Assembly: GCA_963783865.1 (NCBI GenBank)
Contig: CAWAPD010000002.1
Location: forward strand, 198,415 to 262,414
Direction: 5' to 3'
Source: an uncultured Actinomycetes bacterium
GTDB taxonomy: Bacteria; Actinomycetota; Thermoleophilia; UBA2241
DNA length: 64,000 bases
Shown here: piece after piece, positions 1-64,000 of the stretch
Layout of the letters: each line of letters starts with the position of its first letter
How positions within the stretch are numbered: position 1 is the stretch's first letter
Notes under the pieces: model-generated
The model's input: only the letters and a program-made list of their open reading frames with translations
Databases searched by the model: none
What the model was told of the DNA's origin: nothing
Program-made: the position numbers and the translations under genes

Positions 1-32
1 GCCTCGACCCTGCCGCTCGGACTGGGTAGCTG

Positions 33-1352
33 ATGCCCGCCGTCTCGAAGACCCACGATCGGCCCCGCGCACATTCCGAGAGGGGGCGCGGCCGGCGCCG
101 CTTTGGCCGGATCGGCCGCACCCGGCTGCTGATCTTCCTCGCCGTCATGGGGCCCGGGCTGATCGCCGCCGCCTCGGACAACGACGCCGGCGGCATCACC
201 ACCTGGTCTGTCATCGGCGCCAAGTACGGCTACAGCCTGTTGTGGCTGCTGCTGCTGATCACACCGATCCTCGCCGTGACCCAGGAGATGGGGGCCCGGA
301 TGGGTGTGGTGACCGGCAAGGGCCTCGCGGCGCTGATCCGCGAGCGGTTCAGCCTCAAGGTCACCGCCTTCGCCATGCTCGCCCTACTGGTCGCCAACCT
401 CGGCACCACCGTGGCGGAGTTCTCGGGCGTGGCGGCCGCGTTCAGCCTCGTGCACGTGCCGGCGTGGCTCTGCGTGCCGCCGATCGCCGCGGGCGTCTGG
501 CTGCTCGTGACCCGCGGGTCGTTCCGGCGCGTGGAGCGTGTGTTCCTCGTGCTCACGGCGATCTACGTCGCGTACGTCATCGCCGGGTTCCTGGCGCACC
601 CTGACTGGACCGCGGCGGGCCACGGCACCGTCGTGCCGTCGGTGCTGACGCGCGGCGACTTCGTCGGCTGGCTGCTCATCGTCATCGCCGCCATCGGCAC
701 CACGATCACGCCGTGGGGCCAGTTCTTCATCCAGGCGTACGTCGTCGACAAGAAGGTCGCCGTGCGCGACTACTGGTCGACCAAGCTCGAGGTGTACGTG
801 GGCGCGGTGTTCACCGACGCCATCGACCTGTTCATCGTCGTCGCCTGCGCGGCCACGCTCTACAAGCACGGCATCGTGGTCGACACCGCCCGGGACGCCG
901 CCCGGGCGCTCGAGCCCCTCGCCGGCCGCGCCGCCTACCTGCTGTTCGGCTTCGGCCTGCTGAACGTGTCGGTCCTGGGGGCGGCGATCCTGCCGCTGAC
1001 CACGGCCTATGCGATCTGCGAGGCGTTCGGGTTCGAGTCTGGGCTCGACCAGAAGTTCGCCGACGCGCCGATCTTCAACGGGCTGCTGACCTTCTTCGTC
1101 TTCGTGCCGGCCGTGGTGGCGGTCATCCCGCGCCTGCCGCTGGTCAAAGTCATCCTGCTCAGCCAGGACGTGAACGGCGTGCTGCTGCCGATCATCCTCA
1201 TCTACGTCCTGAAGGTGATCAACGACCGCTCGGTGATGGGCGACCACGTCAACGGGCGCGCCTACAACGCGGTGGCGTGGACGTTCTCTGCGGTGCTGAT
1301 CGCCCTGACGGCCGTGCTGCTGGGAGCGAGCCTGCTGGGAATCGGGTCGTGA
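33..1352 (+). CDS. mntH: NRAMP-family divalent metal (Mn2+/Fe2+) transporter MntH
   Basis: 439-aa ORF, polytopic membrane protein with typical Nramp N-terminal region (…SDNDAGGITTWSVIGAKYGYSLLW…, …QEMGARMGVVTGKGLA…); exact start (ATG 33 or downstream) uncertain. Confidence 0.85.
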   Translation: MPAVSKTHDRPRAHSERGRGRRRFGRIGRTRLLIFLAVMGPGLIAAASDNDAGGITTWSVIGAKYGYSLLWLLLLITPILAVTQEMGARMGVVTGKGLAALIRERFSLKVTAFAMLALLVANLGTTVAEFSGVAAAFSLVHVPAWLCVPPIAAGVWLLVTRGSFRRVERVFLVLTAIYVAYVIAGFLAHPDWTAAGHGTVVPSVLTRGDFVGWLLIVIAAIGTTITPWGQFFIQAYVVDKKVAVRDYWSTKLEVYVGAVFTDAIDLFIVVACAATLYKHGIVVDTARDAARALEPLAGRAAYLLFGFGLLNVSVLGAAILPLTTAYAICEAFGFESGLDQKFADAPIFNGLLTFFVFVPAVVAVIPRLPLVKVILLSQDVNGVLLPIILIYVLKVINDRSVMGDHVNGRAYNAVAWTFSAVLIALTAVLLGASLLGIGS

Positions 1353-1395
1353 GGGGGGCGGGGGCGGCGCCTGCGGCGCCGCCCCCCGCCCCCCG
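1353..1395. terminator. GC-rich stem-loop (about 19-bp stem with 1-nt bulge, TGC loop) between convergent mntH and CDF genes; probable bidirectional intrinsic terminator
   Basis: GGGGGGCGGGGGCGGCGCC-tgc-GGCGCCGCCCCCCGCCCCC read directly; sits exactly between the two stop codons. Confidence 0.6.
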
Positions 1396-1414
1396 CCGCC
1401 CTCCGCGTTGCCGC

Positions 1415-2308
1415 CTACGGCCCGTCTTCGGGGACGTCTCCCTCGGGCTCGACGTGCACCATGACCTCGGTCCGGGGCAGCTTCGCGGCGATATCGGCCT
1501 CGAGGTGCTCGGCCACGTCGTGGGCGTCGCCGATGAGCATGTCGGCCGGCACGGTCACGTGCAGGTCGATGTGCCGCACGCTGCCGGCGCGCCGGGTGCG
1601 GAGCTTGTGGTAGCCGAGGATCAGGTTCCCGCGGTGCTCCTCGACCGTCGTCCGGATCGTCTCGAGCTCGTCGGGCGGCAGCGCCTCATCGAGCAGCACC
1701 CTGGTGGACTGGCTCACGAGCTGCCACGCCGTCCACATGATGAGCGCCGCCACGCCGATCGCCAGGATGGAATCGAAGTATGTCTTGCCGGTCAGGTACG
1801 CCAGCAGCAGGCCCGCCGCGATGCCGAGCGAGGTGTAGACGTCGGTCAGATGGTGGGCGGCGTCGGCTCGCAGCGCCGCCGAATCGGTCCGCCGCGACAC
1901 GGGATACAGATAGAGCGCCAGGCCGAGGTTGACCGCCGCCGACACGACCATCACGCCGATCGCGAGGGCGAAGTGGTCCAATTGCTCGCCGCGGATGAGG
2001 TGCTGGACCGCCTCGATCACGATCAGGACCGCGGCGCCCCAGATCAGCAGCCCTTCGATCACGCTCGAGAGGTCCTCGATCTTGCCGTGCCCGTAGCGGT
2101 GCCGCGGGTCGGCCGGTCGTTCCGCCTGCCGCACCGAGACCAGCGCGATGACGGCCGCGACCAAGTCGGTGGCCGAATGCAGCGCCTCCGAGATGATGCC
2201 AATCGACCCCGAGACGATGCCGACGACGAGCTTGAAGACGATCAGGATCACGTTGGCGACGACCGAGTACCACGCCGCCCGCGACTTGGTCGTGTCGGCC
2301 GGGGTCAT
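1415..2308 (-). CDS. Cation diffusion facilitator (CDF) family metal efflux transporter, copy 1
   Basis: 297 aa; 6 TM N-terminal domain plus C-terminal cytoplasmic domain; CDF signature HSATDLVAAV… / HHLTDVYTSLG; paralogous to the adjacent ORF. Confidence 0.85.
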   Translation of the reverse strand: MTPADTTKSRAAWYSVVANVILIVFKLVVGIVSGSIGIISEALHSATDLVAAVIALVSVRQAERPADPRHRYGHGKIEDLSSVIEGLLIWGAAVLIVIEAVQHLIRGEQLDHFALAIGVMVVSAAVNLGLALYLYPVSRRTDSAALRADAAHHLTDVYTSLGIAAGLLLAYLTGKTYFDSILAIGVAALIMWTAWQLVSQSTRVLLDEALPPDELETIRTTVEEHRGNLILGYHKLRTRRAGSVRHIDLHVTVPADMLIGDAHDVAEHLEADIAAKLPRTEVMVHVEPEGDVPEDGP

Positions 2309-2322
2309 ACCGGGCTCCCCAT

Positions 2323-3249
2323 CTAGCTGTCGTCCTCGCGGTCGTGGCCGCTGGGCTCGATGTGCACCAGCACCTCCGCGCTCGGCAGCAGGCCGGCGAT
2401 GTCGTCCTCGATGTGCTGGGCGGCGGCGTGAGCCTCTCCGACCGTCATCTCGTCGGGGACCGTGATGTGCAGGTCGATGTGACGCTTGCTACCGGCTTGG
2501 CGCGTGCGAAGCTTGTGGTAGCCGATGATCAGCTCGCCGCGGTGCTCCGCGACCTTCTCGCGCACGACCTCGAGCTCGTCGTCGGGCAGAGCCTCATCGA
2601 GCAGCACGCGGGTCGAATGGCTCACCAACCGCCACGCCGTCCACATGATCAGGACGGCGACGCACATCGCGATCAGGGGGTCGAAGAACTCGTAGCCGGT
2701 GAGCTGCACGAGGATCAGCCCGCCGGCCACTCCCGCCGAGGTGTACACGTCGGTCAGCAGGTGGGCCGCGTCGGCCTCGAGCGCGGCCGAATCGGTGCGG
2801 CGGGCGACCGGATACAGGTACAGGCGTGATACGGCCAGGTTGACGCCGGCCGACACCAGCATCACGGCGATGCCCAGCTCCACGTGCTCGAGGTGGACGC
2901 CGTTGACCAGCTTGGTGAACGCCTCGAAGATGATGACCACGGCCGCCGCGAAGATCAGCAGACCCTCGATCACCCCTGAGACGTTCTCGACCTTCTCGTG
3001 ACCGTACCCGTGCGATTCGTCGGCCGGCCGCGAGGCGCCACGCACCGAGAAGAGAGCAATGATCGACGCGACCAGGTCGGAGCCGGAGTGTAGGGCCTCG
3101 GAGATGATACTGATCGACCCTGACAGGAGGCCGACGGCGAGCTTGAAGACGATCAGCGTCGTGTTGGAGCCGATCGACACCCAGGCGGCGCGCGCCTTGA
3201 GCGCGTGGTTGTGGACGTCGAGGCCCCGGCGGCCGACGGCGGCGCTCAT
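2323..3249 (-). CDS. Cation diffusion facilitator (CDF) family metal efflux transporter, copy 2
   Basis: Real start is the internal ATG (MSAAVGRR…) of the 508-aa six-frame ORF; upstream part of that ORF is out-of-frame overlap with rdgB. ATG overlaps rdgB stop (ATGA). Same motifs as copy 1 (HSGSDLVASI…, HLLTDVYTSAG). Confidence 0.85.
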   Translation of the reverse strand: MSAAVGRRGLDVHNHALKARAAWVSIGSNTTLIVFKLAVGLLSGSISIISEALHSGSDLVASIIALFSVRGASRPADESHGYGHEKVENVSGVIEGLLIFAAAVVIIFEAFTKLVNGVHLEHVELGIAVMLVSAGVNLAVSRLYLYPVARRTDSAALEADAAHLLTDVYTSAGVAGGLILVQLTGYEFFDPLIAMCVAVLIMWTAWRLVSHSTRVLLDEALPDDELEVVREKVAEHRGELIIGYHKLRTRQAGSKRHIDLHITVPDEMTVGEAHAAAQHIEDDIAGLLPSAEVLVHIEPSGHDREDDS

Positions 3250-3839
3250 GCTGCGCCGCCGGCCGCCAGGCGCGCGAGCAGCGCCTGCGCTGCTCGCGCG
3301 CGATGGCTCTCGCGGTCCTTCTCGGCCTCGGTCAGCTCGGCCACCGTGCGTTCCGATCCGTCGGGCAGGACGACCGGGTCGTAGCCGAAGCCGCCGTCGC
3401 CGCGGGGCGCGGCGACGATCGTGCCCGGCCACTCGCCGCGCACTTCGATGGCGCCGCCGTCGCGGTCGACACACGCCAGCGAGCACACGAACCGCGCCCG
3501 CCGCTGCTCTGGATCGGGGTACGGCGCGAGCTCGCGCAGCAGCCTCTCGTAGTTGGCGCGGTCGTCGGCGGCGGGCCCGGCGTACCGGGACGACGTCACG
3601 CCGGGCCCGCCGCCGAGGGCCTCGACCTCGAGCCCCGAGTCGTCGGCGATGGCCAGCTCGCCGGCCCGCAGGGCCGGCGCGACGGCCATCGCCTTGGCCC
3701 GGGCGTTGTCGGCGAACGAGGTGACGCCCTCCTCGGGCAGCTCGATGCCGGCCGGCAGGGGCACGACCTCGTGCGGCGCCAGGATGCGCCGGAACTCGGC
3801 CAGCTTGTGCGCGTTCTCGGTCGCGAGCACGAAGCGCAC
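3246..3839 (-). CDS. rdgB: Non-canonical purine NTP pyrophosphatase RdgB/HAM1 (dITP/XTP pyrophosphatase)
   Basis: 197 aa; MRFVLATENAHKLAEF… N-terminus, …GFGYDPV… motif; conserved position downstream of rph. Confidence 0.9.
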   Translation of the reverse strand: MRFVLATENAHKLAEFRRILAPHEVVPLPAGIELPEEGVTSFADNARAKAMAVAPALRAGELAIADDSGLEVEALGGGPGVTSSRYAGPAADDRANYERLLRELAPYPDPEQRRARFVCSLACVDRDGGAIEVRGEWPGTIVAAPRGDGGFGYDPVVLPDGSERTVAELTEAEKDRESHRARAAQALLARLAAGGAA

Positions 3840-3856
3840 GCGGCCTCACCCCCTGG

Positions 3857-4573
3857 TCAGGCGCCGGCGATGACCGCCTGCTGCGCCTCGACGATGCGCG
3901 TCACGCCGGCGGCGGCCAGGTCGAGCAGCCGGTCCAGCGTCTCGCGCGCGAACGGCTCGCCCTCGGCCGTCGCCTGGACCTCGATCAGGCGGCCGGCGCC
4001 GGTCATCACCACGTTCATGTCGAGCTCGGCGGCCGCGTCCTCGGCGTAGTCGAGGTCGAGCAGCGGCTGGCCGTCGACGACGCCGACCGAGACGGCGGCG
4101 ACGTCCTCGAACAGGGGCAGCCGCTCCCAGCGCTCGAGCTCCGACCGCTTCTGCAGAGCGAGCACGAGCGCAGCGTAGGCGCCCGAGATGGAGGCCGTGC
4201 GCGTGCCGCCGTCGGCCTGCACGACGTCGCAGTCGATGTGCACCGTGCGCTCGCCGAGCGAGCCCAGGTCGGTGACGGCCCGCAGGCTGCGCCCGATGAG
4301 ACGCTGGATCTCCTGGGTGCGTCCGGTCTGGCGACCGCGCGCCGCCTCGCGAGCGCCGCGCTCGGACGTCGCCGCCGGCAGCATGCTGTATTCGGCCGTC
4401 AGCCAGCCTTGCCCTGTGCCCCGGCGCCAGCCCGGCACGCCGTCCTCGAGGGTGACCGCGCACAGGACGTGCGTGTCGCCGAGCTTCACGAGGACCGAGC
4501 CGTCGGCGAACTTCATGACCCCTGGCTCCATGCCGAGGAGCCGCAGTTCCCCCGCCTGGCGATCGGTTCTCAT
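3857..4573 (-). CDS. rph: Ribonuclease PH
   Basis: 238 aa; …GDTHVLCAV…[16 protein letters not shown]… matches RNase PH family; rph-rdgB pairing is classical. Confidence 0.9.
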
Positions 4574-5082
4574 CCGCGGACCTCCCGCTCGTCGCGCTCG
4601 TCACGCCGTCCTGCGCCTGCGTCCGTCCCGAAACGCTGCCGTCTGACCAGCAGCAGCACGGCGAGACCGCCGGTGGCCATCACCGCCGCCTCGCCCAGGG
4701 ACACCCAGAGCACGCCCGCGAGGTACGGCACGTCGAGCAGTAACCGCAGCTCGACGGGCACTCCCAAGCCGTTCACGGCGACGGGCACGGCCAAGGCTAC
4801 CATGCGCGGCCCTATCCACCACATGAGCGTGGCGGTGACCAGCGTCAGGAGGGCGCCGTAGACGACGTCGACGGCGCCCATCGGACTCGCCACGTTGCCG
4901 ATCGCCGTACCCAGCGTCAGCCCCGGCACGGCCGCCGGGTCCACGCAGGCAAGTGGCAACAGCGCCTCGGAGACACGGAACTGCACCTGCCCGTAGGCGA
5001 GCGCGTTCAGGCCAGGCGCGAGGGTCAGAGCGACGTACGCCGCGGCGTAGAGGCCGCCGCGCGCCACCAGGCGCGCGTTCAT
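4570..5082 (-). CDS. Small polytopic membrane protein, QueT-like (queuosine-precursor transporter family) candidate
   Basis: 170-aa C-terminal part of the 426-aa six-frame ORF starting at internal ATG ([10 protein letters not shown]…); 5 predicted TM segments; start overlaps murI stop (ATGA) and its stop overlaps rph start (ATGA). Family assignment from general resemblance only. Confidence 0.5.
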
Positions 5083-5981
5083 GGCCGGGCGGCTGCCGTG
5101 ACGGCGGTGAGACGGTCGAGCGGCACCCGCTCGACCGTCTCGAGTGGCATCTGCAGGAACCGCGCCCCCACGGCGCGGAAGGCCTCGGCGTCGCCGGTGC
5201 AGAGGAACCGGTACGAGCCCTCGCGTTCGGGGTCGTTGGCGATCGCCTGACGGTCCAGCACCTCGTCGACCTCGCGGGCGATCTCGGCCGCGGGGTTGAC
5301 CAGGGTCACGTCGCGGCCCAGCTGGCGCTGCAGCATGGGCGCGATCAGCGGGTAGTGCGTGCAGCCCATGATGACCACGTCGGGGCGCCGCTCCTTGAGC
5401 GGCGTCGTGAACCGCTTGACGGCGTCGACGACCTCCCGGCTGGCGACGTCGCCTTCCTGGATGAAGGTCGCCAGCCCCGGGCACGCCTGCTGCACGACCT
5501 CGGCGCCGCCATCGAGGCTGCCGATGGCGCGCACGTAGCTGCCGCTGTCGACGGTCGCCTCGGTGGCCATCACGCCGATGCGCCGGTAGCGCGAGGTGTG
5601 CACCGCGGCGCGGGCTCCCGGCATGACCACGCCGACGATCGGTGTGGAGAACTGCTCCTGCAGCGTGGGCAGCGCGGCGGCCGTGGCCGAGTAGCAGGCG
5701 ACGACCAGGAGCTTGACCCCCACGGCGTCGAGGTAGCCGGCGATCTGCTCCGCGTAGCTCTTGAGCTCGTCCTGCGTCCTGGGACCGTACGGGAAGCGGG
5801 CCGTGTCGCCGAAGTACACGAAGTCCTCGGACGGCATCGCCACCAGGCATTCGTGCAGCACGGTGAGGCCGCCGATGCCCGAGTCGAACATGCCGATGGG
5901 CAGGCGGCGCAGCTCGTCGATCGGTCTGGGATCGGGGCTCACGAGCCTCCAGAAGGTGGCTTGCGCGTGAGTATACCGCAT
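5079..5981 (-). CDS. murI: Glutamate racemase
   Basis: 300 aa; …GMFDSGIGGLTVL…, …VVACYSAT…, …MGCTHYPL… hallmark MurI motifs. Confidence 0.85.
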   Translation of the reverse strand: MRYTHAQATFWRLVSPDPRPIDELRRLPIGMFDSGIGGLTVLHECLVAMPSEDFVYFGDTARFPYGPRTQDELKSYAEQIAGYLDAVGVKLLVVACYSATAAALPTLQEQFSTPIVGVVMPGARAAVHTSRYRRIGVMATEATVDSGSYVRAIGSLDGGAEVVQQACPGLATFIQEGDVASREVVDAVKRFTTPLKERRPDVVIMGCTHYPLIAPMLQRQLGRDVTLVNPAAEIAREVDEVLDRQAIANDPEREGSYRFLCTGDAEAFRAVGARFLQMPLETVERVPLDRLTAVTAAARP

Positions 5982-6103
5982 GCCTCTAGACCATCCGCGG
6001 AGACGGCCCTTCAGGCTCTCAAGTGGGGCATGGCCGCGACCGATACGGCTAGTGGCGGGGACGCGAAGGGACAGCGGCCCCGCCGGGGAGAGAGGAAGGC
6101 GGC

Positions 6104-6502
6104 ATGGACGAGTTCGACGTCGAACGGTTCATCTTCCCCGACGGCAGCGAGCGCGACATGATCGTGTTCGAGCAGGGGAGCACCCGCACGCGGCCGATGC
6201 CCGTGGACGGCGAGCAGGTGAACGTCTGCCCGATCTGCGGCTCCCAGCTCGTCCATCCCACCGACTGGCAGCGCGAGGGCGCGGCGCTGTGGCGCATCGT
6301 TCTGCGCTGCCCCAACTGCGAGATCGAGCGCACCGCGCACCTCAACCGTGAACAGGTCGAGCGCTACAACCGAATCCTCTACGAGGGGACGGAGCGGCTC
6401 GCCAAGCAGGCCGACCAGCTCACGCGGCACAACTTCCAGGAGGAGATCGACAAGTTCGTGGCCGCGCTGCGCGCCGACCTCATCCTGCCGATGGACTTCT
6501 AG
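6104..6502 (+). CDS. Hypothetical zinc-ribbon protein (CPICG…CPNCE)
   Basis: 132 aa, normal amino-acid composition, two CxxC pairs; 3' end overlaps convergent EamA gene by ~23 nt. Confidence 0.55.
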   Translation: MDEFDVERFIFPDGSERDMIVFEQGSTRTRPMPVDGEQVNVCPICGSQLVHPTDWQREGAALWRIVLRCPNCEIERTAHLNREQVERYNRILYEGTERLAKQADQLTRHNFQEEIDKFVAALRADLILPMDF

Positions 6503-7391
6503 ACGCCGCGGCCCCGCGGTTCGTCAGCCACACCCCCGCTACGACCACCGCGCCGGCGACCAGCTGCGGCGCCGTCAGCCGTTCCCCCAGCACGACGTAG
6601 GCGGCAGCCACGGCGACCACGGGGACCAGGTTGGCGAAGACCGTGGCGCGGCTGGCCTCCACAAACCGCAGGCCGTAGTTCAACAGCAGGTAGGCGACCA
6701 CCGAGCAGAACACCGTGAGGTAGGCGAGACCGGCCCAGGCGGCGGCGGTGGGCGTCCTGACGCCCACCGCCGCCGCCTCGACCGCCGCCAGCGGCAGCAT
6801 GAACAGCGCCCCGAAGAGGTTCTGCCAGGTCGTCACCAGCAGCGCCGGCCGCGACACCAGCAGGCGTCGCGCCATCAGGCTGTACACCGCCGCCGACAGC
6901 GACGCTCCCAGCACGAGCAGGTTCCCGCCCAGCGTCGCGCCCCCGCCCCCGCTCCTCCCCAGCTCGATCAGCGCCACCACGCCGACGAACGAGACGCCGA
7001 TGCCCACCCACTGCGCGGCGGAGTTCCGCTCCTTGAGGGTGAACACGTTGAGCACGGCGACGAAGATCGGGATGGCGGCGATCAGGATGGCGGCGTCGCT
7101 GGCGCTCGTGCGGGCGATGCCGAGGTTCTCGAAGGTGAAGTAGACGGTGAGCGAGACGAACCCGAGTGCGGCGAGCCTGGCGAGCTCGCCGCGCGGCAGG
7201 CGCTCGGGGCCCGCCGTCATGCGGCGGATCGTCCAGAGGATGGCGCCGGCAACGGTGAAGCGCAAGAACGCGATGAGGAGCGGCTCGAACCCGTGCAGGG
7301 CTTCTTTGGTGGCCACGAACGAGAAGCCGAACGCCAAGTTCATCGCCACCAGGGCGACGTAGGCGCTGCGCGGCGGTCGCGAGGTCGTCAA
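6480..7391 (-). CDS. EamA/DMT-superfamily transporter
   Basis: 10-TM protein with two EamA-like halves; the N-terminus of the 346-aa six-frame ORF is the reverse complement of a tRNA, so the start must be downstream of it (TTG 7391, GTG 7349 or ATG 7343). Confidence 0.75.
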   Translation of the reverse strand: MTTSRPPRSAYVALVAMNLAFGFSFVATKEALHGFEPLLIAFLRFTVAGAILWTIRRMTAGPERLPRGELARLAALGFVSLTVYFTFENLGIARTSASDAAILIAAIPIFVAVLNVFTLKERNSAAQWVGIGVSFVGVVALIELGRSGGGGATLGGNLLVLGASLSAAVYSLMARRLLVSRPALLVTTWQNLFGALFMLPLAAVEAAAVGVRTPTAAAWAGLAYLTVFCSVVAYLLLNYGLRFVEASRATVFANLVPVVAVAAAYVVLGERLTAPQLVAGAVVVAGVWLTNRGAAASRSPSAG

Positions 7392-7422
7392 GTGCGGTCC
7401 GGCGGTCGGGTGGCCCGGATGG

Positions 7423-7499
7423 TGGTGCCCCCGGAAGGATTCGAACCTTCGACCTCGCGCTCCGGAGGCGCGCGCTCTAATCCCCTGAGCTACGAGGGC
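7423..7499 (-). tRNA. tRNA-Arg (anticodon CCG)
   Basis: Hand-folded cloverleaf: acceptor GCCCTCG/CGGGGGC, D-arm GCTC-AGGGGATTA-GAGC, anticodon stem CGCGC/GCGCG with loop CTCCGGA (anticodon CCG), T-arm GAAGG-TTCGAAT-CCTTC, encoded CCA. Confidence 0.9.
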
Positions 7500-7563
7500 A
7501 ACGACGTCGAAGTGTAGCACACGACGTCCGGGACCCCTGCGACCCGGGTCGAGTCATCGGGGA

Positions 7564-7601
7564 CCTGAACAATTGCACATCTTCTTGTTCAATTGTTCAG
7601 G
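7564..7601. terminator. AT-rich perfect inverted repeat (12-bp arms CCTGAACAATTG … CAATTGTTCAGG, 14-nt spacer) between pterin dehydratase gene and tRNA-Arg
   Basis: Read directly; strikingly AT-rich in a GC-rich genome; each arm contains a CAATTG palindrome; candidate terminator or protein-binding site. Confidence 0.5.
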
Positions 7602-7667
7602 CCGGACGCGACGGGACCCGCCGGGGGCGCGACCATGTGGCGGCGGGGCCGCGCGGGGACCGCGCGG

Positions 7668-7961
7668 CTAGGCCGCCGCCGCGACGTCGTCGATGACCGA
7701 GGCCAGATCGATGTCGGCCGTGGTCAGGCCACCGGCCGAGTGCGTGGTCAGGCTGATCGTGACCTTGTTGTAGCGGATGTCGATGTCGGGGTGATGGTCG
7801 GCCGCCTCGGCCATGCGCGCCACGGAGTTGACGAACTCCATCGCCCAGCCGAAGCCCTTGAAGCCGAACGTCTTGCGGATGACGTCGCCGTCCGTGTCCC
7901 AGCCCTGGAGCCGGGCGAGCGCCTCGGAGCGTTGGTCGTCGGTAAGCTTGTCCATGCCCAC
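7668..7961 (-). CDS. Pterin-4a-carbinolamine dehydratase (PCD/DCoH)
   Basis: 97 aa; …EADHHPDIDIRYNKVTISLTTHSAGGLT… matches PCD family. Confidence 0.85.
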   Translation of the reverse strand: MGMDKLTDDQRSEALARLQGWDTDGDVIRKTFGFKGFGWAMEFVNSVARMAEAADHHPDIDIRYNKVTISLTTHSAGGLTTADIDLASVIDDVAAAA

Positions 7962-8030
7962 TCCCTTCGTCGCGAAGGAGTGATTGCCGCGGAGCGGCGG
8001 TCCTAGTCCCGTCGTCGAGCGGCGTCTGAC

Positions 8031-8504
8031 CTAGTCCTGCTCGTTGCGACGTTTGAGGGCGCGCTCGATGTCACGGTCGGCGTCGCGACGGGCGAGGTCG
8101 GCACGCTTGTCGTACTGGCGCTTGCCGCGGGCCAGGCCAAGCTCGACTTTGGCCTTGTCGCCGCTGAAGTACATGCGCGTGGGCACGAGCGTGTAGCCCT
8201 TCTCCTTGATCCTCGACTCGAGGCGGGCGATCTCCTTGCGGTGGAGCAGCAGCTTGCGGGGACGCAGGGGCTCGTGGTTGGCCAGGTTGCCCTGCTCGTA
8301 GGGGCTGATGTGCGCGCCGACGAGGTACACCTCGCCGGCGCGCACCTCGGCGTAGCTGTCGCGCAGGTTGGCGCGCCCGGCGCGCAGCGACTTCACCTCG
8401 GTGCCGACCAGGGCGATGCCGGCCTCCACGGTCTCGTCGATGTGGAAGTCGTGGTACGCCTTGCGGTTGGCGGCGATCAGCTTGCGGTCGTCGGTTCGTG
8501 CCAT
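8031..8504 (-). CDS. smpB: SsrA-binding protein SmpB
   Basis: 157 aa; …ANRKAYHDFHI…VGTEVKSLR…LLLHRKEI… canonical SmpB. Confidence 0.9.
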   Translation of the reverse strand: MARTDDRKLIAANRKAYHDFHIDETVEAGIALVGTEVKSLRAGRANLRDSYAEVRAGEVYLVGAHISPYEQGNLANHEPLRPRKLLLHRKEIARLESRIKEKGYTLVPTRMYFSGDKAKVELGLARGKRQYDKRADLARRDADRDIERALKRRNEQD

Positions 8505-8513
8505 GGCACCATG

Positions 8514-10473
8514 CTACTTGCGACGGCCCCTCTCGGTCGAGGACGGCGGCGGCTGCCGGGGCCCGTGCTGCGAGGTCTGGACCTTGGGGCGGCGAGGCGC
8601 CGGCCGTACGCGGCCGGCGCCTCGCCGCTCTTCTGCCTCGCCGTCACCCGCAAAGAGCTCACTCCCCACGGCCAGTTCGAGCTCGACCTTGCCCGACAGC
8701 TTGTCGACACGGACGACGCGGACGTGCACGGGATCGCCCAGCCGGTACCGCGTGCCCGTGCGGGCGCCCACCAGCGCGGTCCCCATGCGGCTCTCGCCGA
8801 AGTACTCGCCGGGCAGGCTGCGCGCCGGCAGGTAGCCCTCGAACGAGCCGCCGAAGTGGACGAACAACCCGCTGCCGATCACCCCGATGATCTCGCCGGT
8901 GAAGGCCGTGTCCCAACCCTCGGCGAGCAGACGCTCGTCGAGCAGGAACGCCAGGGCGACGTCGTCGGCCTTGAGCTCCAGCTTGCCGATCGTCCGTTCC
9001 ATCGTGGAGCAGCGCTCGGCGACCGAGGCCAGCTCCTCGGGCGGCAGCTCACTGCCGTCCAGCCCGAGCTGCCGCAGCAGCGCCCGGTGGGCGACCAGGT
9101 CGGGGTAGCGGCGGATGGGCGAGGTGAAGTGCAGGTAGCTGGCGCTCGACAGGCCGAAATGGCCCAGGTTGTCGGGGTCGTAGCGCGCCTGCTTCAGCGA
9201 GCGCAGCAGCAGCTGCGGGAAGGCGAGGCGACCGCGGCCCTCGCGGGCGCTCAGCTTCGGCAGCAGCTCCGAGAGCCGCCGCAGGGCGCCCGCGACGTCG
9301 GCCGCGGTCGCGCGGTCGCCCACTGGGAACGGCCCCGCCGGCACCTCGAGCTCCTCCATCTGGTCCATCAGCGCCTCGGCGCTCGCCGGGTCGGGCGACT
9401 CGTGCACGCGGTACAGGGTGCCGGCGTTGCGCCTGTCCAGGAACTCGGCCACGGCCTCGTTGGCGGCCAGCATGAACTCCTCCACCAGGCTGTGCGACGG
9501 GCTCTCCAGGCGCTCCTCGGCTGCGACGAGCTCGCCGCGGGCGTCGAACCGGTATTCGGGCTCGAACGAGCCGATCTGCAGCGCTCCGCGCGCGAACCGG
9601 CGCCGGCGCAGGGTGCCGGCCAGCTCGGCCGCCAGCAGCAGGTGGTCGCGCAGCGCCGTGTCGGCGTGCAGGCGCTCGTCGTGTGGCGGCGCCGCGCCCC
9701 CGGCGGCCGGCGGCCGCCGGCACGGGGCCCAGCGCCGTCGCCGGGTTGCGCGCCAGCACCTCGTCGACGAAGCCGTACGTCAGCCGGTGGTCGCTGACGA
9801 TCGTCGAACGCGCGAACGCGACCGACGTGCGCCTGCCCTCGCGGTCGAACGTGAACTCGACGGTGACGGTCTTGCGCGGCTCGCCCTCGACCAGGCTGCA
9901 CACGCCGGTCGAAAGCTCGGGCGGCAGCATCGGCTCGGCCCACAGCGGCAGGTAGACGCTGGCCGTGCGCTGCCGGGCCTCGCGGTCGAGCTCGCCGTCG
10001 GGGTCGACGAAGTACGAGACGTCGGCGATGTGCACCCAGGCGCGGTAGCCGTCGCCCTCGCGGGCGACCGAGATGGCGTCGTCGAAGTCGCGCGCCGTGT
10101 CGGGGTCGATCGTGAACGTCGCCAGGCGCGCGAGGTCGCGGCGCGCGGCGTCGCTGCGCGGGCCGCGCGCCGCGACCTCGCGCGCCTCCTCGAGCACCGT
10201 TTCGCCGAACCCCTGCCGCACGTGCGTCGCGTAGAGCAGGGCCTTGAGCACGGCCGCCAGCTCACGCGTGGTGCCCAGCACCTCGACGATCTGCATGCGA
10301 TTGCCCTTGGCCGGCACAGCCAGCACGACGTCGTCGAGGCGCGGGGCCTTGCCGGCGCGGGCGATCGGGTAGCCGCGCTCGTCGGCGAAGAGGGGTTCGA
10401 GCTCCCAGAACTTGCCGCGTCGCGTGACGCGGCCCGCGATCAGCGCAGGAGGCGGTGCGGACCGGCGGGGCAC
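8514..10473 (-). CDS. rnr: RNase R / RNase II-family 3'-5' exoribonuclease (RNB + S1 domains), reading frame interrupted by an apparent 1-nt frameshift near 9685-9720
   Basis: N-terminal part (10473 down to ~9720) in one frame (…FTIDPDTARDFDDAISV…RLTYGFVDEVLA…), C-terminal part (~9720 down to 8514) in another (…HDERLHADTALRDHLLLAAELAGTLRRRRFARGAL…EEFMLAANEAVAEFL… through S1 domain); junction lies in a GC-rich run. Confidence 0.8.
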
Positions 10474-10480
10474 ACGCCCC

Positions 10481-11668
10481 TCACTGGCCGGTCGTCAGGT
10501 AGGTCAGGGCCCGCTGGAGCTGCTCGTCGGTCTTGGTCTTGGGCAAGTCCTTGACCTTGATGTCGGGGATGATGCCACGCTTGTAGAGGTCGGTGCCGTC
10601 GGGCGTCAGGTACTTGGCGATGCTCATCTTGAGCGTGGCCCCGCCGGGAAGTTTGTAGACCATCTGCACCAGGTCCTTGCCGTAGGTCGGCATGCCGATG
10701 ATCTCGGCCCGCTGGTTGTCCTGCAGCGAGCCGGTGGTGATCTCGGCGGCGCTGACCGTCCAGTGGTTGACCAACACGACCACCGGCAGCGTGGTCGCCC
10801 GGTTCGGCCGCACCACCAGCGTCTCCTTGCGCTCGTGCAGCCCCTGGGTGATCACGACCACGCCCTTGCCCAGGAAGTCGCTGGTGACGTTGACCGCCTC
10901 GTCGAGCAGGCCGCCGCCGTTGAAGCGCAGGTCGAGGACGATCGCCTGAGCCCCCTGCGCCTGCAGCTTCTGGATCTCGCTGTGGATGGTCGCGCCGACG
11001 CCGCGCGCGAACTCGAACAGCTGGATGTAGCCGATCTTCTTGCCGTTCTTCTCGATCAGTCGCGTCTTGGTCTCGGGGATCGGGATCTGGCGGCGCGTGA
11101 TCGGCGGCAGGGTGATCAGCTTGTCGGAGCCGGCGTGGCGGATCTGCAGGACGACGTCGCTGCCGGCCGGACCGCGGATCTTGCCGACGTTGGCTTCGAC
11201 GCTCTTGCCGGCCGTCGCCTGGCCGTCGACGGTCACGATCCAGTCGCCCACCCGGATGCCGGCGGCCTTGGCCGGTGAGTCGTCGAACACCTGGGTGACG
11301 ACGAGCTTCTTGCCGTCCTGCTTAAGGGCGGCGCCGACGCCGGCGTAATTGCCGTTGGTCGAGTCGGCGAACGCTTTGGTCTCCTTGGGTGACATGTACT
11401 GCGTCCAGGGGTCGAGTGGCTTGAGCATCGCCTTGATGCTGGCGCCCTGGAGCCTGTCGACGTCGACCTTCTTGTAGTAGTGCGCCTGGAGCAGCTTGAG
11501 GATGTCGGCCTCGATCGCCGCCGCCTGGTCGGCCTTGGCCGCGTCGCTGCTGCTGATGTCGACCCGGTCGGGGTGCGCGACGTCGTTGGCCAGGTAGCCG
11601 GCGGCGAACGCCGCGCCGATGCCGAGCACGACGAGCACGAGGACGAGGATGGCGATCAGGGCGCGCAT
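10481..11668 (-). CDS. ctpA: Carboxyl-terminal processing protease (S41 family, CtpA-like) with PDZ domain
   Basis: N-terminal TM/signal (MRALIAILVLVLVVLGIGAAF), PDZ (…GIRVGDWIVTVDGQ…), S41 catalytic region (…FNGGGLLDEAV…GKDLVQ…); start taken at the internal ATG. Confidence 0.85.
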   Translation of the reverse strand: MRALIAILVLVLVVLGIGAAFAAGYLANDVAHPDRVDISSSDAAKADQAAAIEADILKLLQAHYYKKVDVDRLQGASIKAMLKPLDPWTQYMSPKETKAFADSTNGNYAGVGAALKQDGKKLVVTQVFDDSPAKAAGIRVGDWIVTVDGQATAGKSVEANVGKIRGPAGSDVVLQIRHAGSDKLITLPPITRRQIPIPETKTRLIEKNGKKIGYIQLFEFARGVGATIHSEIQKLQAQGAQAIVLDLRFNGGGLLDEAVNVTSDFLGKGVVVITQGLHERKETLVVRPNRATTLPVVVLVNHWTVSAAEITTGSLQDNQRAEIIGMPTYGKDLVQMVYKLPGGATLKMSIAKYLTPDGTDLYKRGIIPDIKVKDLPKTKTDEQLQRALTYLTTGQ

Positions 11669-11757
11669 GGGAGTTTCATGGTAAGCCCGCCACCGGCGCC
11701 CCTGCAAACGGCCCCGGCCCACACTCAGGAAACGCTCAGGGGACGCTCAAGGACCAC

Positions 11758-12966
11758 TCAGGGAAGGTACCCCATCGGGTCGACCGGGTTCCCGTTCAGG
11801 CGTACCTCGAAGTGCAGGTGCGGCCCGGTGGAGTACCCGGTCGACCCCACGTAGCCGATGACCTGGCCGCGGCGGACGCTGCCGCTGGTGACGGCCAGCG
11901 CCGACTGATGCCCGTACAGGGTCGAGACGCCCTCACCGTGGTCGATGACGATGCAGTTGCCGTACCCGGTCATGCCAGCGCCCGCGTAGATCACCGTGCC
12001 GCTGTCGGCGGCGTGGATCGGCGTGCCGTACGGCACGCCGATGTCGATGCCGGGGTGGAAATCCTTGGCCCCGGTGAACGGGTTGGAGCGCCAGCCGAAC
12101 GGCGAGGTGACGGGGCCGGAGACGGGCCAGACCATGGCGCCGGTGCCGTGAGTGGCGCCGGCGCCGCTGTTGCCGCGGATGATGGCGGCCAGGCGCGCGC
12201 TCTCGGCTTGGAGCTCCTGCTGCTGCTGCTCCCAGGCCGCGCGCGTGGTGGCCGCCTCCTCCAGCAGGCCGTCCTTGGCGCCGCGGGCCGTGGCCAGGGC
12301 GGTCTGCTGCTGCTGGGCCGCGGCTCGCAGCGCCGTGAGCCTGTCGAGCTGCTTCTGCAGCGAGTCCTGGGCGGAGGCGGTCGCCGCCGTGACGGCGGCG
12401 ACCGCCTCCTTCTCGCTTTGTACCTGCTGGTGGGCCGCGGCGAGCCTGCCGACGAGGGCGTTGTCCGCCCCGACGAGCTGGTCGACCATGCCGATCCGCG
12501 TGACGAGGTCGTCGTAGCCGCTCGCCCCGACGAGCACGTCGAGATAGTCGACGTCGTGCGTCTTGTAGGTGGCCACCACGCGCTTCTCGAACACGAGCTG
12601 CCGCGCCAGCAGCGCCTTCCGGGCCTTCGCGAGCTGCGCCTGCTTGACCGCGTACTCCTCGTGCAGCCGGGCGAGCTCGGCCCGGGTCGCGCTGAGCTTG
12701 GCGCCGAGCGCGGCCTGTTGCCGCTCGATGTCGGCCAGCCGGGCGCCGATCGAGCCCAGCTGGGAGTCGTAGGCGGCGACCTGCGAGCTCAGCTTCGACT
12801 CGCGCGCCTTGGCGCTCTCGTACATGGCGTGGGCGTGCGCGAGGCGGGCGCGCGTGTCCTGGAGCTGAGACTGCGTGTCGGCTCGCGCCGTCGCGGCGAG
12901 GCCCGGCGACGCGAGGGCCGCAAGACACGCGAGTGTCGCGAATGTGAGGCGTACCGGTCTGGTCAT
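11758..12966 (-). CDS. M23-family metallopeptidase with long N-terminal coiled-coil (EnvC-like murein hydrolase activator)
   Basis: Signal peptide, ~230-aa Q/A/L-rich coiled-coil, C-terminal M23 domain (…HPGIDIGVPYGTPIHAADSGTV…GHLHFEVR…); lies immediately downstream of ftsE-ftsX as envC does in other bacteria; alternative GTG start at 12990. Confidence 0.8.
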   Translation of the reverse strand: MTRPVRLTFATLACLAALASPGLAATARADTQSQLQDTRARLAHAHAMYESAKARESKLSSQVAAYDSQLGSIGARLADIERQQAALGAKLSATRAELARLHEEYAVKQAQLAKARKALLARQLVFEKRVVATYKTHDVDYLDVLVGASGYDDLVTRIGMVDQLVGADNALVGRLAAAHQQVQSEKEAVAAVTAATASAQDSLQKQLDRLTALRAAAQQQQTALATARGAKDGLLEEAATTRAAWEQQQQELQAESARLAAIIRGNSGAGATHGTGAMVWPVSGPVTSPFGWRSNPFTGAKDFHPGIDIGVPYGTPIHAADSGTVIYAGAGMTGYGNCIVIDHGEGVSTLYGHQSALAVTSGSVRRGQVIGYVGSTGYSTGPHLHFEVRLNGNPVDPMGYLP

Positions 12967-13001
12967 GTGAACCCGCCGTGCGCGGTACACCTAAGATTCT
13001 C

Positions 13002-13036
13002 GGCCGGCGGCGGCGTTCCTGTAGGCCGCCGGCCGG
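13002..13036. promoter_or_regulatory. GC-rich inverted repeat (CCGGCCGGCGGC … GCCGCCGGCCGG) between ftsX stop and M23 peptidase start
   Basis: Read directly; intra-operon hairpin, possible attenuator/partial terminator. Confidence 0.35.
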
Positions 13037-13041
13037 GCGGG

Positions 13042-13971
13042 CTAGACGCGCAGGTAGCGGCGCAGCGCCACGATGCTGCCCACGGCTCCCAGGACGGCGC
13101 CGAGCAGCATGAGCGTCGGCAGCATGCCGAGCGGCCACGCCCCGCTCTTCCAGATGGTGGGGTACACGACCACGCCCAGGAACTTGAGCGAGGAGTTGTG
13201 GATCCAGTTGAAGATCGTCCAGTTGACGCCCCACACGGCCAGGGCGGCGATGAGCGAGCCGAGCAGTCCCGTGATGAACCCTTCGAGCACGAACGGCCAG
13301 CGCACGAACCAGCGCGTGGCGCCCACGAGCTGCATGATCTCGATCTCGCGCCGGCGGGAGAAGATCGACAGCCGCACGGTCGTGGAGATCAGCAGGATGG
13401 CGGCCAGGCCGAACAGCGCCGTGATCGCCCACATGCCCTTTTCGACCAGGTTGATCGTCCCGAGCATGTTGCGCACCGTCTTCTGGGCGTACTTGACGCC
13501 GTCGGTCGTGCCCGGCGTGTTGTCGACGGCCGGGTCGTTGAAGAACTGGCTGGCGATCTCGTCGACCTTGTTGGGGTCCTTGAGGTAGATGCGGTACGAC
13601 GCCGGCAGCGGGTTGTTGGGTAGGTTCTCGAGGATCTGCTGGGCGTTGTCGCCGAGCCGCTGGCGGAACTCCTCGAGCGCCTGGTCCTTGGAGATGTAGG
13701 TGGAGCTCTTGACCGTGCCCTGCTGCTGCAGGCCCTGGATCTTCGCTTCGAGGGCGTGCACCTGGTCCTGCGTCGCCGAATCCTTGATGAAGACCTCGAT
13801 CAGGACACGGTTCTTGAGGCTCGTGGCGCCCTGGTTCAGGTTGCGGTCGGTGACCAGCACCAGGCCGAGGATCGCCATGGTGATGAAGACGGTCATGACC
13901 GAGGCGATCGTCATCACCCAGTTGCGGCGCAGCGACCCGAAGGCTTCGCCGAGGAAGAAGCTAAACCTCAC
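13042..13971 (-). CDS. ftsX: Cell-division ABC transporter permease FtsX
   Basis: 309 aa; 4 TM with large extracytoplasmic loop; …QLVGATRWFVRWPFVLEG… FtsX signature; GTG start overlapping ftsE. Confidence 0.9.
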   Translation of the reverse strand: MRFSFFLGEAFGSLRRNWVMTIASVMTVFITMAILGLVLVTDRNLNQGATSLKNRVLIEVFIKDSATQDQVHALEAKIQGLQQQGTVKSSTYISKDQALEEFRQRLGDNAQQILENLPNNPLPASYRIYLKDPNKVDEIASQFFNDPAVDNTPGTTDGVKYAQKTVRNMLGTINLVEKGMWAITALFGLAAILLISTTVRLSIFSRRREIEIMQLVGATRWFVRWPFVLEGFITGLLGSLIAALAVWGVNWTIFNWIHNSSLKFLGVVVYPTIWKSGAWPLGMLPTLMLLGAVLGAVGSIVALRRYLRV

Positions 13972-14647
13972 TGTCGTACACTCCCCTGCGCTCGTCGCGC
14001 ACCAGGCGGCCGCCGTCGAGCGCGATCACGCGCCGGCGCAAGCGGTCCACCATGTCGCGGTCGTGGGTGGCGATGACGACGGTGGTGCCGGTGCGGTTGA
14101 TCCGCATGAGCAGCTGCATGATGCCGATCGACGTCTCGGGGTCGATGTTGCCGGTGGGCTCGTCGGCGAGCAGCAGCGGCGGATGGTTGACGAAGGCCCG
14201 CGCCACCGACACGCGCTGCTGCTCTCCGCCCGAGATCTCGTGCGGCAGGCTGTCGGTCTTGTCGGCGAGGCCCACCAGGTTGAGGATCTCCGGAACCTTG
14301 CGGCGGATCGAGCGGTGGTGCTCGCCGACGACCTCGAGCGCGTAGGCGACGTTCTCGAAGACCGTCTTGTTGGGCAGCAGCTTGAAGTCCTGGAACACGC
14401 AGCCGATGTTGCGCCGTAGCAGCGGGACCTTGCTGCGCCGCAACGTCTGCAGGTTCCGCCCGGCGACCAGGATGCGGCCCTGCGTGGGTTCGAGCTCCTT
14501 GAGGACCAGCTTGATCAGGGTCGACTTGCCCGAGCCCGACGGGCCCACGAGAAAGACGAACTCGCCCTTCTCGATGTGGAAGCTGGCGTCCTGCATGCCC
14601 ACGACGTCGCCGTCGTAGTTCTTGGTCACGCTCTCGAAGACGATCAT
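13961..14647 (-). CDS. ftsE: Cell-division ABC transporter ATPase FtsE
   Basis: 228 aa; Walker A GPSGSGKST, ABC signature ISGGEQQRV, Walker B LLLADEPTG. Confidence 0.9.
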   Translation of the reverse strand: MIVFESVTKNYDGDVVGMQDASFHIEKGEFVFLVGPSGSGKSTLIKLVLKELEPTQGRILVAGRNLQTLRRSKVPLLRRNIGCVFQDFKLLPNKTVFENVAYALEVVGEHHRSIRRKVPEILNLVGLADKTDSLPHEISGGEQQRVSVARAFVNHPPLLLADEPTGNIDPETSIGIMQLLMRINRTGTTVVIATHDRDMVDRLRRRVIALDGGRLVRDERRGVYDSEV

Positions 14648-14924
14648 CCGCGCTCCGGGGTGCAGGATCCGCGGGGCCAGAAGGTCGCGGACGCTGTGGG
14701 GCCCGCAGCCCCGCCGGGACGGTAGCGCCCTGACCAGCCGTGCGTGCCGGGGCGGTGGCTTGTCGAATCAAGCATCAAAGGCAATCAGCTACTTTATGGA
14801 CTGGTGGGGCGAAGTCAAGCCGCTGCCCCTCGTCACAGATACGACCAACGACGTATATCACCTGCCTCCGTGACCGGCCGTTGCCAGCATGGACAACGGT
14901 CTGTCGGACCCCCAGGGCAGGCGA

Positions 14925-14961
14925 GGGGGGGCGGGAGCGGCTGCGCCGCTCCCGCCCCCCC
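14925..14961. terminator. Perfect GC hairpin (17-bp stem GGGGGGGCGGGAGCGGC / GCCGCTCCCGCCCCCCC, TGC loop) immediately 3' of the ABC ATPase gene
   Basis: Read directly; 15 nt downstream of the stop of the minus-strand operon. Confidence 0.65.
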
Positions 14962-14975
14962 TCAGCTTCGCGGGG

Positions 14976-15794
14976 CTAGGCCAGCACCTTCGAGAGGAAC
15001 AGCTTGGTACGTTCCTCCTTGGGATTGACGAGCACGTCCATCGGCGGGCCCGCCTCGACGATGACGCCGCCGTCCATGAGGGCGACGCCGTCGGCCACCT
15101 CTTTGGCAAAGCCCATCTCGTGGGTCACGACGACCATGGTCATGCCGTCGCGGGCGAGCTGCTTCATCACGTCGAGCACCTCGCCCACCAGCTCGGGGTC
15201 GAGAGCCGATGTGGGCTCGTCGAAGAGCATCAGGTTGGGCTTCATGGCCAGCGCCCGGGCGATCGCCACCCGCTGCTGCTGGCCCCCCGAGAGCTGCGCC
15301 GGGTAGGTGTCGAGCTTCTCGCCGAGGCCGACACGCGTGAGCAGGTCGATGGCCTCGGCCTCGGCCTGCTTGCGATGGAGCTTCTGCACCTTGATCGGCG
15401 CCTCCATCACGTTCTCGATCGCGGTCTTGTGCTGGAACAGGTTGAACCGTTGGAAGACCATCCCGATGGAGGCCCGCTGCCGCGCCACGTCGCGGGCCTT
15501 CATCTCGTGCAGGACCTTGCCCCGCTCCACGTAGCCCATGAGCTCGCCGGCTACCCACAGCCGGCCGGCGTTGATCTTCTCGAGGTGGTTGATGCAGCGC
15601 AGCAGCGTGGACTTGCCACCGCCGGAAGGACCGAGCAGCACGAACGTCTGCTGGGGCATGACCGTGAAATCGATCCCCTTGAGCACGTCGAGCTTGCCGA
15701 AGGACTTCCAGACCTGCTCGGCCCTGACCATGGGCTGATCGGCGGGAACGGTCGTCTCGATGCCGGTGAGGATATGTTGCTGTGGCTCAGACAT
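14976..15794 (-). CDS. Polar amino-acid ABC transporter ATP-binding protein
   Basis: 272 aa; Walker [31 protein letters not shown]; GlnQ/HisP-like. Confidence 0.9.
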
Positions 15795-16746
15795 GTGGCG
15801 CCCTCGCCAGTCGTTTGGCTGCCCGTTTCTCGGCCTGCTCGGTCTCCTTCTCGCCGAAGCCCTTGCCGAAGTACGCCTCCAGCCGGGCCTGGCCGATGGT
15901 CAGGATCGAGGTGATGATGAGGTACCAGACGCAGGCTACGACGATGAGCTCCATGATCTGGTACGTCTGGGCGTAGATGTTCTGCAGGCGACCCCACATC
16001 TCGACACCGCCGCCGAGGACGGCGAGCAGCGAGGTCGTCTTGAGCATGCTGATCGTCTCGTTGCCGAACGTCGGGATGATCACCCGCATGGCCTGCGGCA
16101 GCACGATGCGGCGCATCGACAGCGTCGGCGACATGCCCAGTGACGATGCGGCCTCGTTCTGGCCCGGGTCGACGGAGATGATCCCCGCCCGGACGAGCTC
16201 GGCCGCGTATGCCGCTTCGTTCAGGCCGAGCGCCAGCACGGCGACCACGAACAGGTTCTGGGTCAGCGGGCCCATGTTGGCCGACCCGACGACGAGCCCC
16301 GTGAAGGGCAACCCGGCGTAGAACTTGGTCCACATCACGCCGATGTTGCCCCAGAGCAGGATCTGCACGTAGACGGGGGTGCCGCGGAAGAACCAGATGT
16401 AGGCCCAGGCGATCCACGACAGAACCGGGTTGTCCGACAGGCGCATGACGGCGAGCGCGACGCCGCCGGCGGCGCCGACGGCCATGCAAAGGAAGGTCAA
16501 CTCGATGGTGCGGACCAGCCCCCACAGCGTGAGGGGCTTGAACATGTAGTCCCAGACCACGCTCCAGTTGATGTTCGGGCTGTTGACGAACGAGACGAAG
16601 ATCGCGACCAGCAGGTAGACCACGATGACGGCCGCGATCCACCGGCCCCAGTGCCGGACCGGGATGGCCTTGATGGCTTCGGGACGGGCGGCGGCGGCCG
16701 GTCCCCCGGCCGCCGCCTTCCCCGGATCGACGCTAGACGCTTCCAT
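15787..16746 (-). CDS. Polar amino-acid ABC transporter permease
   Basis: 319 aa; HisM/GlnP-type (…[14 protein letters not shown]… EAA loop). Confidence 0.9.
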
Positions 16747-16758
16747 GACGTGCTCGCG

Positions 16759-17776
16759 TCACGGTGTCGCGCTTGGGCTCGGGCTGGCGCTGGCCGCCTG
16801 GGCGGCCGCGAACGCGGGCCCCTGGTTCACTTGCGCCGACTCGACGGGGAACAGGCCGTACGAGGCGACGATCTTCTGGTAGATGCCCTCGTCGATGAGC
16901 TTCTGCAGGGCCTTCTGCATCGTGTCGACCAGCTGGGTGTTGCTGGCGACGATGCCGATGCCGACGAGCTGAGGGAGGTAGCCCTCGGGAGCCGCGGGGT
17001 CGACCGCGACCTGGAAGGTGTTGCCGTTGTTGGTCTTGTTGGCGATATCCACGGCCGTCGAGTGGTCAGTGAGGTCGCCGACCGCGCGGCCGCTCGTGAC
17101 GGCGAGCAGAGCCGCTGGCTGGTTGGGCAGCGCGAGGATCGTCATGGCGGGCTGGCCCGCTCCCTGGAACTGCGTGTTCAGGGTCTGCAGCAGGGCCTGC
17201 TGCGTGGTGCCGCTCTCGCAGGCGACCGTCTTGCCGGCCAGGCTCTGGAGAGTGCTGATCCCACTCGGGTTGCCCTTCTTCACGACGACGGACGTGCCGT
17301 CGGCGGCGTAGTCGACGAAGCTGATGCCGCTCTTCTGACGCTCCGCGTTGTCGTACATGTCGGACATGGCCGCGTCGATCTTGCCCGCCTTGAGCGCCAG
17401 CGGGATGCTGTCGAAGGGAACGTTCGTGAACGACACCTCGATGCCGATCGTCTTGCCCAGGGCCTGCGAAAGGTCGTAGTCGAAGCCGGCCGGGTTCTTG
17501 CTGGTCGGCGGGTTGTAGTACTCCCACGGCGGGTACGGGATGTCGCTCCCGACCTTGATGACGTTCGGCGCTCTGAATGCTGCTCGGCAGCTGGCTCTTG
17601 AGCGACGCGTCGGTCGGGACCGCGGCCAGGTCGGCGCTCGTCCAGCTCGCGCTGGCCCCCGGCGTGGGGCTCGTGCTGCTGGTCGAGCTGCTGCTGCTGC
17701 CGCACGCGGCGACGAGCAGCGCCAAGGCCGCGATCACAAGCAGCGCCGCCACTCCCAGTAGTGCGCGTTTCTTCAT
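16759..17776 (-). CDS. Amino-acid ABC transporter substrate-binding lipoprotein, frame interrupted by an apparent 1-nt indel near 17585-17600
   Basis: N-terminal signal peptide + lipobox (LLVAACGSSSS) in one frame, mature SBP domain (…APNVIKVGSDIPYPPWEYYNPPT…VSFTNVPFDSIPLALKAGKID…) in another; strong RBS GGGGAGGAGAG upstream. Confidence 0.75.
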
Positions 17777-17902
17777 CTTCTCTCCTCCCCTTTGGCGAAG
17801 TTCGATGATCGACCCCCCGCCCTCGTGGTTTGTGAGCCTAACGTTAGCACCGCTTACTCTATGCCCGTGCCCGTTTGGTGAGAAGGGACGGGGGCGGTGG
17901 GC

Positions 17903-19435
17903 CTACGCGAGAGGCCCCACCGCCCCCTCGACGGCCTCCAGGATCTCGCCCGAGCGCACGAGCTCGGTCATCGCGTTGTGGTCGGCGTACAGCGGCCGGT
18001 CCTCGTCGAGGTGCTGCACGTGCCGGCGGATCACCTCGCGCGCCGCCTGCACGCCGGCTCCAGCCGTGAACTCGCGGAAGTCGAGCGCCTGGGCGGCGCC
18101 CATGAACTCGATCCCCAGCACGCCGTAGGCGTTGTCGAGGATCTGGCGGTTCTTGAGGGCCGTGTTCATGCCCATCGAGACGAAGTCCTCCTGGTCGGCG
18201 GCGGCCGGGATCGACATCGTCGCCGCCGGCGCCGAGAGGATCCGCTGCTCGGTGATCAGCGTGTCGGCGGCGTACTGGCTCAGCATCAGGCCCGAGTAGA
18301 AGCCGGGGTTCGGCGTGAGGAAGTCGGGCAGGCCCTGGCTGAGCGCCGGGTTCTCGAGGCGGTTGAGGCGACGCTCGGCGAGCACGCAGACCATCGTGAT
18401 CGCCTGGCCGACCAGCTCCATCGGCAGCGAGACCGGCGTGCCCTGGAAGTTCGCGCCGGTCAGGGTAAGGCCCTCGTCGGGCAGGAAGATCGGGTTGTCG
18501 CCGACGCCGTTCAGCTCGATCTCGACCTGAGAGCGGGCGAAGGCGACGGCGTCGTGCGCGGCCCCGATCACCTGGGGAGACGAGCGCATCGAGTAGGCGT
18601 CCTGCACCTTGGTCTTGATCTTGCCGGTGGCGAGGTCGCTGCCGGCGATGCACTTCATGATCGATTTGGCGCTGCGCACCGCGCCGGCGAAGCCGCGCAG
18701 CTCGTGCAGGCGCGTGTCGTACGGCTTGAGGTTGGCCAGCAGCGCCTCGAGCGACATCGCGCAGGCGATCTCGGCCTGGCGCAGCCAGCGGTCGACGTCG
18801 TGGATCAGCAGCGCGCTCATGGCGGTCAGCACGTTGGCGCCGTTGATGACGGCGAGGCCGTCGCGCGCCTGCAGCCCCGGGACGGGGATGCCGGCGCGCT
18901 TCATCGCCTCGCCGCCCGGCAGCCGCTCGCCCTTGTACCAGGCCTCGCCCTCGCCCATCAGCAGCAGGCTCGCCTGCGCCATCGGGGCGAGGTCGCCGGA
19001 GGCGCCGACCGAGCCCTTCTCGCAGACGACCGGCGTGACGCCCCGGTTGAGCATCTCGACCAGCGTCTGGGTGATCTCGGGCCGCACCCCTGAGTTGCCG
19101 TGAGCGTGCACGTTCGCGCGGCTGGCCAGCGCGGCGCGCACGGCGTCGACGGGGGCCGGATCGCCGATGCCGGCGGCGTGGTTGTAGACCAGGAACCGCT
19201 GGAAGCTCTTGACCTGCTCGTCGTCGAGGACGATCTCCGAGAACTCGCCGATCCCGGTGTTGGTGCCGTACATGATCTCGCGCGCCGCGAGCTTCTCTTC
19301 GACCATCGCGCGACACGCGCCGATCCTCTCCAGCGCCTCGGGAGCGAGCTCGACCGGCTCGTCCTCGCGGGCGACCCGGACCAGGGCCTCGATGGTCAAC
19401 GACCTGCCGTCAAGAACGACCGTCACGTGCATCTC
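17903..19435 (-). CDS. hutH: Histidine/aromatic amino-acid ammonia-lyase (MIO-dependent HAL/PAL family)
   Basis: 510 aa from ATG MHVTVVLDG… (RBS GGAAGGAG); MIO-forming triad region …GSVGASGDLAPMA…; upstream 125 aa of the six-frame ORF are spurious. Confidence 0.85.
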   Translation of the reverse strand, partial: EMHVTVVLDGRSLTIEALVRVAREDEPVELAPEALERIGACRAMVEEKLAAREIMYGTNTGIGEFSEIVLDDEQVKSFQRFLVYNHAAGIGDPAPVDAVRAALASRANVHAHGNSGVRPEITQTLVEMLNRGVTPVVCEKGSVGASGDLAPMAQASLLLMGEGEAWYKGERLPGGEAMKRAGIPVPGLQARDGLAVINGANVLTAMSALLIHDVDRWLRQAEIACAMSLEALLANLKPYDTRLHELRGFAGAVRSAKSIMKCIAGSDLATGKIKTKVQDAYSMRSSPQVIGAAHDAVAFARSQVEIELNGVGDNPIFLPDEGLTLTGANFQGTPVSLPMELVGQAITMVCVLAERRLNRLENPALSQGLPDFLTPNPGFYSGLMLSQYAADTLITEQRILSAPAATMSIPAAADQEDFVSMGMNTALKNRQILDNAYGVLGIEFMGAAQALDFREFTAGAGVQAAREVIRRHVQHLDEDRPLYADHNAMTELVRSGEILEAVEGAVGPLA

Positions 19436-19547
19436 CTTCCGTGGGGAACCGGCGAGTCGTCGCGCTCGCGCACCATCCTGCATCACAGCATATTGCTGAT
19501 ACAACGGAGCGCAAGCGACACTCGGCGCCGACGGCGCCGGCCGGGCG

Positions 19548-20255
19548 TCAGGCGGCCTTGAGCACCTCTTCGGCGCGAAGGGCCCCCGCCGCCGTTTCCT
19601 CGTGCTTGAAGACCATGTACACGTCGAGGCCGCGGGCGAGCAGCTCACGGGCGTGAGCCACGAACCCGGCGATCTCGGCCCGGCTGTAGTCGGGCCGGCG
19701 CAGCCGGAAGTAGGCGAAGTCGGCGGTGACCACCTCGGGGGTGTCCAGCTCCTCGGTCTGCGCCACGCAGAGGGCGACGCCGTGGTCGCGCAGCAGCCCG
19801 TAGACGTCATCGGTGAACCACGACGAGTCGCGGAACTCGAAGGTCGCGCGCATGTCGCGCGACAGCAGCGGCAGGTAGGCCTCGAGGCGCGGCAGGTCGA
19901 GCCGCAGGTTCGGCGGCAGCTGGAACAGCACCGGCCCCAGCCGCCCGGCGTCGCGCAGCGGGGCCAGCGCCGAGAGGAAGAACTCAGTCGACTCGGCGGC
20001 GTCCTTCAGCCGCGCCAGGTGGGTGATCCGCTGGTGAGCCTTCATGGCGAACAGGAACCCGGACGGCGTGCGCTCGATCCAGTCCTGCAGGGTCGACGCC
20101 TTGGGCGTGCGCCGGAAGCTGTAGTTGACCTCGACGCAGTTCAGGCGGCCGGCGTAATGCTCGAGGAACCGCGTGGTCGGCACGTCCGGCGGGTAGAAGT
20201 CCGGCTTCCACGACGGGTAGGCGAACCCGGATGTCCCTGCGTACAGGCGTGCCAT
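19548..20255 (-). CDS. DUF72 (YecE-like) family protein
   Basis: 235 aa; …YAGTSGFAYPSWKPDFYP…FLEHYAGRLNCVEVNYSFRR… typical DUF72. Confidence 0.8.
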   Translation of the reverse strand: MARLYAGTSGFAYPSWKPDFYPPDVPTTRFLEHYAGRLNCVEVNYSFRRTPKASTLQDWIERTPSGFLFAMKAHQRITHLARLKDAAESTEFFLSALAPLRDAGRLGPVLFQLPPNLRLDLPRLEAYLPLLSRDMRATFEFRDSSWFTDDVYGLLRDHGVALCVAQTEELDTPEVVTADFAYFRLRRPDYSRAEIAGFVAHARELLARGLDVYMVFKHEETAAGALRAEEVLKAA

Positions 20256-20405
20256 GCCGTAGTGGTCTCCAGTTTGCGCCGAGAACTAGCCGTTGTGCCG
20301 GCGCCGGTGTCCCGGCCTTGCACGCCCGGCCGTGACGTCGCGGGAGCGGCGGGCTCGGATGTCGGCTAGAGTTGCCGCAGCAACCACCCCGTCGAGGAGG
20401 CCCGA

Positions 20406-21522
20406 CGTGAAGTACGTGCGCATGCCCATCGAGGCCGAGTCGCCCGAGCAGCTCGGGTACGGCAACATCCGCTACAACCTGTCCGAGAGCTCGGTGCGGG
20501 ACCGCTCGCTCGAGGAGCTCCGTGTGACGCTGCCGCCCGACCTGCTGCTGTTCTACGGCGACCACCTCGGTCACCCGGGGTTGCGCGAGCTGGTGGCGGC
20601 GGCGAGCGGCGCCGGCGTCGCCGCCGATGACGTCCTCGTCACCGCCGGCGCCGCCGGCGCCCTGTTCATGATCGCGACCACGCTGCTGGGCAAGGGCGAC
20701 CACCTGGTGGTCGTCCGCCCGAACTACGCCACCAACATCGAGACGCCGCGGGCGATCGAGGCCGACATCAGCTATCTGGACCTCACCTTCGAGGAGGGCT
20801 TCCGGCTCGACGTCGACCGCCTCTGGGCGCTGGTGCGGCCCGAGACGAAGTACGTGAGCGTCACCCTGCCGCACAACCCCACCGGGCAGCTGGTCGACGA
20901 GGCCGAGCTGCGCAAGCTGGTCGGCCTCGTCGAGCGCGCCGGGCTGCGCCTGCTGGTCGACGAGACCTACCGCGACATGACGTTCGGTGCCCCCCTCCCC
21001 ACCACAGCCTCGCTCAGCGACCGGGCGATCAGCGTCACCTCGCTGTCGAAGAGCTACGGCATCCCCGGGATCCGCGTCGGCTGGCTGGTCTGCCGCGACC
21101 GCGAGCTGATGACGCGGGTCCTCTCGGCCAAGGAGCAGATCGGCATCTGCGGCAGCGTCGTCGACGAGGAGATCGCCTACCAGACGTACGCGCGCCGCGG
21201 CGAGTGGCTGCCCGAGGTCTCAGGCCGCATCGCCGAGGCCTTGGCGACGATGCGGGCGTGGATGGCCGGCGAGCAACGGATGGAGTGGGTGGAGCCGCGC
21301 GGCGGATGCGTCTGCTTCCCCCGCATCAGGCTCGATGTGCCGGTCGACCCCGACGTGTTCTACCGCGTGCTGCTCGAGGAGTTCGGCACGTATGTGGGGC
21401 CGGGCCACTGGTTCGAGCAGTCGCGCCGCCACATGCGGGTCGGCTTCGGCTGGCCGCTGCCGGACGAGCTGGCGAAGGGCCTGGAGGGCATCTCCGGCGC
21501 GATCACGGCGAGCCTGCGCTAG
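20406..21522 (+). CDS. PLP-dependent aminotransferase (class I/II fold)
   Basis: …VTSLSKSYGIPGIRVGW… (PLP-lysine region), …LPHNPTGQ…; start taken at GTG/ATG cluster around 20406-20421. Confidence 0.8.
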
Positions 21523-21532
21523 AACGAAGCGA

Positions 21533-21548
21533 CCGGGGCTAGCCCCGG
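21533..21548. terminator. Short hairpin CCGGGGC-TA-GCCCCGG between convergent aminotransferase and MBL-fold genes
   Basis: Read directly. Confidence 0.35.
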
Positions 21549-22153
21549 TCGAGCAGGCGGCGCAGCGCCGCCTTGGGGTCGTCGAGGATCGGCGCCCCGT
21601 GGGCGAAGCACAGCACGTCGAACGGCAGCCCGAGTAGGCGCTCGACGCTGCGCCGCGTCTCGGCCGGGTCCTCGTGATACTGCGGCGGCACGAACGTGAC
21701 CTCGTCGCCGTGGTGTGACACCAGGTCGGAGACGAAGAACACCCCGGGGTCGGCCTCCAGCAGGAACGAGTAGTGCGGCCACTCGGGGCCCGGCGTGCGC
21801 ACGGCCAGCAAACCGCCGGGCAACGTGTCGCCCTCGGCGTAGCGGCGATCCGGCTCTTCGTCGGCCGGCGCGGCGTCCTCGGGCAGCCAGACCTCGGCCC
21901 CGAACTCGCGCCGGCAGCGCCAGGATGCGCGCTGATGACAGCGGGCGGTGAGGAGGACGTGGGTCGGCGCGGGTAGCGTGGCCAGCGCCTCGTCGCCCAG
22001 GCGCACGGGGTCGATGAAGATGGACTCGCCGCCGGCCACCAGCGCTTGCGAACTCGAGGTCGCGCCCCCGATGTTGCTGTTGTGGATGCACCAGTGGAAG
22101 ACGCCCGGGACGACCGGCTCGACGCTCTCGGCGATCTCGCGGGGCTCGGCCAT
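21539..22153 (-). CDS. MBL-fold metallo-hydrolase
   Basis: 204 aa from internal ATG MAEPREIAE…; …HVLLTARCHQ…, …HHGDEVTF…, …FAHGAPI… metal-binding His/Asp pattern. Confidence 0.65.
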   Translation of the reverse strand: MAEPREIAESVEPVVPGVFHWCIHNSNIGGATSSSQALVAGGESIFIDPVRLGDEALATLPAPTHVLLTARCHQRASWRCRREFGAEVWLPEDAAPADEEPDRRYAEGDTLPGGLLAVRTPGPEWPHYSFLLEADPGVFFVSDLVSHHGDEVTFVPPQYHEDPAETRRSVERLLGLPFDVLCFAHGAPILDDPKAALRRLLDRG

Positions 22154-22155
22154 GG

Positions 22156-22476
22156 CTAGGCGCTCGCGCGCGCCATGTCCAGGCGGTGCGCCAGCGCGAA
22201 GCGCAGGACGGCGCGCACGTCGGCACTCGTGTTGACGAGGCGGATCGTCGGGCGCTCGGGCTCGCCTGCGAGGCGCTCCACGAGCACGCCGAAACACTCG
22301 TCCGCGAACGAGGGCGTGACACTGACGACGCGGGCGAAGTCGAGCTCGATCCAATGCTCGCCGCCGACCCGCTCGTCGAGGTACTCGCGCACGCGGACCG
22401 CGCGCTCGCGGTCGAGGAGGTTGGCTCCATACTCGCCGACGTCGATGGTCGTCACGCTGCCTCTGGGGATAGTCAC
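22156..22476 (-). CDS. Small STAS-like (DUF4325-type) hypothetical protein
   Basis: 106 aa; weak resemblance only; stop 2 nt upstream of MBL start. Confidence 0.4.
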   Translation of the reverse strand: MTIPRGSVTTIDVGEYGANLLDRERAVRVREYLDERVGGEHWIELDFARVVSVTPSFADECFGVLVERLAGEPERPTIRLVNTSADVRAVLRFALAHRLDMARASA

Positions 22477-22613
22477 GATCCAACTCTATCGCGTGCGGGC
22501 GACGCTGTGGACGTTCATCGGGGAGCGCCCGACCTGGAGGCGAGGCCGCGCCGTCCACACTCGAGGCAAAGGAGAAGACGGGGGAGGCGGCTGCGCCGCC
22601 TCCCCGCCCTCCG

Positions 22614-25208
22614 TCAACGAATCACGAGTGGAGACGGGAAGAACGAGAACGGCCGCAGCCGCGAGCGGTTGCCGGACTCGTCGACGGCCGAGACGTGTAT
22701 CTCGTAGCTCCCCGCGGGCAGCGTCCACGTGAACCACTGCGTCCCCTGCCGGACGCCGCAGGGCTGCGATCCCAGGCGGTATCGACGAACGACCGCACCG
22801 TGCCGCTCAATCGTGATCGTCACCGTCGCAGTAGCACTGGCATTGTCCAGCACTTCATAGTCGAACTGAACTCTCCTGATGCCATCTGTGTACTCGGTAC
22901 CGACCCCGTGCGCGTGTGCCCGCGGCCAGGCCACGTCGGCGACGGTCGACTGCCAGCTGGCGCCACCGTCGGTGGTGCGCAGCATCGGCTCGCCGTCGCC
23001 CACGATCCAGCCGTCGGTGTCGCTGATGAACGAGGCCGCCGCCAGGTCGAAGGTCGCGGGCACCGCGCCGGCCGGGGCCGTCCACGTCGCGCCGCCGTCG
23101 GCGCTCTCGAGCACCGTGCCGCCGCTCCCCACGGCCCAGTCGACCGTTCCGCTGGGAGCGCGGGTGACCTTCGCCAGGCACGTGCCGGCCGGCACTCCGG
23201 CCGACGGTGCCCAAATGGCGCCGTTGTCTGTCGAGTAGTACGCCACGCCGGCGCCGGTCACGGGGTCGCCGCCGACCGCGCAGCGCGGCGCCTCGATCCC
23301 GTACAGGACGGCGCCGGGGACGACCTGCTGCACCGTCCAGGTCTGGCCGCCGTCGGTCGTGCGGTAGATGAAGCCGGTCAGGGTGGCGGCGTTGCCGCCG
23401 GCGATCCAGCCGTGCTGGGCGTCGGTGAAGTCGACCGCCCAGAGGTCGTCGCCGCGGGCGCCGTCCCACGTCGGCGCCTTCGCCCAGTGGGCGCCGCCGT
23501 CGGTCGTGTGGAGCAGCGCGCCGTTGGTGCCGCTGACCCAGCCGTTCTGGGCGTCGGTGAAGTCGACCGACATCAGGTATTCGTAGGTGTGCGAGGGCTC
23601 CGTCTTCCACGTGGAACCATCGGTCGATCCTGTGATCATGCTGTCGACCCAGCTCTCGCTGCCCGCCGTCCAGATGTGTGTCGGATCGAGGGCATCGATG
23701 CCGCCGAACTCGTACGCGTACCAAGCTAGTGGGCTGCGGTTGCGCCAGTGCGCGCCGCCGTCGGTCGTGTGCAGGATGATCGCGTTCTCGCTCACGTTGT
23801 TGTAGCCGACCGCCCAGCCGTTCTGCTGGTCGATGAAGTCGACGCCGGTGAGACCGTAGGAGGCGCGCACGGTGGTCGTGTGCGGCCAGCCCAGCCTGTC
23901 GCCGAGCGCCTTCGTGGAGTGGCGTGCCGTCGCGGCCTTGGCGCCGTGGTGGGCCGGGGCGGTCGGCAGCGCGGCGGGAGCCGCGCTGCCGGCCGCCGCC
24001 ATCGCGTTGTAGGCCTTCAGGAACGCGTACCAGCCCGCGCCTGTGGGCGCCGGCTGCCCGAACGCCACCTGATGCAGGTAGTCGCTACGGTAGTAGGGCC
24101 AGTCCTGGTCGGCGCCCCACCAGATGGTCATGCCCTGGTAGGCCGCCGAGTAGGAGCCGGACCAGAGACCGAGGACGGCGCCGCGGCAGTCCTTCGCCAC
24201 CGTCGCCGAGAGCGTCTTGAGCGTCGTGTCGGCGATCTGTGGATCGGCCGCGAGGGCGTCACAGAGCTGGGCCACGTCGACGTGCCACGACTCCCAGGCG
24301 TAGATGCACGTCTTCAGGTCGGCGTCGTAGCGCGACTTGAGTGTCGGCAGGTCGAGCTTCATGCGGGCGACCCACGCCTGCAGGTCGGCGGTGGCGGCGC
24401 CGACAGCGCCGACGTCGATCGCGCTCATGCTGGTCCAGTTGAAGGAGCGCCTCGGCAAATAGTACCGCTGGTAGGCCGTCACGAGATCGCGAGCCACGTC
24501 GGCCGGCACGAGCGATGGGTCGGCGACCAGCGGCGCGAAGGCGATGTCGTAGGGGATGCCGTCCTGGTCGATCTCCTCCTCTGAGCCGACCAGGTACTTC
24601 ACGAGGGGAGCGGCCGGAGAGCCGGCCTGCATCTGCGCGAGCTGGTAGGCGACCTCGACGTCGCCCATGTTGCAGGCGTCGAACGAGAGGACGTCGATGG
24701 GCACGCCGGCGCCCTCGACGGCCCGCGTCATCTCGGGCATCGTGATGTTGTCCCAGGCCGAGGTCTGGTCCCACGAGAAGCCGCGCCACGCGTAGCCGTG
24801 GTCGAGGATGCTGACGCCGAGGTGGTCCGAGGGGTACCTGGCGTGGATCTGCGCGAGGAACCACTCGAGCGTGGCGCCACTGCCGAAATCCCTTTCGCGG
24901 AAGGTCGCGACCTTGGTGCAGTGGCCGTCGCCGAGCTCGAACAGGGTCGTCCCGCCCTTGCCGGGCATGTCGACCATGGCGACGATGTGGACCTGTGGGT
25001 TCGTGGGGATGCGGGCGAGGAACGGGCGCGTGAACTGCGCCCACGTGTAAGCGAGGTCGTTGTCCTCGTTGGTGTAGAAGGCGTAGGTCCAGGCGACGGG
25101 CGACGGCGAGGCGGGCGGCGCGGCCGCGCCGGCCGCGGGCGCCGTCGCCACTCCCAGCGCAGTCAGTACCGACAGGGAAAGCACGAACAGGACGCCCCAA
25201 CGTCTCAC
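22614..25208 (-). CDS. Secreted clostripain-like (peptidase C11) protease fused to a C-terminal BNR/Ycf48-like beta-propeller (7 × TDGGxxW repeats)
   Basis: Signal peptide; C11 His/Cys dyad context (…ILDHGYAWRGF…, …LSFDACNMGDVEV…); repeats HTTDGGAHW, STDGSTW, HTTDGGAHW, RTTDGGQTW, STDNGAIW, SADGGATW, RTTDGGASW. Confidence 0.8.
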   Translation of the reverse strand: MRRWGVLFVLSLSVLTALGVATAPAAGAAAPPASPSPVAWTYAFYTNEDNDLAYTWAQFTRPFLARIPTNPQVHIVAMVDMPGKGGTTLFELGDGHCTKVATFRERDFGSGATLEWFLAQIHARYPSDHLGVSILDHGYAWRGFSWDQTSAWDNITMPEMTRAVEGAGVPIDVLSFDACNMGDVEVAYQLAQMQAGSPAAPLVKYLVGSEEEIDQDGIPYDIAFAPLVADPSLVPADVARDLVTAYQRYYLPRRSFNWTSMSAIDVGAVGAATADLQAWVARMKLDLPTLKSRYDADLKTCIYAWESWHVDVAQLCDALAADPQIADTTLKTLSATVAKDCRGAVLGLWSGSYSAAYQGMTIWWGADQDWPYYRSDYLHQVAFGQPAPTGAGWYAFLKAYNAMAAAGSAAPAALPTAPAHHGAKAATARHSTKALGDRLGWPHTTTVRASYGLTGVDFIDQQNGWAVGYNNVSENAIILHTTDGGAHWRNRSPLAWYAYEFGGIDALDPTHIWTAGSESWVDSMITGSTDGSTWKTEPSHTYEYLMSVDFTDAQNGWVSGTNGALLHTTDGGAHWAKAPTWDGARGDDLWAVDFTDAQHGWIAGGNAATLTGFIYRTTDGGQTWTVQQVVPGAVLYGIEAPRCAVGGDPVTGAGVAYYSTDNGAIWAPSAGVPAGTCLAKVTRAPSGTVDWAVGSGGTVLESADGGATWTAPAGAVPATFDLAAASFISDTDGWIVGDGEPMLRTTDGGASWQSTVADVAWPRAHAHGVGTEYTDGIRRVQFDYEVLDNASATATVTITIERHGAVVRRYRLGSQPCGVRQGTQWFTWTLPAGSYEIHVSAVDESGNRSRLRPFSFFPSPLVIR

Positions 25209-25390
25209 CTGACACCCCTTTCGCCGGTGCAGGCCCGGGACCGGCGCGTCGGCGCGCGCCCTTTCCCTGGCCCATGGCCTGACGGCGTCGTCGCCGTCAC
25301 CCGACTATGGTAGTCCGAGGAGCGGTGGGCGCAAGTCGAACGCCGTGGACGCGGCGGTGGACAAGGCGGGTCGACGACGTGCGGAACGCG

Positions 25391-26887
25391 TCAGGGCAGT
25401 GTGCGGACCACGTGCTCGATCACGCGCAGCAGCGGCGTGGGGTACACGCCCAGCCAGATCACGACGGCCGTGAGGGCGCACAGGGCGAAGGCGGCGGCCG
25501 GCGGGGCGGCGGGCAGGGCGCCCGCCGGAGCGGGCGCCGCGCCAGCCGCCCCGCCGGCCGCCGCCGCGACACCGCCGGCGGCCTCGGCTTCGGCCTCGGC
25601 CGCCGGCACGTACATCGCCACGACGATCCGCGTGTAGTAGTAGAGCGACACGGCGCTCATCGCGACGAGCACGATGAGGAGGCCCCACAGCGACGCGCCG
25701 GCGCCGGCGTCGACCACGTAGAACTTGGCCACGAAGCCGGCCGTCAGCGGCAGCCCCGCGAGCGCGAACAGGACCACGGCGAAGACCGCCGCCAGCCACG
25801 GCTTGCGCACCGCCAGCCCACGGTAGTCCTCGAGCCGGTCGGCGTCGCGCTCGGGGGTGGACATCGCCGTCACCACGCCGAAGCCGGCCAGGGTGATCGC
25901 CGTGTAGGCCACGAGGTAGAAGACCACGGCCGTCGCGGCGGTCTCGCCGGTGGCGATGAAGGCGACGGTGACGTAGCCGAGCTGGGCGATCGACGAGTAG
26001 GCGAGCAGCCGCTTCACGTTCTGCTGGCGCAGGGCCAGCAGGTTGCCGGCGATCATCGAGGCGGCGGCGATCGCGACCAGGATCGCGTAGACGCTGCCCG
26101 TCGCGTGCAGGCCGCTGTCGCGATAGATGCGCAGGACGAGGGCGAAGACGGCTGCCTTGGAGACGGTGGCGATGAGCGCCGTCACCGGCGCCGGCGCGCC
26201 CTGGTAGACGTCGGGCGTCCACATGTGGAAGGGCACCAGCGCGAGCTTGAACCCCAGGCCGACGAAGATCAGCGCCAGGCCGCCGGCCAGAACGGCCGCG
26301 GCGGCGCCGGCGAGGTGCGCCGTGCCGAGGCCGGCGAACGACATCGTCCCGATCTCCGCGTAGACGAGCGCCATGCCGAAGAGCAGGAAGGCGGCGGTCA
26401 CGGCCGCCAGGATCAGGTACTTGACCGCCGCCTCGACCGCCTGGTCGCGCAGCCGCGGGTAGGCGATCAGCACGTAGAGCGACACGCTCAGCAGCTCCAG
26501 GCCGAGGAACAGCGAGGCGAACTGGGTGCTGGCGACCAGCGTCGAGCCTCCGAGCAGCGCCATCAGCAGCAGCGCGTAGTAGTCGCCGGGGTAGTCGTCG
26601 CGGTCCTTCAGGTACCGGTACGACAGCAGGGCGACGACCGCGGTCCCCGAGGCGAGCAGGGCGATGAAGAACAGCGTGTAGCCGTCGACCAGCAGCAGCG
26701 GCGTCACCTGGCGCACCGAGCGCGTGGCCGGCACGGCGAGCGTGGCGGCCGTGACGGCCAGGAAGAAGAGCGTGAGACCCAGCAGCAGCCCGTGGCTGCG
26801 CGTGCCGGTGCCCACCAGCGCGACCACGACCGGCGCCAGCGTCATCACGACGAAGGGCAACAGCGTGAGGATGTCGCCCGCGTGCAT
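25391..26887 (-). CDS. nuoN: NADH-quinone oxidoreductase subunit N
   Basis: 14-TM antiporter-like subunit; start ATG (MHAGDILT…) shares 1 nt with nuoM stop. Confidence 0.9.
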   Translation of the reverse strand: MHAGDILTLLPFVVMTLAPVVVALVGTGTRSHGLLLGLTLFFLAVTAATLAVPATRSVRQVTPLLLVDGYTLFFIALLASGTAVVALLSYRYLKDRDDYPGDYYALLLMALLGGSTLVASTQFASLFLGLELLSVSLYVLIAYPRLRDQAVEAAVKYLILAAVTAAFLLFGMALVYAEIGTMSFAGLGTAHLAGAAAAVLAGGLALIFVGLGFKLALVPFHMWTPDVYQGAPAPVTALIATVSKAAVFALVLRIYRDSGLHATGSVYAILVAIAAASMIAGNLLALRQQNVKRLLAYSSIAQLGYVTVAFIATGETAATAVVFYLVAYTAITLAGFGVVTAMSTPERDADRLEDYRGLAVRKPWLAAVFAVVLFALAGLPLTAGFVAKFYVVDAGAGASLWGLLIVLVAMSAVSLYYYTRIVVAMYVPAAEAEAEAAGGVAAAAGGAAGAAPAPAGALPAAPPAAAFALCALTAVVIWLGVYPTPLLRVIEHVVRTLP

Positions 26888-28462
26888 CACGGCGCGGAGC
26901 TCCCGGTCGCGGCCGACAGGGCGGCGGGCGAGGGCGGCGGCGGGGCTGGCTGCGAAGCAGCGGTCCCCGCCGCCGCTCCGCCGGCCTTCGCCTGCACCTG
27001 CACATTGACGACCGCCGGGCGCGACGTGTTCAGCACAGGCTGCGGGTAGACGCCCAGCCACAGCAGCGGCGCGATCATGAAGGCCATCACCAGCGCCTCA
27101 CGCGCCGTGAGGTCGGCCAGCCGCCAGTCGTGCACGTTCTCGCCCTGGAACACACGCTGCATCAGCCACAGCGAGTACACGGTCGCGAAGACGAGGCCGA
27201 CGGCGGCCAGCACGGTGGCCGGCTCGCTCACCGTCCAGGCGCCGATCAGGATCAGGAACTCGCCCACGAAGTTGCCCAGGCCCGGCAGGCCCAGCGAGGC
27301 CAAGGGCGAAGACCATGGCGACGGCGCCCATCCTGGGCGCCGTCGCCCACAGGCCTCCGAAGCGGTCCATGTCGCGGGTGTGCGTGCGTTCCTGCAGCAG
27401 GCCGACCAGGGCGAACAGCGCGCCGGTCGAGAAGGCGTGGCTCAGGATCTCGATCACCGCGCCCTGCAGCGCCAGCTCGTTCCAGGCGAAGATGCCGAGC
27501 AGCACGAATCCCATGTGGCTGACGCTCGTGTAGGCGACCAGCCGCTTGAGGTCGCGCTGGCCGTACGCCAGAAGCGCGCCGTACAGGATGCCGGCCACCG
27601 CCAGCCCCATCGCCCAGGGCGCGAACTTGAAGGCCACCTGGGGGAACAGCGGGATCTGGAAGCGGATGATCCCGTAGGCGCCGACCTTGATCAGCAGCCC
27701 GGCGAGCACGAGGCTGCCGGCGGTCGGCGCCTGCGTGTGAGCGTCGGGCAGCCAGCTGTGCACCGGAACCGCCGGCAGCTTGACGGCGAAGGCGGCGAAG
27801 AAGCCGAGCATCAGCAGCCACGCGGTCGTCTGCGACATGTGGGTGCCGAGCAGCTGCAGGTAGTCGAACGTGTAGACGCCGGTGTCGCGACCGTGGATCA
27901 CGTACAGGGCCAGGATCGCGACCAACATCAGCAGACCGCCGGCCTGGGTGAAGATGAAGAACTTGACCGCCGCGTAGACGCGCCGCTCGTGGCCCCACAG
28001 GGCGATCACGAAGTACATGGGCACGAGCATCATCTCGAAGAAGAAGACGAACAGGAACAGGTCGAGGGCGAGGAAGGCGCCGACCAGCGCCGCCAGCGTC
28101 CAGAGCAGCATGAAGTGGAAGAGGCCGACGCGGCGGTCGATGTCGCGCCACGAGACCACCACCGAGAGGGCGCCGATGCCGTAGCAGAGCAGCACCAGCA
28201 GCAGGCTGAGGCCGTCCATGCCCAGGAAGAAGCTCACGCCGAGCTGCGGGATCCAGGCGCGGTGGAAGGTCTCGAGCCAGGGCCCGTGGGCGGTGATCGA
28301 GAAGTCGCCGGCGTGGGCGATCCAGAGGCCGACGGTGGCGGCGAAGCCGGCCGCCATCGTCGCCAGGGCCACCCAGCGGGCGGCGTCCGGCCTGGCTCGC
28401 CCGGCGAGCCAGGCGGCCACGCCGCCCGCGAACGGCAGCAGCACGAGCACGGCCAGGATCAT
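26887..28462 (-). CDS. nuoM: NADH-quinone oxidoreductase subunit M, with apparent 1-nt frameshift near 27290-27300
   Basis: MILAVLVLLPFAGG… through …APRMGAVAMVFALGLA in one frame, conserved C-terminus …ASLGLPGLGNFVGEFLILIGAW…YSLWLMQRVFQG in the next; start overlaps nuoL stop (ATGA). Confidence 0.85.
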
Positions 28463-30339
28463 CGCAGCAACACCACCAGGGCGCCGGCGGCGACGCCGAT
28501 GCCGACGACCAGCGCGTACGAGCGCACGCGGCCGTTCTGGGTGAGGCTCAGGCCGCGGTTGGCGGCCCGGGTGAGGGCGGCGATGCCGCCGACCACCGGC
28601 TCGACGAGGTCGTTGCGCGAGACGTGGGCGAACCACCTGGCCGGCGCGACGAACACGGTGTCGTAGAGCCGGTCGAAGTCCCAGCCGCGATAGAGGAACA
28701 GGGCGGCGCGCGACGTGCTGGGCGCCAGCGCCCAGCCCTCGCGCGCCGCCCGGCGCAGGTACACCCACCAGGCGGCGAGCAGGCCGACCAGCGTCACCGC
28801 CGTCTCCACCGCCGTGGTGAGCCAGGTCGCCGAGGTCAGGCCCTTGGTCACCGTCTCGGGCACCGACGTCGTCAGGAAGCCGGCGAACGGCTGCCAGGCG
28901 GTCCAGGCGCGGGGCAGCGCCAGGAAGCCGGCGACCAGCGACAGCACGGAGAGCACGTACAGCGGCAGCTTCTCGGCCGAGCTCGGGCGGTGCCCGACCG
29001 GGATGCGCAGCGGACCCCAGAACACCACGAACACGACGCGGAAGATGTACACCGCGGTGATCAGCGAGCCGACCACGCCGGCCGCCCACAGCCAGACGCT
29101 GCCGTCGACCGAGGCCAGCGTCTCCTCGAGCACCAGGTCCTTGGCGTAGAAGCCCGAGGTGATCAGCGGCAGCGCGGCCAGCGCCGCGGCGCCGATCAGG
29201 AAGCTCCAGAAGGCGACCGGCAGGGCGCGGCGCAGCCCGCCCATGCGGAAGATGTCGTGCTCGTCCTGCTGGGCCTCGATGATCACGCCGGCGCTGAGGA
29301 ACAGCAGCGCCTTGAAGAACGCGTGGCACATGAACAGGAACACGGCGGCGGTCCAGGCGCCGACGCCGAGGGCCAGGAACATGTAGCCGATCTGGCTGAT
29401 CGTCGAGTAGGCGAGCACGCGCTTGATGTCGCGCTGGTTCAGCGCGCTCAGGCCGGCGTAGAGCAGCGTAGCGGCGCCGACGATCGCCACCGTCAGGCGC
29501 ACGTCCGGCGCCGCCGTGTAGAGGGCGTGCGTGCGCGCGATCAGGTAGACGCCGGCGGTGACCATCGTGGCGGCGTGGATCAGGGCGCTGACGGGGCTCG
29601 GACCGGCCATCGCGTCGGGCAGCCAGGTCTGGAGCGGCAGCTGCGCCGACTTGCCGACGGCGCCGCCCAGCAGCAGGAGGGCGGCGGCGGCGGCCACGCC
29701 GCCGCCGCCCCACACGCCCACCGTCGCCATCAGGGGCTGGATCGCCAGCGTGTGGCCCTTCGCGAACAGCAGGAACAGCCCGACGATGAAGGCCGTGTCG
29801 CCGACCCGCGTGACGATGAACGCCTTGCGCCCCGAGTACACGTTCTGCAGGTCCTTGTGCCAGAAGGCGATCAGCAGGTAGCTGCACAGCCCCACGCCCT
29901 CCCAGCCGAGGAACAGCAGCACGAGGTTGTCGGCCAGCACCAGCACCAGCATCGAGAACACGAACAGGTTCATGTAGACGAAGAACCGCCGGTAGCCGTC
30001 GTCGCGCGCCATGTGGCCGGTCGAGTAGAGGTGGATGAGGAAGCCGACGACGGTGATGACGAGCATCCAGATGAGCGACACCGCGTCGAGCGTGAAGGCG
30101 ACCTGGGGCCGCAGGCCGGCGACGCTCCACCAGGTCCACAGGACCTGGTGGTAGGCGTCGCCGGCCGGCGGCGAGGCCAGGAAGCTCGTCGTCACGACCA
30201 GCGCGACGACCGCCGACAGGCCGATCGACCCGGCGCCGACCCAAGCCACGCCGCGACGCCCGAGCAGGCCCCCGGCGAACAGCAGCACCGCGAACCCCAG
30301 CAGGGGCAGCGCCGGCACGATGGCGAGCAGCCACAGCAT
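28459..30339 (-). CDS. nuoL: NADH-quinone oxidoreductase subunit L
   Basis: 626 aa; …LGWEGVGLCSYLLIAFW…, long C-terminal amphipathic region. Confidence 0.9.
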   Translation of the reverse strand: MLWLLAIVPALPLLGFAVLLFAGGLLGRRGVAWVGAGSIGLSAVVALVVTTSFLASPPAGDAYHQVLWTWWSVAGLRPQVAFTLDAVSLIWMLVITVVGFLIHLYSTGHMARDDGYRRFFVYMNLFVFSMLVLVLADNLVLLFLGWEGVGLCSYLLIAFWHKDLQNVYSGRKAFIVTRVGDTAFIVGLFLLFAKGHTLAIQPLMATVGVWGGGGVAAAAALLLLGGAVGKSAQLPLQTWLPDAMAGPSPVSALIHAATMVTAGVYLIARTHALYTAAPDVRLTVAIVGAATLLYAGLSALNQRDIKRVLAYSTISQIGYMFLALGVGAWTAAVFLFMCHAFFKALLFLSAGVIIEAQQDEHDIFRMGGLRRALPVAFWSFLIGAAALAALPLITSGFYAKDLVLEETLASVDGSVWLWAAGVVGSLITAVYIFRVVFVVFWGPLRIPVGHRPSSAEKLPLYVLSVLSLVAGFLALPRAWTAWQPFAGFLTTSVPETVTKGLTSATWLTTAVETAVTLVGLLAAWWVYLRRAAREGWALAPSTSRAALFLYRGWDFDRLYDTVFVAPARWFAHVSRNDLVEPVVGGIAALTRAANRGLSLTQNGRVRSYALVVGIGVAAGALVVLLR

Positions 30340-30650
30340 CAGCCGCGCATCCTCGAGGCCTCGTCCACGTCGAGCGTGCCGAGCAAACGGCGCAGGAGCA
30401 GGGCGAGGGCCAGGCCGACGGCCACCTCGGCGGCCGCCATGGTCAGCACGAAGAGGAACATGACCTGGCCGTCGGCCTGGCCCCAGCGCGCCCCGGCGGC
30501 GACGAACGCCAGGCCGGTGGCGTTGACCATCACCTCGATGGAGGCGAGCACGAAGATCAGGTTGCGGCGCACGAGCACGCCGACCAGGCCGATGGCGAAC
30601 AGGATGCCGGCGACGACCAGCGCCAAGTCGACGGGGATGTGACCGTTCAC
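30339..30650 (-). CDS. nuoK: NADH-quinone oxidoreductase subunit K
   Basis: 103 aa, 3 TM; GTG start overlapping nuoJ stop (GTGA). Confidence 0.85.
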
Positions 30651-31240
30651 GCCGGCACCTCCACGTCGCGGGCGAGGTCCTCGCTGCTTGACGGCGCCTC
30701 GCCGGGTCCGGCCGCCGTGTCGCCCGCGGTCGCCGCGTCGCGCAGCGTCTCCTCGTCGCGCAGGCGCCGCTGGCCGAGGTGGCGGGCCCCGATCAGGGCC
30801 GCGAACAGCAGCATCGATGCCAGCTCGACGCCGAGCGCGTAGGCGCCGAACAGGGTCGCCCCGACCGCGCCCGGACCGACGGTCGCGACGGCGGCGCCGC
30901 GGTTGCCGCCGCTCAGCAGGAAGATCAGCTCGACGACCAGCACGATGCCCAGCACCACCGGCCCCACCCACATCGACGGCCGGATGCGCAGATGCTCGAC
31001 GACCTCGCCGCCGAGGTCGAGCAGCATGACGGCGAACAGGATCAGCACGACGATCGCGCCGGCGTAGATGATCACCTCGAGCGCGGCCACGAACGGCGCC
31101 CCGAGCGTGTAGAACATGACGGCGACGGCGAGCAGCGACACCACGAGGTACAGCAGCGCGTGCACGGCGCTGCGGCGCGTGATCACCATCGCGGTGGCGA
31201 ACACCGCCACGATCGACGAGATGACGAAGACCGTCTCCAC
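30647..31240 (-). CDS. nuoJ: NADH-quinone oxidoreductase subunit J
   Basis: 197 aa, 5 TM, acidic C-terminal tail. Confidence 0.85.
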
Positions 31241-31256
31241 GCTCAGTCCCCACCGC

Positions 31257-31823
31257 TCACGGCAGCAGCCCCCGCAGGTCGCCGGGCGGCTGCTCCCGCT
31301 CGGCCTCGCCCTTGCCCTTGCCGCCGATGGCGACCCCGGCCACGCGCCAGAAGTCGTAGTCGTGGTACTTGCCGGGCCCGTCGATCAGCAGGTCCTCCTT
31401 CTCGTAGACGAGGTTGGCGCGGGCGTACTCGCTCATCTCCATGTCGGGGGTGAGCTGGATCGCGTACGTCGGACACGCCTCCTCGCAGAAGCCGCAGAAG
31501 ATGCAGCGGCTGAAGTTGATGCGGAACCAGGCGGGATAGCGGCGGCCCGTCTCGTCCTGCGTCGCCTGCAGGGCGATGCAGTCGACCGGACAGGCCGCCG
31601 AGCACAGGTAGCAGGCCACGCAGCGCTCGCCGCCGTCGGGGTCGCGAGAGAGGATGATCCGGGCCCGATAGCGCGGCGGCGTGTACATGATCTCGTCGGG
31701 GTACTGGATCGTGGCCCGGCCGGCGCCGGCGTGAGTGAGCACGACCCAGATGCCGGCCAGCGGGCTGGCCAGCCAGCGCCACCCACGGCGCCACGCCCCG
31801 GGCCGGTCGCCGCCGACCCTCAC
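31257..31823 (-). CDS. nuoI: NADH-quinone oxidoreductase subunit I (2×[4Fe-4S])
   Basis: …[16 protein letters not shown]… and …[16 protein letters not shown]…; GTG start overlapping nuoH stop (GTGA). Confidence 0.9.
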
Positions 31824-32845
31824 GGCGCGCTCCTGGCCACGACGACCGCCCCGACCACCAGCAGGTTCAGCAGCGAGACGGGCAGCATCACCTTCCAGCC
31901 CAGTTGCATGAGCTGGTCGTAGCGCGGCCGCGGGAATGTGCCGCGCACCACGACGAAGAACGCCAGGAACAGGATCGTCTTCAGCAGGAACCATACGATC
32001 GGCGGCAGCCACGGTCCCAGCCAGCCCCCGAAGAACAGAACGACGATCAGCGCCGAGATCAGCCCCAGGGCCGCGTACTCGCCGACGAAGAACATGCCGA
32101 ACTTCATGCCCGAGTACTCGGTGTGGAAGCCGGCCACGAGCTCGCTCTCGGCCTCGGTCAGGTCGAACGGCAGACGGCGCGTCTCGCCCAGGCCGGCCAG
32201 GATGAACACGATGAAGGCCGGGAACTGCGGCACCACGTACCAGAGGCCGCGCTGGGCCTCGACGATGTCGACCAGGCGGAACGAGCCGGCCAGCACCACG
32301 ACGCCGACCAGCGAGAGCCCCATGAAGACCTCGTAGCTGACCATCTGCGCCGCCGCCCGCAGGCCGCCGACGAGCGGGTACTTGCTGTGCGACGACCAGC
32401 CGGCGAGCACGACGCTGTAGACCGCCAGCGACGACATCCCGAGGAAGAAGAGCAGCCCCACGTCGAGGTCGGCGACGACGATCCGGCGCGTGAACGGCAC
32501 GACCGTGAACGAGAGCAGCACCGCGACCATCACGATGCCGGGGGCGAGGATGAACACCGCCCGGTCGGCGAACGGCGGCACCCAGTCCTCCTTGGTGAAG
32601 ATCTTCACCGTGTCGGCGACCACCTGCAGCAGGCCGCCCCAGCCGACGCGGTTGGGGCCGTAGCGGTCCTGCACCAGGCCGAGCAGGCGGCGCTCGAACC
32701 AGATCATGCCGGCGGCCATGTTGAGCGCCACGAACAGCACGAAGGCGACGATCAGCAGCTGCCAGTACCAGGCGGTGACGGCGACGGTCACCGGCAGGGC
32801 GAGCGCCGGCGGGGCGGCGGCGATGAGCGCCGTCACGGCGCTCAT
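31820..32845 (-). CDS. nuoH: NADH-quinone oxidoreductase subunit H
   Basis: …[19 protein letters not shown]…, …[21 protein letters not shown]…; ATG overlapping nuoG stop (ATGA). Confidence 0.9.
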
Positions 32846-35640
32846 CGCCGCCGCCCCCTGCGCCGCACCGTGATCGTCGCCCACGCCGGCACGGGCATGC
32901 CGTCAAGGCCGGGCAGCCCGACCGGCAGCCCGGCGCAGCCGGGCGGCAGGTCGGCCATGACGCGCAGCGGCAGCACGCGCCGCGCCGTGTCGGTGCGCAC
33001 GACCAGCCAGCGGCCCTCACGCGCCCGCAGCGCCGCGGCGTCTTCGGGACGCAGCGCCACGTAGGGCGCCGGCGCCCGTTCGGCGATGCCGGGCGTCATC
33101 AGGCTGAGGCGCTCCGAGCCGAACAGGTGGTGGATCGGCAGCAGCTGCAGCCGGCCGGGAGGCGGCTCGAAGGCGGGCGGCACGTCGCCGTAGGCGGCTC
33201 GCCGGCCGCCCGCCTCGATCAGCCGCCTCCCGGCCGGCCCGCCGCGCAGCGGTCCTCCGACCTCCTGCTGGAACCGGTGCAGGCTGTTCACCGAGTTCCA
33301 GCCCGGCGCCCAGGCGTTGGGCAGCAAGGCGCCGGGCACCTCGGGGCCCCGCGCGCCCTCGAGCGTGAAGGCGAGCGGCGAATCGGGATCGCCGGGGATC
33401 GGGCGCTCGTACACGTCCGCGTCGGCGTGAAGCGCGGTCCGTCCGCTCCAGCCGAAGGGCTGGCGGGCCACGCGCGCGCCGGCCACGCGGTAGCCGGCCG
33501 GCGGCGCCGCCTCGTCGACGCCGGCGAACTGCGGCAGCTCGGCCGCCAGGTCCCGCGCGGCGTCGTCGACCGCCTGCCAGCGCTCGCCCTCCGGGCGCTC
33601 GAGCCAGCTCAGCAGGTCGAGCAGCCAGCGCCAGGCGTCGCGCGCCTCGCCCGGGGCGGGCAGCACGGCGTAGAACCGCTGGGCTCGCCCCTCGTTGTTC
33701 ACGAACGTGCCGGTGGACTCGGCCCACGTCGCCGCCGGCAGGACCGCCTCGGCCCGCGACGCCGTGCGGTCGCGGAAGGTCGCCACCGAGATCAGGTGCG
33801 GACAGGCCGCGATCAGCTCGCGCGCGTCCTCGACCGGCAGGCTGCGGAACAGGTCGTCGAGCACGATCGCACAGTCGGCTTCGCCGGCGCGCAGGGCGGC
33901 CGCCGCCTCTGTCAGGGGGCGGCCGCCGAGCAGACCCAGCCCCACGCTGTTCGCCGCGGGCGCCGTCAGCAGCAGACGCGGCACGTCGGCGCCGCCGGGC
34001 AGGGACCAGGCGAGCGTCGCCGCCGCCTTGAGCAGCGCCTCGCTGCCGGCCGAGGCGCCGGCCACGATCAGCGGCCGCTCGGCGCCGCGCAGCAGCTCGA
34101 CGAGCGAGGCGGCGCGGCGCCGCAGCGCGGGCGAGAGCCCGCGCACCCGCGGCGCCGCGCCGCCCGGGCCGCCGAGCTCGTGGGCGGCCGCGAACGCGAC
34201 CCGCGCCAGCTCGTCGGGCGGCGCCTGCCACGCCTCGCGGGCCAGCTCATCGAGGGCGCCCGGACGCGTGCCGGCGACGATCAGCAGGCTGGGCTCGACC
34301 CGCTTGAAGCGGCCGATCCCGGCGTCGTTCCAGCGCCGGATGTGGTTGCGCACCTCGCCGGCGGTCGGCCGCAGGCGGTACCACGTGCGGATCGCCAGCT
34401 CGACCATCGGCGCCGTGTCGGCCAGGTCCTCGCCGAGAACGACGACGGCGTCGGCGTCGCCCACGTCGCGCAACGAGGCCGTCCGGCAAGCGCCGTCGCG
34501 CATGATCTCGAGCTGCAGGCCGACCAGGCGCTCGTCCTGCGCCGACATGCCCGAGAAGAACCGCTCGGCGCCCACCAGGGTGCGCAGGGCGTAGTTGGCC
34601 TCGAGCGAGAGGCGCGGCGAGCCGATGCCGATCGCCGGGCCGCGCCGCAGACGGGCCGCAACGTGGGCCAGCGCGTCGCCCGTCGCGGCGGGCAGCAGGT
34701 CGCGCGCCGGGGCCTTGCCCGGCACGACGCGCCCTTCGGCCCGCCGCAGGAGCGGCCGGCGCAGGCGCAGCGGCGAGTTCACGAACTCGTACCCGTAGCG
34801 GCCGCGGTCGCAGAGCCAGTCGCCGTTCACGGACTCGTTGTAGCGCGCGCGCATGCGGCGCAGCTCGCCGGCGCGCGCGCCCGGCCACACCCCGCACCCC
34901 AGGCTGCAGTGCGGGCACACCGAGGGCGCCGACTGCAGGTCCCACTTGCGCGTGTAGCGCGGCAGCAGCGTCTTGTCGTCGAACACCCCGGTCGGGCAGA
35001 CCTCGACCAGGTTGCCGCTGAACGGGCTCTCGAGCGTGCCGTCGCGGTCGCGGCCGAAGTACAGGCGGTCGCGGATGCCGAAGACGCCGAAATCGCGGCC
35101 GCCGGCGTAGTCGTTGTAGAAGCGGGTGCACCGGTAGCACGAGATGCAGCGGTTCATCTCGTGCGTGACGAACGGGCCGAGGTCCTGATTGGCCCAGGTC
35201 CGCTTGTCGCCGCGGTAGCGACGGCGCACGTGCCCCGTCATGACGGTCATGTCCTGCAGGTGACACTCGCCGCCCTCGTCGCAGACCGGGCAGTCGTGCG
35301 GGTGGCTCATCATCATCAGCTCGATCATGCGGGCCCGGAACCGGCGCGCCTCGTCGTCGTCGATGTCAATGCGCACGCCGTCGGCCGCCTCGGTCATGCA
35401 CGCCATGACGATCTCGCTCTGCTCGCGGCCGTCGCGGCCGACCCAGTGCTGTCTGACGGCGCACTGCCGGCAGGCGCCGATCGAGCCCAGGTGCGGATGC
35501 CAGCAGAAGTACGGCAGGTCGAACCCCAGCGAGAGCGCCACGTCGAGCATGTTGCGGCCCTCTTCTGCGCCGTGCTCGCGGCCATCGATGACGACCGTGA
35601 TCTCGCGGCCCGTGCCGCCGTATGCCGAGGCGCCCTTCAT
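32842..35640 (-). CDS. nuoG: NADH-quinone oxidoreductase subunit G (long form with molybdopterin-like domain)
   Basis: 932 aa; N-terminal 2Fe-2S/4Fe-4S Cys clusters (…[15 protein letters not shown]…, …[10 protein letters not shown]…, …[10 protein letters not shown]…CPTG…). Confidence 0.9.
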
Positions 35641-37031
35641 CGCGCGCCTCCGTCACCGGCGGGCGTGTCCACGCCGGGGGGCGCGGCGGCGGTCGCGGAG
35701 GCGTCGCGGTCGCCTCCGCGGCGACCGCCGCCACGCACCGCCGCCGCGACCGGGTCGATGGTGCCCCTGTGCGGATACGGACAGCCACCTCCGCTGACAT
35801 GGGCCTCGAACTCGTCGGCGAACAGACGCAGCGCCGCCTCGATCGGCTGCGTGGCGCCGGGAGCGTGGTCGCAGAAGCACTTGTCCGAGGCCATGAACCA
35901 GACCTGGTCGGCCAGCAGATCGGTGTCGCCCGGCTCGCCGCGTCCGGCCTCGATGTCCTCCAGCAGCCGGACCGTCCACTGCAGTCCCTCGCGACATGGG
36001 GTGCACCAGCCGCAGGACTCCTGGGCGAAGAACTGCTGCATGTTGAGGAGCATGCCGATCGGGCAGGTGTGGTCGTCGAGGACGACCATCGTGCCGGTGC
36101 CGAGGCGGCTGCCGACCGGGATCATCGACTCGAAGTCCATGACCACGTCGAGGTCGGCGGCCGCCACGAAGGCGGTGGAGGCGCCGCCGGGGACGACGGC
36201 GCGAAGGCCATAGCCTTCGCGCATGCCCCCGGCGGCGCCCTCGATGACCTCGCGCATCGGGGTCCCCATCGGCAGCTCGAAACAGCCGGTGCGGTTCACC
36301 CGGCCGGCGACGGAGTAGATCTTGGTGCCGCCCTCCTCGGTCCGGCCCAGCGAGAGCCACCACTCCGGCCCGTGGGCGACGATCGGCGGCACGCAGCAGA
36401 AGGTCTCGACGTTGTTCACGACCGTCGGCCGCGCCCACAGGCCGGCGCCGGTCATGTGCGGCGGCCGCGCCCGCGGGTTCGCGCGCCGGCCCTCGAGGGC
36501 GCTGAGCATGGCCGAGGCCTCGCCGCAGATGTAGCGGCCGGCGCTCTGGTGGGTGAGGATGTCGAACGACCAGCCCGAGCCGAGGACCTCGCCGCCGAGG
36601 TAGCCGGCCGCCCGCGCCTCGGCGATGGCGACGTCGATGATGGCCAGCGGCCGGTCGTAGTTGGCCCGCATGAAGATGTAGCCCAGCGTCGATTGCGTCG
36701 CGTACCCGGCGAGCAGCATCCCCTCGAGCAGCAGGTGCGGGTTGCGCTCCATCAGGTAGCGGTCCTTGATGCTGGCCGGCTCCATCTCGTCGGCGTTGCA
36801 GACGATGTGCTTGACGGGCGGCGCGTCGGGGCCGAGCGGCATCGTGCTCCACTTGCGGCCGGTCGAGTAGCCGGCGCCGCCGCGGCCGCGCAGCTTGGCC
36901 TCGATCACCATCTGGGTCACGGCGGGCGGCTCGATGCCGGCCAGCGCCTTGCGCAGGCCGGCGTAGCCGCCCGCCGCCACGTACTCGTCGAGGCTCAGCG
37001 CGCGGCCGTCGGCGCGCATCGCGCCGGTCAT
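35637..37031 (-). CDS. nuoF: NADH-quinone oxidoreductase subunit F (FMN, NADH-binding)
   Basis: …RGRGGAGYSTGRKW…, …YICGEASAMLSALEG…, …ESCGWCTPCREG…; start at internal ATG MTGAMRADG…, upstream 130 aa of the six-frame ORF spurious. Confidence 0.9.
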   Translation of the reverse strand: MTGAMRADGRALSLDEYVAAGGYAGLRKALAGIEPPAVTQMVIEAKLRGRGGAGYSTGRKWSTMPLGPDAPPVKHIVCNADEMEPASIKDRYLMERNPHLLLEGMLLAGYATQSTLGYIFMRANYDRPLAIIDVAIAEARAAGYLGGEVLGSGWSFDILTHQSAGRYICGEASAMLSALEGRRANPRARPPHMTGAGLWARPTVVNNVETFCCVPPIVAHGPEWWLSLGRTEEGGTKIYSVAGRVNRTGCFELPMGTPMREVIEGAAGGMREGYGLRAVVPGGASTAFVAAADLDVVMDFESMIPVGSRLGTGTMVVLDDHTCPIGMLLNMQQFFAQESCGWCTPCREGLQWTVRLLEDIEAGRGEPGDTDLLADQVWFMASDKCFCDHAPGATQPIEAALRLFADEFEAHVSGGGCPYPHRGTIDPVAAAVRGGGRRGGDRDASATAAAPPGVDTPAGDGGAR

Positions 37032-37066
37032 GGGCAGCGCCGGCCGCGTCTCGCCGGCCGCGCCGC

Positions 37067-37531
37067 TCACGGGTACAGCTCCAGGATCTCGTCGACCCGC
37101 TCCGGCGTGAGGTCGCCGTGCAGCGTGCCGTCGACCATCATCGCCGGGCCCACATCGCAGGCGCCGAGGCAGACGATCGGCAGCAGCGTGAACCGGTCGT
37201 CGCCGGTCGTCCCGCCGAGCGGCACGCCGAGCCGCCCCTCGAGGTGGGCGCGGATCTCGTCGTAGCCGAGCTCCCAGCAGGCGAAGCTGTCGCAGAGCAG
37301 GACCACGTGGCGGCCGACGGGGTACCGGTAGAGCCCGTTGTAGAAGGTGGTCAGCTGCTCGAGGTCGGCGACGCTGACGCCGAGGTGGGCGGCGACGTCG
37401 CTCAGCGCCTCGTCCGGGAGCCACCGGCGGTGGCTCTGGACGATCTTGAGCGCCGTCGCCGCCCCCGACGACCGCGTCGCGTAGTGCTCGAGCGCGGCGT
37501 CGATCTGCCGGCGTTCCGCGGCGCTCAGCAT
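37067..37531 (-). CDS. nuoE: NADH-quinone oxidoreductase subunit E (2Fe-2S)
   Basis: 154 aa; …VLLCDSFACWELG…LPIVCLGACDVGPAMMV…. Confidence 0.9.
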   Translation of the reverse strand: MLSAAERRQIDAALEHYATRSSGAATALKIVQSHRRWLPDEALSDVAAHLGVSVADLEQLTTFYNGLYRYPVGRHVVLLCDSFACWELGYDEIRAHLEGRLGVPLGGTTGDDRFTLLPIVCLGACDVGPAMMVDGTLHGDLTPERVDEILELYP

Positions 37532-37570
37532 GGCCGCGTCCTCTTCACGACATCCTCTTCATCGCGGCCC

Positions 37571-39352
37571 TCACCGGTCCACGTCGCCCATGACGAAGTC
37601 GAGGCTCCCGAGGATCGTCACCAGGTCGGGGATCTCGAGCCCCCGGCACAGCAGCGGCAGCACCTGCACGTGGGGGAACGACGGCGTGCGGATGCGCGTG
37701 CGGTAGGCGCTCACGCCGCCGTCGCTGACGCAGTAGTACGCGGTGATCCCCTTGCTCCCCTCGATGGGCACCGCCGCCTCGCCGGCCGGGATCACCGGGC
37801 CCCAGCTCACGCCCAGGAAGTGGTCGATCAGCGTCTCGATGTCGTGCATCGTGCGCGGCTCCTTGAGCGGCGGCGTGGTCAGCGCGTGCTCGGCCTTGTA
37901 CGGCCCCGCCGGCATCTGCTCGACGCACTGCTCGATGATGCGCAGGCTCTGGCGCATCTCCTCGACGTGCACCGCCATGCGGTCGTAGCTGTCGCCGGTC
38001 GAGCCGGTCGGCACCTCGAAGTCGAACCACTCGTAGCCGCTGTAGGGCCGCTGCTTGCGCAGGTCCCACTCCAGGCCGGCGGCGCGCAGGACCGGGCCGG
38101 TAAGACCCCACTCGACGGCGTCGCCCTCGCTCACGGCGCCGACGCCGACCATGCGGCTGCGCACGACCCCGTTGCGCATGACCAGCCGGTCGTACTCGTC
38201 GAGCCGCGGCGGCAGCGCCCGCAGCACGTCGCGCACCAGGTCGCGCCAGCCGTCGGGCAGGTCCTGCTGCACGCCGCCGATGCGGAACCAGTTGGGGTGC
38301 ATGCGGCCGCCGGTGATCGGGCCGATGATGTTGTCGAAGATCTGCTCCCTGTCCTCGAACGTGTAGAAGACCGGCGACAGCGCGCCGATGTCCTGCGCCA
38401 GGGTGCCGTAGAAGACGAGGTGGCTGGCGAGGCGGAACGCCTCGCACAGCATGACCCGGATCACCTTGGCGCGGTCGGGCACCTCGATGCCGGCCAGCCG
38501 CTCGACGCTGCTGACGTAGGCGAGGTTGTTGATCACCCCGCTCAGGTAGTCGATGCGGTCGGTGTACGGGATGAACGTGTGCCACGTCTGGCGTTCGGCC
38601 ATCTTCTCGGCGCCGCGGTGGTGGTAGCCGATGTCGGGCACGCAGCTGACGATCTCCTCGTCGTGCAGGCCGACGATCACCCGGAACGGGCCGTGCGTGG
38701 CGCCGTGCTGGGGGCCGATGTTGAGGTACATGACGTGCGGGTCCTCGTCGGAGGTCGGGAGCCCCCACTCCTCGGGCCGGAAGCGAAGCTGGTCCTGCCA
38801 CTCCTCGGCCCGCTCCGGGGGCATCTCGAAGGGCAGCAGCTCCGTGCCGCGCGACGGCGACTCCTTGCGCAGCGGGTGCCCCTCCCACCACGGCGGCATG
38901 AGGATCCGCTTGAGGTTCGGGTGGCCCTCGACGGCGACGCCGAACATGTCCCAGAGCTCACGTTCGTACCAGGCGGCGGCCGGCCAGAGGTCGACGATCG
39001 AGTCGACCGCCGGCCGGCCGCCGCCGAGGGCGACCTTGAGCCGCACGTCGGCGTTGCGCTCGTAGGAGGTCAGCACGTAGAAGACGGTGAAGTCGGCGTC
39101 CGGCTGGCCCTCGCGGTGACGCCGCAGCCGCTCGTCGATGCCCCCCAGGTCGAACAGCGTGCGGAACGGCTGCGGCGCCTCGAGCTTGAGGTAGCGCAAG
39201 ACGTCACGCACGCGCTCGCGCGGCACCCACGCGGTGGGCATGGCGTCGGCCGTCGGCTGCCAGACGAGCTCGAGGTCGGGGAACGCCGCCGCCAGCTCGC
39301 GCTCGACGGGCGGCGTGGCCTGCTGCGTGGCGGGAGCGCCGGCGCCGGCCAT
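37571..39352 (-). CDS. nuoCD: Fused NADH-quinone oxidoreductase subunits C and D
   Basis: Single uninterrupted 593-aa ORF: N-terminal 30-kDa (NuoC) part, C-terminal 49-kDa (NuoD) part (…[12 protein letters not shown]…). Confidence 0.9.
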
Positions 39353-39353
39353 C

Positions 39354-40010
39354 TCAGGCCTCGCTCTCCGGTCGCAGGAAGGTCTCGCGCTGGCGCAGCG
39401 ACCGCTTCAGGTCGCGCAGCGACACGGGCATCGCCTGGTCGACCCGCTGGGCACCCACGGTCCAGCTCGCCGGACGCCGCTCGGCGCCGACCTTCGACCG
39501 CAGCAGGAGGAGGCCCTCCATGAACGAGGTCGGCGACGGTGGACACCCCTGCACGTAGACGTCGACCGGCAGGAACGAGTCGACCCCCTGGACGACGCTG
39601 TAGACGTCGTACATGCCGCCCGAGTTGGCACAGGAGCCCATCGAGATCACCCAGCGCGGCTCCATCATCTGGTCGTAGAGGCGCTGGATCACCGGCGCCA
39701 TCTTCTGGAAGACGGTGCCGGCGACGATCATCACGTCGGCCTCGCGCGGCGAGCTGCGCAGCACCTCGGCGCCGAAGCGCGCGATGTCGTAGCGCGGCGT
39801 GAGGCTGGTCGCCATCTCCACGAAGCAGCAGGACAGCCCGAAGCCGAACGGCCACAGCGAGTTCTTGCGGCCCCAGGCGAGCAGCGACTCGAGCCCGGCG
39901 AGGGCGACGGGCGACGGCGGGCCCCCGGGCCCGCCGCCCGCTTCTTCGGTCGCGAGCCTGGCGAGCGCCTCCACTGTGCGAGACGGATGGTCGGCGCGGC
40001 GCGGTCTCAT
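39354..40010 (-). CDS. nuoB: NADH-quinone oxidoreductase subunit B (N2 cluster)
   Basis: …[14 protein letters not shown]…, …[12 protein letters not shown]…, …GCPP…; ATG overlaps stop of upstream CopC-CopD gene (ATGA). Confidence 0.9.
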
Positions 40011-41410
40011 TCGCCACCTCCGGAGGCGGACCCCGCTGGCGGCGACGGCGCCCCGGCGGCCGCCCGGGCAGCCACAGGCTGCGGGACGGCGGCCGCCGTC
40101 CTCGCCGTCGCCTGAGCCGCCTTCGGCGCCTTGGCCGGCGCCGACCCGCTCAGGACTGCCGTCACGGCGAGGATCGCGGCCGCGACGGCGATCTCGGCCA
40201 CCACGCTCTGGCGCAGCGGCCGCACGTCACCGCGGCGCCGCACGGCCGGCACCGAGCGGTAGCGGCTCAGGGCGCCGAGCCCCACGATGACGAGCACGAG
40301 CGCGAGCTTGAGCAGCAGCAGCCGGCCGTAGCGCGTGCCGGTCAGCGCCGAGAGCGAGCCGACCTCGACGGCGGCCCGCGCCAGACCGGTCACGATCACG
40401 GCGGCGAGGGCCGCACCGGCCATGGTCGAGAAGCGCGAGACCACCTTCGCGCGCTCGTCGCCGGTGGACCCCCGGATCGCGAGGAGCAGCCATGGCAGAC
40501 CCCCGACCCAGCAGCCGACGGCGAGCAGGTGCACCCACTGCGCGGTCAGGTTGACGAGGCGCGCGGCCGACGGCGCGTCGGCGTGACCGGCGACGACGTG
40601 GGCAAGCATGCCCAGGGCGCCGGTCACGCCGACGGCCAGCAGCCCCCAGCGCCCGGCGCCCAGCTCGAGCGACAGCACGGCGACGCCGCTCAGCAGGACC
40701 AGGGCTCCCAGAGTCACGAGGTTGCGCCCCTCCGCGGTGTCGAACAGCGGCAGCAGGGAGGCCGCCCGGATGAGGGCCTTGTCGGCGTACATCATCACCA
40801 CGACGCCGGCGATCGCCACCAGCCAGGCGGAGCGCAGCAGCACCCGCCCACCCACGGGCAGCTCGCCGCGCAGCGCCACCCAGCAGACCGCGGCCGCCCC
40901 GACCAGCAGCGCCAGGCCGCAGAAGATCAGCCAGCGCCCGACGTCCGAGGCAACCGACACGCCGGCCGAGCCCGGCGAGGGTGGAGCGACGATCACCGGC
41001 GGTGCCGGCACCCGCACCCCGAACGTGAACACGCCGGCTTCGGGGTGCCCGTCAACAGAGATGTTCTGCCAGCTCACCGTGTAGCCGCCCACGGGCAGGG
41101 TCCACCGCAACGGCACCTCGAGCGACAGCGGGTCGCCCGGCGCGCCGATCGCGGCGCCGGCCCCGGCGACGGGTGCGCCGGAGGGCCCGAGGAGCTGCGC
41201 GCTCGAGTGGGTGACGTCGATCGGCTCGGCGAACGTGAGCACGATCACGGCGGGCGACTTCTGGACGGTCGAGCCCGGTGCAGGGGTCGCACCGGTCAGG
41301 TAGGCATGGGCCCATGCCGGACAGGCCGTCAGCCCGAGGACCGCCGCGCAGACGACGACCGCGGCGACCGCCCCGATGCTCCGATGTACGACGCTCCTCG
41401 CTCTCATCAC
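40007..41410 (-). CDS. CopC-CopD fusion copper protein (YcnJ-like): periplasmic CopC cupredoxin-like domain + 8-TM CopD domain
   Basis: Signal peptide ending …AWA|HAYL (His1 Cu site of CopC), …[23 protein letters not shown]… CopC core, CopD region with conserved His (…[15 protein letters not shown]…); GTG/ATG start 4 nt after caa3 subunit I/III stop. Confidence 0.8.
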
Positions 41411-41414
41411 ACGC

Positions 41415-43886
41415 TCACAGCAGGTAGACGACGAAGAAGATCGCGATCCAGACGGCGTCGACGAAGTGCCAGTAGTAGGTGGCCGCCTCGGCCATGCCCA
41501 GGTTGCCGCGCTGGGTGGCTTCTTCGACGGCCGCCGCCTCGGCGGGGTCCTCCGGCGGCGGCCCCGGCGGCCGCCACGAGGTCCGCATCAGCAGGTAGAT
41601 CAGGATCACGATGCCTGCCGAGACGTGCATCGCGTGGAGGCCGGTCAGGGTGTACAGGGACTCACCGCGCAGCCCGGCCGAGAACCCGAAGCCGGCGTGG
41701 GTCCACTCCCAGATCTCGGCGCCGAGGAACACCGCACCCAGCACGATCGTGACGACCAGCAGCCCGTGGCACTGCCCCCGCGCCCCCTTGCGCCAGGCGA
41801 CCAGCGCGTAGTGGGCGGCCACGCCGCTGGAGAGCAGGAAGATCGTGGCGATCGCGGCCAGCTTGACGTCGAGCGGTGGGGTGAGCGTGACGGAGCCGTT
41901 GTGGATGCGCAGGTGCACGTCGGCGGCGATCAGCGATCCGAACAGCACGGCCTCGGAACCGAGGAAGGCGATCATTCCCCACCCGAGCGCCGTGAAGCGC
42001 TGCCCCGGCAGGTCCCGAGGCTCGGGTCCGCGCCACGGCGCGCCCATCCAGACGAGCATGACGACCGCCAGCAGCGCCAGGCCGATGGCCGCGATGACGA
42101 GTGAGGTCAGCAGACCGATGCCCACCACCAGCACGCCGAGGGCGAGCCACAGCGGCATCGGCGTGTTGTGCGCCACCCGCTCGATCCCGGGGTCGGCGGC
42201 GCCGGCCTCGCCGGGCTGGCCCGGCCCGGCCGGCGCCGCCCCGGCGGTCGGCTCCTCGGCACCTTTGGACTCGGCGTGCTTGACGTCCCACAGGGGTCGC
42301 TCGCTGGTCACGACGGGCAAGGTGTCGAAGTTGTAGTGCGGGGGCGGCGAGGTGGTGGCCCACTCCAGCGTCCAGGCGTCCCACGGGTCGTCGCCGGCCG
42401 GTCGTCCCGAGCGCAGGCTGTGCACGACGTTGACGAGGAAGATGATCACCGACATGCCGATGATGTAGGCGCCGATCGCCGAGACGAAGTTGAACGGCGT
42501 CCACCCGAGGCCGGGCGCGTACGTCGAGATGCGTCGCGGCATGCCCATCAGCCCCACGATGTACATGGGGAAGAACGTCAGCGAGACGCCCGTGACAGTG
42601 ACCCAGAAATGGACCTTGCCCACGCGGTCGCTCAACATGCGGCCGGTCATCTTCGGGAACCAGTAGTAGATGCCGGCGAAGACGGCGAAGACGGTGCCGG
42701 CGAAGAGCACGTTGTGCAGGTGGCCGACGATGTAGAAGGTGTCGTTGACCTGCCAGTCGAACGGCACCACCGCCTGCGTCACGCCGGTGATGCCGCCGAT
42801 CGTGAACAGGGCGATCAGCCCGCAGGCGAACAGCAGCGATGTCTTGAAGCGCAGGGCCCCGCCCCACATCGTGGCCAGCCAGTTGAAGATCTTCACGCCG
42901 GTGGGGATGGCGATCAGCATGCTGGTGCCGGCCATGATCGAGTTGAAGTAGGTCGGCAGACCCGTGGTGAACATGTGGTGTGCCCAGACCAGGAAGCCGA
43001 GGCCCCCGATCACGAGCAGCGAGACGATCATCGCCGTGCGCCCGAACAGCGGCTTGCGCGAGAAGACCGGCACGACCTCGCTCATCATGCCGAAGGCCGG
43101 GAGGATGAGGATGTAGACCTCGGGGTGGCCGAAGAACCAGAACAGGTGCTGCCAGATAATCGGGTCGCCCCCGATCGTCGTGAAGAAGTGCGTGCCGTAG
43201 TGGCGGTCGAGGTAGAGCATGCCGACCGCCGCGGTGAGGCTCGGGATGGCGAACAGGATCAGGAACGAGTTGATGTACGTGGCGATCGAGAAGACCGGCA
43301 TCTGGGACCATCTCATGTTCGGCGCCCGCAGCCGGTTCATGGTGACGATGAAGTTCACCGCGCCGGCCAGCGAAGAGGCCCCCAGCATGGCGATCGCCAC
43401 CGTCCAGAAGCTGACACCGTCGTGGGGCGAGAACACGCGCTCGGTGAGCGGGGCGTAACTGAACCAGCCGGTATCGAGGGCGGGCCCGAAAAGGAAGGCG
43501 CTGTAGAACAGCAGCCCGCCAAAGAGGAACGTCCAGTAGCTGAAGGCGTTGAGACGCGGGAAGGCCATGTCTTCGGCGCCGATCTGGAGCGGCACCAGGT
43601 AGTTGGCGAAGCCGATCAGGATCGGCATGCCGAAGAGGAACACCATCGTCGTGCCGTGCACCGAGAACAGCTGGTCGTAGGTGTTCGCGGAGACCACGTG
43701 GAGCCCCGGCAGCATGGTCTGCGTGCGCATGACCATGGCGAACGAGGCGGCCACGAGGAAGAACAGCCAGGCCGAGCCGATGTACAGCGTGCCGATGCGC
43801 TTGTGGTCGGTCGTCGTCAGCCACGACGCAAGGCCGCGGCGCTCGGCCGGCAACTCGACGGCGATCGGCAGGGCCGGCGCGCTCAC
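41415..43886 (-). CDS. ctaD: Cytochrome c oxidase subunit I fused to subunit III (caa3-type, Thermus CaaB-like)
   Basis: 824 aa from GTG overlapping subunit II stop (GTGA); subunit I region (…WLTTTDHKRIGTLY…, …WFFGHPEVYILILP…, …AHHMFTTG…), C-terminal subunit III region ending …YWHFVDAVWIAIFFVVYLL; upstream 270 aa of the six-frame ORF spurious. Confidence 0.9.
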   Translation of the reverse strand: MSAPALPIAVELPAERRGLASWLTTTDHKRIGTLYIGSAWLFFLVAASFAMVMRTQTMLPGLHVVSANTYDQLFSVHGTTMVFLFGMPILIGFANYLVPLQIGAEDMAFPRLNAFSYWTFLFGGLLFYSAFLFGPALDTGWFSYAPLTERVFSPHDGVSFWTVAIAMLGASSLAGAVNFIVTMNRLRAPNMRWSQMPVFSIATYINSFLILFAIPSLTAAVGMLYLDRHYGTHFFTTIGGDPIIWQHLFWFFGHPEVYILILPAFGMMSEVVPVFSRKPLFGRTAMIVSLLVIGGLGFLVWAHHMFTTGLPTYFNSIMAGTSMLIAIPTGVKIFNWLATMWGGALRFKTSLLFACGLIALFTIGGITGVTQAVVPFDWQVNDTFYIVGHLHNVLFAGTVFAVFAGIYYWFPKMTGRMLSDRVGKVHFWVTVTGVSLTFFPMYIVGLMGMPRRISTYAPGLGWTPFNFVSAIGAYIIGMSVIIFLVNVVHSLRSGRPAGDDPWDAWTLEWATTSPPPHYNFDTLPVVTSERPLWDVKHAESKGAEEPTAGAAPAGPGQPGEAGAADPGIERVAHNTPMPLWLALGVLVVGIGLLTSLVIAAIGLALLAVVMLVWMGAPWRGPEPRDLPGQRFTALGWGMIAFLGSEAVLFGSLIAADVHLRIHNGSVTLTPPLDVKLAAIATIFLLSSGVAAHYALVAWRKGARGQCHGLLVVTIVLGAVFLGAEIWEWTHAGFGFSAGLRGESLYTLTGLHAMHVSAGIVILIYLLMRTSWRPPGPPPEDPAEAAAVEEATQRGNLGMAEAATYYWHFVDAVWIAIFFVVYLL

Positions 43887-44917
43887 TTCAGCTCCTCGAG
43901 GTAGGCGACAAGGTCGGCGATCTGCTGGGGCGGCAGCGGGACCGCCGGCATATGGGCGCCCGGCTTGATCCCCTGCGGGTCGTCGATCCAGCGGGCCAGG
44001 TTGGCCGGCGTGTTGGTCAGCGTGTAGGCGGCGATGCCCTGCCGGCTGCCGAAGTGGGTCAGGTCGGGGCCGAATTCGCCCTGCAGGCTGGTGCCGCGGA
44101 TGGCGTGACAGCCGCTGCAGGGCAGGGCGGCGATCTCGCGGGAGCCGGCGATCGCCTGCGCCCCGACCGGCCGGCGCGCCGGCTTCTGCTGGTCGTCGAA
44201 CCAAGCCCCGAACTGCGCCGAGGTCTCGACCACGAACAGGAACCGCATCTTCGGGTGCGCCGTGCCGCAGAACTCGGCGCACTGGCCCAGGTAGGTCCCC
44301 GTCTTGGTGGGCAGGAACGTCGTGGCGTTCACGTGCGTGGGGATCATCTGCACCTTGCCGCCCATCTGCGGCACCCAGAAGCTGTGGATCACGTCGCTCG
44401 AGAGCAGGTTGATGTGCACGACCTGGTCGACCGGCACGTGGATCTCGTTGGCGGTGCGGAACGTGGCCCCGCGGTACTGTACGTCCCACCACCACTGGCG
44501 GCCGTCCACCGTGAGCTGGGTCGGGTCCGCCGACGACATGCCGACGAGCTGGCCGGTGGTGTGCAGGGTCATGGCGAACAGCACCGAGACGATGACCAGG
44601 GGGATCGCCGTCCAGACGAGCTCGATCCTGAGGTTGCCCCTGGTCTGGCTGGCTTCTTCCTCGGGCCGGTTGCGGAAGCGCACGACGTCGATGGCGAGCC
44701 AGATCCACACGGTCACGAGCACCGTGCTCAGAATCGCGAAGATCTCGATCGCCAGGCGGGCGATGTCGTGCGCCTCGGGGCTCGCCGGGTGGAATATGGT
44801 GGGAGCGTTGTCGGCGCAGGCCGCCAGCAGCACCAGGACCAGCAGCCAGAGGCCGGGCGCGACCCGCGTCGCGACGCGGGTCGCGCCCCGCCGCCGGGTT
44901 CGCGATGCGGCGGGCAC
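43883..44917 (-). CDS. ctaC: Cytochrome c oxidase subunit II fused to C-terminal cytochrome c domain (caa3-type, CaaA-like), lipoprotein signal
   Basis: Lipobox LLAAC|ADN, two TM, CuA site …HSFWVPQMGGK…GQCAEFCGTAHPKM…, C-terminal CSGCH haem c motif; start assigned to GTG 44917 (no in-frame ATG upstream of signal peptide), uncertain. Confidence 0.8.
   Translation of the reverse strand: MPAASRTRRRGATRVATRVAPGLWLLVLVLLAACADNAPTIFHPASPEAHDIARLAIEIFAILSTVLVTVWIWLAIDVVRFRNRPEEEASQTRGNLRIELVWTAIPLVIVSVLFAMTLHTTGQLVGMSSADPTQLTVDGRQWWWDVQYRGATFRTANEIHVPVDQVVHINLLSSDVIHSFWVPQMGGKVQMIPTHVNATTFLPTKTGTYLGQCAEFCGTAHPKMRFLFVVETSAQFGAWFDDQQKPARRPVGAQAIAGSREIAALPCSGCHAIRGTSLQGEFGPDLTHFGSRQGIAAYTLTNTPANLARWIDDPQGIKPGAHMPAVPLPPQQIADLVAYLEELK
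44855..44888. promoter_or_regulatory. 34-bp perfect palindrome GGGCGCGACCCGCGTCGCGACGCGGGTCGCGCCC in the ctaB / caa3 divergent region (inside the 5' end of the subunit II ORF as called)
   Basis: Verified base by base (17/17 complementary pairs); about 80-110 bp upstream of ctaB ATG. Confidence 0.6.
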
Positions 44918-44965
44918 GGGTACTGAGCGGCTGCCGACGAGGTCGTCGACGGAGGAGCCTGAGGG

Positions 44966-45802
44966 ATGGAGTACCTGCGGGTCACCAAGCCCCGCATCGT
45001 GGCGCTGTTCGCCGTGACGGTCCTGGCCGCCCTGCTGCTGGCCGGGCCGCCGAGCCCCGCGGTGAGCGCCGCCGTGCTCTGCGCGGCGGCGCTCACCGTC
45101 GCCGGCGCGGCGGCCATGAACGGCGCCCTCGAGTACCGGCTCGACGCCCGCATGGAGCGCACCCGCCGGCGCCCGGTCGCCAGCGGCGCCATCACGCCGC
45201 GCCACGCCCTGCTCTTCGGGCTGGCCCTGACGGCCGCCGGCGTCGTCGCCGTGCTCGCGGTCGGCGGCGCCCTCGCGGCGGCCTTCGCCGCCGCCGGCGC
45301 CGCCTACTACGTCGTGGTCTACACGCTGTGGATCAAGCCCCACACCGGCCTCAGTTCCATCCCCGGCGGACTGGCCGGCGTCTTCCCCGTGCTCATCGCC
45401 TGGGCCGCCGCCGGGGCGCCGGCCGACGCCGACATCGCCTTCGTGTGCCTGCTCATCGTCGCCTGGTCGCCGCCCCACTTCTGGGCTCTCGCCTACGCCC
45501 GCGAGACCGAGTTCGCGGCCTCTGGCATCCCCGTGCCCCCCGTCGTCTACGGGGACCGCGCCGCCGGCCGCCAGCTGCTGGTGGCCACCGCCGTGCTGGT
45601 CGGGATCACCTTCGTGGCCGCCGCCACGCTCTACGGGTGGCTGTTCTGGGTCGTGGCGCTCGCCGGCGGCGCGGCCCTGCTGGCCGCGGCCGCGCTGGTC
45701 GCGCGCCGCGGCTCGCGCCGCGCCGCCTGGACGCTGCACAAGCTCTCCGGGCCCTACCTGGCCCTGCTCCTGGCGGCCGTCGTCGTCGAGCGGCTGCTGT
45801 AG
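44966..45802 (+). CDS. ctaB: Protohaem IX farnesyltransferase (haem O synthase)
   Basis: 278 aa, 8-9 TM UbiA-fold; …LRVTKPRIVAL…; RBS GGAGGAG; divergent from caa3 genes, convergent with qcrB. Confidence 0.85.
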   Translation: MEYLRVTKPRIVALFAVTVLAALLLAGPPSPAVSAAVLCAAALTVAGAAAMNGALEYRLDARMERTRRRPVASGAITPRHALLFGLALTAAGVVAVLAVGGALAAAFAAAGAAYYVVVYTLWIKPHTGLSSIPGGLAGVFPVLIAWAAAGAPADADIAFVCLLIVAWSPPHFWALAYARETEFAASGIPVPPVVYGDRAAGRQLLVATAVLVGITFVAAATLYGWLFWVVALAGGAALLAAAALVARRGSRRAAWTLHKLSGPYLALLLAAVVVERLL

Positions 45803-45819
45803 GTCGCGGCGCTCGTCCA

Positions 45820-47190
45820 TCACGCCACCGCCGTCGTCGCGCGCCGCCAGGCGCGGAACAGCAGGTACGCGAGCAGTGCGATCACGAACGGCAGCATGAC
45901 CGTCAGCAGCTGCAGGATCGCCAGCAGGGTCGGCTGGTGCCAATGGAACACCACCGCGAACACGTCGTTGCCCCCGCCGATGAGCAGCACCATGACGAAG
46001 GTGAACAGGCCCAGGGCCACGGCCATTCGGCCGGGCCGGGCCGACGGCGGGTCGAGCACGTTGTGGAACCCGCGCCCGGTCACCGCCGCGTCGAGCCAGG
46101 GCCAGATCAGGAGGAACCCGACGATCAGCCCGGGCAGCAGGGCGGCGGGCCAGAACAGCGCCGGCAGCGCGTAGCTACCGATGTGGATGTCCCACGAGGG
46201 CATCATGCGCACCGCCCCCTCGAGCCACCCCGTGTACCAGTCGGGCTGGGCGAACGAGGTCGAATCCCACGGCGTGTAGGGCCCATACAGCCAGACCGGG
46301 TTGATCTGGAAGAAGCCGCCCATGATCGTCAGCAGGCCGCCCACGGCCATGAAGAAGCCGGTCGTGCGCAGGGCGTAGGCGGGCATGAGCGGCGTGCCGA
46401 CGACGGTGCGGTCGTCGCGACCGCGGCCCGGGTACTCCGTGTGCCGCTGCAGCCACAGCAGCCCCAGGTGGGCGCCGAGCAGGCCGGCTATGAGGGCCGG
46501 GATCAGGAAGATGTGCACGGGGTAGAGGCGGGCGATCAGCGTCTCGCTGGGGAACGAGCCGCCGAACATCAGCGAGGCGAGCTGCGGGCCGACCAGCGGG
46601 ATGGACTGGGTGATCGAGTAGGCGATCCGCAGGCCGGTGCCCGACAGGAGGTCGTCGGGCAGCGAGTAGCCGAACACGCCGTTGGTGAACACCATCGTCA
46701 GCAAGCCGAGGCCGATCAGCCAGTTGACGCGCCGCGGGCGCCGATAGGCGCCGGTGAAGAACAGGCGCGCCAGGTGGATCGAGACCGCCGAGGCGAACAG
46801 CAGGGCCGCCCAGTGGTGGATCTGGCGCACCAGCAGGCCCCCACGGACGTCGAAGCTCAGGTCGAGGACCGAGCGATAGGCCGCCGACACGGTGGTCCCG
46901 TCGAGCGGCTTGTAGCTCCCGTGGTAGACGACCGGCGTCTGCGAGGCCGAGAAGAACAGGGCCATGAAGACGCCGGTCACGACCAGCACGATGAAGCTGT
47001 AGAGTGCGATCTCGCCGAAGAAGAACGACCAGTGGTCGGGGAAGATGTGGCGCAGCTCCTCGCGCAGCACGCGGCTGCCGCCGAGCGTGTCGTCGAGCCA
47101 GTCGCCGGCGGCGTGCGCGGCGTCGCGGACCTTGCGGCGGCCCACGCCGAACGAGGCGCCGAGCTGTCTGGTCAGGCGCGTGTCAGGCAT
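45820..47190 (-). CDS. qcrB: Cytochrome bc1 (menaquinol-cytochrome c reductase) cytochrome b subunit
   Basis: 456 aa; haem-ligating His pairs in helices (…RQIHHWAALLFASAVSIHL…, …YPVHIFLIPALIAGLLGAHL…). Confidence 0.9.
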   Translation of the reverse strand: MPDTRLTRQLGASFGVGRRKVRDAAHAAGDWLDDTLGGSRVLREELRHIFPDHWSFFFGEIALYSFIVLVVTGVFMALFFSASQTPVVYHGSYKPLDGTTVSAAYRSVLDLSFDVRGGLLVRQIHHWAALLFASAVSIHLARLFFTGAYRRPRRVNWLIGLGLLTMVFTNGVFGYSLPDDLLSGTGLRIAYSITQSIPLVGPQLASLMFGGSFPSETLIARLYPVHIFLIPALIAGLLGAHLGLLWLQRHTEYPGRGRDDRTVVGTPLMPAYALRTTGFFMAVGGLLTIMGGFFQINPVWLYGPYTPWDSTSFAQPDWYTGWLEGAVRMMPSWDIHIGSYALPALFWPAALLPGLIVGFLLIWPWLDAAVTGRGFHNVLDPPSARPGRMAVALGLFTFVMVLLIGGGNDVFAVVFHWHQPTLLAILQLLTVMLPFVIALLAYLLFRAWRRATTAVA

Positions 47191-48103
47191 ACACGTTCCA
47201 GAAGCCGGGGCCGATGGGCTCCTTGAAGTCGCTCTGCGCGACCAGGAACCCGTTCGCGTCGACAGCCAGCGGGAGCTGCGGCAGGGGGCGCGCGGCCGGT
47301 CCCGAGACCGGCCGCGCGCCCCTCAGCACGTCGAAGGTCGACTGGTGGCAGGGGCACAGCAGCACCTGCGCCTGGTCCTCGTACTGCGACACCGCGCAGC
47401 CGGCGTGGGTGCAGACGCGCGAGAAGGCGAGGAAGCCGTCGGGACTCCACGACTCGCGGCCGGGCAGGGGGGTGAACCGCCCGGGCAGGCGCAGCAGTGC
47501 CACCTGCGAGTCGCCGGCGTCGGTGTGACCCTCGGGGAACGCGACCAGGAACCCGCCGGCGGCCAGCGCATCGCGGGTCACCGGCTGGCCGTCGATCGTC
47601 ACCAGCCTGGCGCCCGGGGTCCAGTGGGTGTGGAACGAGCGGCCGCGCGGCCGCGAGCCGAACGCGCCCACGAGCGCGAGCTGGCTCAGGGCGAAGACCG
47701 TGGCACCGGTCACGAGGAGGCCCGTCAGCAGGCGTCGCCGGGTGAACAGCGACGCCTGGCGATGCAGCTCGTCTCCCAGCACCGCGCGCTCTTCCGCGTC
47801 GTCCGGCGGGATCGGGTACCGGCCCACCGCTGATTGGTCCTCGGGCCCGACCAGGTCGCGGCCCCAGTAGCTCAGCGACAGCGCCAGCCCCAGCAGGGCG
47901 GCGCCCAGCGTGCCCCCGAGCCAGGCGTTGTCGGCGTCGAGCACGAACGCCACGACGAAGCCGATGGCGCCGGCGATCGTGATCAGCGCCCCGAGTGCCA
48001 CGGGCCAGCCCGAGCGCCGGTGGGCGCGGGACGGAGGCGCCGGCGCCCCCGGCGCCGGCCCCGCCTCGACGGCCTGCGGCTCGCGCACCGGCGCGTCAGC
48101 CAT
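47183..48103 (-). CDS. qcrA: Rieske [2Fe-2S] iron-sulfur subunit of bc1 complex
   Basis: 306 aa; Rieske boxes CTHAGC … CPCHQS; 3 TM. Confidence 0.9.
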   Translation of the reverse strand: MADAPVREPQAVEAGPAPGAPAPPSRAHRRSGWPVALGALITIAGAIGFVVAFVLDADNAWLGGTLGAALLGLALSLSYWGRDLVGPEDQSAVGRYPIPPDDAEERAVLGDELHRQASLFTRRRLLTGLLVTGATVFALSQLALVGAFGSRPRGRSFHTHWTPGARLVTIDGQPVTRDALAAGGFLVAFPEGHTDAGDSQVALLRLPGRFTPLPGRESWSPDGFLAFSRVCTHAGCAVSQYEDQAQVLLCPCHQSTFDVLRGARPVSGPAARPLPQLPLAVDANGFLVAQSDFKEPIGPGFWNVYA

Positions 48104-48875
48104 GCGCGCCCTCCTTGCGATGGGCCAGCCAGACGGCGACGAGGAGCATTGCGACGAGCAGGAACACCGACGCGACGCCCTCGGTCACGGGGCCGTAGTA
48201 GCCGAGCCCGCGCCCGCCGGGCGACGGCGGGCTGCCGATGACCTCGACGTAGAGAGCCACGGCGGTCTGCTGCGGCACGGTGAAGGTGGTGCCGGCGAAC
48301 AGCGGCATGTTGTCGGGGCCGTAGATCATCGCCGCCAGCGCCTCCGCGGGCGGGTAGTCCGACAGGTTGGGCGCGTTCTTGATGCCCTGGGTCAGCGCGC
48401 CGCCGCGGCCCACTGCGCTGTGGCATCCCGAGCAGTAGAGGCGGTAGAGCTGGCCGCCCTGAGCCGCGGTCGCCGAACGTGCCGCGGGATCCGAGAGCGT
48501 TCCGGCCACGTAGGCCGCGACCTGGTCGATCTGAGCCGGCGACAATCCCTCGAACGCCGGCATCCTGATCCCACCCCGGGTCACCATCCCGGCCACGAGG
48601 CTGGCCGCGGCGTCCGGGGCGAGGGACGGTCCGATCTTTCCCTCGCCCCGGGCGCCGTGACAGTGCTTGCAGTTGGCGGCGAACAGCGCCGCTCCGGGAT
48701 CGGCCGGCACGGACGCCGGCGAGGTGACGGGAGCCGGCGAGGTGACGGCCGAGGGCGTGCCCGACGGCGATCCCGACGCCGCGCCCGCCGTCAGCGCACC
48801 GGTGGTGAGCACGGCCACGACGACCGCCAGCGTGCATCCCGCAAGCCAGACCGCGAGCCGACCGCGCGCGCTCAT
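48096..48875 (-). CDS. qcrC: Dihaem cytochrome c subunit of bc1 complex
   Basis: Two CxxCH (CKHCHG, CSGCHS), C-terminal TM anchor; ATG overlaps nuoA stop (ATGA). Confidence 0.85.
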   Translation of the reverse strand: MSARGRLAVWLAGCTLAVVVAVLTTGALTAGAASGSPSGTPSAVTSPAPVTSPASVPADPGAALFAANCKHCHGARGEGKIGPSLAPDAAASLVAGMVTRGGIRMPAFEGLSPAQIDQVAAYVAGTLSDPAARSATAAQGGQLYRLYCSGCHSAVGRGGALTQGIKNAPNLSDYPPAEALAAMIYGPDNMPLFAGTTFTVPQQTAVALYVEVIGSPPSPGGRGLGYYGPVTEGVASVFLLVAMLLVAVWLAHRKEGAHG

Positions 48876-49264
48876 CCCCGCCCCCGGCGCGAACGTCCGC
48901 TGGTGCCCCAGTCGAGCGCCCGCAGCCGCCACAGGTACGCCAGTGCGGCCGCCAGCAGCGTCACGAACACGGCGAGCTCGACGTAGCCGGTCCAGCCCAG
49001 GCTGCGGGCCGCGACCGCCCAGCCGAAGATGAACGCGACCTCCAGGTCGAACACCACGAAGAAGATGGCGACCTGGTAGAACTCGATCGAGAAGCGCCGG
49101 GGCAGGCCGCCGGCGGGATCGATCCCCGACTCGTAGCGGTCGCTCGTGCCGAGGTCGCGATGGCGCTGGCCCAGCACCATGGGCAAGCCGATCATCGTCG
49201 CCGTCAGACCGACGACGATCGCGGTGTAGACGAGGAACGACCAGGTGGCCCCGACCGCAGGCAT
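48872..49264 (-). CDS. nuoA: NADH-quinone oxidoreductase subunit A
   Basis: 130 aa, 3 TM; …YESGIDPAGGLPRRFSIEFYQVAIFFVVFDLEVAFIFGWA… diagnostic NuoA/ND3 motif; RBS GGGAGG. Confidence 0.9.
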   Translation of the reverse strand: MPAVGATWSFLVYTAIVVGLTATMIGLPMVLGQRHRDLGTSDRYESGIDPAGGLPRRFSIEFYQVAIFFVVFDLEVAFIFGWAVAARSLGWTGYVELAVFVTLLAAALAYLWRLRALDWGTSGRSRRGRG

Positions 49265-49456
49265 CAGCCGCCCGCCTCCCGGCGGGCGTCCCTTTCGTGG
49301 CCTGGCAGCACTTCCCCCTTCACGTCACACGACTCCCCGCGACGGCGGTCCGCCCCGCAACGACGCGGACCGTCCGAAGGACAACCGCTGGCAACGTACC
49401 CTACCGAGCGCCAGCCGTAAATGTTTGGTGCGACTGCAGGTGTGGAGGCGGCGCTC

Positions 49457-50665
49457 TCAGGCGGGCGGGCCGCTCGTGAACGTGACGGTCACGGAGCGCT
49501 GCTCACCCGACGGGCTCACGACCGTCAGCGTGACGGTGTCGCCGGGACGATGCTGGCTGATCAGATCGATCAGGGCGGACGGCGAGTCGACAGGGCTGCC
49601 GTCCACGAAGACGACCGTGTCGCCGCTCTCCAGGCCGGCCTTGTCGGCCGGCGATCCCGTGAGCACGTCGGCGATGAAGGCTCCCGTCGCCGCACCGGCG
49701 GAACCCTGCTGCCCGGCGGGGGTCATCGACACGCCGAGGAAGGCCGTCTCGCCGATGTGCACGGTGGCCGACGCCGTCCCCTGCCGGATCTGGTCGGCGA
49801 TGCCCAGCGCGTCGTCGATCGGTATCGCGAAGCCGTTGCCGCCCACCGTGTCGAAGGAGTAGTCAGACGAGGCCGCGGTGTCCATCCCGATCACCTTGCC
49901 GCCGGCGTCGACCAGGGGCCCGCCCGAGTCGCCGGGCCGGACGTCGGCGTCGACCTCGATCAGGCCGACGAGCCGTTCGGCGTTGCCGCCGTTCTGGTCG
50001 GTCGCGGTGATCGTGCGGCCCAGCGCCACGATGCTGCCCGCGGCGACGGAGGGCGCACCACCGTCCCCACCCGCGTTGCCGATCGCGAAGACCGTGTCGC
50101 CCGTGGCAAGCGAGGCCGACGACCCCAGCGGCGCCGTCGCCAGCCCCGATGCGCCCACCAGCTTGACGACGGCGACATCGCGCGTCCGGTCGTACCCCAG
50201 GACGACGGCGTTGTAGCTCTTGCCGTTCCCCAGGTCGGTCACCAGCATGGCGGTCGCGCCGTCGACCACGTGGTTGTTGGTGAGGATCACGCCGTCCGAG
50301 GTGAGGACGATGCCGGTCGCCGCCCCACGCTCACCCTGCAAGCCGATCGTCACGTTGATGTCGACGAGGCCGGACACGACGCCGGGGAAGGCCGGGGACG
50401 CGGCCGGCGAGGAGACGCCCGGCGGAACGGCCTGCGACCCACCCGGTGTGGGGAGCACCAGCGACGAGCCGAGCGAGCCGCCGGTGGGGGGAAGCCGCAG
50501 CCCCGAGGCGAGCAGGTTGCCGGCCTCGGCGACGACGCCGACGACCAGCACCACGAGCGCCGCGATCAGGCCTACGTGAGACAGCCCACGCCGGGGGCGC
50601 GGCGGGGGCGGCGCCGGAGCCCATCGGGGCTGGGGATACTCGTACACGTTCCTCCCTTCAGGCAC
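49457..50665 (-). CDS. htrA: HtrA/DegP-family trypsin-like serine protease with PDZ domain
   Basis: TM anchor, S1C catalytic region (…TNNHVV…, …GDSGGPLV…), C-terminal PDZ. Confidence 0.85.
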   Translation of the reverse strand: MPEGRNVYEYPQPRWAPAPPPPRPRRGLSHVGLIAALVVLVVGVVAEAGNLLASGLRLPPTGGSLGSSLVLPTPGGSQAVPPGVSSPAASPAFPGVVSGLVDINVTIGLQGERGAATGIVLTSDGVILTNNHVVDGATAMLVTDLGNGKSYNAVVLGYDRTRDVAVVKLVGASGLATAPLGSSASLATGDTVFAIGNAGGDGGAPSVAAGSIVALGRTITATDQNGGNAERLVGLIEVDADVRPGDSGGPLVDAGGKVIGMDTAASSDYSFDTVGGNGFAIPIDDALGIADQIRQGTASATVHIGETAFLGVSMTPAGQQGSAGAATGAFIADVLTGSPADKAGLESGDTVVFVDGSPVDSPSALIDLISQHRPGDTVTLTVVSPSGEQRSVTVTFTSGPPA

Positions 50666-50789
50666 GCTGTACCCTGAGCGGCCCGTGCTTGCACCTGTAA
50701 CGGCCCGGCGGGGCGGAGCGGGAGTACCATTCGCGAGACCGGGTCGAAGCGGCCCGGACGACGAGCCGGGAGGCGGCGTGGACGCGCGG

Positions 50790-51131
50790 ATGATCGGCTT
50801 CGGCGAGGTCGAGATCGACGGCCGGCGCTACACGCACGACGTCGTGATCGACGGCGGCCGTGTCGGCAAACGGCACAAGAAGGCCTCGAAGGCCTACCGC
50901 GACCGCTACGGGCATACGCCGCTGTCGGCCGACGAACCGTTGCCGTGGGCCGGGCCGCGTCTCATCGTCGGCACCGGCGCCTATGGTTCCCTGCCCGTCA
51001 TGCCGGAGGTCCTCGAGGAGGCCGAACGGCGCGGCGTCGAGGTGGTCGCCGCGCCGACCGCCGACGCTCTCCGCCTCGTCGCTGAGACGCCCACCGGCGA
51101 GCTGCGGGCCGTCATCCACGTGACCTGCTGA
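50790..51131 (+). CDS. Mth938-like (DUF498) domain protein
   Basis: ~113 aa from ATG MIGFGEVEIDGRRYTHDVVIDGG…; fold family shared with mitochondrial complex I assembly factor NDUFAF3; possible longer form from 50685. Confidence 0.6.
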   Translation: MIGFGEVEIDGRRYTHDVVIDGGRVGKRHKKASKAYRDRYGHTPLSADEPLPWAGPRLIVGTGAYGSLPVMPEVLEEAERRGVEVVAAPTADALRLVAETPTGELRAVIHVTC

Positions 51132-51291
51132 CGAAGGAGGTCCGGCCGGCGGCGGCCCAGCGCGGGACCAGGCTCGCTCGGCCGGGCGCTCACAAGAACC
51201 TCACACTGCCCGGGGATTGATCCGCCGGCGCCGCAAGTGAGGCGACGCCGCCGGCCCAGGGGTGGCGGCGCGCAGACGAAAGGCAGGGACG

Positions 51292-51651
51292 ATGGGGCTG
51301 TTCCATCACCACGATCGCGAGACCGAGGGCGCTGATCCGGGCGCCGCTACGACGTTCGAGGTGCTCGGCGACGACGGCAGGATCAGGCGCTACGCGCGCG
51401 ACCAGTTCGACGAGCTCCTCGAGACGACCGATGCCGGCGAGGTCCAGCAGCAGGTCGACCGTGGCTGGGTGATCGTCGACGAGCGCCCGGTCGAGCGCGG
51501 CGGCAGGGGGCCCTCGGGCATCGACATGATGCCCGAGGCGATGGCCATGCGTGCCGGCGGCATGTTCGAGTACGAAGCGCCCGAGCAGGTGACGCGGTAC
51601 ACCATCGGGCTGCTCAAGGACGGCGCGCAGGGCACGCCCGAGGACGAATGA
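51292..51651 (+). CDS. Hypothetical acidic protein
   Basis: ~119 aa, normal composition, RBS GAAAGGCAGGGA; no recognisable domain. Confidence 0.45.
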   Translation: MGLFHHHDRETEGADPGAATTFEVLGDDGRIRRYARDQFDELLETTDAGEVQQQVDRGWVIVDERPVERGGRGPSGIDMMPEAMAMRAGGMFEYEAPEQVTRYTIGLLKDGAQGTPEDE

Positions 51652-51652
51652 G

Positions 51653-51689
51653 CGGGCGGGCGGGGCGCCTGCGGCGCCCCGCCCGCCCC
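51653..51689. terminator. GC hairpin (GCGGGCGGGCGGGGCGCC-tgc-GGCGCCCCGCCCGCCC) between convergent genes
   Basis: Read directly, begins 1 nt after the stop codon. Confidence 0.6.
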
Positions 51690-51696
51690 ACCGCCG

Positions 51697-54321
51697 CTAG
51701 TCGCGCTCCGGATAGCCGGCCAGCGACCCCCGGACCCCCGCCCAGATGGCCTCGTTCAGAACCTCCTCGTTGGCCTCGTCGGGCCCCGAGAAGTCCAAGC
51801 GGGCGCACTCGCGTGCAAGCTTGGAGTCGGACGTGATCCTCGGATAGCCGCGGTCGCCGAAGGCCGTGACCTTGGGCGTGAGCGCCGCGTACGGCGTCAG
51901 GTCCGGCGTGGAGCTGAAGGCGTCCCACATCGGCGTCGCGCGCTGGTCGAAGATGCTCATCGGCGAGAGCCCCAGCAACTGCTCCATCGTCGCCAGCATC
52001 GCCGCCGTGTCGTAGTGGGTCGAATCGATCGTCGCGTGCTGGGTGTAGGGACTGATCACGAAACACGGCGAGCGGTGCGAGTCGACGTGGTCGGGTCCGT
52101 CCTGGGCGTCGTCCTCGACGACGAAGATGGCGGTGCTGGCCCAGTACTTGCTGTGCGACACGACATCGACGAGGCGTCCCAGCGCGAGGTCGTTGTCGGC
52201 CATGAACGACTCCGGCGTGGCGTCGCCCGGCGTCATCCCCTCCGTGTGGTCCATCGGCAGGTAGACGATCTCCAGGCCGGGAAGGTCGCCGTTCTTCTCG
52301 AACTGGCGGAACTCCCGCTGCCACTCGGGCTCGCGCACCTTGTGGTCCGGCGCCGACATGTCCCAGCCCACGTAGCGGGGATCGACGTGCACGCCGAACC
52401 GTGCCTGCAGGTGCGTCAGGTCGGAGTACCAGACCGTCTTGCCGTGCACCGTCTTCGAGGCCGTCGACTCGCCGTAGTCGCGATAGGTCACGTTATGGGC
52501 GGCGGCATCGTCCCAGAGGTACCCGACCGTAGCCGCCGCCACCGACCGCGGCACTGTCGTGTCCTCGGCCAGCGGCTCGCTCTTGAACTGCTGCTCGAGG
52601 GGCACGAACTCGCTGTCGTAGCTGCGCGAGTACGCCCACGCATAGTCGAACGGCCAGATCTTGTCGGTGTAATCGGTGGAGATGGCTTGCGTCGTCCATG
52701 GATGGCCGTCCTGCGACACCTCGGAGTCGACGTAGAAGTCGTCGAAGAGCACGAACTTGCTGGCCAGGGAACGATGGTTGGGGCTGCTCGACTGCTTGAA
52801 GAGCGTGAGGTCCGCGTCGCCGTTGCCCTCACCGAGGTCGCCGAAGACCTGGTCGTAGGTTCGGTTCTCCTTGATCACGTAGATCACATGCTTGATCGCG
52901 TCGAGCGCGGCGGGTTTCGCCCCCGCCGACCCGGTGGCGTGGTCGTTCACCTTCACCTGGGCCGACCAGCCGGCGAGCGAGTCCTGGGTCACCGTCCCCG
53001 GCAGGTCGATGACCTCGAGCGAGCCCTTCACCATCGTGCCGCTGTACTGCGACTCCGGGAGCGGCGGCGTGTACCAGTCGCCGGGATAGTAGTAGTAGGG
53101 CGCGGTGGGAGCTGGGCTCGGATACAGCGACTTTGGGACGAATGGGCCGGCGGGATTGGGGCCGGGGCCCGACCCGTACGTGTTGGTGACCACGAGCTGC
53201 GTGCCGTCGGGCGTGACCTGGATGCTCGACGGATACCATCCGGTCGGGATGAAGCCGAGGACCGTCCGGTTCTCGACGTCGACCACCGCGATCGCGTTCT
53301 CACCGGCGTCGGTGACGTAGAGGAGGTCCCCGTCTGGACTCACGGCGAGACCCACCGGGGTCGAACCCTTGGGTCCCCCCGGCACCAGCGCGACGTCGAT
53401 GGTCGCCGCGACCGCGTCGGTCTGCGTGTCGATCACCGAGACCGTGTCGCTGTTGGCGTTGGCGACGTAGACCTCGTCACGCTTCGGGTTGCTCGCGATC
53501 CCGGTGGGGTGGTCGGCGGTGAGCGGCGAGGCGTGCGGCGAGAGGACGATGGTCGCCACCGTCTTCTGTCTCGCGGTGTCGATGACCGACACGCGCCGGC
53601 CGGCCCAGTTCGTGACGTACGCCTTGTCGCCCTGGCGGTCGAAGGCGACGGCGAGGGGATAGCGGGCGCGGCCCAGCCCGATCCTCGCCGTCACCTTGTT
53701 CGTCGCCGGGTCGATCACGCTGACGACGTGGCCGGGCTGGTCCTCGTAGTCGTAGTCGGGGTTGGACAAGGCGCCGAGGTTCTCGGCCACATACACTCGC
53801 TCGCCGCGCGGCGTCTGGCCGCAGGCCAGACCCGACGGGAAGTACGGCGCCTTGATCTCCGCCACCGGCTTGAGGCCGCCGGCCGACGTGACCTTGTAGG
53901 CGTGGACCACCTGCTGGCCGGCGCCCGACGCCCACGCCTGCTTGCCATCGGCCGAGAAGACGACGCCGTAGAAGACCGACTCCCCCTGGTAGCCGTTGTA
54001 CTTCTCGAGGGCGGTGCGATCGCCGGTCGTGACGTCGTACACCTCGGTCGTCTCGTACTTCACGGCGGCGCCGCTCGACGTGACGAGCGCGTAGCGGCCG
54101 TCGGGCGAGAGCGCGACGCCCCACGGCCCCGGCAACCCGGCCTTGCCGGGCGGCACGGTGATCACCTTGCCGGCCGGCGTCAGCTCCCAGCCGGACGGCG
54201 TGATGGGGTTGGTGATCGACGCCGCCAGGGTCAGAGACGATCCGCCTCTCGACCCGCAGCCCCCAACGACGATCGCCGCCAGCATGGCGATCCCGGCCAC
54301 GATCCTTGCGGTAGTGCGCAT
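51697..54321 (-). CDS. Lipoprotein: N-terminal YVTN-type beta-propeller fused to C-terminal phosphoesterase (PF04185-like phospholipase C / acid phosphatase) domain
   Basis: Lipobox IVVGGCGS; repeated …YVTN…/…YVAN…/…YVTD… blades; C-terminal …IYVIKENRTYDQVFGDL… phosphoesterase signature; start at internal ATG (MRTTARIVAG…). Confidence 0.75.
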   Translation of the reverse strand: MRTTARIVAGIAMLAAIVVGGCGSRGGSSLTLAASITNPITPSGWELTPAGKVITVPPGKAGLPGPWGVALSPDGRYALVTSSGAAVKYETTEVYDVTTGDRTALEKYNGYQGESVFYGVVFSADGKQAWASGAGQQVVHAYKVTSAGGLKPVAEIKAPYFPSGLACGQTPRGERVYVAENLGALSNPDYDYEDQPGHVVSVIDPATNKVTARIGLGRARYPLAVAFDRQGDKAYVTNWAGRRVSVIDTARQKTVATIVLSPHASPLTADHPTGIASNPKRDEVYVANANSDTVSVIDTQTDAVAATIDVALVPGGPKGSTPVGLAVSPDGDLLYVTDAGENAIAVVDVENRTVLGFIPTGWYPSSIQVTPDGTQLVVTNTYGSGPGPNPAGPFVPKSLYPSPAPTAPYYYYPGDWYTPPLPESQYSGTMVKGSLEVIDLPGTVTQDSLAGWSAQVKVNDHATGSAGAKPAALDAIKHVIYVIKENRTYDQVFGDLGEGNGDADLTLFKQSSSPNHRSLASKFVLFDDFYVDSEVSQDGHPWTTQAISTDYTDKIWPFDYAWAYSRSYDSEFVPLEQQFKSEPLAEDTTVPRSVAAATVGYLWDDAAAHNVTYRDYGESTASKTVHGKTVWYSDLTHLQARFGVHVDPRYVGWDMSAPDHKVREPEWQREFRQFEKNGDLPGLEIVYLPMDHTEGMTPGDATPESFMADNDLALGRLVDVVSHSKYWASTAIFVVEDDAQDGPDHVDSHRSPCFVISPYTQHATIDSTHYDTAAMLATMEQLLGLSPMSIFDQRATPMWDAFSSTPDLTPYAALTPKVTAFGDRGYPRITSDSKLARECARLDFSGPDEANEEVLNEAIWAGVRGSLAGYPERD

Positions 54322-54543
54322 GGCTTCCCCCTCGAGTCCTGCCACAAGAGATGGACTCACCAACAAGACACCCCAGCGGAGGTCGCGTCAACATCGGAAA
54401 AGATGCGAGGCGGTAGCTTGACCGACCGGTGGGCGGGCCGCGGCCATACGGCCGCGCCCCGCGTGTGGATCCGACCCGCGCTCCCGTCCCGGGTTCGCGC
54501 AACGCAGGGTCGTCGCTTACCATTGCGAAAGTACGGGAACAGA

Positions 54544-54570
54544 GGGCGGGCGAGCTGCGCTCGCCCGCCC
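54544..54570. promoter_or_regulatory. Perfect 12-bp-stem GC hairpin with TGC loop (GGGCGGGCGAGC-tgc-GCTCGCCCGCCC) in the 5' leader of the L,D-transpeptidase gene
   Basis: Read directly; 37 nt upstream of the TTG start, just 5' of the RBS GAGGAGGA. Confidence 0.4.
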
Positions 54571-54606
54571 CCACCGGGACCGGCAGGCGAACCCCGAGGA
54601 GGACAG

Positions 54607-55833
54607 TTGAGCAAGATCGTCGGCAGACTGGCGTTGCTGGCCGGCGTGCTGCTCGTCGCCTCGCTCGTCCTTGGAGTGTTCTCGGCCCTGGCCGCGGCCG
54701 GCGGCTCGGCGGCCGGCGTCGACACGAGCGGCTCTCCCTCGGGCTCGCCTAGCGGCTCGCCCTCAGGGTCGCCGTCGAGCTCGCCCAGCGACTCGCCGAG
54801 CCCGACGCCCACGCCCACCCCTCCCCCGCCCCTCAAGGTCCGCTCGGTGACCCCGCACCGCCTGGCCAAGAACGTCAACCCGGGCAGCAAGATCGTCATC
54901 GTCTTCTCTGCCCCGCTGGCCGCCGACACGCCGGTGCCCACCATGACGCCGAAGGTGCCGGGAACGTGGACGGTCGACGGCGCCTCGCTCGTCTTCCGCC
55001 CGAAGGGGCACTTGCGGATCTACGCCACCGAGCACCTCTCGATGCACTCCGGACGGCTCGGCCCCCACAGCGCCGACGGCGGCAAGATGATCCACGCGTG
55101 GTCCTCGCAGTTCTCGGTGCGCGGTCCCTCGTCGATGCTGCGCTGCCAGCAGCTGCTGGCCGAGCTGAACTACCTGCCGTTGCGCTTCCGCCTGGCGTCG
55201 CTGCCCAAGGGCTACGCCCTGGGACAGGAGCCGAAGAACCCCGACGTCGTCTCGATCGCGCCGCTGGACGGCACGTTCGCGTGGCGCTTCTCGAGCACTC
55301 CCTCGACCCTCAAGGGGCTCTGGAAGAAGGGGACCTACACGACGATGATCAAGGGCGCCGTGATGACGTTCGAGTCGACCCACGGCCTGGCCACCGATGG
55401 CGTCGTCGGCAAGCAGGTCTGGCTCGCCCTCCTCAAGGCGACGGCCGGGCATCACGCGACCACCCGGGCTCACACCTACATCCAGGTGTACCGGTCGATC
55501 CCCCAGAAGCTCACCGTCTGGAAGAACGGCAAGATCGTGTTCACCGCGGCCTGCAACACCGGCATCGCGGTGCGCCCGACGCCGGCCGGCACCTCGCCGG
55601 TGTGGTCCCACCTGACCTCGACGACGATGAGCGGCACCAATCCCGACGGCAGCCACTACAGCGACCCCGGCGTGCCCTGGGTCGCCTACTTCAACGGGGG
55701 CTGCGCGATCCACGGGTTCATCCGTCCCGGTTACGGCTGGCCACAGAGCCTGGGTTGCGTCGAGCTCTCCTACGCGAGCGCGGCCACCGTGTTCCAGTGG
55801 GACAACATCGGGACTCTGGTCACCGTCTACTGA
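54607..55833 (+). CDS. L,D-transpeptidase (YkuD domain) with TM anchor, Ser/Pro/Thr linker and peptidoglycan-binding domain
   Basis: TTG start after RBS GAGGAGGA; TM, (SPSG)n/PTPTP linker, PG_binding_1-like …THGLATDGVVGKQVWLALL…, catalytic …HGFI…GWPQSLGCVELS…. Confidence 0.8.
   Translation: MSKIVGRLALLAGVLLVASLVLGVFSALAAAGGSAAGVDTSGSPSGSPSGSPSGSPSSSPSDSPSPTPTPTPPPPLKVRSVTPHRLAKNVNPGSKIVIVFSAPLAADTPVPTMTPKVPGTWTVDGASLVFRPKGHLRIYATEHLSMHSGRLGPHSADGGKMIHAWSSQFSVRGPSSMLRCQQLLAELNYLPLRFRLASLPKGYALGQEPKNPDVVSIAPLDGTFAWRFSSTPSTLKGLWKKGTYTTMIKGAVMTFESTHGLATDGVVGKQVWLALLKATAGHHATTRAHTYIQVYRSIPQKLTVWKNGKIVFTAACNTGIAVRPTPAGTSPVWSHLTSTTMSGTNPDGSHYSDPGVPWVAYFNGGCAIHGFIRPGYGWPQSLGCVELSYASAATVFQWDNIGTLVTVY
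54727..54840 (+). repeat. Low-complexity tandem coding repeat (SPSG/SPT/PTPTP linker) inside the L,D-transpeptidase gene
   Basis: ggctcgcc… units repeated at DNA level. Confidence 0.5.
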
Positions 55834-55884
55834 CCGTGCCGGACGCCGGGTCGCCGGCGGACTGGACCGAAACGATCCTCGCTT

Positions 55885-57105
55885 CTAGCGCGACGCCGTG
55901 GGTGAAGCCGACGGCGTCGCCGTGGGCGCGGCCGAGTCGGTCGGCGTGGGCGACGGCGTAGGCGTGGCCGACGGGCTCGGCGACTCCGTGGGCGTCGGGG
56001 TGATGGTCGGCTCGCCGTAGGGGCCTGTCGCCGTCGGCGAGGGGGTCGGGCTGGCGCTGCCGTCGCCCGCCGACGGGCTCGGCGACGGGTCGGCGGTCGG
56101 CGAGGTCGAGGCCTTGGGACTGTGGGTGGGCGACGCCGAGGGGGCGGCCCCTCGGGCCGCCGGGCTCGGCGTCGTTCCTCGCGCCGAGCCACCGACGCCG
56201 ACCGCGCCGGTGACGGTCCGCGTGGCGGCTGCCGCGGCATGGGGTATGGGCCGGTGAGTATCGACCCGCTTCTCGACCGCCGACCCGACGTTGATCGCTG
56301 TGGCCGCCGCCAGTACGACGGCGGCCAACTTCGCGACTTGCGTCGCCCCGATGGCCGATCCGATCCCGCCCAGCGCCCCGCCCAGCGGCAGCAGGGGCGC
56401 GGCGATCGGCGAAGGCACGGCGGGAACGGGCGGCGGCAGGTGCAGGCCCGGCGGCAGCGGCACATGCGGCAGCGCACGCAGGGCGGCGAGGGCTGCCATC
56501 GCCGACGGCGCCGGCAGCCCCTCCGCCCGGCAGAGCTCGCGGTAGCGGCTACGGAAGGCGTTGCGCGAGCGCGCCAGCAGGACCTCGGCCGAGCCGGGCG
56601 TGAGGTCGAGCGTGGCGGCGACCTCGACGAGGCTCAAGCCGTGCACGTCCTTGAGCAGGAGCGCCAGGCGCTGGCGGCGCGTGAGGCCGCGCAGGGCGGC
56701 CGCGAAGAGGCGGCCCTGCGCGGCCCGCTCGAACGGGTCGTCGGGCGCGACGGCGTCGTCGCGGTGGTCCGCGCCGACGACCGCGCGACGCTTGGCGGCG
56801 CGGAAGTGGTCGTAGCAGCGGTTGACGGTCAGCCGGTAGAGCCAGGGGCGCAGCATGACCTCGCGCTGGCGCGGCACGCGCTCGAAGGCGCGGATCAGCA
56901 CGTCGTGGGTGATGTCCTCGGCGTCCTCACCGCGGCGCACGAGGTGCAGGGCGACGTTGTAGATGCCGCCCGCGTAGTGTCGGTGCAGGACGGCGAACGC
57001 GTCGGGCGACCCCCGCCGGAGGCCCTCGACGAGCCGGGCCTCGCCCTGTTCGTCCAGGGCTTCCGCGCCACCGGCGCGTGACCCTGTCGTGGCCACCGTC
57101 CCCAT
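55885..57105 (-). CDS. ECF (group 4) sigma factor fused to a single TM helix and a long Pro/Thr/Ser-rich extracytoplasmic tail
   Basis: σ2 (…DITHDVLIRAFERVP…WLYRLTVNRCYD…) and σ4 (…LTRRQRLALLLKDVHGLSLVEVAATLDLTPGSAEVLLARSRNAF…) regions, then TM (VAKLAAVVLAAATAINVGSAV), then ~150 aa SPTPSPTAT low-complexity. Confidence 0.8.
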   Translation of the reverse strand: MGTVATTGSRAGGAEALDEQGEARLVEGLRRGSPDAFAVLHRHYAGGIYNVALHLVRRGEDAEDITHDVLIRAFERVPRQREVMLRPWLYRLTVNRCYDHFRAAKRRAVVGADHRDDAVAPDDPFERAAQGRLFAAALRGLTRRQRLALLLKDVHGLSLVEVAATLDLTPGSAEVLLARSRNAFRSRYRELCRAEGLPAPSAMAALAALRALPHVPLPPGLHLPPPVPAVPSPIAAPLLPLGGALGGIGSAIGATQVAKLAAVVLAAATAINVGSAVEKRVDTHRPIPHAAAAATRTVTGAVGVGGSARGTTPSPAARGAAPSASPTHSPKASTSPTADPSPSPSAGDGSASPTPSPTATGPYGEPTITPTPTESPSPSATPTPSPTPTDSAAPTATPSASPTASR

Positions 57106-57143
57106 CGTCCCCCTCTGCCGTCGATTCTCCTCGGGTTCACGGG

Positions 57144-57215
57144 TTCCCGAGATTTCAACGTCCGGCTGCCCGCAAACCCTAGCAGCCCCGTGGCGATTTG
57201 TCGCCGAGCTAGGGT
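57144..57215. promoter_or_regulatory. Divergent promoter region between ECF sigma and secreted repeat protein: direct repeat GGGTTC-n3-GGGTTCC (candidate ECF-type -35 GGGAAC on minus strand) and nested inverted repeats CCCTAGC…GCTAGGG / GGCGA-TTTG-TCGCC
   Basis: Read directly; motif interpretation is inference. Confidence 0.35.
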
Positions 57216-57284
57216 TGCCGCCGGTGGCGACGTTCCACTGTCAGCCGGCCCGCACGGGCCACCACCGATCTTGAGGGAGGGCAC

Positions 57285-57995
57285 ATGAGGAAGGTCATCG
57301 TCTTCATCGTCGCAGCGCTCGTCGCCCTGGCCGTCTGCGCGCCGGCCATGGCATCGTCGAGCGCGATCACCTGGTGGCATCCACCGACATCGTTCACCGT
57401 CGCAGGCAAGGTCCAGGCGGTCGACACGACCAACAGCAGACTCGTCCTGCGCGTGCAGCTCGCCTCGCTGTCGGCCAAGCAGTATCTCGGCGAAGACATG
57501 ACCGTCGTGGTCGCGCCTGACGCCCAGCTGCTCAAGGCCAAGGGCGTGGGCTTCGTCAAGATCGCCCTCGCGGACATCGCCCCCGACGACCACGTGCGCG
57601 TGATGGGCACGGTCGACCGTTCGGGTGTGGGCGGACCCACCTACACCGCCGAGCGCGTCATCATGCGCCATCTGGTGCCGCCGGAGGGGATCAAGTTCTT
57701 CGCCTTCCGCGGGCGGGTGGTCTCGGTGGACGCGGCCGGCAGCAAGCTCGTCGCCCACCTGCACCTGGTCACGCGGGCGCTGTGGCAGGCGCTCGAGACC
57801 GACTTCGGCTTCACCGTCGGCCCGAAGGCACGCATCGTGCAGTGGGTCGACGGCGCGCCGGTCGTGATCACCCTGGCCGACGTGGCCGCCGGCGACACCG
57901 TGCTGGCCAAGGGTCACATCGACCGGACCGATCCAGCCAACCCGGTCTTCATCATCCACTGGATGAGGGTCTGGAAGGCGGCGCCGACGCTGTAG
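57285..57995 (+). CDS. Secreted protein with two tandem ~90-aa beta-rich repeats (internal duplication)
   Basis: Signal peptide MRKVIVFIVAALVALAVCAPAMA; repeat 1 FTVAGKVQAVD…RVMGTVDRSG, repeat 2 FAFRGRVVSVD…LAKGHIDRTD. Confidence 0.65.
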   Translation: MRKVIVFIVAALVALAVCAPAMASSSAITWWHPPTSFTVAGKVQAVDTTNSRLVLRVQLASLSAKQYLGEDMTVVVAPDAQLLKAKGVGFVKIALADIAPDDHVRVMGTVDRSGVGGPTYTAERVIMRHLVPPEGIKFFAFRGRVVSVDAAGSKLVAHLHLVTRALWQALETDFGFTVGPKARIVQWVDGAPVVITLADVAAGDTVLAKGHIDRTDPANPVFIIHWMRVWKAAPTL

Positions 57996-58064
57996 AGCGG
58001 CTGGCGCCACCGAGGGCTCCCACAGCGTCCGGCTCAGGCGGAAGATCAGGCACGACGCGTCAAC

Positions 58065-58103
58065 GGGGCGGGGGCGAGGCCGTACGGCCCCGCCCCCGCC
58101 CCG
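58065..58103. terminator. GC hairpin (GGGGCGGGGGCGAGGCCG-tac-GGCCCCGCCCCCGCCCC, one mismatch) 3' of the secreted repeat protein gene
   Basis: Read directly. Confidence 0.55.
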
Positions 58104-58275
58104 TTCCTGCCACAGGCCGCTGCGGTACGCGCGGTCGGCCCGCCGTCTCCTGCGAGGAGCAGCGGGACCGCCGGCGGACGCACGGGTCGGCGATGCGCCC
58201 GTAGGGGGCCACCCGTCGCGAAAGGGGGCACGTCATTGGGGAATCGGCACCGCCGGGGGTTCGCTGTGGATCACG

Positions 58276-58304
58276 TTGGCTCATCTCGCATTACGCGGTA
58301 CCCT
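58276..58304 (+). promoter_or_regulatory. Candidate sigma-70-type promoter TTGGCT-N17-TACCCT upstream of the ferredoxin / multihaem cytochrome operon
   Basis: Hexamers and 17-nt spacing read directly; rare AT-containing stretch. Confidence 0.4.
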
Positions 58305-58366
58305 AGCGTGGACTTGGAAGCGTGCGGCGACCGGATCCGCGCTCGGGGAGGGAGGCAGCGAGCCCC

Positions 58367-58639
58367 TTGGATTGGTTCAAGTCCGACAAGACGGAGCATA
58401 CGATCCTCGCGACGGCGTGGGTCGTGCCGGAGCCGAGCCGTTGCGTCCAATGCGGGGTCTGCTCGTTCAACTGCCCGATGGGGATCGACGTGCGCCGGTA
58501 CGTGTGGCGGGGCGAACCGGTGAAGGACCGCCACTGCCTGACCTGCGGCGAGTGCGTGAACCGCTGTCCCCGCAGGCTGCTGGCCTTCGAACCGATCAGG
58601 TCCCCAGGAACCCCCCAGCCGAATGCGACGGTCCTTTAG
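58367..58639 (+). CDS. 2×[4Fe-4S] ferredoxin
   Basis: CVQCGVCSFNCP and CLTCGECVNRCP; start either TTG 58367 (strong RBS GGGGAGGGAGG upstream) or GTG 58322. Confidence 0.8.
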   Translation: MDWFKSDKTEHTILATAWVVPEPSRCVQCGVCSFNCPMGIDVRRYVWRGEPVKDRHCLTCGECVNRCPRRLLAFEPIRSPGTPQPNATVL

Positions 58640-58640
58640 C

Positions 58641-59957
58641 ATGGCTCGACGTCATGTCTTGATCGGCAGCGGGCCGGCCGCCATCGCGGCCGCGGAGACG
58701 ATCCGGAGCCGCGACGATCAGGCCGAGATCGTGATCGTCGGCGCCGAGCCCCACGGGTACTACTCGCGCCCGGGTCTCGCCTACTACCTGGCGAAGGAGG
58801 TGCCCGAGGAAAGGCTCTTTCCCTTCACGCCCCAGGACTTCGCCCGCCTGAACGTCCAGTTGCTCCTCGAACGCGCGGTCCACCTCGACCCCCCCGCGCA
58901 CCGGGTGACCATGGAGGGTGGCCGAGAGCTCCCCTACGATCGCCTGCTGGTCGCCACGGGTTCCAGGGCGATCCCAGCCAAGGTGCCGGGCGCCGACCTG
59001 GACGGCGTGGTCAAGCTCGACGACATGGACGATGCCCGCGATCTGATCCGAAGAAGCCGCCACGCCAAGGCGGCGGTGGTCGTCGGAGGCGGGATCACCG
59101 CCCTCGAGATCGCTGAAGGCCTGAGTGCTCGTCGGGTGCACGTCCACTACTTCATGCGCAAGGGCCGCTACTGGAGCAGCGTCCTCTCGGAGTCCGAATC
59201 GCGCATGATCGAGCAGGGACTTCGCGCTCGCGGCGTGCAGATCCACGACTTCACCGAGCTTGCAGGGATCCTTGGCAGGCAAGGCCGGGTCGTCGGCGTC
59301 GAGACTGGTGACGGCACGCAGATCCCCTGCGATCTCGTGGCCATGGCGCTTGGTGTCCGTCCCCAGAAGGAACTGGCCGACGAGGCCGGGCTCGACTGCG
59401 AGCGCGGGATCCTGGTCAACGAGCACCTGCGTTCGAGTGACGAGCACATCTTCGCGGCGGGCGACATCGCCGAGGTACGCGAGACTCTCACCGACCGGCG
59501 TACCCTCGAGGTGCTGTGGAGCTCGGCCCTGGCCAAAGGCCGCATCGCCGGCCTCAACATGGCCTCGGACTCCACGCACGCCTACGACACGGGCACGCCC
59601 CTCAACGTCACCAGGCTGGCCGGCTTCAAGGTCACGATCATCGGTTCCGTCGGCAGCGGCAAAGACTCCGACCGGCAAAGCCCCGCCCGTGGCGAGAGCG
59701 AGACCTGGGAGGAGCTGGGCGAGGCGGTCGCCGTGGAGTCGCAGAGCGGCGAAACCCACATCCGGCTCGCCCTGGGAGAGAGCACAATAGCGGGCGCCGT
59801 CGTGATGGGAGACCAGGAGATCTCATTCCCCCTTCATGAGATCATCGCGGCGCGCGCCGACGTCAGTGACATCCGGGCGAGCCTTCAGGAGCCGGCGGCT
59901 CCGGTAGCCGAGATCGTGCGGGAGTTCTGGCCGGGATCGAGGACGCGCCTTGTCTAG
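58641..59957 (+). CDS. FAD-dependent pyridine-nucleotide-disulfide-family oxidoreductase (ferredoxin/rubredoxin-reductase or NAD(P)H-nitrite-reductase-like) with Reductase_C dimerisation domain
   Basis: ATG 2 nt after ferredoxin stop; FAD site HVLIGSGPAAIAAA, …YSRPGL…, NAD(P) site VVVGGGITALEIA, …FAAGDIA…. Confidence 0.85.
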   Translation: MARRHVLIGSGPAAIAAAETIRSRDDQAEIVIVGAEPHGYYSRPGLAYYLAKEVPEERLFPFTPQDFARLNVQLLLERAVHLDPPAHRVTMEGGRELPYDRLLVATGSRAIPAKVPGADLDGVVKLDDMDDARDLIRRSRHAKAAVVVGGGITALEIAEGLSARRVHVHYFMRKGRYWSSVLSESESRMIEQGLRARGVQIHDFTELAGILGRQGRVVGVETGDGTQIPCDLVAMALGVRPQKELADEAGLDCERGILVNEHLRSSDEHIFAAGDIAEVRETLTDRRTLEVLWSSALAKGRIAGLNMASDSTHAYDTGTPLNVTRLAGFKVTIIGSVGSGKDSDRQSPARGESETWEELGEAVAVESQSGETHIRLALGESTIAGAVVMGDQEISFPLHEIIAARADVSDIRASLQEPAAPVAEIVREFWPGSRTRLV

Positions 59958-60717
59958 GCGTTCAGGGAAGCGCCGGCACACGTTCGGGGCGGTCCCGGCC
60001 GCAGCAGTCTCCTGGCTCGGGCGATATCGGGAGCTCTGGTACGCGCTCGGGGCGATCGTCGTGGTCACGGCATTCTATCTGCTCGCGTATCGACAGGCGG
60101 GCAGGTTCCCCTCGGCGTCCAGTCTCGCGGGTCACGGGATCGGCATCCTGGGCTTCATCCTCATGCTGATGACCGCGACCCTCTACTCGATCCGCAAGCG
60201 GCTGACCGATGCCCGCTGGGGGAGCATGGCAGCCTGGCTCAGATTCCATATGGTCACGGGGTTGGTCGGCCCCTACATGGTCTTGCTCCACACCAGCATG
60301 CGGTTCCGGGGATTGGCAGGCGTGGCCATGCTCCTGACCGTCGTCGTCGTGATCAGCGGCCTGGTCGGCCGGTACATCTACACCGCCGTGCCCCGCGTCA
60401 TCGAAGGCGCCGAGCCCGACGTCGACCCGCTCGATCACCCGGTTGCGCGATCCGAAGTGTCGTCGATGGCCTCGGCCGATCTGGCGATAGCCCCGGCCGT
60501 CGCCCTGGACCCGTCCCCCATCGGGAGTGGCCAGCCCTGGGGGGCGCAGGCTGCCCCGGCTGGGCGGCGGTCTCTGGACCGGCGTCTTGATCGCCTCGCG
60601 GCGCGGAGGCGGGCGCTAGCGGTCTGGCGTTCCCTCCATCTCCCCCTCACCTGGGCGCTCTTCGTCGCTGCCTTCGTGCACGCGGCCGGGGCCCTCTACT
60701 ACTCGATCGGGCGATAG
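59950..60717 (+). CDS. Polytopic membrane protein (5 TM) with conserved His pairs; candidate b-haem or quinone-interacting membrane anchor
   Basis: TTG start overlapping upstream stop by 8 nt; TMs with …WLRFHMVTGLVGPYMVLLH… and …SLHLPLTWALFVAAFVHAAG…; functional assignment is inference. Confidence 0.6.
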   Translation: MSRRSGKRRHTFGAVPAAAVSWLGRYRELWYALGAIVVVTAFYLLAYRQAGRFPSASSLAGHGIGILGFILMLMTATLYSIRKRLTDARWGSMAAWLRFHMVTGLVGPYMVLLHTSMRFRGLAGVAMLLTVVVVISGLVGRYIYTAVPRVIEGAEPDVDPLDHPVARSEVSSMASADLAIAPAVALDPSPIGSGQPWGAQAAPAGRRSLDRRLDRLAARRRALAVWRSLHLPLTWALFVAAFVHAAGALYYSIGR

Positions 60718-60733
60718 GAGACGTGGTGCGACT

Positions 60734-61534
60734 GTGAAGGATCGACCGCGCTTCCTGTCCGGCATGCGAGTGGTGGCCGCCGTGGTCACCCTCCTGGGCA
60801 TCGGGGTGTGGATCCTGATCCAGGGCCCGGCCCTGTTCAGCCCAGGCCCCCTGAATGCGCAGGCCAAGACCCAGGCGCTGGGAGGTGTCACCAGTCATGC
60901 TCAGCTGGCCGGTCGATGCGGCGCCTGTCACGCCGCTCCCTGGAGCTCCCAGACCATGGCCGACCGCTGCAACGCCTGCCACACAGACGTCAGAACCCAG
61001 ATTCAGGGCCACAGCGGGATCCACGGCGGTCTGGTAGGCGCGATGTCATCCCCCACCTGCGGCGTCTGCCATTCGGAGCACCTCGGACCCAACGGCGCGC
61101 TCACGGCCAACTTCGACCACAACGCCTTCCCGTTCAAGCTGACTGGCGCGCACGCCAGGGTGGCGTGCCAGCTCTGCCACACCACCGCCACGTCCCTCCA
61201 AGACCTGCGCAACACGCCTCAGGACTGCTACTCCTGCCACGCGAACGTCGACAAGCACTCTGGGACCTTCGGGAAGCTGTGCGGGCAGTGCCACAACACG
61301 ACCACCTGGGCCAACGCGAAGTTCGACCACACCGTCTTCCCGCTCAACCACGGCAGCAACCAGCAGACGGCCACGTGCACGACGTGCCATCCGAACGGCT
61401 TCAGCACCTACACATGCCTTGGGTGCCACTTCCACACCCCGGCCCGAGTCCAGTCCGACCACGAGGGGAAGAGCCTCGCCGCGCTGGCTGACTGCATCCA
61501 CTGCCATCCCGGCGGGCGGGGAGCGGGCAACTAG
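60734..61534 (+). CDS. Membrane-anchored multihaem cytochrome c with nine CxxCH motifs
   Basis: GTG start after RBS AGGAG; N-terminal TM anchor; CGACH, CNACH, CGVCH, CQLCH, CYSCH, CGQCH, CTTCH, CLGCH, CIHCH counted directly; recurring FDHxxFP…C..CH paired-haem pattern. Confidence 0.85.
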   Translation: MKDRPRFLSGMRVVAAVVTLLGIGVWILIQGPALFSPGPLNAQAKTQALGGVTSHAQLAGRCGACHAAPWSSQTMADRCNACHTDVRTQIQGHSGIHGGLVGAMSSPTCGVCHSEHLGPNGALTANFDHNAFPFKLTGAHARVACQLCHTTATSLQDLRNTPQDCYSCHANVDKHSGTFGKLCGQCHNTTTWANAKFDHTVFPLNHGSNQQTATCTTCHPNGFSTYTCLGCHFHTPARVQSDHEGKSLAALADCIHCHPGGRGAGN

Positions 61535-61661
61535 GACTCTCAGCCTGACTCCGACCGGCAAGCCCAGCCGGTGACTCGCGGCGCCTCACCTGGCCACAAT
61601 CCACCCCCTGCGGAGAGCCGTGAATCCGGAGCGCTCCTCCGGAGGCGAGGCGCCCGACCCC

Positions 61662-62669
61662 CTACCTCCGCAGGAACTCCGCCATGGTCGCCGCCCGCGC
61701 GTCGTTCGCCGCGAGCGGCTTGAGCCCCCAGTCCGCCTCGATCGTGTGCAGCAGCGAGTAGTGGTCGTAGGGCCGTGCCGACCGGTACCCGGTCCGCGCC
61801 CCGCTGCCGGCGAAGATCGTGGCCACGTGGTTGTCGGTGTCGCTGCCCTCGTCCCACGTGATCACGAGCAGCGAGGGGGACGAGGTGAACGCGGGCGAGC
61901 CGAGTATCTGCGGCACCTCCTTCGCCAGCCACGCGTCGCCGGTCGAGACCGGGCAGTCGTGCATGTCGCTGCACATGTTGGGAGTGATGAAGGCGAAGTC
62001 GGGCGTAGTCTTCGCCGATTGCAGGTCGGTGGCAAGCTGCGTGAACGGCACGACGTGACTGTCGCGTCGCGCCGCGTTGTCGAGGATGTCGGTGTAGTAG
62101 AGGAACGGGATGTGCTTGACCGCGTAGAGCGAGCCGGCGTTCGAGCTGTAGCCCGGCGATGGCATGCTCTCGCCGTAGAGCTTCCAGGTGCGGCCCGACG
62201 CCTCCATGCGGTCGGCCAGGTTCGCCACGTCCACTGCGTACCCGGCCGTCGGCGGGTTGCGGTCGTCGGTGATTCCCTGCGTGGAACCGCTCGTGAGCGC
62301 GATGTAGTTGGGCAGGCTGGGATGGGTGATCGCCGAGTAGTCGGCGGCCAGCGAGTAATGGGCTGCCAGCCCGTTGATGAACGGTGCCTGCGTGTTGCCG
62401 ATGATCTCGCTCGTCGAGTGGTTCTCCATGACGATCACGAAGATGTGCGCGAGCGGTGGAAGGCCGCCCGTCGTGGCGGCGGAGGACGACGCTGTGGGCG
62501 AGGGCGAGGATGAGGGGATCGGCGTCGACGGCTGAGCCGTCGACGCCGCCCCCGATCCCGATCCGCAGCCCGCCACGGCGAGAAGCGCCAGCAGCGCGGC
62601 CGCGACCCACACGTGCGTCGGGGCCGCGAAGCCGGCGCGGCGCCGGGCGCACGCGAACGTTCTGGTCAT
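61662..62669 (-). CDS. Phosphoesterase-family (PF04185-like acid phosphatase / phospholipase C) lipoprotein
   Basis: Lipobox LLAVAGCGS; …IFVIVMENHSTSEIIG… signature; paralogous to C-terminal domain of the 51697-54321 protein. Confidence 0.75.
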   Translation of the reverse strand: MTRTFACARRRAGFAAPTHVWVAAALLALLAVAGCGSGSGAASTAQPSTPIPSSSPSPTASSSAATTGGLPPLAHIFVIVMENHSTSEIIGNTQAPFINGLAAHYSLAADYSAITHPSLPNYIALTSGSTQGITDDRNPPTAGYAVDVANLADRMEASGRTWKLYGESMPSPGYSSNAGSLYAVKHIPFLYYTDILDNAARRDSHVVPFTQLATDLQSAKTTPDFAFITPNMCSDMHDCPVSTGDAWLAKEVPQILGSPAFTSSPSLLVITWDEGSDTDNHVATIFAGSGARTGYRSARPYDHYSLLHTIEADWGLKPLAANDARAATMAEFLRR

Positions 62670-62756
62670 GACCTCGTCGGGGCTCACGATGGGTCCGACT
62701 TGCCCAGTACGGGCGATGCCCAGACCGTTGGGCCGCCGTGACCGGCCGCCCGCCGT

Positions 62757-63947
62757 CTACTGCGGCTCGGCGACGATCTCCCGCATCTCTGCGTCGATCG
62801 TCACACCCCAGCGCGAGAACTCTTCGAAGAAGCGTTCCGGCGGCACGATCTGCTCGGGGGCGAACACGCCGGGGCCGGCGATCTCGCCCGCGGCCATCAT
62901 CTTGGCGACGATCGCCGGCGGGATGCCGGTGTCGACGTCGCCGCCGCCGGCGCCGTACCGCTTGTTGGCCGGAATGACCGCGCGAACGCGCCACTCGACG
63001 CGCCGCCCGTCCTTGCGGCCGCGCACCACGCCGATCAGGTAGTCGACGTCGTCCATCACCGTGTCGGCCGTCGGCCGCGGGATCCTGCTCGCTGCCGCGA
63101 GCAGGGTATCCCGCGGCCGCATCTTCTGTCCCGCCACCTCGATCTCGTCCTTGCTGGTGAGGCCGATCTTCACCAGGAATCGCATCTGCTCGGTGAACTC
63201 GGCGGGCAGCGAGAGCTTGAACGTGGCGCTGTTCAGGCCCTGGGCACCCCACGTGTGCACGAAGGTGATCGGCTCGGAGTGGATGGTGTGGTGGGCCTCG
63301 AGCATGCCGGCCGGCTGGCCGAAGTCGATGAGCTCGGGACGATCGCCGCCCTTGATGGTCTCATCCCAGGCGCCGTCGATGAACTGCGGGCAGGGCACGC
63401 TGAACTCGTCGCACAGCGTCTCGAGCGAGTACGGCGGCACCCAGCCCTCGTAGGCGCTCCAGTCGGTGTGGTCGACGTTGCCGCAGAGGGCGTGCGCCTC
63501 CTCGATCGTGTCGAGCCGTGAGGCGCCGTACGCCGCCAGGATGTTGGTCACGCCGGGGGCCCCGCCCATGCAGATGACCGCCGTCACGCCGGCCTTCTTG
63601 AACTCGTCGTCGAGGCTGAGCTGCTGCTTCGAGATGTGGAAGAGCCCGCCGAGGTCGGTGTAGTGGACCCCGGCCGCCGCCGCGGCGTGCATCACGTCGA
63701 TGTTCCAGAAGTGCTGCGTGCAGTTGATCATCGCGTCGCAGCCGGCGATGACGCCCTTCACGCTCTCCTGGTCGCGGGCGTCGACGAAGGCGGCGACGGC
63801 CTTGCCGCCGCCTTGGGCGGCAGCCACCGCCGCCGCCTGCTGCTCCGAGTAGTCGGCGACGACGATCGCCTCGACTTCGGGGCTGATGCCGAGCTCCTGC
63901 ACCGCCCACCTGCCCATCGCTCCGGCTCCGACGACGGCGATCTTCAT
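62757..63947 (-). CDS. Saccharopine dehydrogenase-family NAD(P) oxidoreductase
   Basis: MKIAVVGAGAMGRW… Rossmann N-terminus, 396 aa. Confidence 0.75.
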   Translation of the reverse strand: MKIAVVGAGAMGRWAVQELGISPEVEAIVVADYSEQQAAAVAAAQGGGKAVAAFVDARDQESVKGVIAGCDAMINCTQHFWNIDVMHAAAAAGVHYTDLGGLFHISKQQLSLDDEFKKAGVTAVICMGGAPGVTNILAAYGASRLDTIEEAHALCGNVDHTDWSAYEGWVPPYSLETLCDEFSVPCPQFIDGAWDETIKGGDRPELIDFGQPAGMLEAHHTIHSEPITFVHTWGAQGLNSATFKLSLPAEFTEQMRFLVKIGLTSKDEIEVAGQKMRPRDTLLAAASRIPRPTADTVMDDVDYLIGVVRGRKDGRRVEWRVRAVIPANKRYGAGGGDVDTGIPPAIVAKMMAAGEIAGPGVFAPEQIVPPERFFEEFSRWGVTIDAEMREIVAEPQ

Positions 63948-64000
63948 GGCTGGCCTCCTCGTGGCTCTTCCGCCTGCGTGGCGTGTGGATGTCCCCTATG

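Follow-up and report, generated by a model that had tools for sequence, protein, structure and literature searches.

A four-gene operon in an uncultured actinobacterium encodes a nonahaem cytochrome c and a candidate NAD(P)H-linked electron-export conduit

Results

Gene content of the operon

The analysed stretch of DNA, 64 kb in length and referred to here as the window, carries a four-gene operon in which the genes for a ferredoxin, a flavoprotein, a five-helix membrane protein and a multihaem cytochrome c follow one another on one strand, either overlapping or 16 nt apart. The genes and the parts of the cytochrome are as follows.

58322..58639, + strand: small cytoplasmic ferredoxin, 105 aa from the first start codon, two CxxCxxCxxxCP motifs for 2x[4Fe-4S]
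58623..59957, + strand: FAD/NAD(P)H oxidoreductase, 444 aa, Pyr_redox_2 match with E = 2.9e-51
59950..60717, + strand: five-helix inner-membrane protein, predicted dihaem cytochrome b, 255 aa
60734..61534, + strand: nonahaem cytochrome c, 266 aa, GTG start, last gene of the operon
60764..60823, + strand: N-terminal signal-anchor helix of the cytochrome, aa ~11-30
60881..61090, + strand: haem module 1, haems 1-3 (C62, C79, C109), invariant H55, M75, H97 and H116
61091..61309, + strand: haem module 2, c7-like unit, haems 4-6 (C145, C165, C183), invariant H129, H140 and H175
61310..61534, + strand: haem module 3, haems 7-9 (C215, C228, C254), invariant H199, H206, H234 and H243

The nonahaem cytochrome

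The GTG start of the cytochrome gene is supported by an AGGAG sequence ~12 nt upstream and by the same N-terminus in homologues. The first-pass annotation of this DNA had described a 266-aa membrane-anchored cytochrome with nine CxxCH motifs. Recounting gave exactly nine, at aa 62, 79, 109, 145, 165, 183, 215, 228 and 254, which together contain all 18 cysteines of the protein; a motif scan of the protein detected neither CxxxCH nor CxxxxCH. Across the entire window, six-frame translation yielded 12 CxxCH motifs, nine of them inside this ORF. The nine motifs are not chance occurrences, because all of them are invariant across 45 nine-haem homologues. Nine of the 21 histidines are the proximal ones of the CxxCH motifs, and 10 more (positions 55, 97, 116, 129, 140, 175, 199, 206, 234 and 243) are invariant, as is a single methionine, Met75, in the same 45 homologues. 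These 10 histidines and Met75 would be enough for nine six-coordinate haems. Several CxxCH motifs in a membrane-anchored protein are the features of a c-type multihaem cytochrome, and at the sequence level the ORF is confirmed as a real nine-haem member of this class. Two details of the earlier description had to be corrected. The haem density, given as one per ~27 residues, was recomputed as one per 29.6 aa averaged over the whole protein, and two segments called near-identical matched at 9 of 25 positions, with no significant internal repeat in a self-BLAST. Both segments share A-x-F-D-H-x-x-F-P, followed by CxxCH 16 residues on.

The signal-anchor helix is visible as a hydrophobic stretch in the translation and was predicted as a helix at residues 10-30 by AF2. 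It is directly followed by a conserved LFSPG.LNA segment; F35, S36, G38 and L40 are invariant or nearly so in the homologue alignment. Neither a lipobox cysteine nor an A-x-A site could be read from the sequence near the helix. In the HMM search that the first-pass annotation had proposed, two Pfam families scored above their curated gathering cut-offs: Cytochrome_C7 (PF14522; 39.2 bits, cut-off 24.8) at aa 144-219, corresponding to module 2, and Cytochrom_c3_2 (PF14537; 38.3 bits, cut-off 25) at aa 55-116, corresponding to module 1. With hhalign, haems 4-6 aligned with the three haems of PpcA (E = 1e-3, probability 21%). A close homologue is named "cytochrome c3 family protein" by NCBI. The matches support the assignment as a real electron-transfer multihaem cytochrome made of c7/c3-type units.

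The proposed likeness to Geobacter/Shewanella haem wires held at this general level of c7/c3-type architecture but could not be extended to a specific wire family. Sequence and profile searches of the PDB returned no solved structure at E<=1 except chance matches, and the Mtrc-MtrF_II-IV_dom model scored 18.9 bits, under its cut-off of 30. For surface cytochromes of the Thermincola OcwA type or the MtrC type there was neither a PDB match nor a Pfam domain over cut-off. Likeness to the NapC/NirT/NrfH/CymA group was limited to a profile match with NrfH (2j7a_C) at E = 0.28 over 40 residues, with no Pfam or NCBIfam match. No NCBIfam model matched the nonahaem cytochrome or the five-helix membrane protein. 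Apart from the N-terminal helix, structure prediction was uninformative: the AF2 model of the cytochrome was poor (pLDDT 57) and gave 0 matches in a Foldseek search against the PDB.

Upstream partner proteins

The main point missed by the first-pass annotation is that conserved partners of the cytochrome are encoded immediately upstream. It had been considered that the homologues might turn out to belong to a well-known family with a defined enzymatic partner nearby; defined partners are present, but the system is not a well-known one. In the ferredoxin, both CxxCxxCxxxCP motifs are canonical as read directly from the translation, and the protein matched Pfam Fer4_9/Fer4_10 and related families as well as polyferredoxin-type subunits in the PDB. 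The public gene call uses an alternative start at 58367, giving 90 aa, and lists the flavoprotein with 438 aa. The flavoprotein gene overlaps both the stop of the ferredoxin gene and the start of the membrane-protein gene. Its product gave PadH as best NCBIfam match and 8c0z_E, the FAD/NAD subunit of an aldehyde oxidoreductase, as best PDB match (E = 7.5e-36), followed by NADH oxidases and putidaredoxin/rubredoxin reductases. After the GGGITA dinucleotide fold comes a conserved HYF(M/L)R, which has no acidic residue. Taken as a pair, flavoprotein and ferredoxin are similar to AorC and PadH/PadF, which are NAD-linked modules for electron transfer.

For the membrane protein, invariant residues were determined in sets of 66 and 120 homologues. 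It carries the motifs W96x3H100x13H114 in helix 3, S136GxxG140 in helix 4 and W226x3H230x13H244 in helix 5, of which W96/H100/H114, S136/G137/G140 and W226/H230/H244 are all invariant in the 66 sequences. Of the four invariant histidines, helix 3 and helix 5 each carry one HX13H pair, an arrangement also found in NOX/ferric-reductase domains. H62 is conserved on the outer face, the most conserved charged residues (R82, K83, R141, R149, R220) lie on the predicted cytoplasmic face, and the cytoplasmic loop at aa ~150-215 is variable. The AF2 model (pLDDT 76) contains five long helices at residues 27-48, 54-84, 93-115, 120-146 and 204-254, and hydropathy analysis gave a like result. Three Pfam families matched weakly, all under their curated cut-offs for the window protein: Ni_hydr_CYTB/cytochrome b561 (PF01292; 18.3 bits against a gathering cut-off of 30.1; 61 of the 66 relatives, best E = 1.3e-8), PF01794 (29 of 66, best E = 1.5e-4) and DUF4405 (27 of 66). 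PDB sequence and profile searches gave no meaningful match. Foldseek against the PDB with the AF2 model returned chance coiled-coil matches only, with STEAP1/2 at E of about 5.

Conservation of the cassette

The cofactor-binding motifs described above are accompanied by a conserved gene order and by co-occurrence of the parts. Using the membrane protein alone as query, 80 metagenome loci were collected. The flavoprotein gene was found upstream in 34/35 loci, the ferredoxin gene in all 27 loci with at least 1800 bp of upstream sequence, and a multihaem cytochrome gene downstream in 36/43. Among the seven loci in which an adjacent cytochrome gene was absent, one (L037) seems to carry a frameshifted one; the cytochrome is thus not obligatory for the other three proteins. 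The gene set was kept despite a shuffled order in two loci (L088, L093), and a short contig (L097) retained ferredoxin, membrane-protein and cytochrome genes with no flavoprotein gene detected on it. The cassette is conserved in metagenome-assembled genomes (MAGs) labelled Actinomycetes/Actinomycetota, Eubacteriales and Anaerolineales, and also in loci L021 and L022. The first-pass annotation had noted complex I and bc1 in the same organism, and complex I and QcrB are indeed encoded in the window. Its view that a haem wire is unexpected in such an organism was weakened, because several high-GC MAGs labelled Actinomycetes/Actinomycetota have the cassette, as do hundreds of metagenome contigs.

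The haem number of the cytochrome varies by threes. Homologues of the window protein carry 9, 12, 15 or 18 haems, with the N- and C-terminal modules retained; module 3 was kept in the 9- to 18-haem relatives examined. In the metagenome loci, the neighbouring multihaem cytochromes had 3 to 39 haems, mostly multiples of three. The stepwise haem number with constant end modules would fit a wire of adjustable length.

The cytoplasmic module is swapped in some loci for unrelated flavin/Fe-S proteins of like kind. A single TM-anchored Fer4 + Pyr_redox_3 fusion is encoded in seven loci, of which five are Acidobacteriota-type, and adjoins the membrane-protein homologue in six of the seven. In an Alphaproteobacteria locus, an FNR-like protein with FAD_binding_6 and NAD_binding_1 domains and a [2Fe-2S] cluster takes this place; an FNR-like partner is encoded at the distant locus L016.

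In the window, no porin gene and no gene for an extracellular multihaem cytochrome was found among the neighbours of the cassette. A 236-aa secreted protein encoded upstream is not conserved with the cassette, and scanning the surroundings of the operon for promoters, terminators and Rfam families gave no useful result. The GC content of the cassette was 68.1% compared with 70.9% in the rest of the window, and its GC3 was 0.85-0.88 compared with about 0.92-0.98 for most neighbouring genes. In the Anaerolineales locus, the cassette had 56.7% GC and the flanks 51.0%. The comparison of GC and codon usage, proposed with horizontal acquisition in mind, argues weakly for a recent transfer of the cassette into the window genome.

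Discussion

Relation to known gene clusters

The window operon is an actinobacterial member of a cluster type that was already catalogued in 2017. He et al. 2017 (PMC5566968) described the membrane-protein family and a cluster of cytochrome, membrane protein and redox protein without a porin. They proposed that the membrane protein is a quinone-active cytochrome b, did not identify the redox protein of the porin-less clusters, and judged these clusters unlikely to take part in extracellular transfer. The inner-membrane protein of the porin-cytochrome clusters PCC3 and PCC4 has the same five transmembrane helices, WX3HX13H motifs in helices 3 and 5 and SGxxG in helix 4 as the window protein. 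PCC3 and PCC4 include a porin and an extracellular multihaem cytochrome, whereas the window cassette has neither and fits the class without porin, in which the membrane protein likewise adjoins a multihaem cytochrome and a further redox protein. In Gallionella ES-2, Leptothrix cholodnii SP-6 and Dechloromonas agitata (Table S6 of He et al. 2017, PMC5566968), the cytochrome has 247-288 aa and 8-10 haems, the membrane protein 192 aa and the redox protein 412-425 aa; these sizes agree with the window cassette, a likeness in gene lengths. The examples of He et al. come from Proteobacteria or Chlorobium, whereas the window cassette lies in a high-GC, actinobacterial-looking genome.

A proposed transmembrane conduit for electron export

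We propose, with moderate confidence and on the basis of sequence comparisons, that the operon encodes a transmembrane chain that exports electrons to the outside through NAD(P)H, FAD, Fe-S clusters, two b haems and nine c haems, possibly bypassing quinones. The nonahaem cytochrome would be the outward-facing subunit of a four-protein complex. Cytoplasmic NAD(P)H would reduce the FAD of the 444-aa flavoprotein, from which electrons would pass to the two [4Fe-4S] clusters of the small ferredoxin and on to the inner haem b of the five-helix protein. They would then cross the membrane to the outer haem b and enter the nine low-spin c haems, a chain anchored beside the membrane protein on the outer side of the cytoplasmic membrane. 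The final acceptor would be extracytoplasmic and might be Fe(III), a further carrier, or organic matter of a humic or quinone-like type. We infer the assembly of the four proteins into one complex, the outward direction of flow, the independence from quinones and the nature of the acceptor. The conduit would run without, or parallel to, the menaquinone pool.

The membrane potential favours electron transfer from the N to the P side; dihaem succinate:menaquinone reductases are an example. Outward export by the conduit would be helped by the membrane potential and would also consume it, so that the system is likely to serve as an electron sink for redox balancing or as a reductase for extracellular substrates. 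Such a role, iron acquisition included, would likely come into play when the aerobic chain cannot run; proton-pumping respiration by the conduit is unlikely. Some points speak against an export conduit, among them the seven of 43 loci that showed no cytochrome gene next to the membrane-protein gene. Nine fully extended haems reach roughly 8-9 nm and would not span the actinobacterial wall, which leaves the route beyond the cytochrome unexplained, and direct transfer from NAD(P)H to the outside wastes energy and would be unusual in a respiratory pathway.

The plan of the proposed conduit has counterparts in other systems. Type B succinate:menaquinone reductase unites a five-helix dihaem cytochrome b with a flavoprotein and an Fe-S protein, and its outward flow is aided by the membrane potential. 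The architecture resembles that of the proposed conduit, but the protein families are unrelated, the distribution of the histidine ligands is another one, and electrons end on a quinone rather than a cytochrome c. In the Hmc/Tmc complexes of sulfate reducers, a cytoplasmic Fe-S protein and a membrane cytochrome b are encoded together with an outer multihaem cytochrome of the c3 family. These complexes have no NAD(P)H flavoprotein, and their direction is usually inward from periplasmic H2 or formate oxidation. The three-part plan is the same as in the window cassette, but the subunits belong to different families, and a relationship in sequence was not detected. NADPH oxidases, ferric reductases and MsrQ (PF01794) follow the same logic, with cytosolic NAD(P)H, a flavin, two b haems on HX13H pairs and an extracytosolic end. 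They differ from the window proteins in having six helices instead of five, in a fused FNR-like flavin domain instead of a separate Pyr_redox_2 protein with a 2x[4Fe-4S] ferredoxin, and in an outer end that is a flavinylated protein, O2 or Fe(III) instead of a multihaem cytochrome c. Actinobacterial MsrQ-like NAD-binding clusters within the FRD superfamily were predicted by Meheust et al. 2021.

More tentatively, the cassette may represent a quinone-independent NAD(P)H:extracellular-acceptor oxidoreductase that is common among soil Actinomycetota, Chloroflexota and Firmicutes. It would be a bacterial counterpart of the NADPH oxidase/ferric reductase systems, extended on the outer side by a haem wire whose length can be tuned. 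In that case, PCC3-like conduits in diderm bacteria would likewise connect directly to the pyridine nucleotides of the cytoplasm instead of to the quinone pool, as is assumed at present. On the length of the wire, up to 39 haems were observed in neighbouring genes.

Alternative functions

Rather unlikely, but the strongest of the alternatives, is a link to the quinone pool, in which the five-helix protein would be a quinone-active cytochrome b functionally like CbcL, CymA or ImcH that exchanges electrons between menaquinone and the nonahaem cytochrome. The flavoprotein and ferredoxin would then either have some other task or deliver electrons to the quinone site, which would make a new NAD(P)H:menaquinone reductase. 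The window organism has a quinone-based chain that includes complex I and QcrB, the route would conserve more energy, and a quinone-active function is the published hypothesis for the membrane-protein family (He et al. 2017, PMC5566968). The family also shows a weak likeness to PF01292, which comprises the quinone-reactive cytochrome b subunits of hydrogenase and formate dehydrogenase, but the window protein itself remains under the cut-off and no quinone-site motif was identified. Quinol linkage further does not account for the flavo-Fe-S module of NAD(P)H type that is almost always encoded beside the membrane protein and comes in three unrelated kinds.

Among the cytochromes of diderm bacteria, Geobacter CbcL joins a dihaem b domain to nine c haems, and the GSU1996 family is built of repeated trihaem c7 units. 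CbcL/CbcBA and the GSU1996 family are quinol oxidases or soluble periplasmic proteins. Growth by trihaem units, as in the c7 polymers of the GSU1996 type, is also seen in the 9/12/15/18 series of the window relatives, but no recognisable match to solved members was obtained (PDB, single sequence and profile, E<=1). With respect to His-Met ligation, the window cytochrome differs from the Geobacter inner-membrane and c7-polymer cytochromes in having only one invariant methionine.

Electron uptake is improbable. In this case, the cytochrome would take electrons from a donor outside the cell, for instance Fe(II), reduced humics or a partner cell, and pass them inward to NAD(P)+ or ferredoxin. Multihaem chains are reversible in principle, and the bacteria in which clusters of this kind were initially catalogued are Fe(II) oxidisers, among them Gallionella, Leptothrix and R. 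palustris TIE-1. By established bioenergetics, however, Fe(II) and humic donors have higher potentials than NAD(P)+ and inward flow opposes the membrane potential, so that uptake would be uphill twice, and the cassette encodes no coupling device. An ordinary soluble c3-type carrier that shuttles electrons for a hydrogenase, formate dehydrogenase or reductase encoded elsewhere, next to unrelated neighbours, is very improbable: the Pfam c3/c7 matches, the NCBI name and the position of one cassette (L021) after an Mbh/Ech-like gene set would suit it, but synteny with the three upstream genes is near-universal, the conserved N-terminal helix and following segment fit an anchor and not a cleaved signal peptide, and neither the window nor most of the loci have a hydrogenase or formate dehydrogenase close to the cassette.

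Implications

In bacteria with a single membrane, extracellular electron transfer is known mainly from the Thermincola cytochromes and the flavin-based Listeria system. Our literature search found no paper on a ferredoxin-flavoprotein-cytochrome b-multihaem cytochrome operon in monoderms. A peat preprint of 2026 deals solely with porin-cytochrome clusters, in Acidobacteriota and Verrucomicrobiota, and is silent on the inner-membrane module. The export conduit touches on the question of how uncultured aerobic soil Actinomycetota cope with anoxia. If it operates as proposed, a compact four-gene module from NAD(P)H to a haem wire would allow such organisms to dispose of electrons on iron or humic matter. 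The poorly understood PCC3-type conduits would gain an inner-membrane entry point that can be tested, and bioelectrochemical engineering would gain a small and portable part. Should the membrane protein be a quinol oxidase instead, the system would be a further, fairly ordinary variant of the CbcL/CymA-like modules. In the Acidobacteriota-type loci, the same membrane protein was seen beside other flavo-Fe-S modules, adjoining giant cytochromes.

Nine-haem cytochrome c and its gene cassette

The nine-haem cytochrome c reported by the first-pass annotation is real, and it is more interesting in its context than alone. It is preceded by three genes on the same strand that overlap or almost touch, giving a four-gene cassette (window 58322-61534, + strand).

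Genes of the cassette
Gene 1, + strand: small ferredoxin with two canonical CxxCxxCxxxCP motifs
Gene 2, + strand: 444-aa Pyr_redox_2 flavoprotein with Pfam, NCBIfam, and PDB matches
Gene 3, 59950-60717, + strand: membrane protein of 255 aa with five helices, predicted dihaem cytochrome b
Gene 4, 60734-61534, + strand: cytochrome c of 266 aa; GTG start, AGGAG ~12 nt upstream

The cytochrome motifs were recounted by script. Exactly nine CxxCH motifs were found, as first read, at residues 62, 79, 109, 145, 165, 183, 215, 228, and 254; they contain all 18 cysteines of the protein, and a scripted search of the cytochrome for CxxxCH and CxxxxCH variants gave none. The six-frame translation of the whole window holds 12 CxxCH motifs, 9 of them within this ORF. 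When the protein was aligned with 44 nine-haem homologues (55-92% identity), the nine motifs proved invariant, as did ten further histidines (55, 97, 116, 129, 140, 175, 199, 206, 234, and 243) and Met75. These axial ligands should be enough for nine six-coordinate haems, and the ligand count gave no sign of an open catalytic haem. Two segments of the protein had been described as near-identical; this did not hold, as only 9 of 25 residues match and self-BLAST returned no significant repeat. Common to both is AxFDHxxFP with a CxxCH 16 residues later. At the N terminus, a hydrophobic helix precedes a conserved LFSPG.LNA segment, and there is neither a lipobox nor a nearby A-x-A site; an uncleaved anchor is the simplest reading of this helix.

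The HMM search proposed at first reading matched Pfam Cytochrome_C7 and Cytochrom_c3_2, both above the curated cut-offs. A match to the MtrC/F domain stayed under the Pfam cut-off, no NCBIfam model matched, and a close homologue is named "cytochrome c3 family protein" by NCBI. Searches of solved structures (PDB) with the single sequence and with a profile yielded no recognizable relative. The AlphaFold model was poor (pLDDT 57), and a fold search of the PDB with it returned no matches. In a profile comparison with PpcA, haems 4-6 aligned only weakly with the three c7 haems of PpcA (E 1e-3). Among the best 120 homologues, 44 proteins have 9 haems and 63 have 12; counts of 15, 16, and 18 also occur. 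The larger homologues keep the N- and C-terminal modules and carry extra units inserted between them; the window cytochrome is the minimal form of a modular family.

Flavoprotein and membrane protein

The best relatives of the flavoprotein are PadH, NADH oxidases, ferredoxin reductases, and 8c0z_E, the FAD/NAD subunit of a tungsten aldehyde oxidoreductase (E 7.5e-36), all of them modules coupling NAD(P)(H) to Fe-S carriers. At the end of the flavoprotein's dinucleotide fold is a conserved HYF(M/L)R that lacks an acidic residue, which may slightly favour NADPH.

Among the residues invariant across 66-120 membrane-protein relatives are H62, W96, H100, H114, S136, G137, G140, W226, H230, and H244; helices 3 and 5 thus each carry WX3HX13H, and helix 4 carries SGxxG. 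No Pfam domain is assigned to most of the relatives; weak matches were to PF01292 (61/66), PF01794 (29/66), and DUF4405 (27/66). An exhaustive profile search delimited 3,620 clusters (50% identity) at E<=1e-3 and 1,895 at E<=1e-10. According to the positive-inside rule, the N terminus, loop 2, and the long loop 4 should face the cytoplasm. The invariant basic residues R82, K83, R141, R149, and R220 lie on this predicted cytoplasmic side and would suit ferredoxin docking.

The same features (five helices, WX3HX13H on helices 3 and 5, SGxxG on helix 4) were described for the conserved inner-membrane protein of the porin-cytochrome clusters (PCC) PCC3 and PCC4, which was likened to a ferric-reductase domain and proposed to be a quinone-active cytochrome b (He et al. 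2017, PMC5566968). The same study lists porin-less clusters of a multihaem cytochrome, an inner-membrane protein, and a redox protein in Gallionella ES-2, Leptothrix cholodnii, Dechloromonas agitata, R. palustris TIE-1, and Bradyrhizobium. As no porin is present, these were judged unlikely to act in extracellular transfer. By size, their genes fit both cassette types found here. The periplasmic PCC3 cytochromes of the Gallionellaceae pangenome, with 21, 24, or 27 haems, follow the same three-fold series as the cassette cytochromes. The cassette appears to be an actinobacterial member of a widespread, already catalogued cluster type. What is new points to a direct link of this type to cytoplasmic NAD(P)H; no description of the ferredoxin-flavoprotein partnership or of a monoderm cassette was found in the literature.

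Conservation of the cassette

A tblastn search with the four proteins of the window recovered the same gene order in metagenome-assembled genomes (MAGs) labelled Actinomycetes, Actinomycetota, Eubacteriales, and Anaerolineales, and the order was also found in two long contigs. With the membrane protein as sole query, 80 metagenome loci were collected. The flavoprotein gene lay upstream in 34 of the 35 loci with at least 1400 bp of upstream sequence, and the ferredoxin gene in 27/27 with at least 1800 bp. Where at least 900 bp were available downstream, the next gene encoded at least three CxxCH motifs in 36 of 43 loci. Full-length neighbouring cytochromes have 6 to 39 haems, mostly in multiples of three; counts below 6 come from genes cut at contig ends. 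All four genes are kept in changed order in L088 and L093, and on the short contig L097 the ferredoxin, membrane-protein, and cytochrome genes are present, whereas a flavoprotein gene was not detected.

No adjacent cytochrome gene was found in 7 of the 43 loci. Most of these are contigs of lower GC content that encode a membrane protein with a longer loop; L037, counted among them, looks like a frameshifted cytochrome gene. The lower-GC contigs L052, L083, L100, L101, and L102 have no adjacent multihaem cytochrome and a longer loop between helices 4 and 5; L083 and L100, where upstream sequence is present, retain the flavoprotein gene. In these five loci, electrons might pass from the outer haem b straight to an acceptor, or to a partner whose gene lies elsewhere. 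On the 2.67-Mb contig L021 (1-5664), an Mbh/Ech-like gene set (Proton_antipo_M, NADHdh, Complex1_30kDa/49kDa) and an ArsR-type regulator immediately precede a 12-haem cassette.

Exchange of the cytoplasmic module and proposed electron path

The strongest functional clue is the swap of the cytoplasmic module for unrelated proteins. Seven loci (five Acidobacteriota-type, one Eisenbacteria, one Lewinellaceae) encode a single 453-456-aa fusion protein in which a TM helix is joined to one 2x[4Fe-4S] and one Pyr_redox_3/2 FAD/NAD(P) domain. Its gene adjoins a detected membrane-protein homologue in six of the seven and, in the loci examined in detail, is close to 29- to 39-haem cytochromes. The Acidobacteriota-type loci L009 (572-8570), L013 (12417-21093), and L018 (10391-19301) combine such cytochromes, the five-helix protein, and the TM-anchored fusion, and also encode an AMIN-domain or other large secreted protein. 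A 2026 peat preprint on Acidobacteriota conduits does not mention such an inner-membrane module. In an Alphaproteobacteria locus, a 676-aa membrane-anchored protein (FNR-like FAD_binding_6 and NAD_binding_1, C-terminal [2Fe-2S] domain) is encoded first; next come the membrane protein, with both HX13H pairs retained, and a c7-type cytochrome of seven haems. Three unrelated module types thus arrive at one arrangement, in which an NAD(P)H-flavin-Fe-S module is combined with a dihaem b membrane protein and a multihaem cytochrome c. Analogous NAD(P)H-linked MsrQ-like systems, with flavinylated outer carriers, were predicted in Actinobacteria (Meheust et al. 2021).

Taken at its simplest, the arrangement would be a transmembrane chain between NAD(P)H and an external acceptor. 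Electrons would pass from NAD(P)H to FAD, Fe-S, and the inner b haem, and from there through the outer b haem and the nine c haems to the acceptor. Complex formation, direction of flow, quinone independence, and the acceptor are all points that we infer, and the membrane protein may possess a quinone site. The membrane potential favours outward movement of electrons and is consumed by it. Carrying electrons inward from Fe(II) or humics to NAD(P)+ would be uphill in redox potential and would also run against the membrane potential. Electron export is therefore favoured, the system acting as an electron sink or an extracellular reductase rather than in energy-conserving respiration.

Host context and neighbouring genes

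The aerobic actinobacterial context assumed by the first-pass annotation is reasonable, given complex I and QcrB in the window, its GC content of 70.8%, and the Actinomycetes/Actinomycetota labels of the MAGs holding the nearest cassette relatives, although the taxonomy is indirect. The cassette is slightly below its neighbours in GC and GC3, and a MAG labelled Eubacteriales encodes a ferredoxin and a flavoprotein 71% and 63% identical to those of the window. This hints at lateral spread, for which MAG labels are too unreliable to allow a firm claim.

A 528-kb metagenome contig from ENA (L019) matches the window at 99.6% identity; between the two, the four cassette genes show two substitutions, neither of them in the cytochrome gene. 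In the window (61662-63947, - strand; phosphoesterase 61662-62687), a phosphoesterase (341 aa) and a saccharopine dehydrogenase (396 aa) each have their own ORF, and the region is called as one 761-aa gene in L019. Since single-base indels at 62519 and 62816 explain this difference, a frameshift error is probable in one assembly or the other. Another phosphoesterase (phospholipase C-like) domain occurs with beta-propeller repeats (NHL/lactonase-like) in an 889-aa protein (51697-54366, - strand).

Divergent from the cassette region lies a gene for an ECF-type sigma factor (55885-57105, - strand; Sigma70_r2 and r4_2) with a ~220-aa C-terminal extension comprising a hydrophobic stretch and a Pro/Ser/Thr/Ala-rich tail. 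A sigma homologue is found within a few kb in L002 and L016, and in L101/L102 genes for an ECF sigma factor and for an anti-sigma factor with DUF5666/DUF5667 domains come after the membrane-protein gene. A regulatory link between the sigma factor and the cassette may exist. Between the two, 57285-57995 (+ strand) encodes a predicted secreted protein of 236 aa, functionally unassigned, which is absent from the other cassette loci and has a faint TOBE-like resemblance as its only family match. A CopC-CopD fusion protein of 467 aa (40007-41410, - strand) is encoded directly upstream of same-strand complex I genes (NuoB-like, 39354-40010; fused NuoC/D, 37571-39352).
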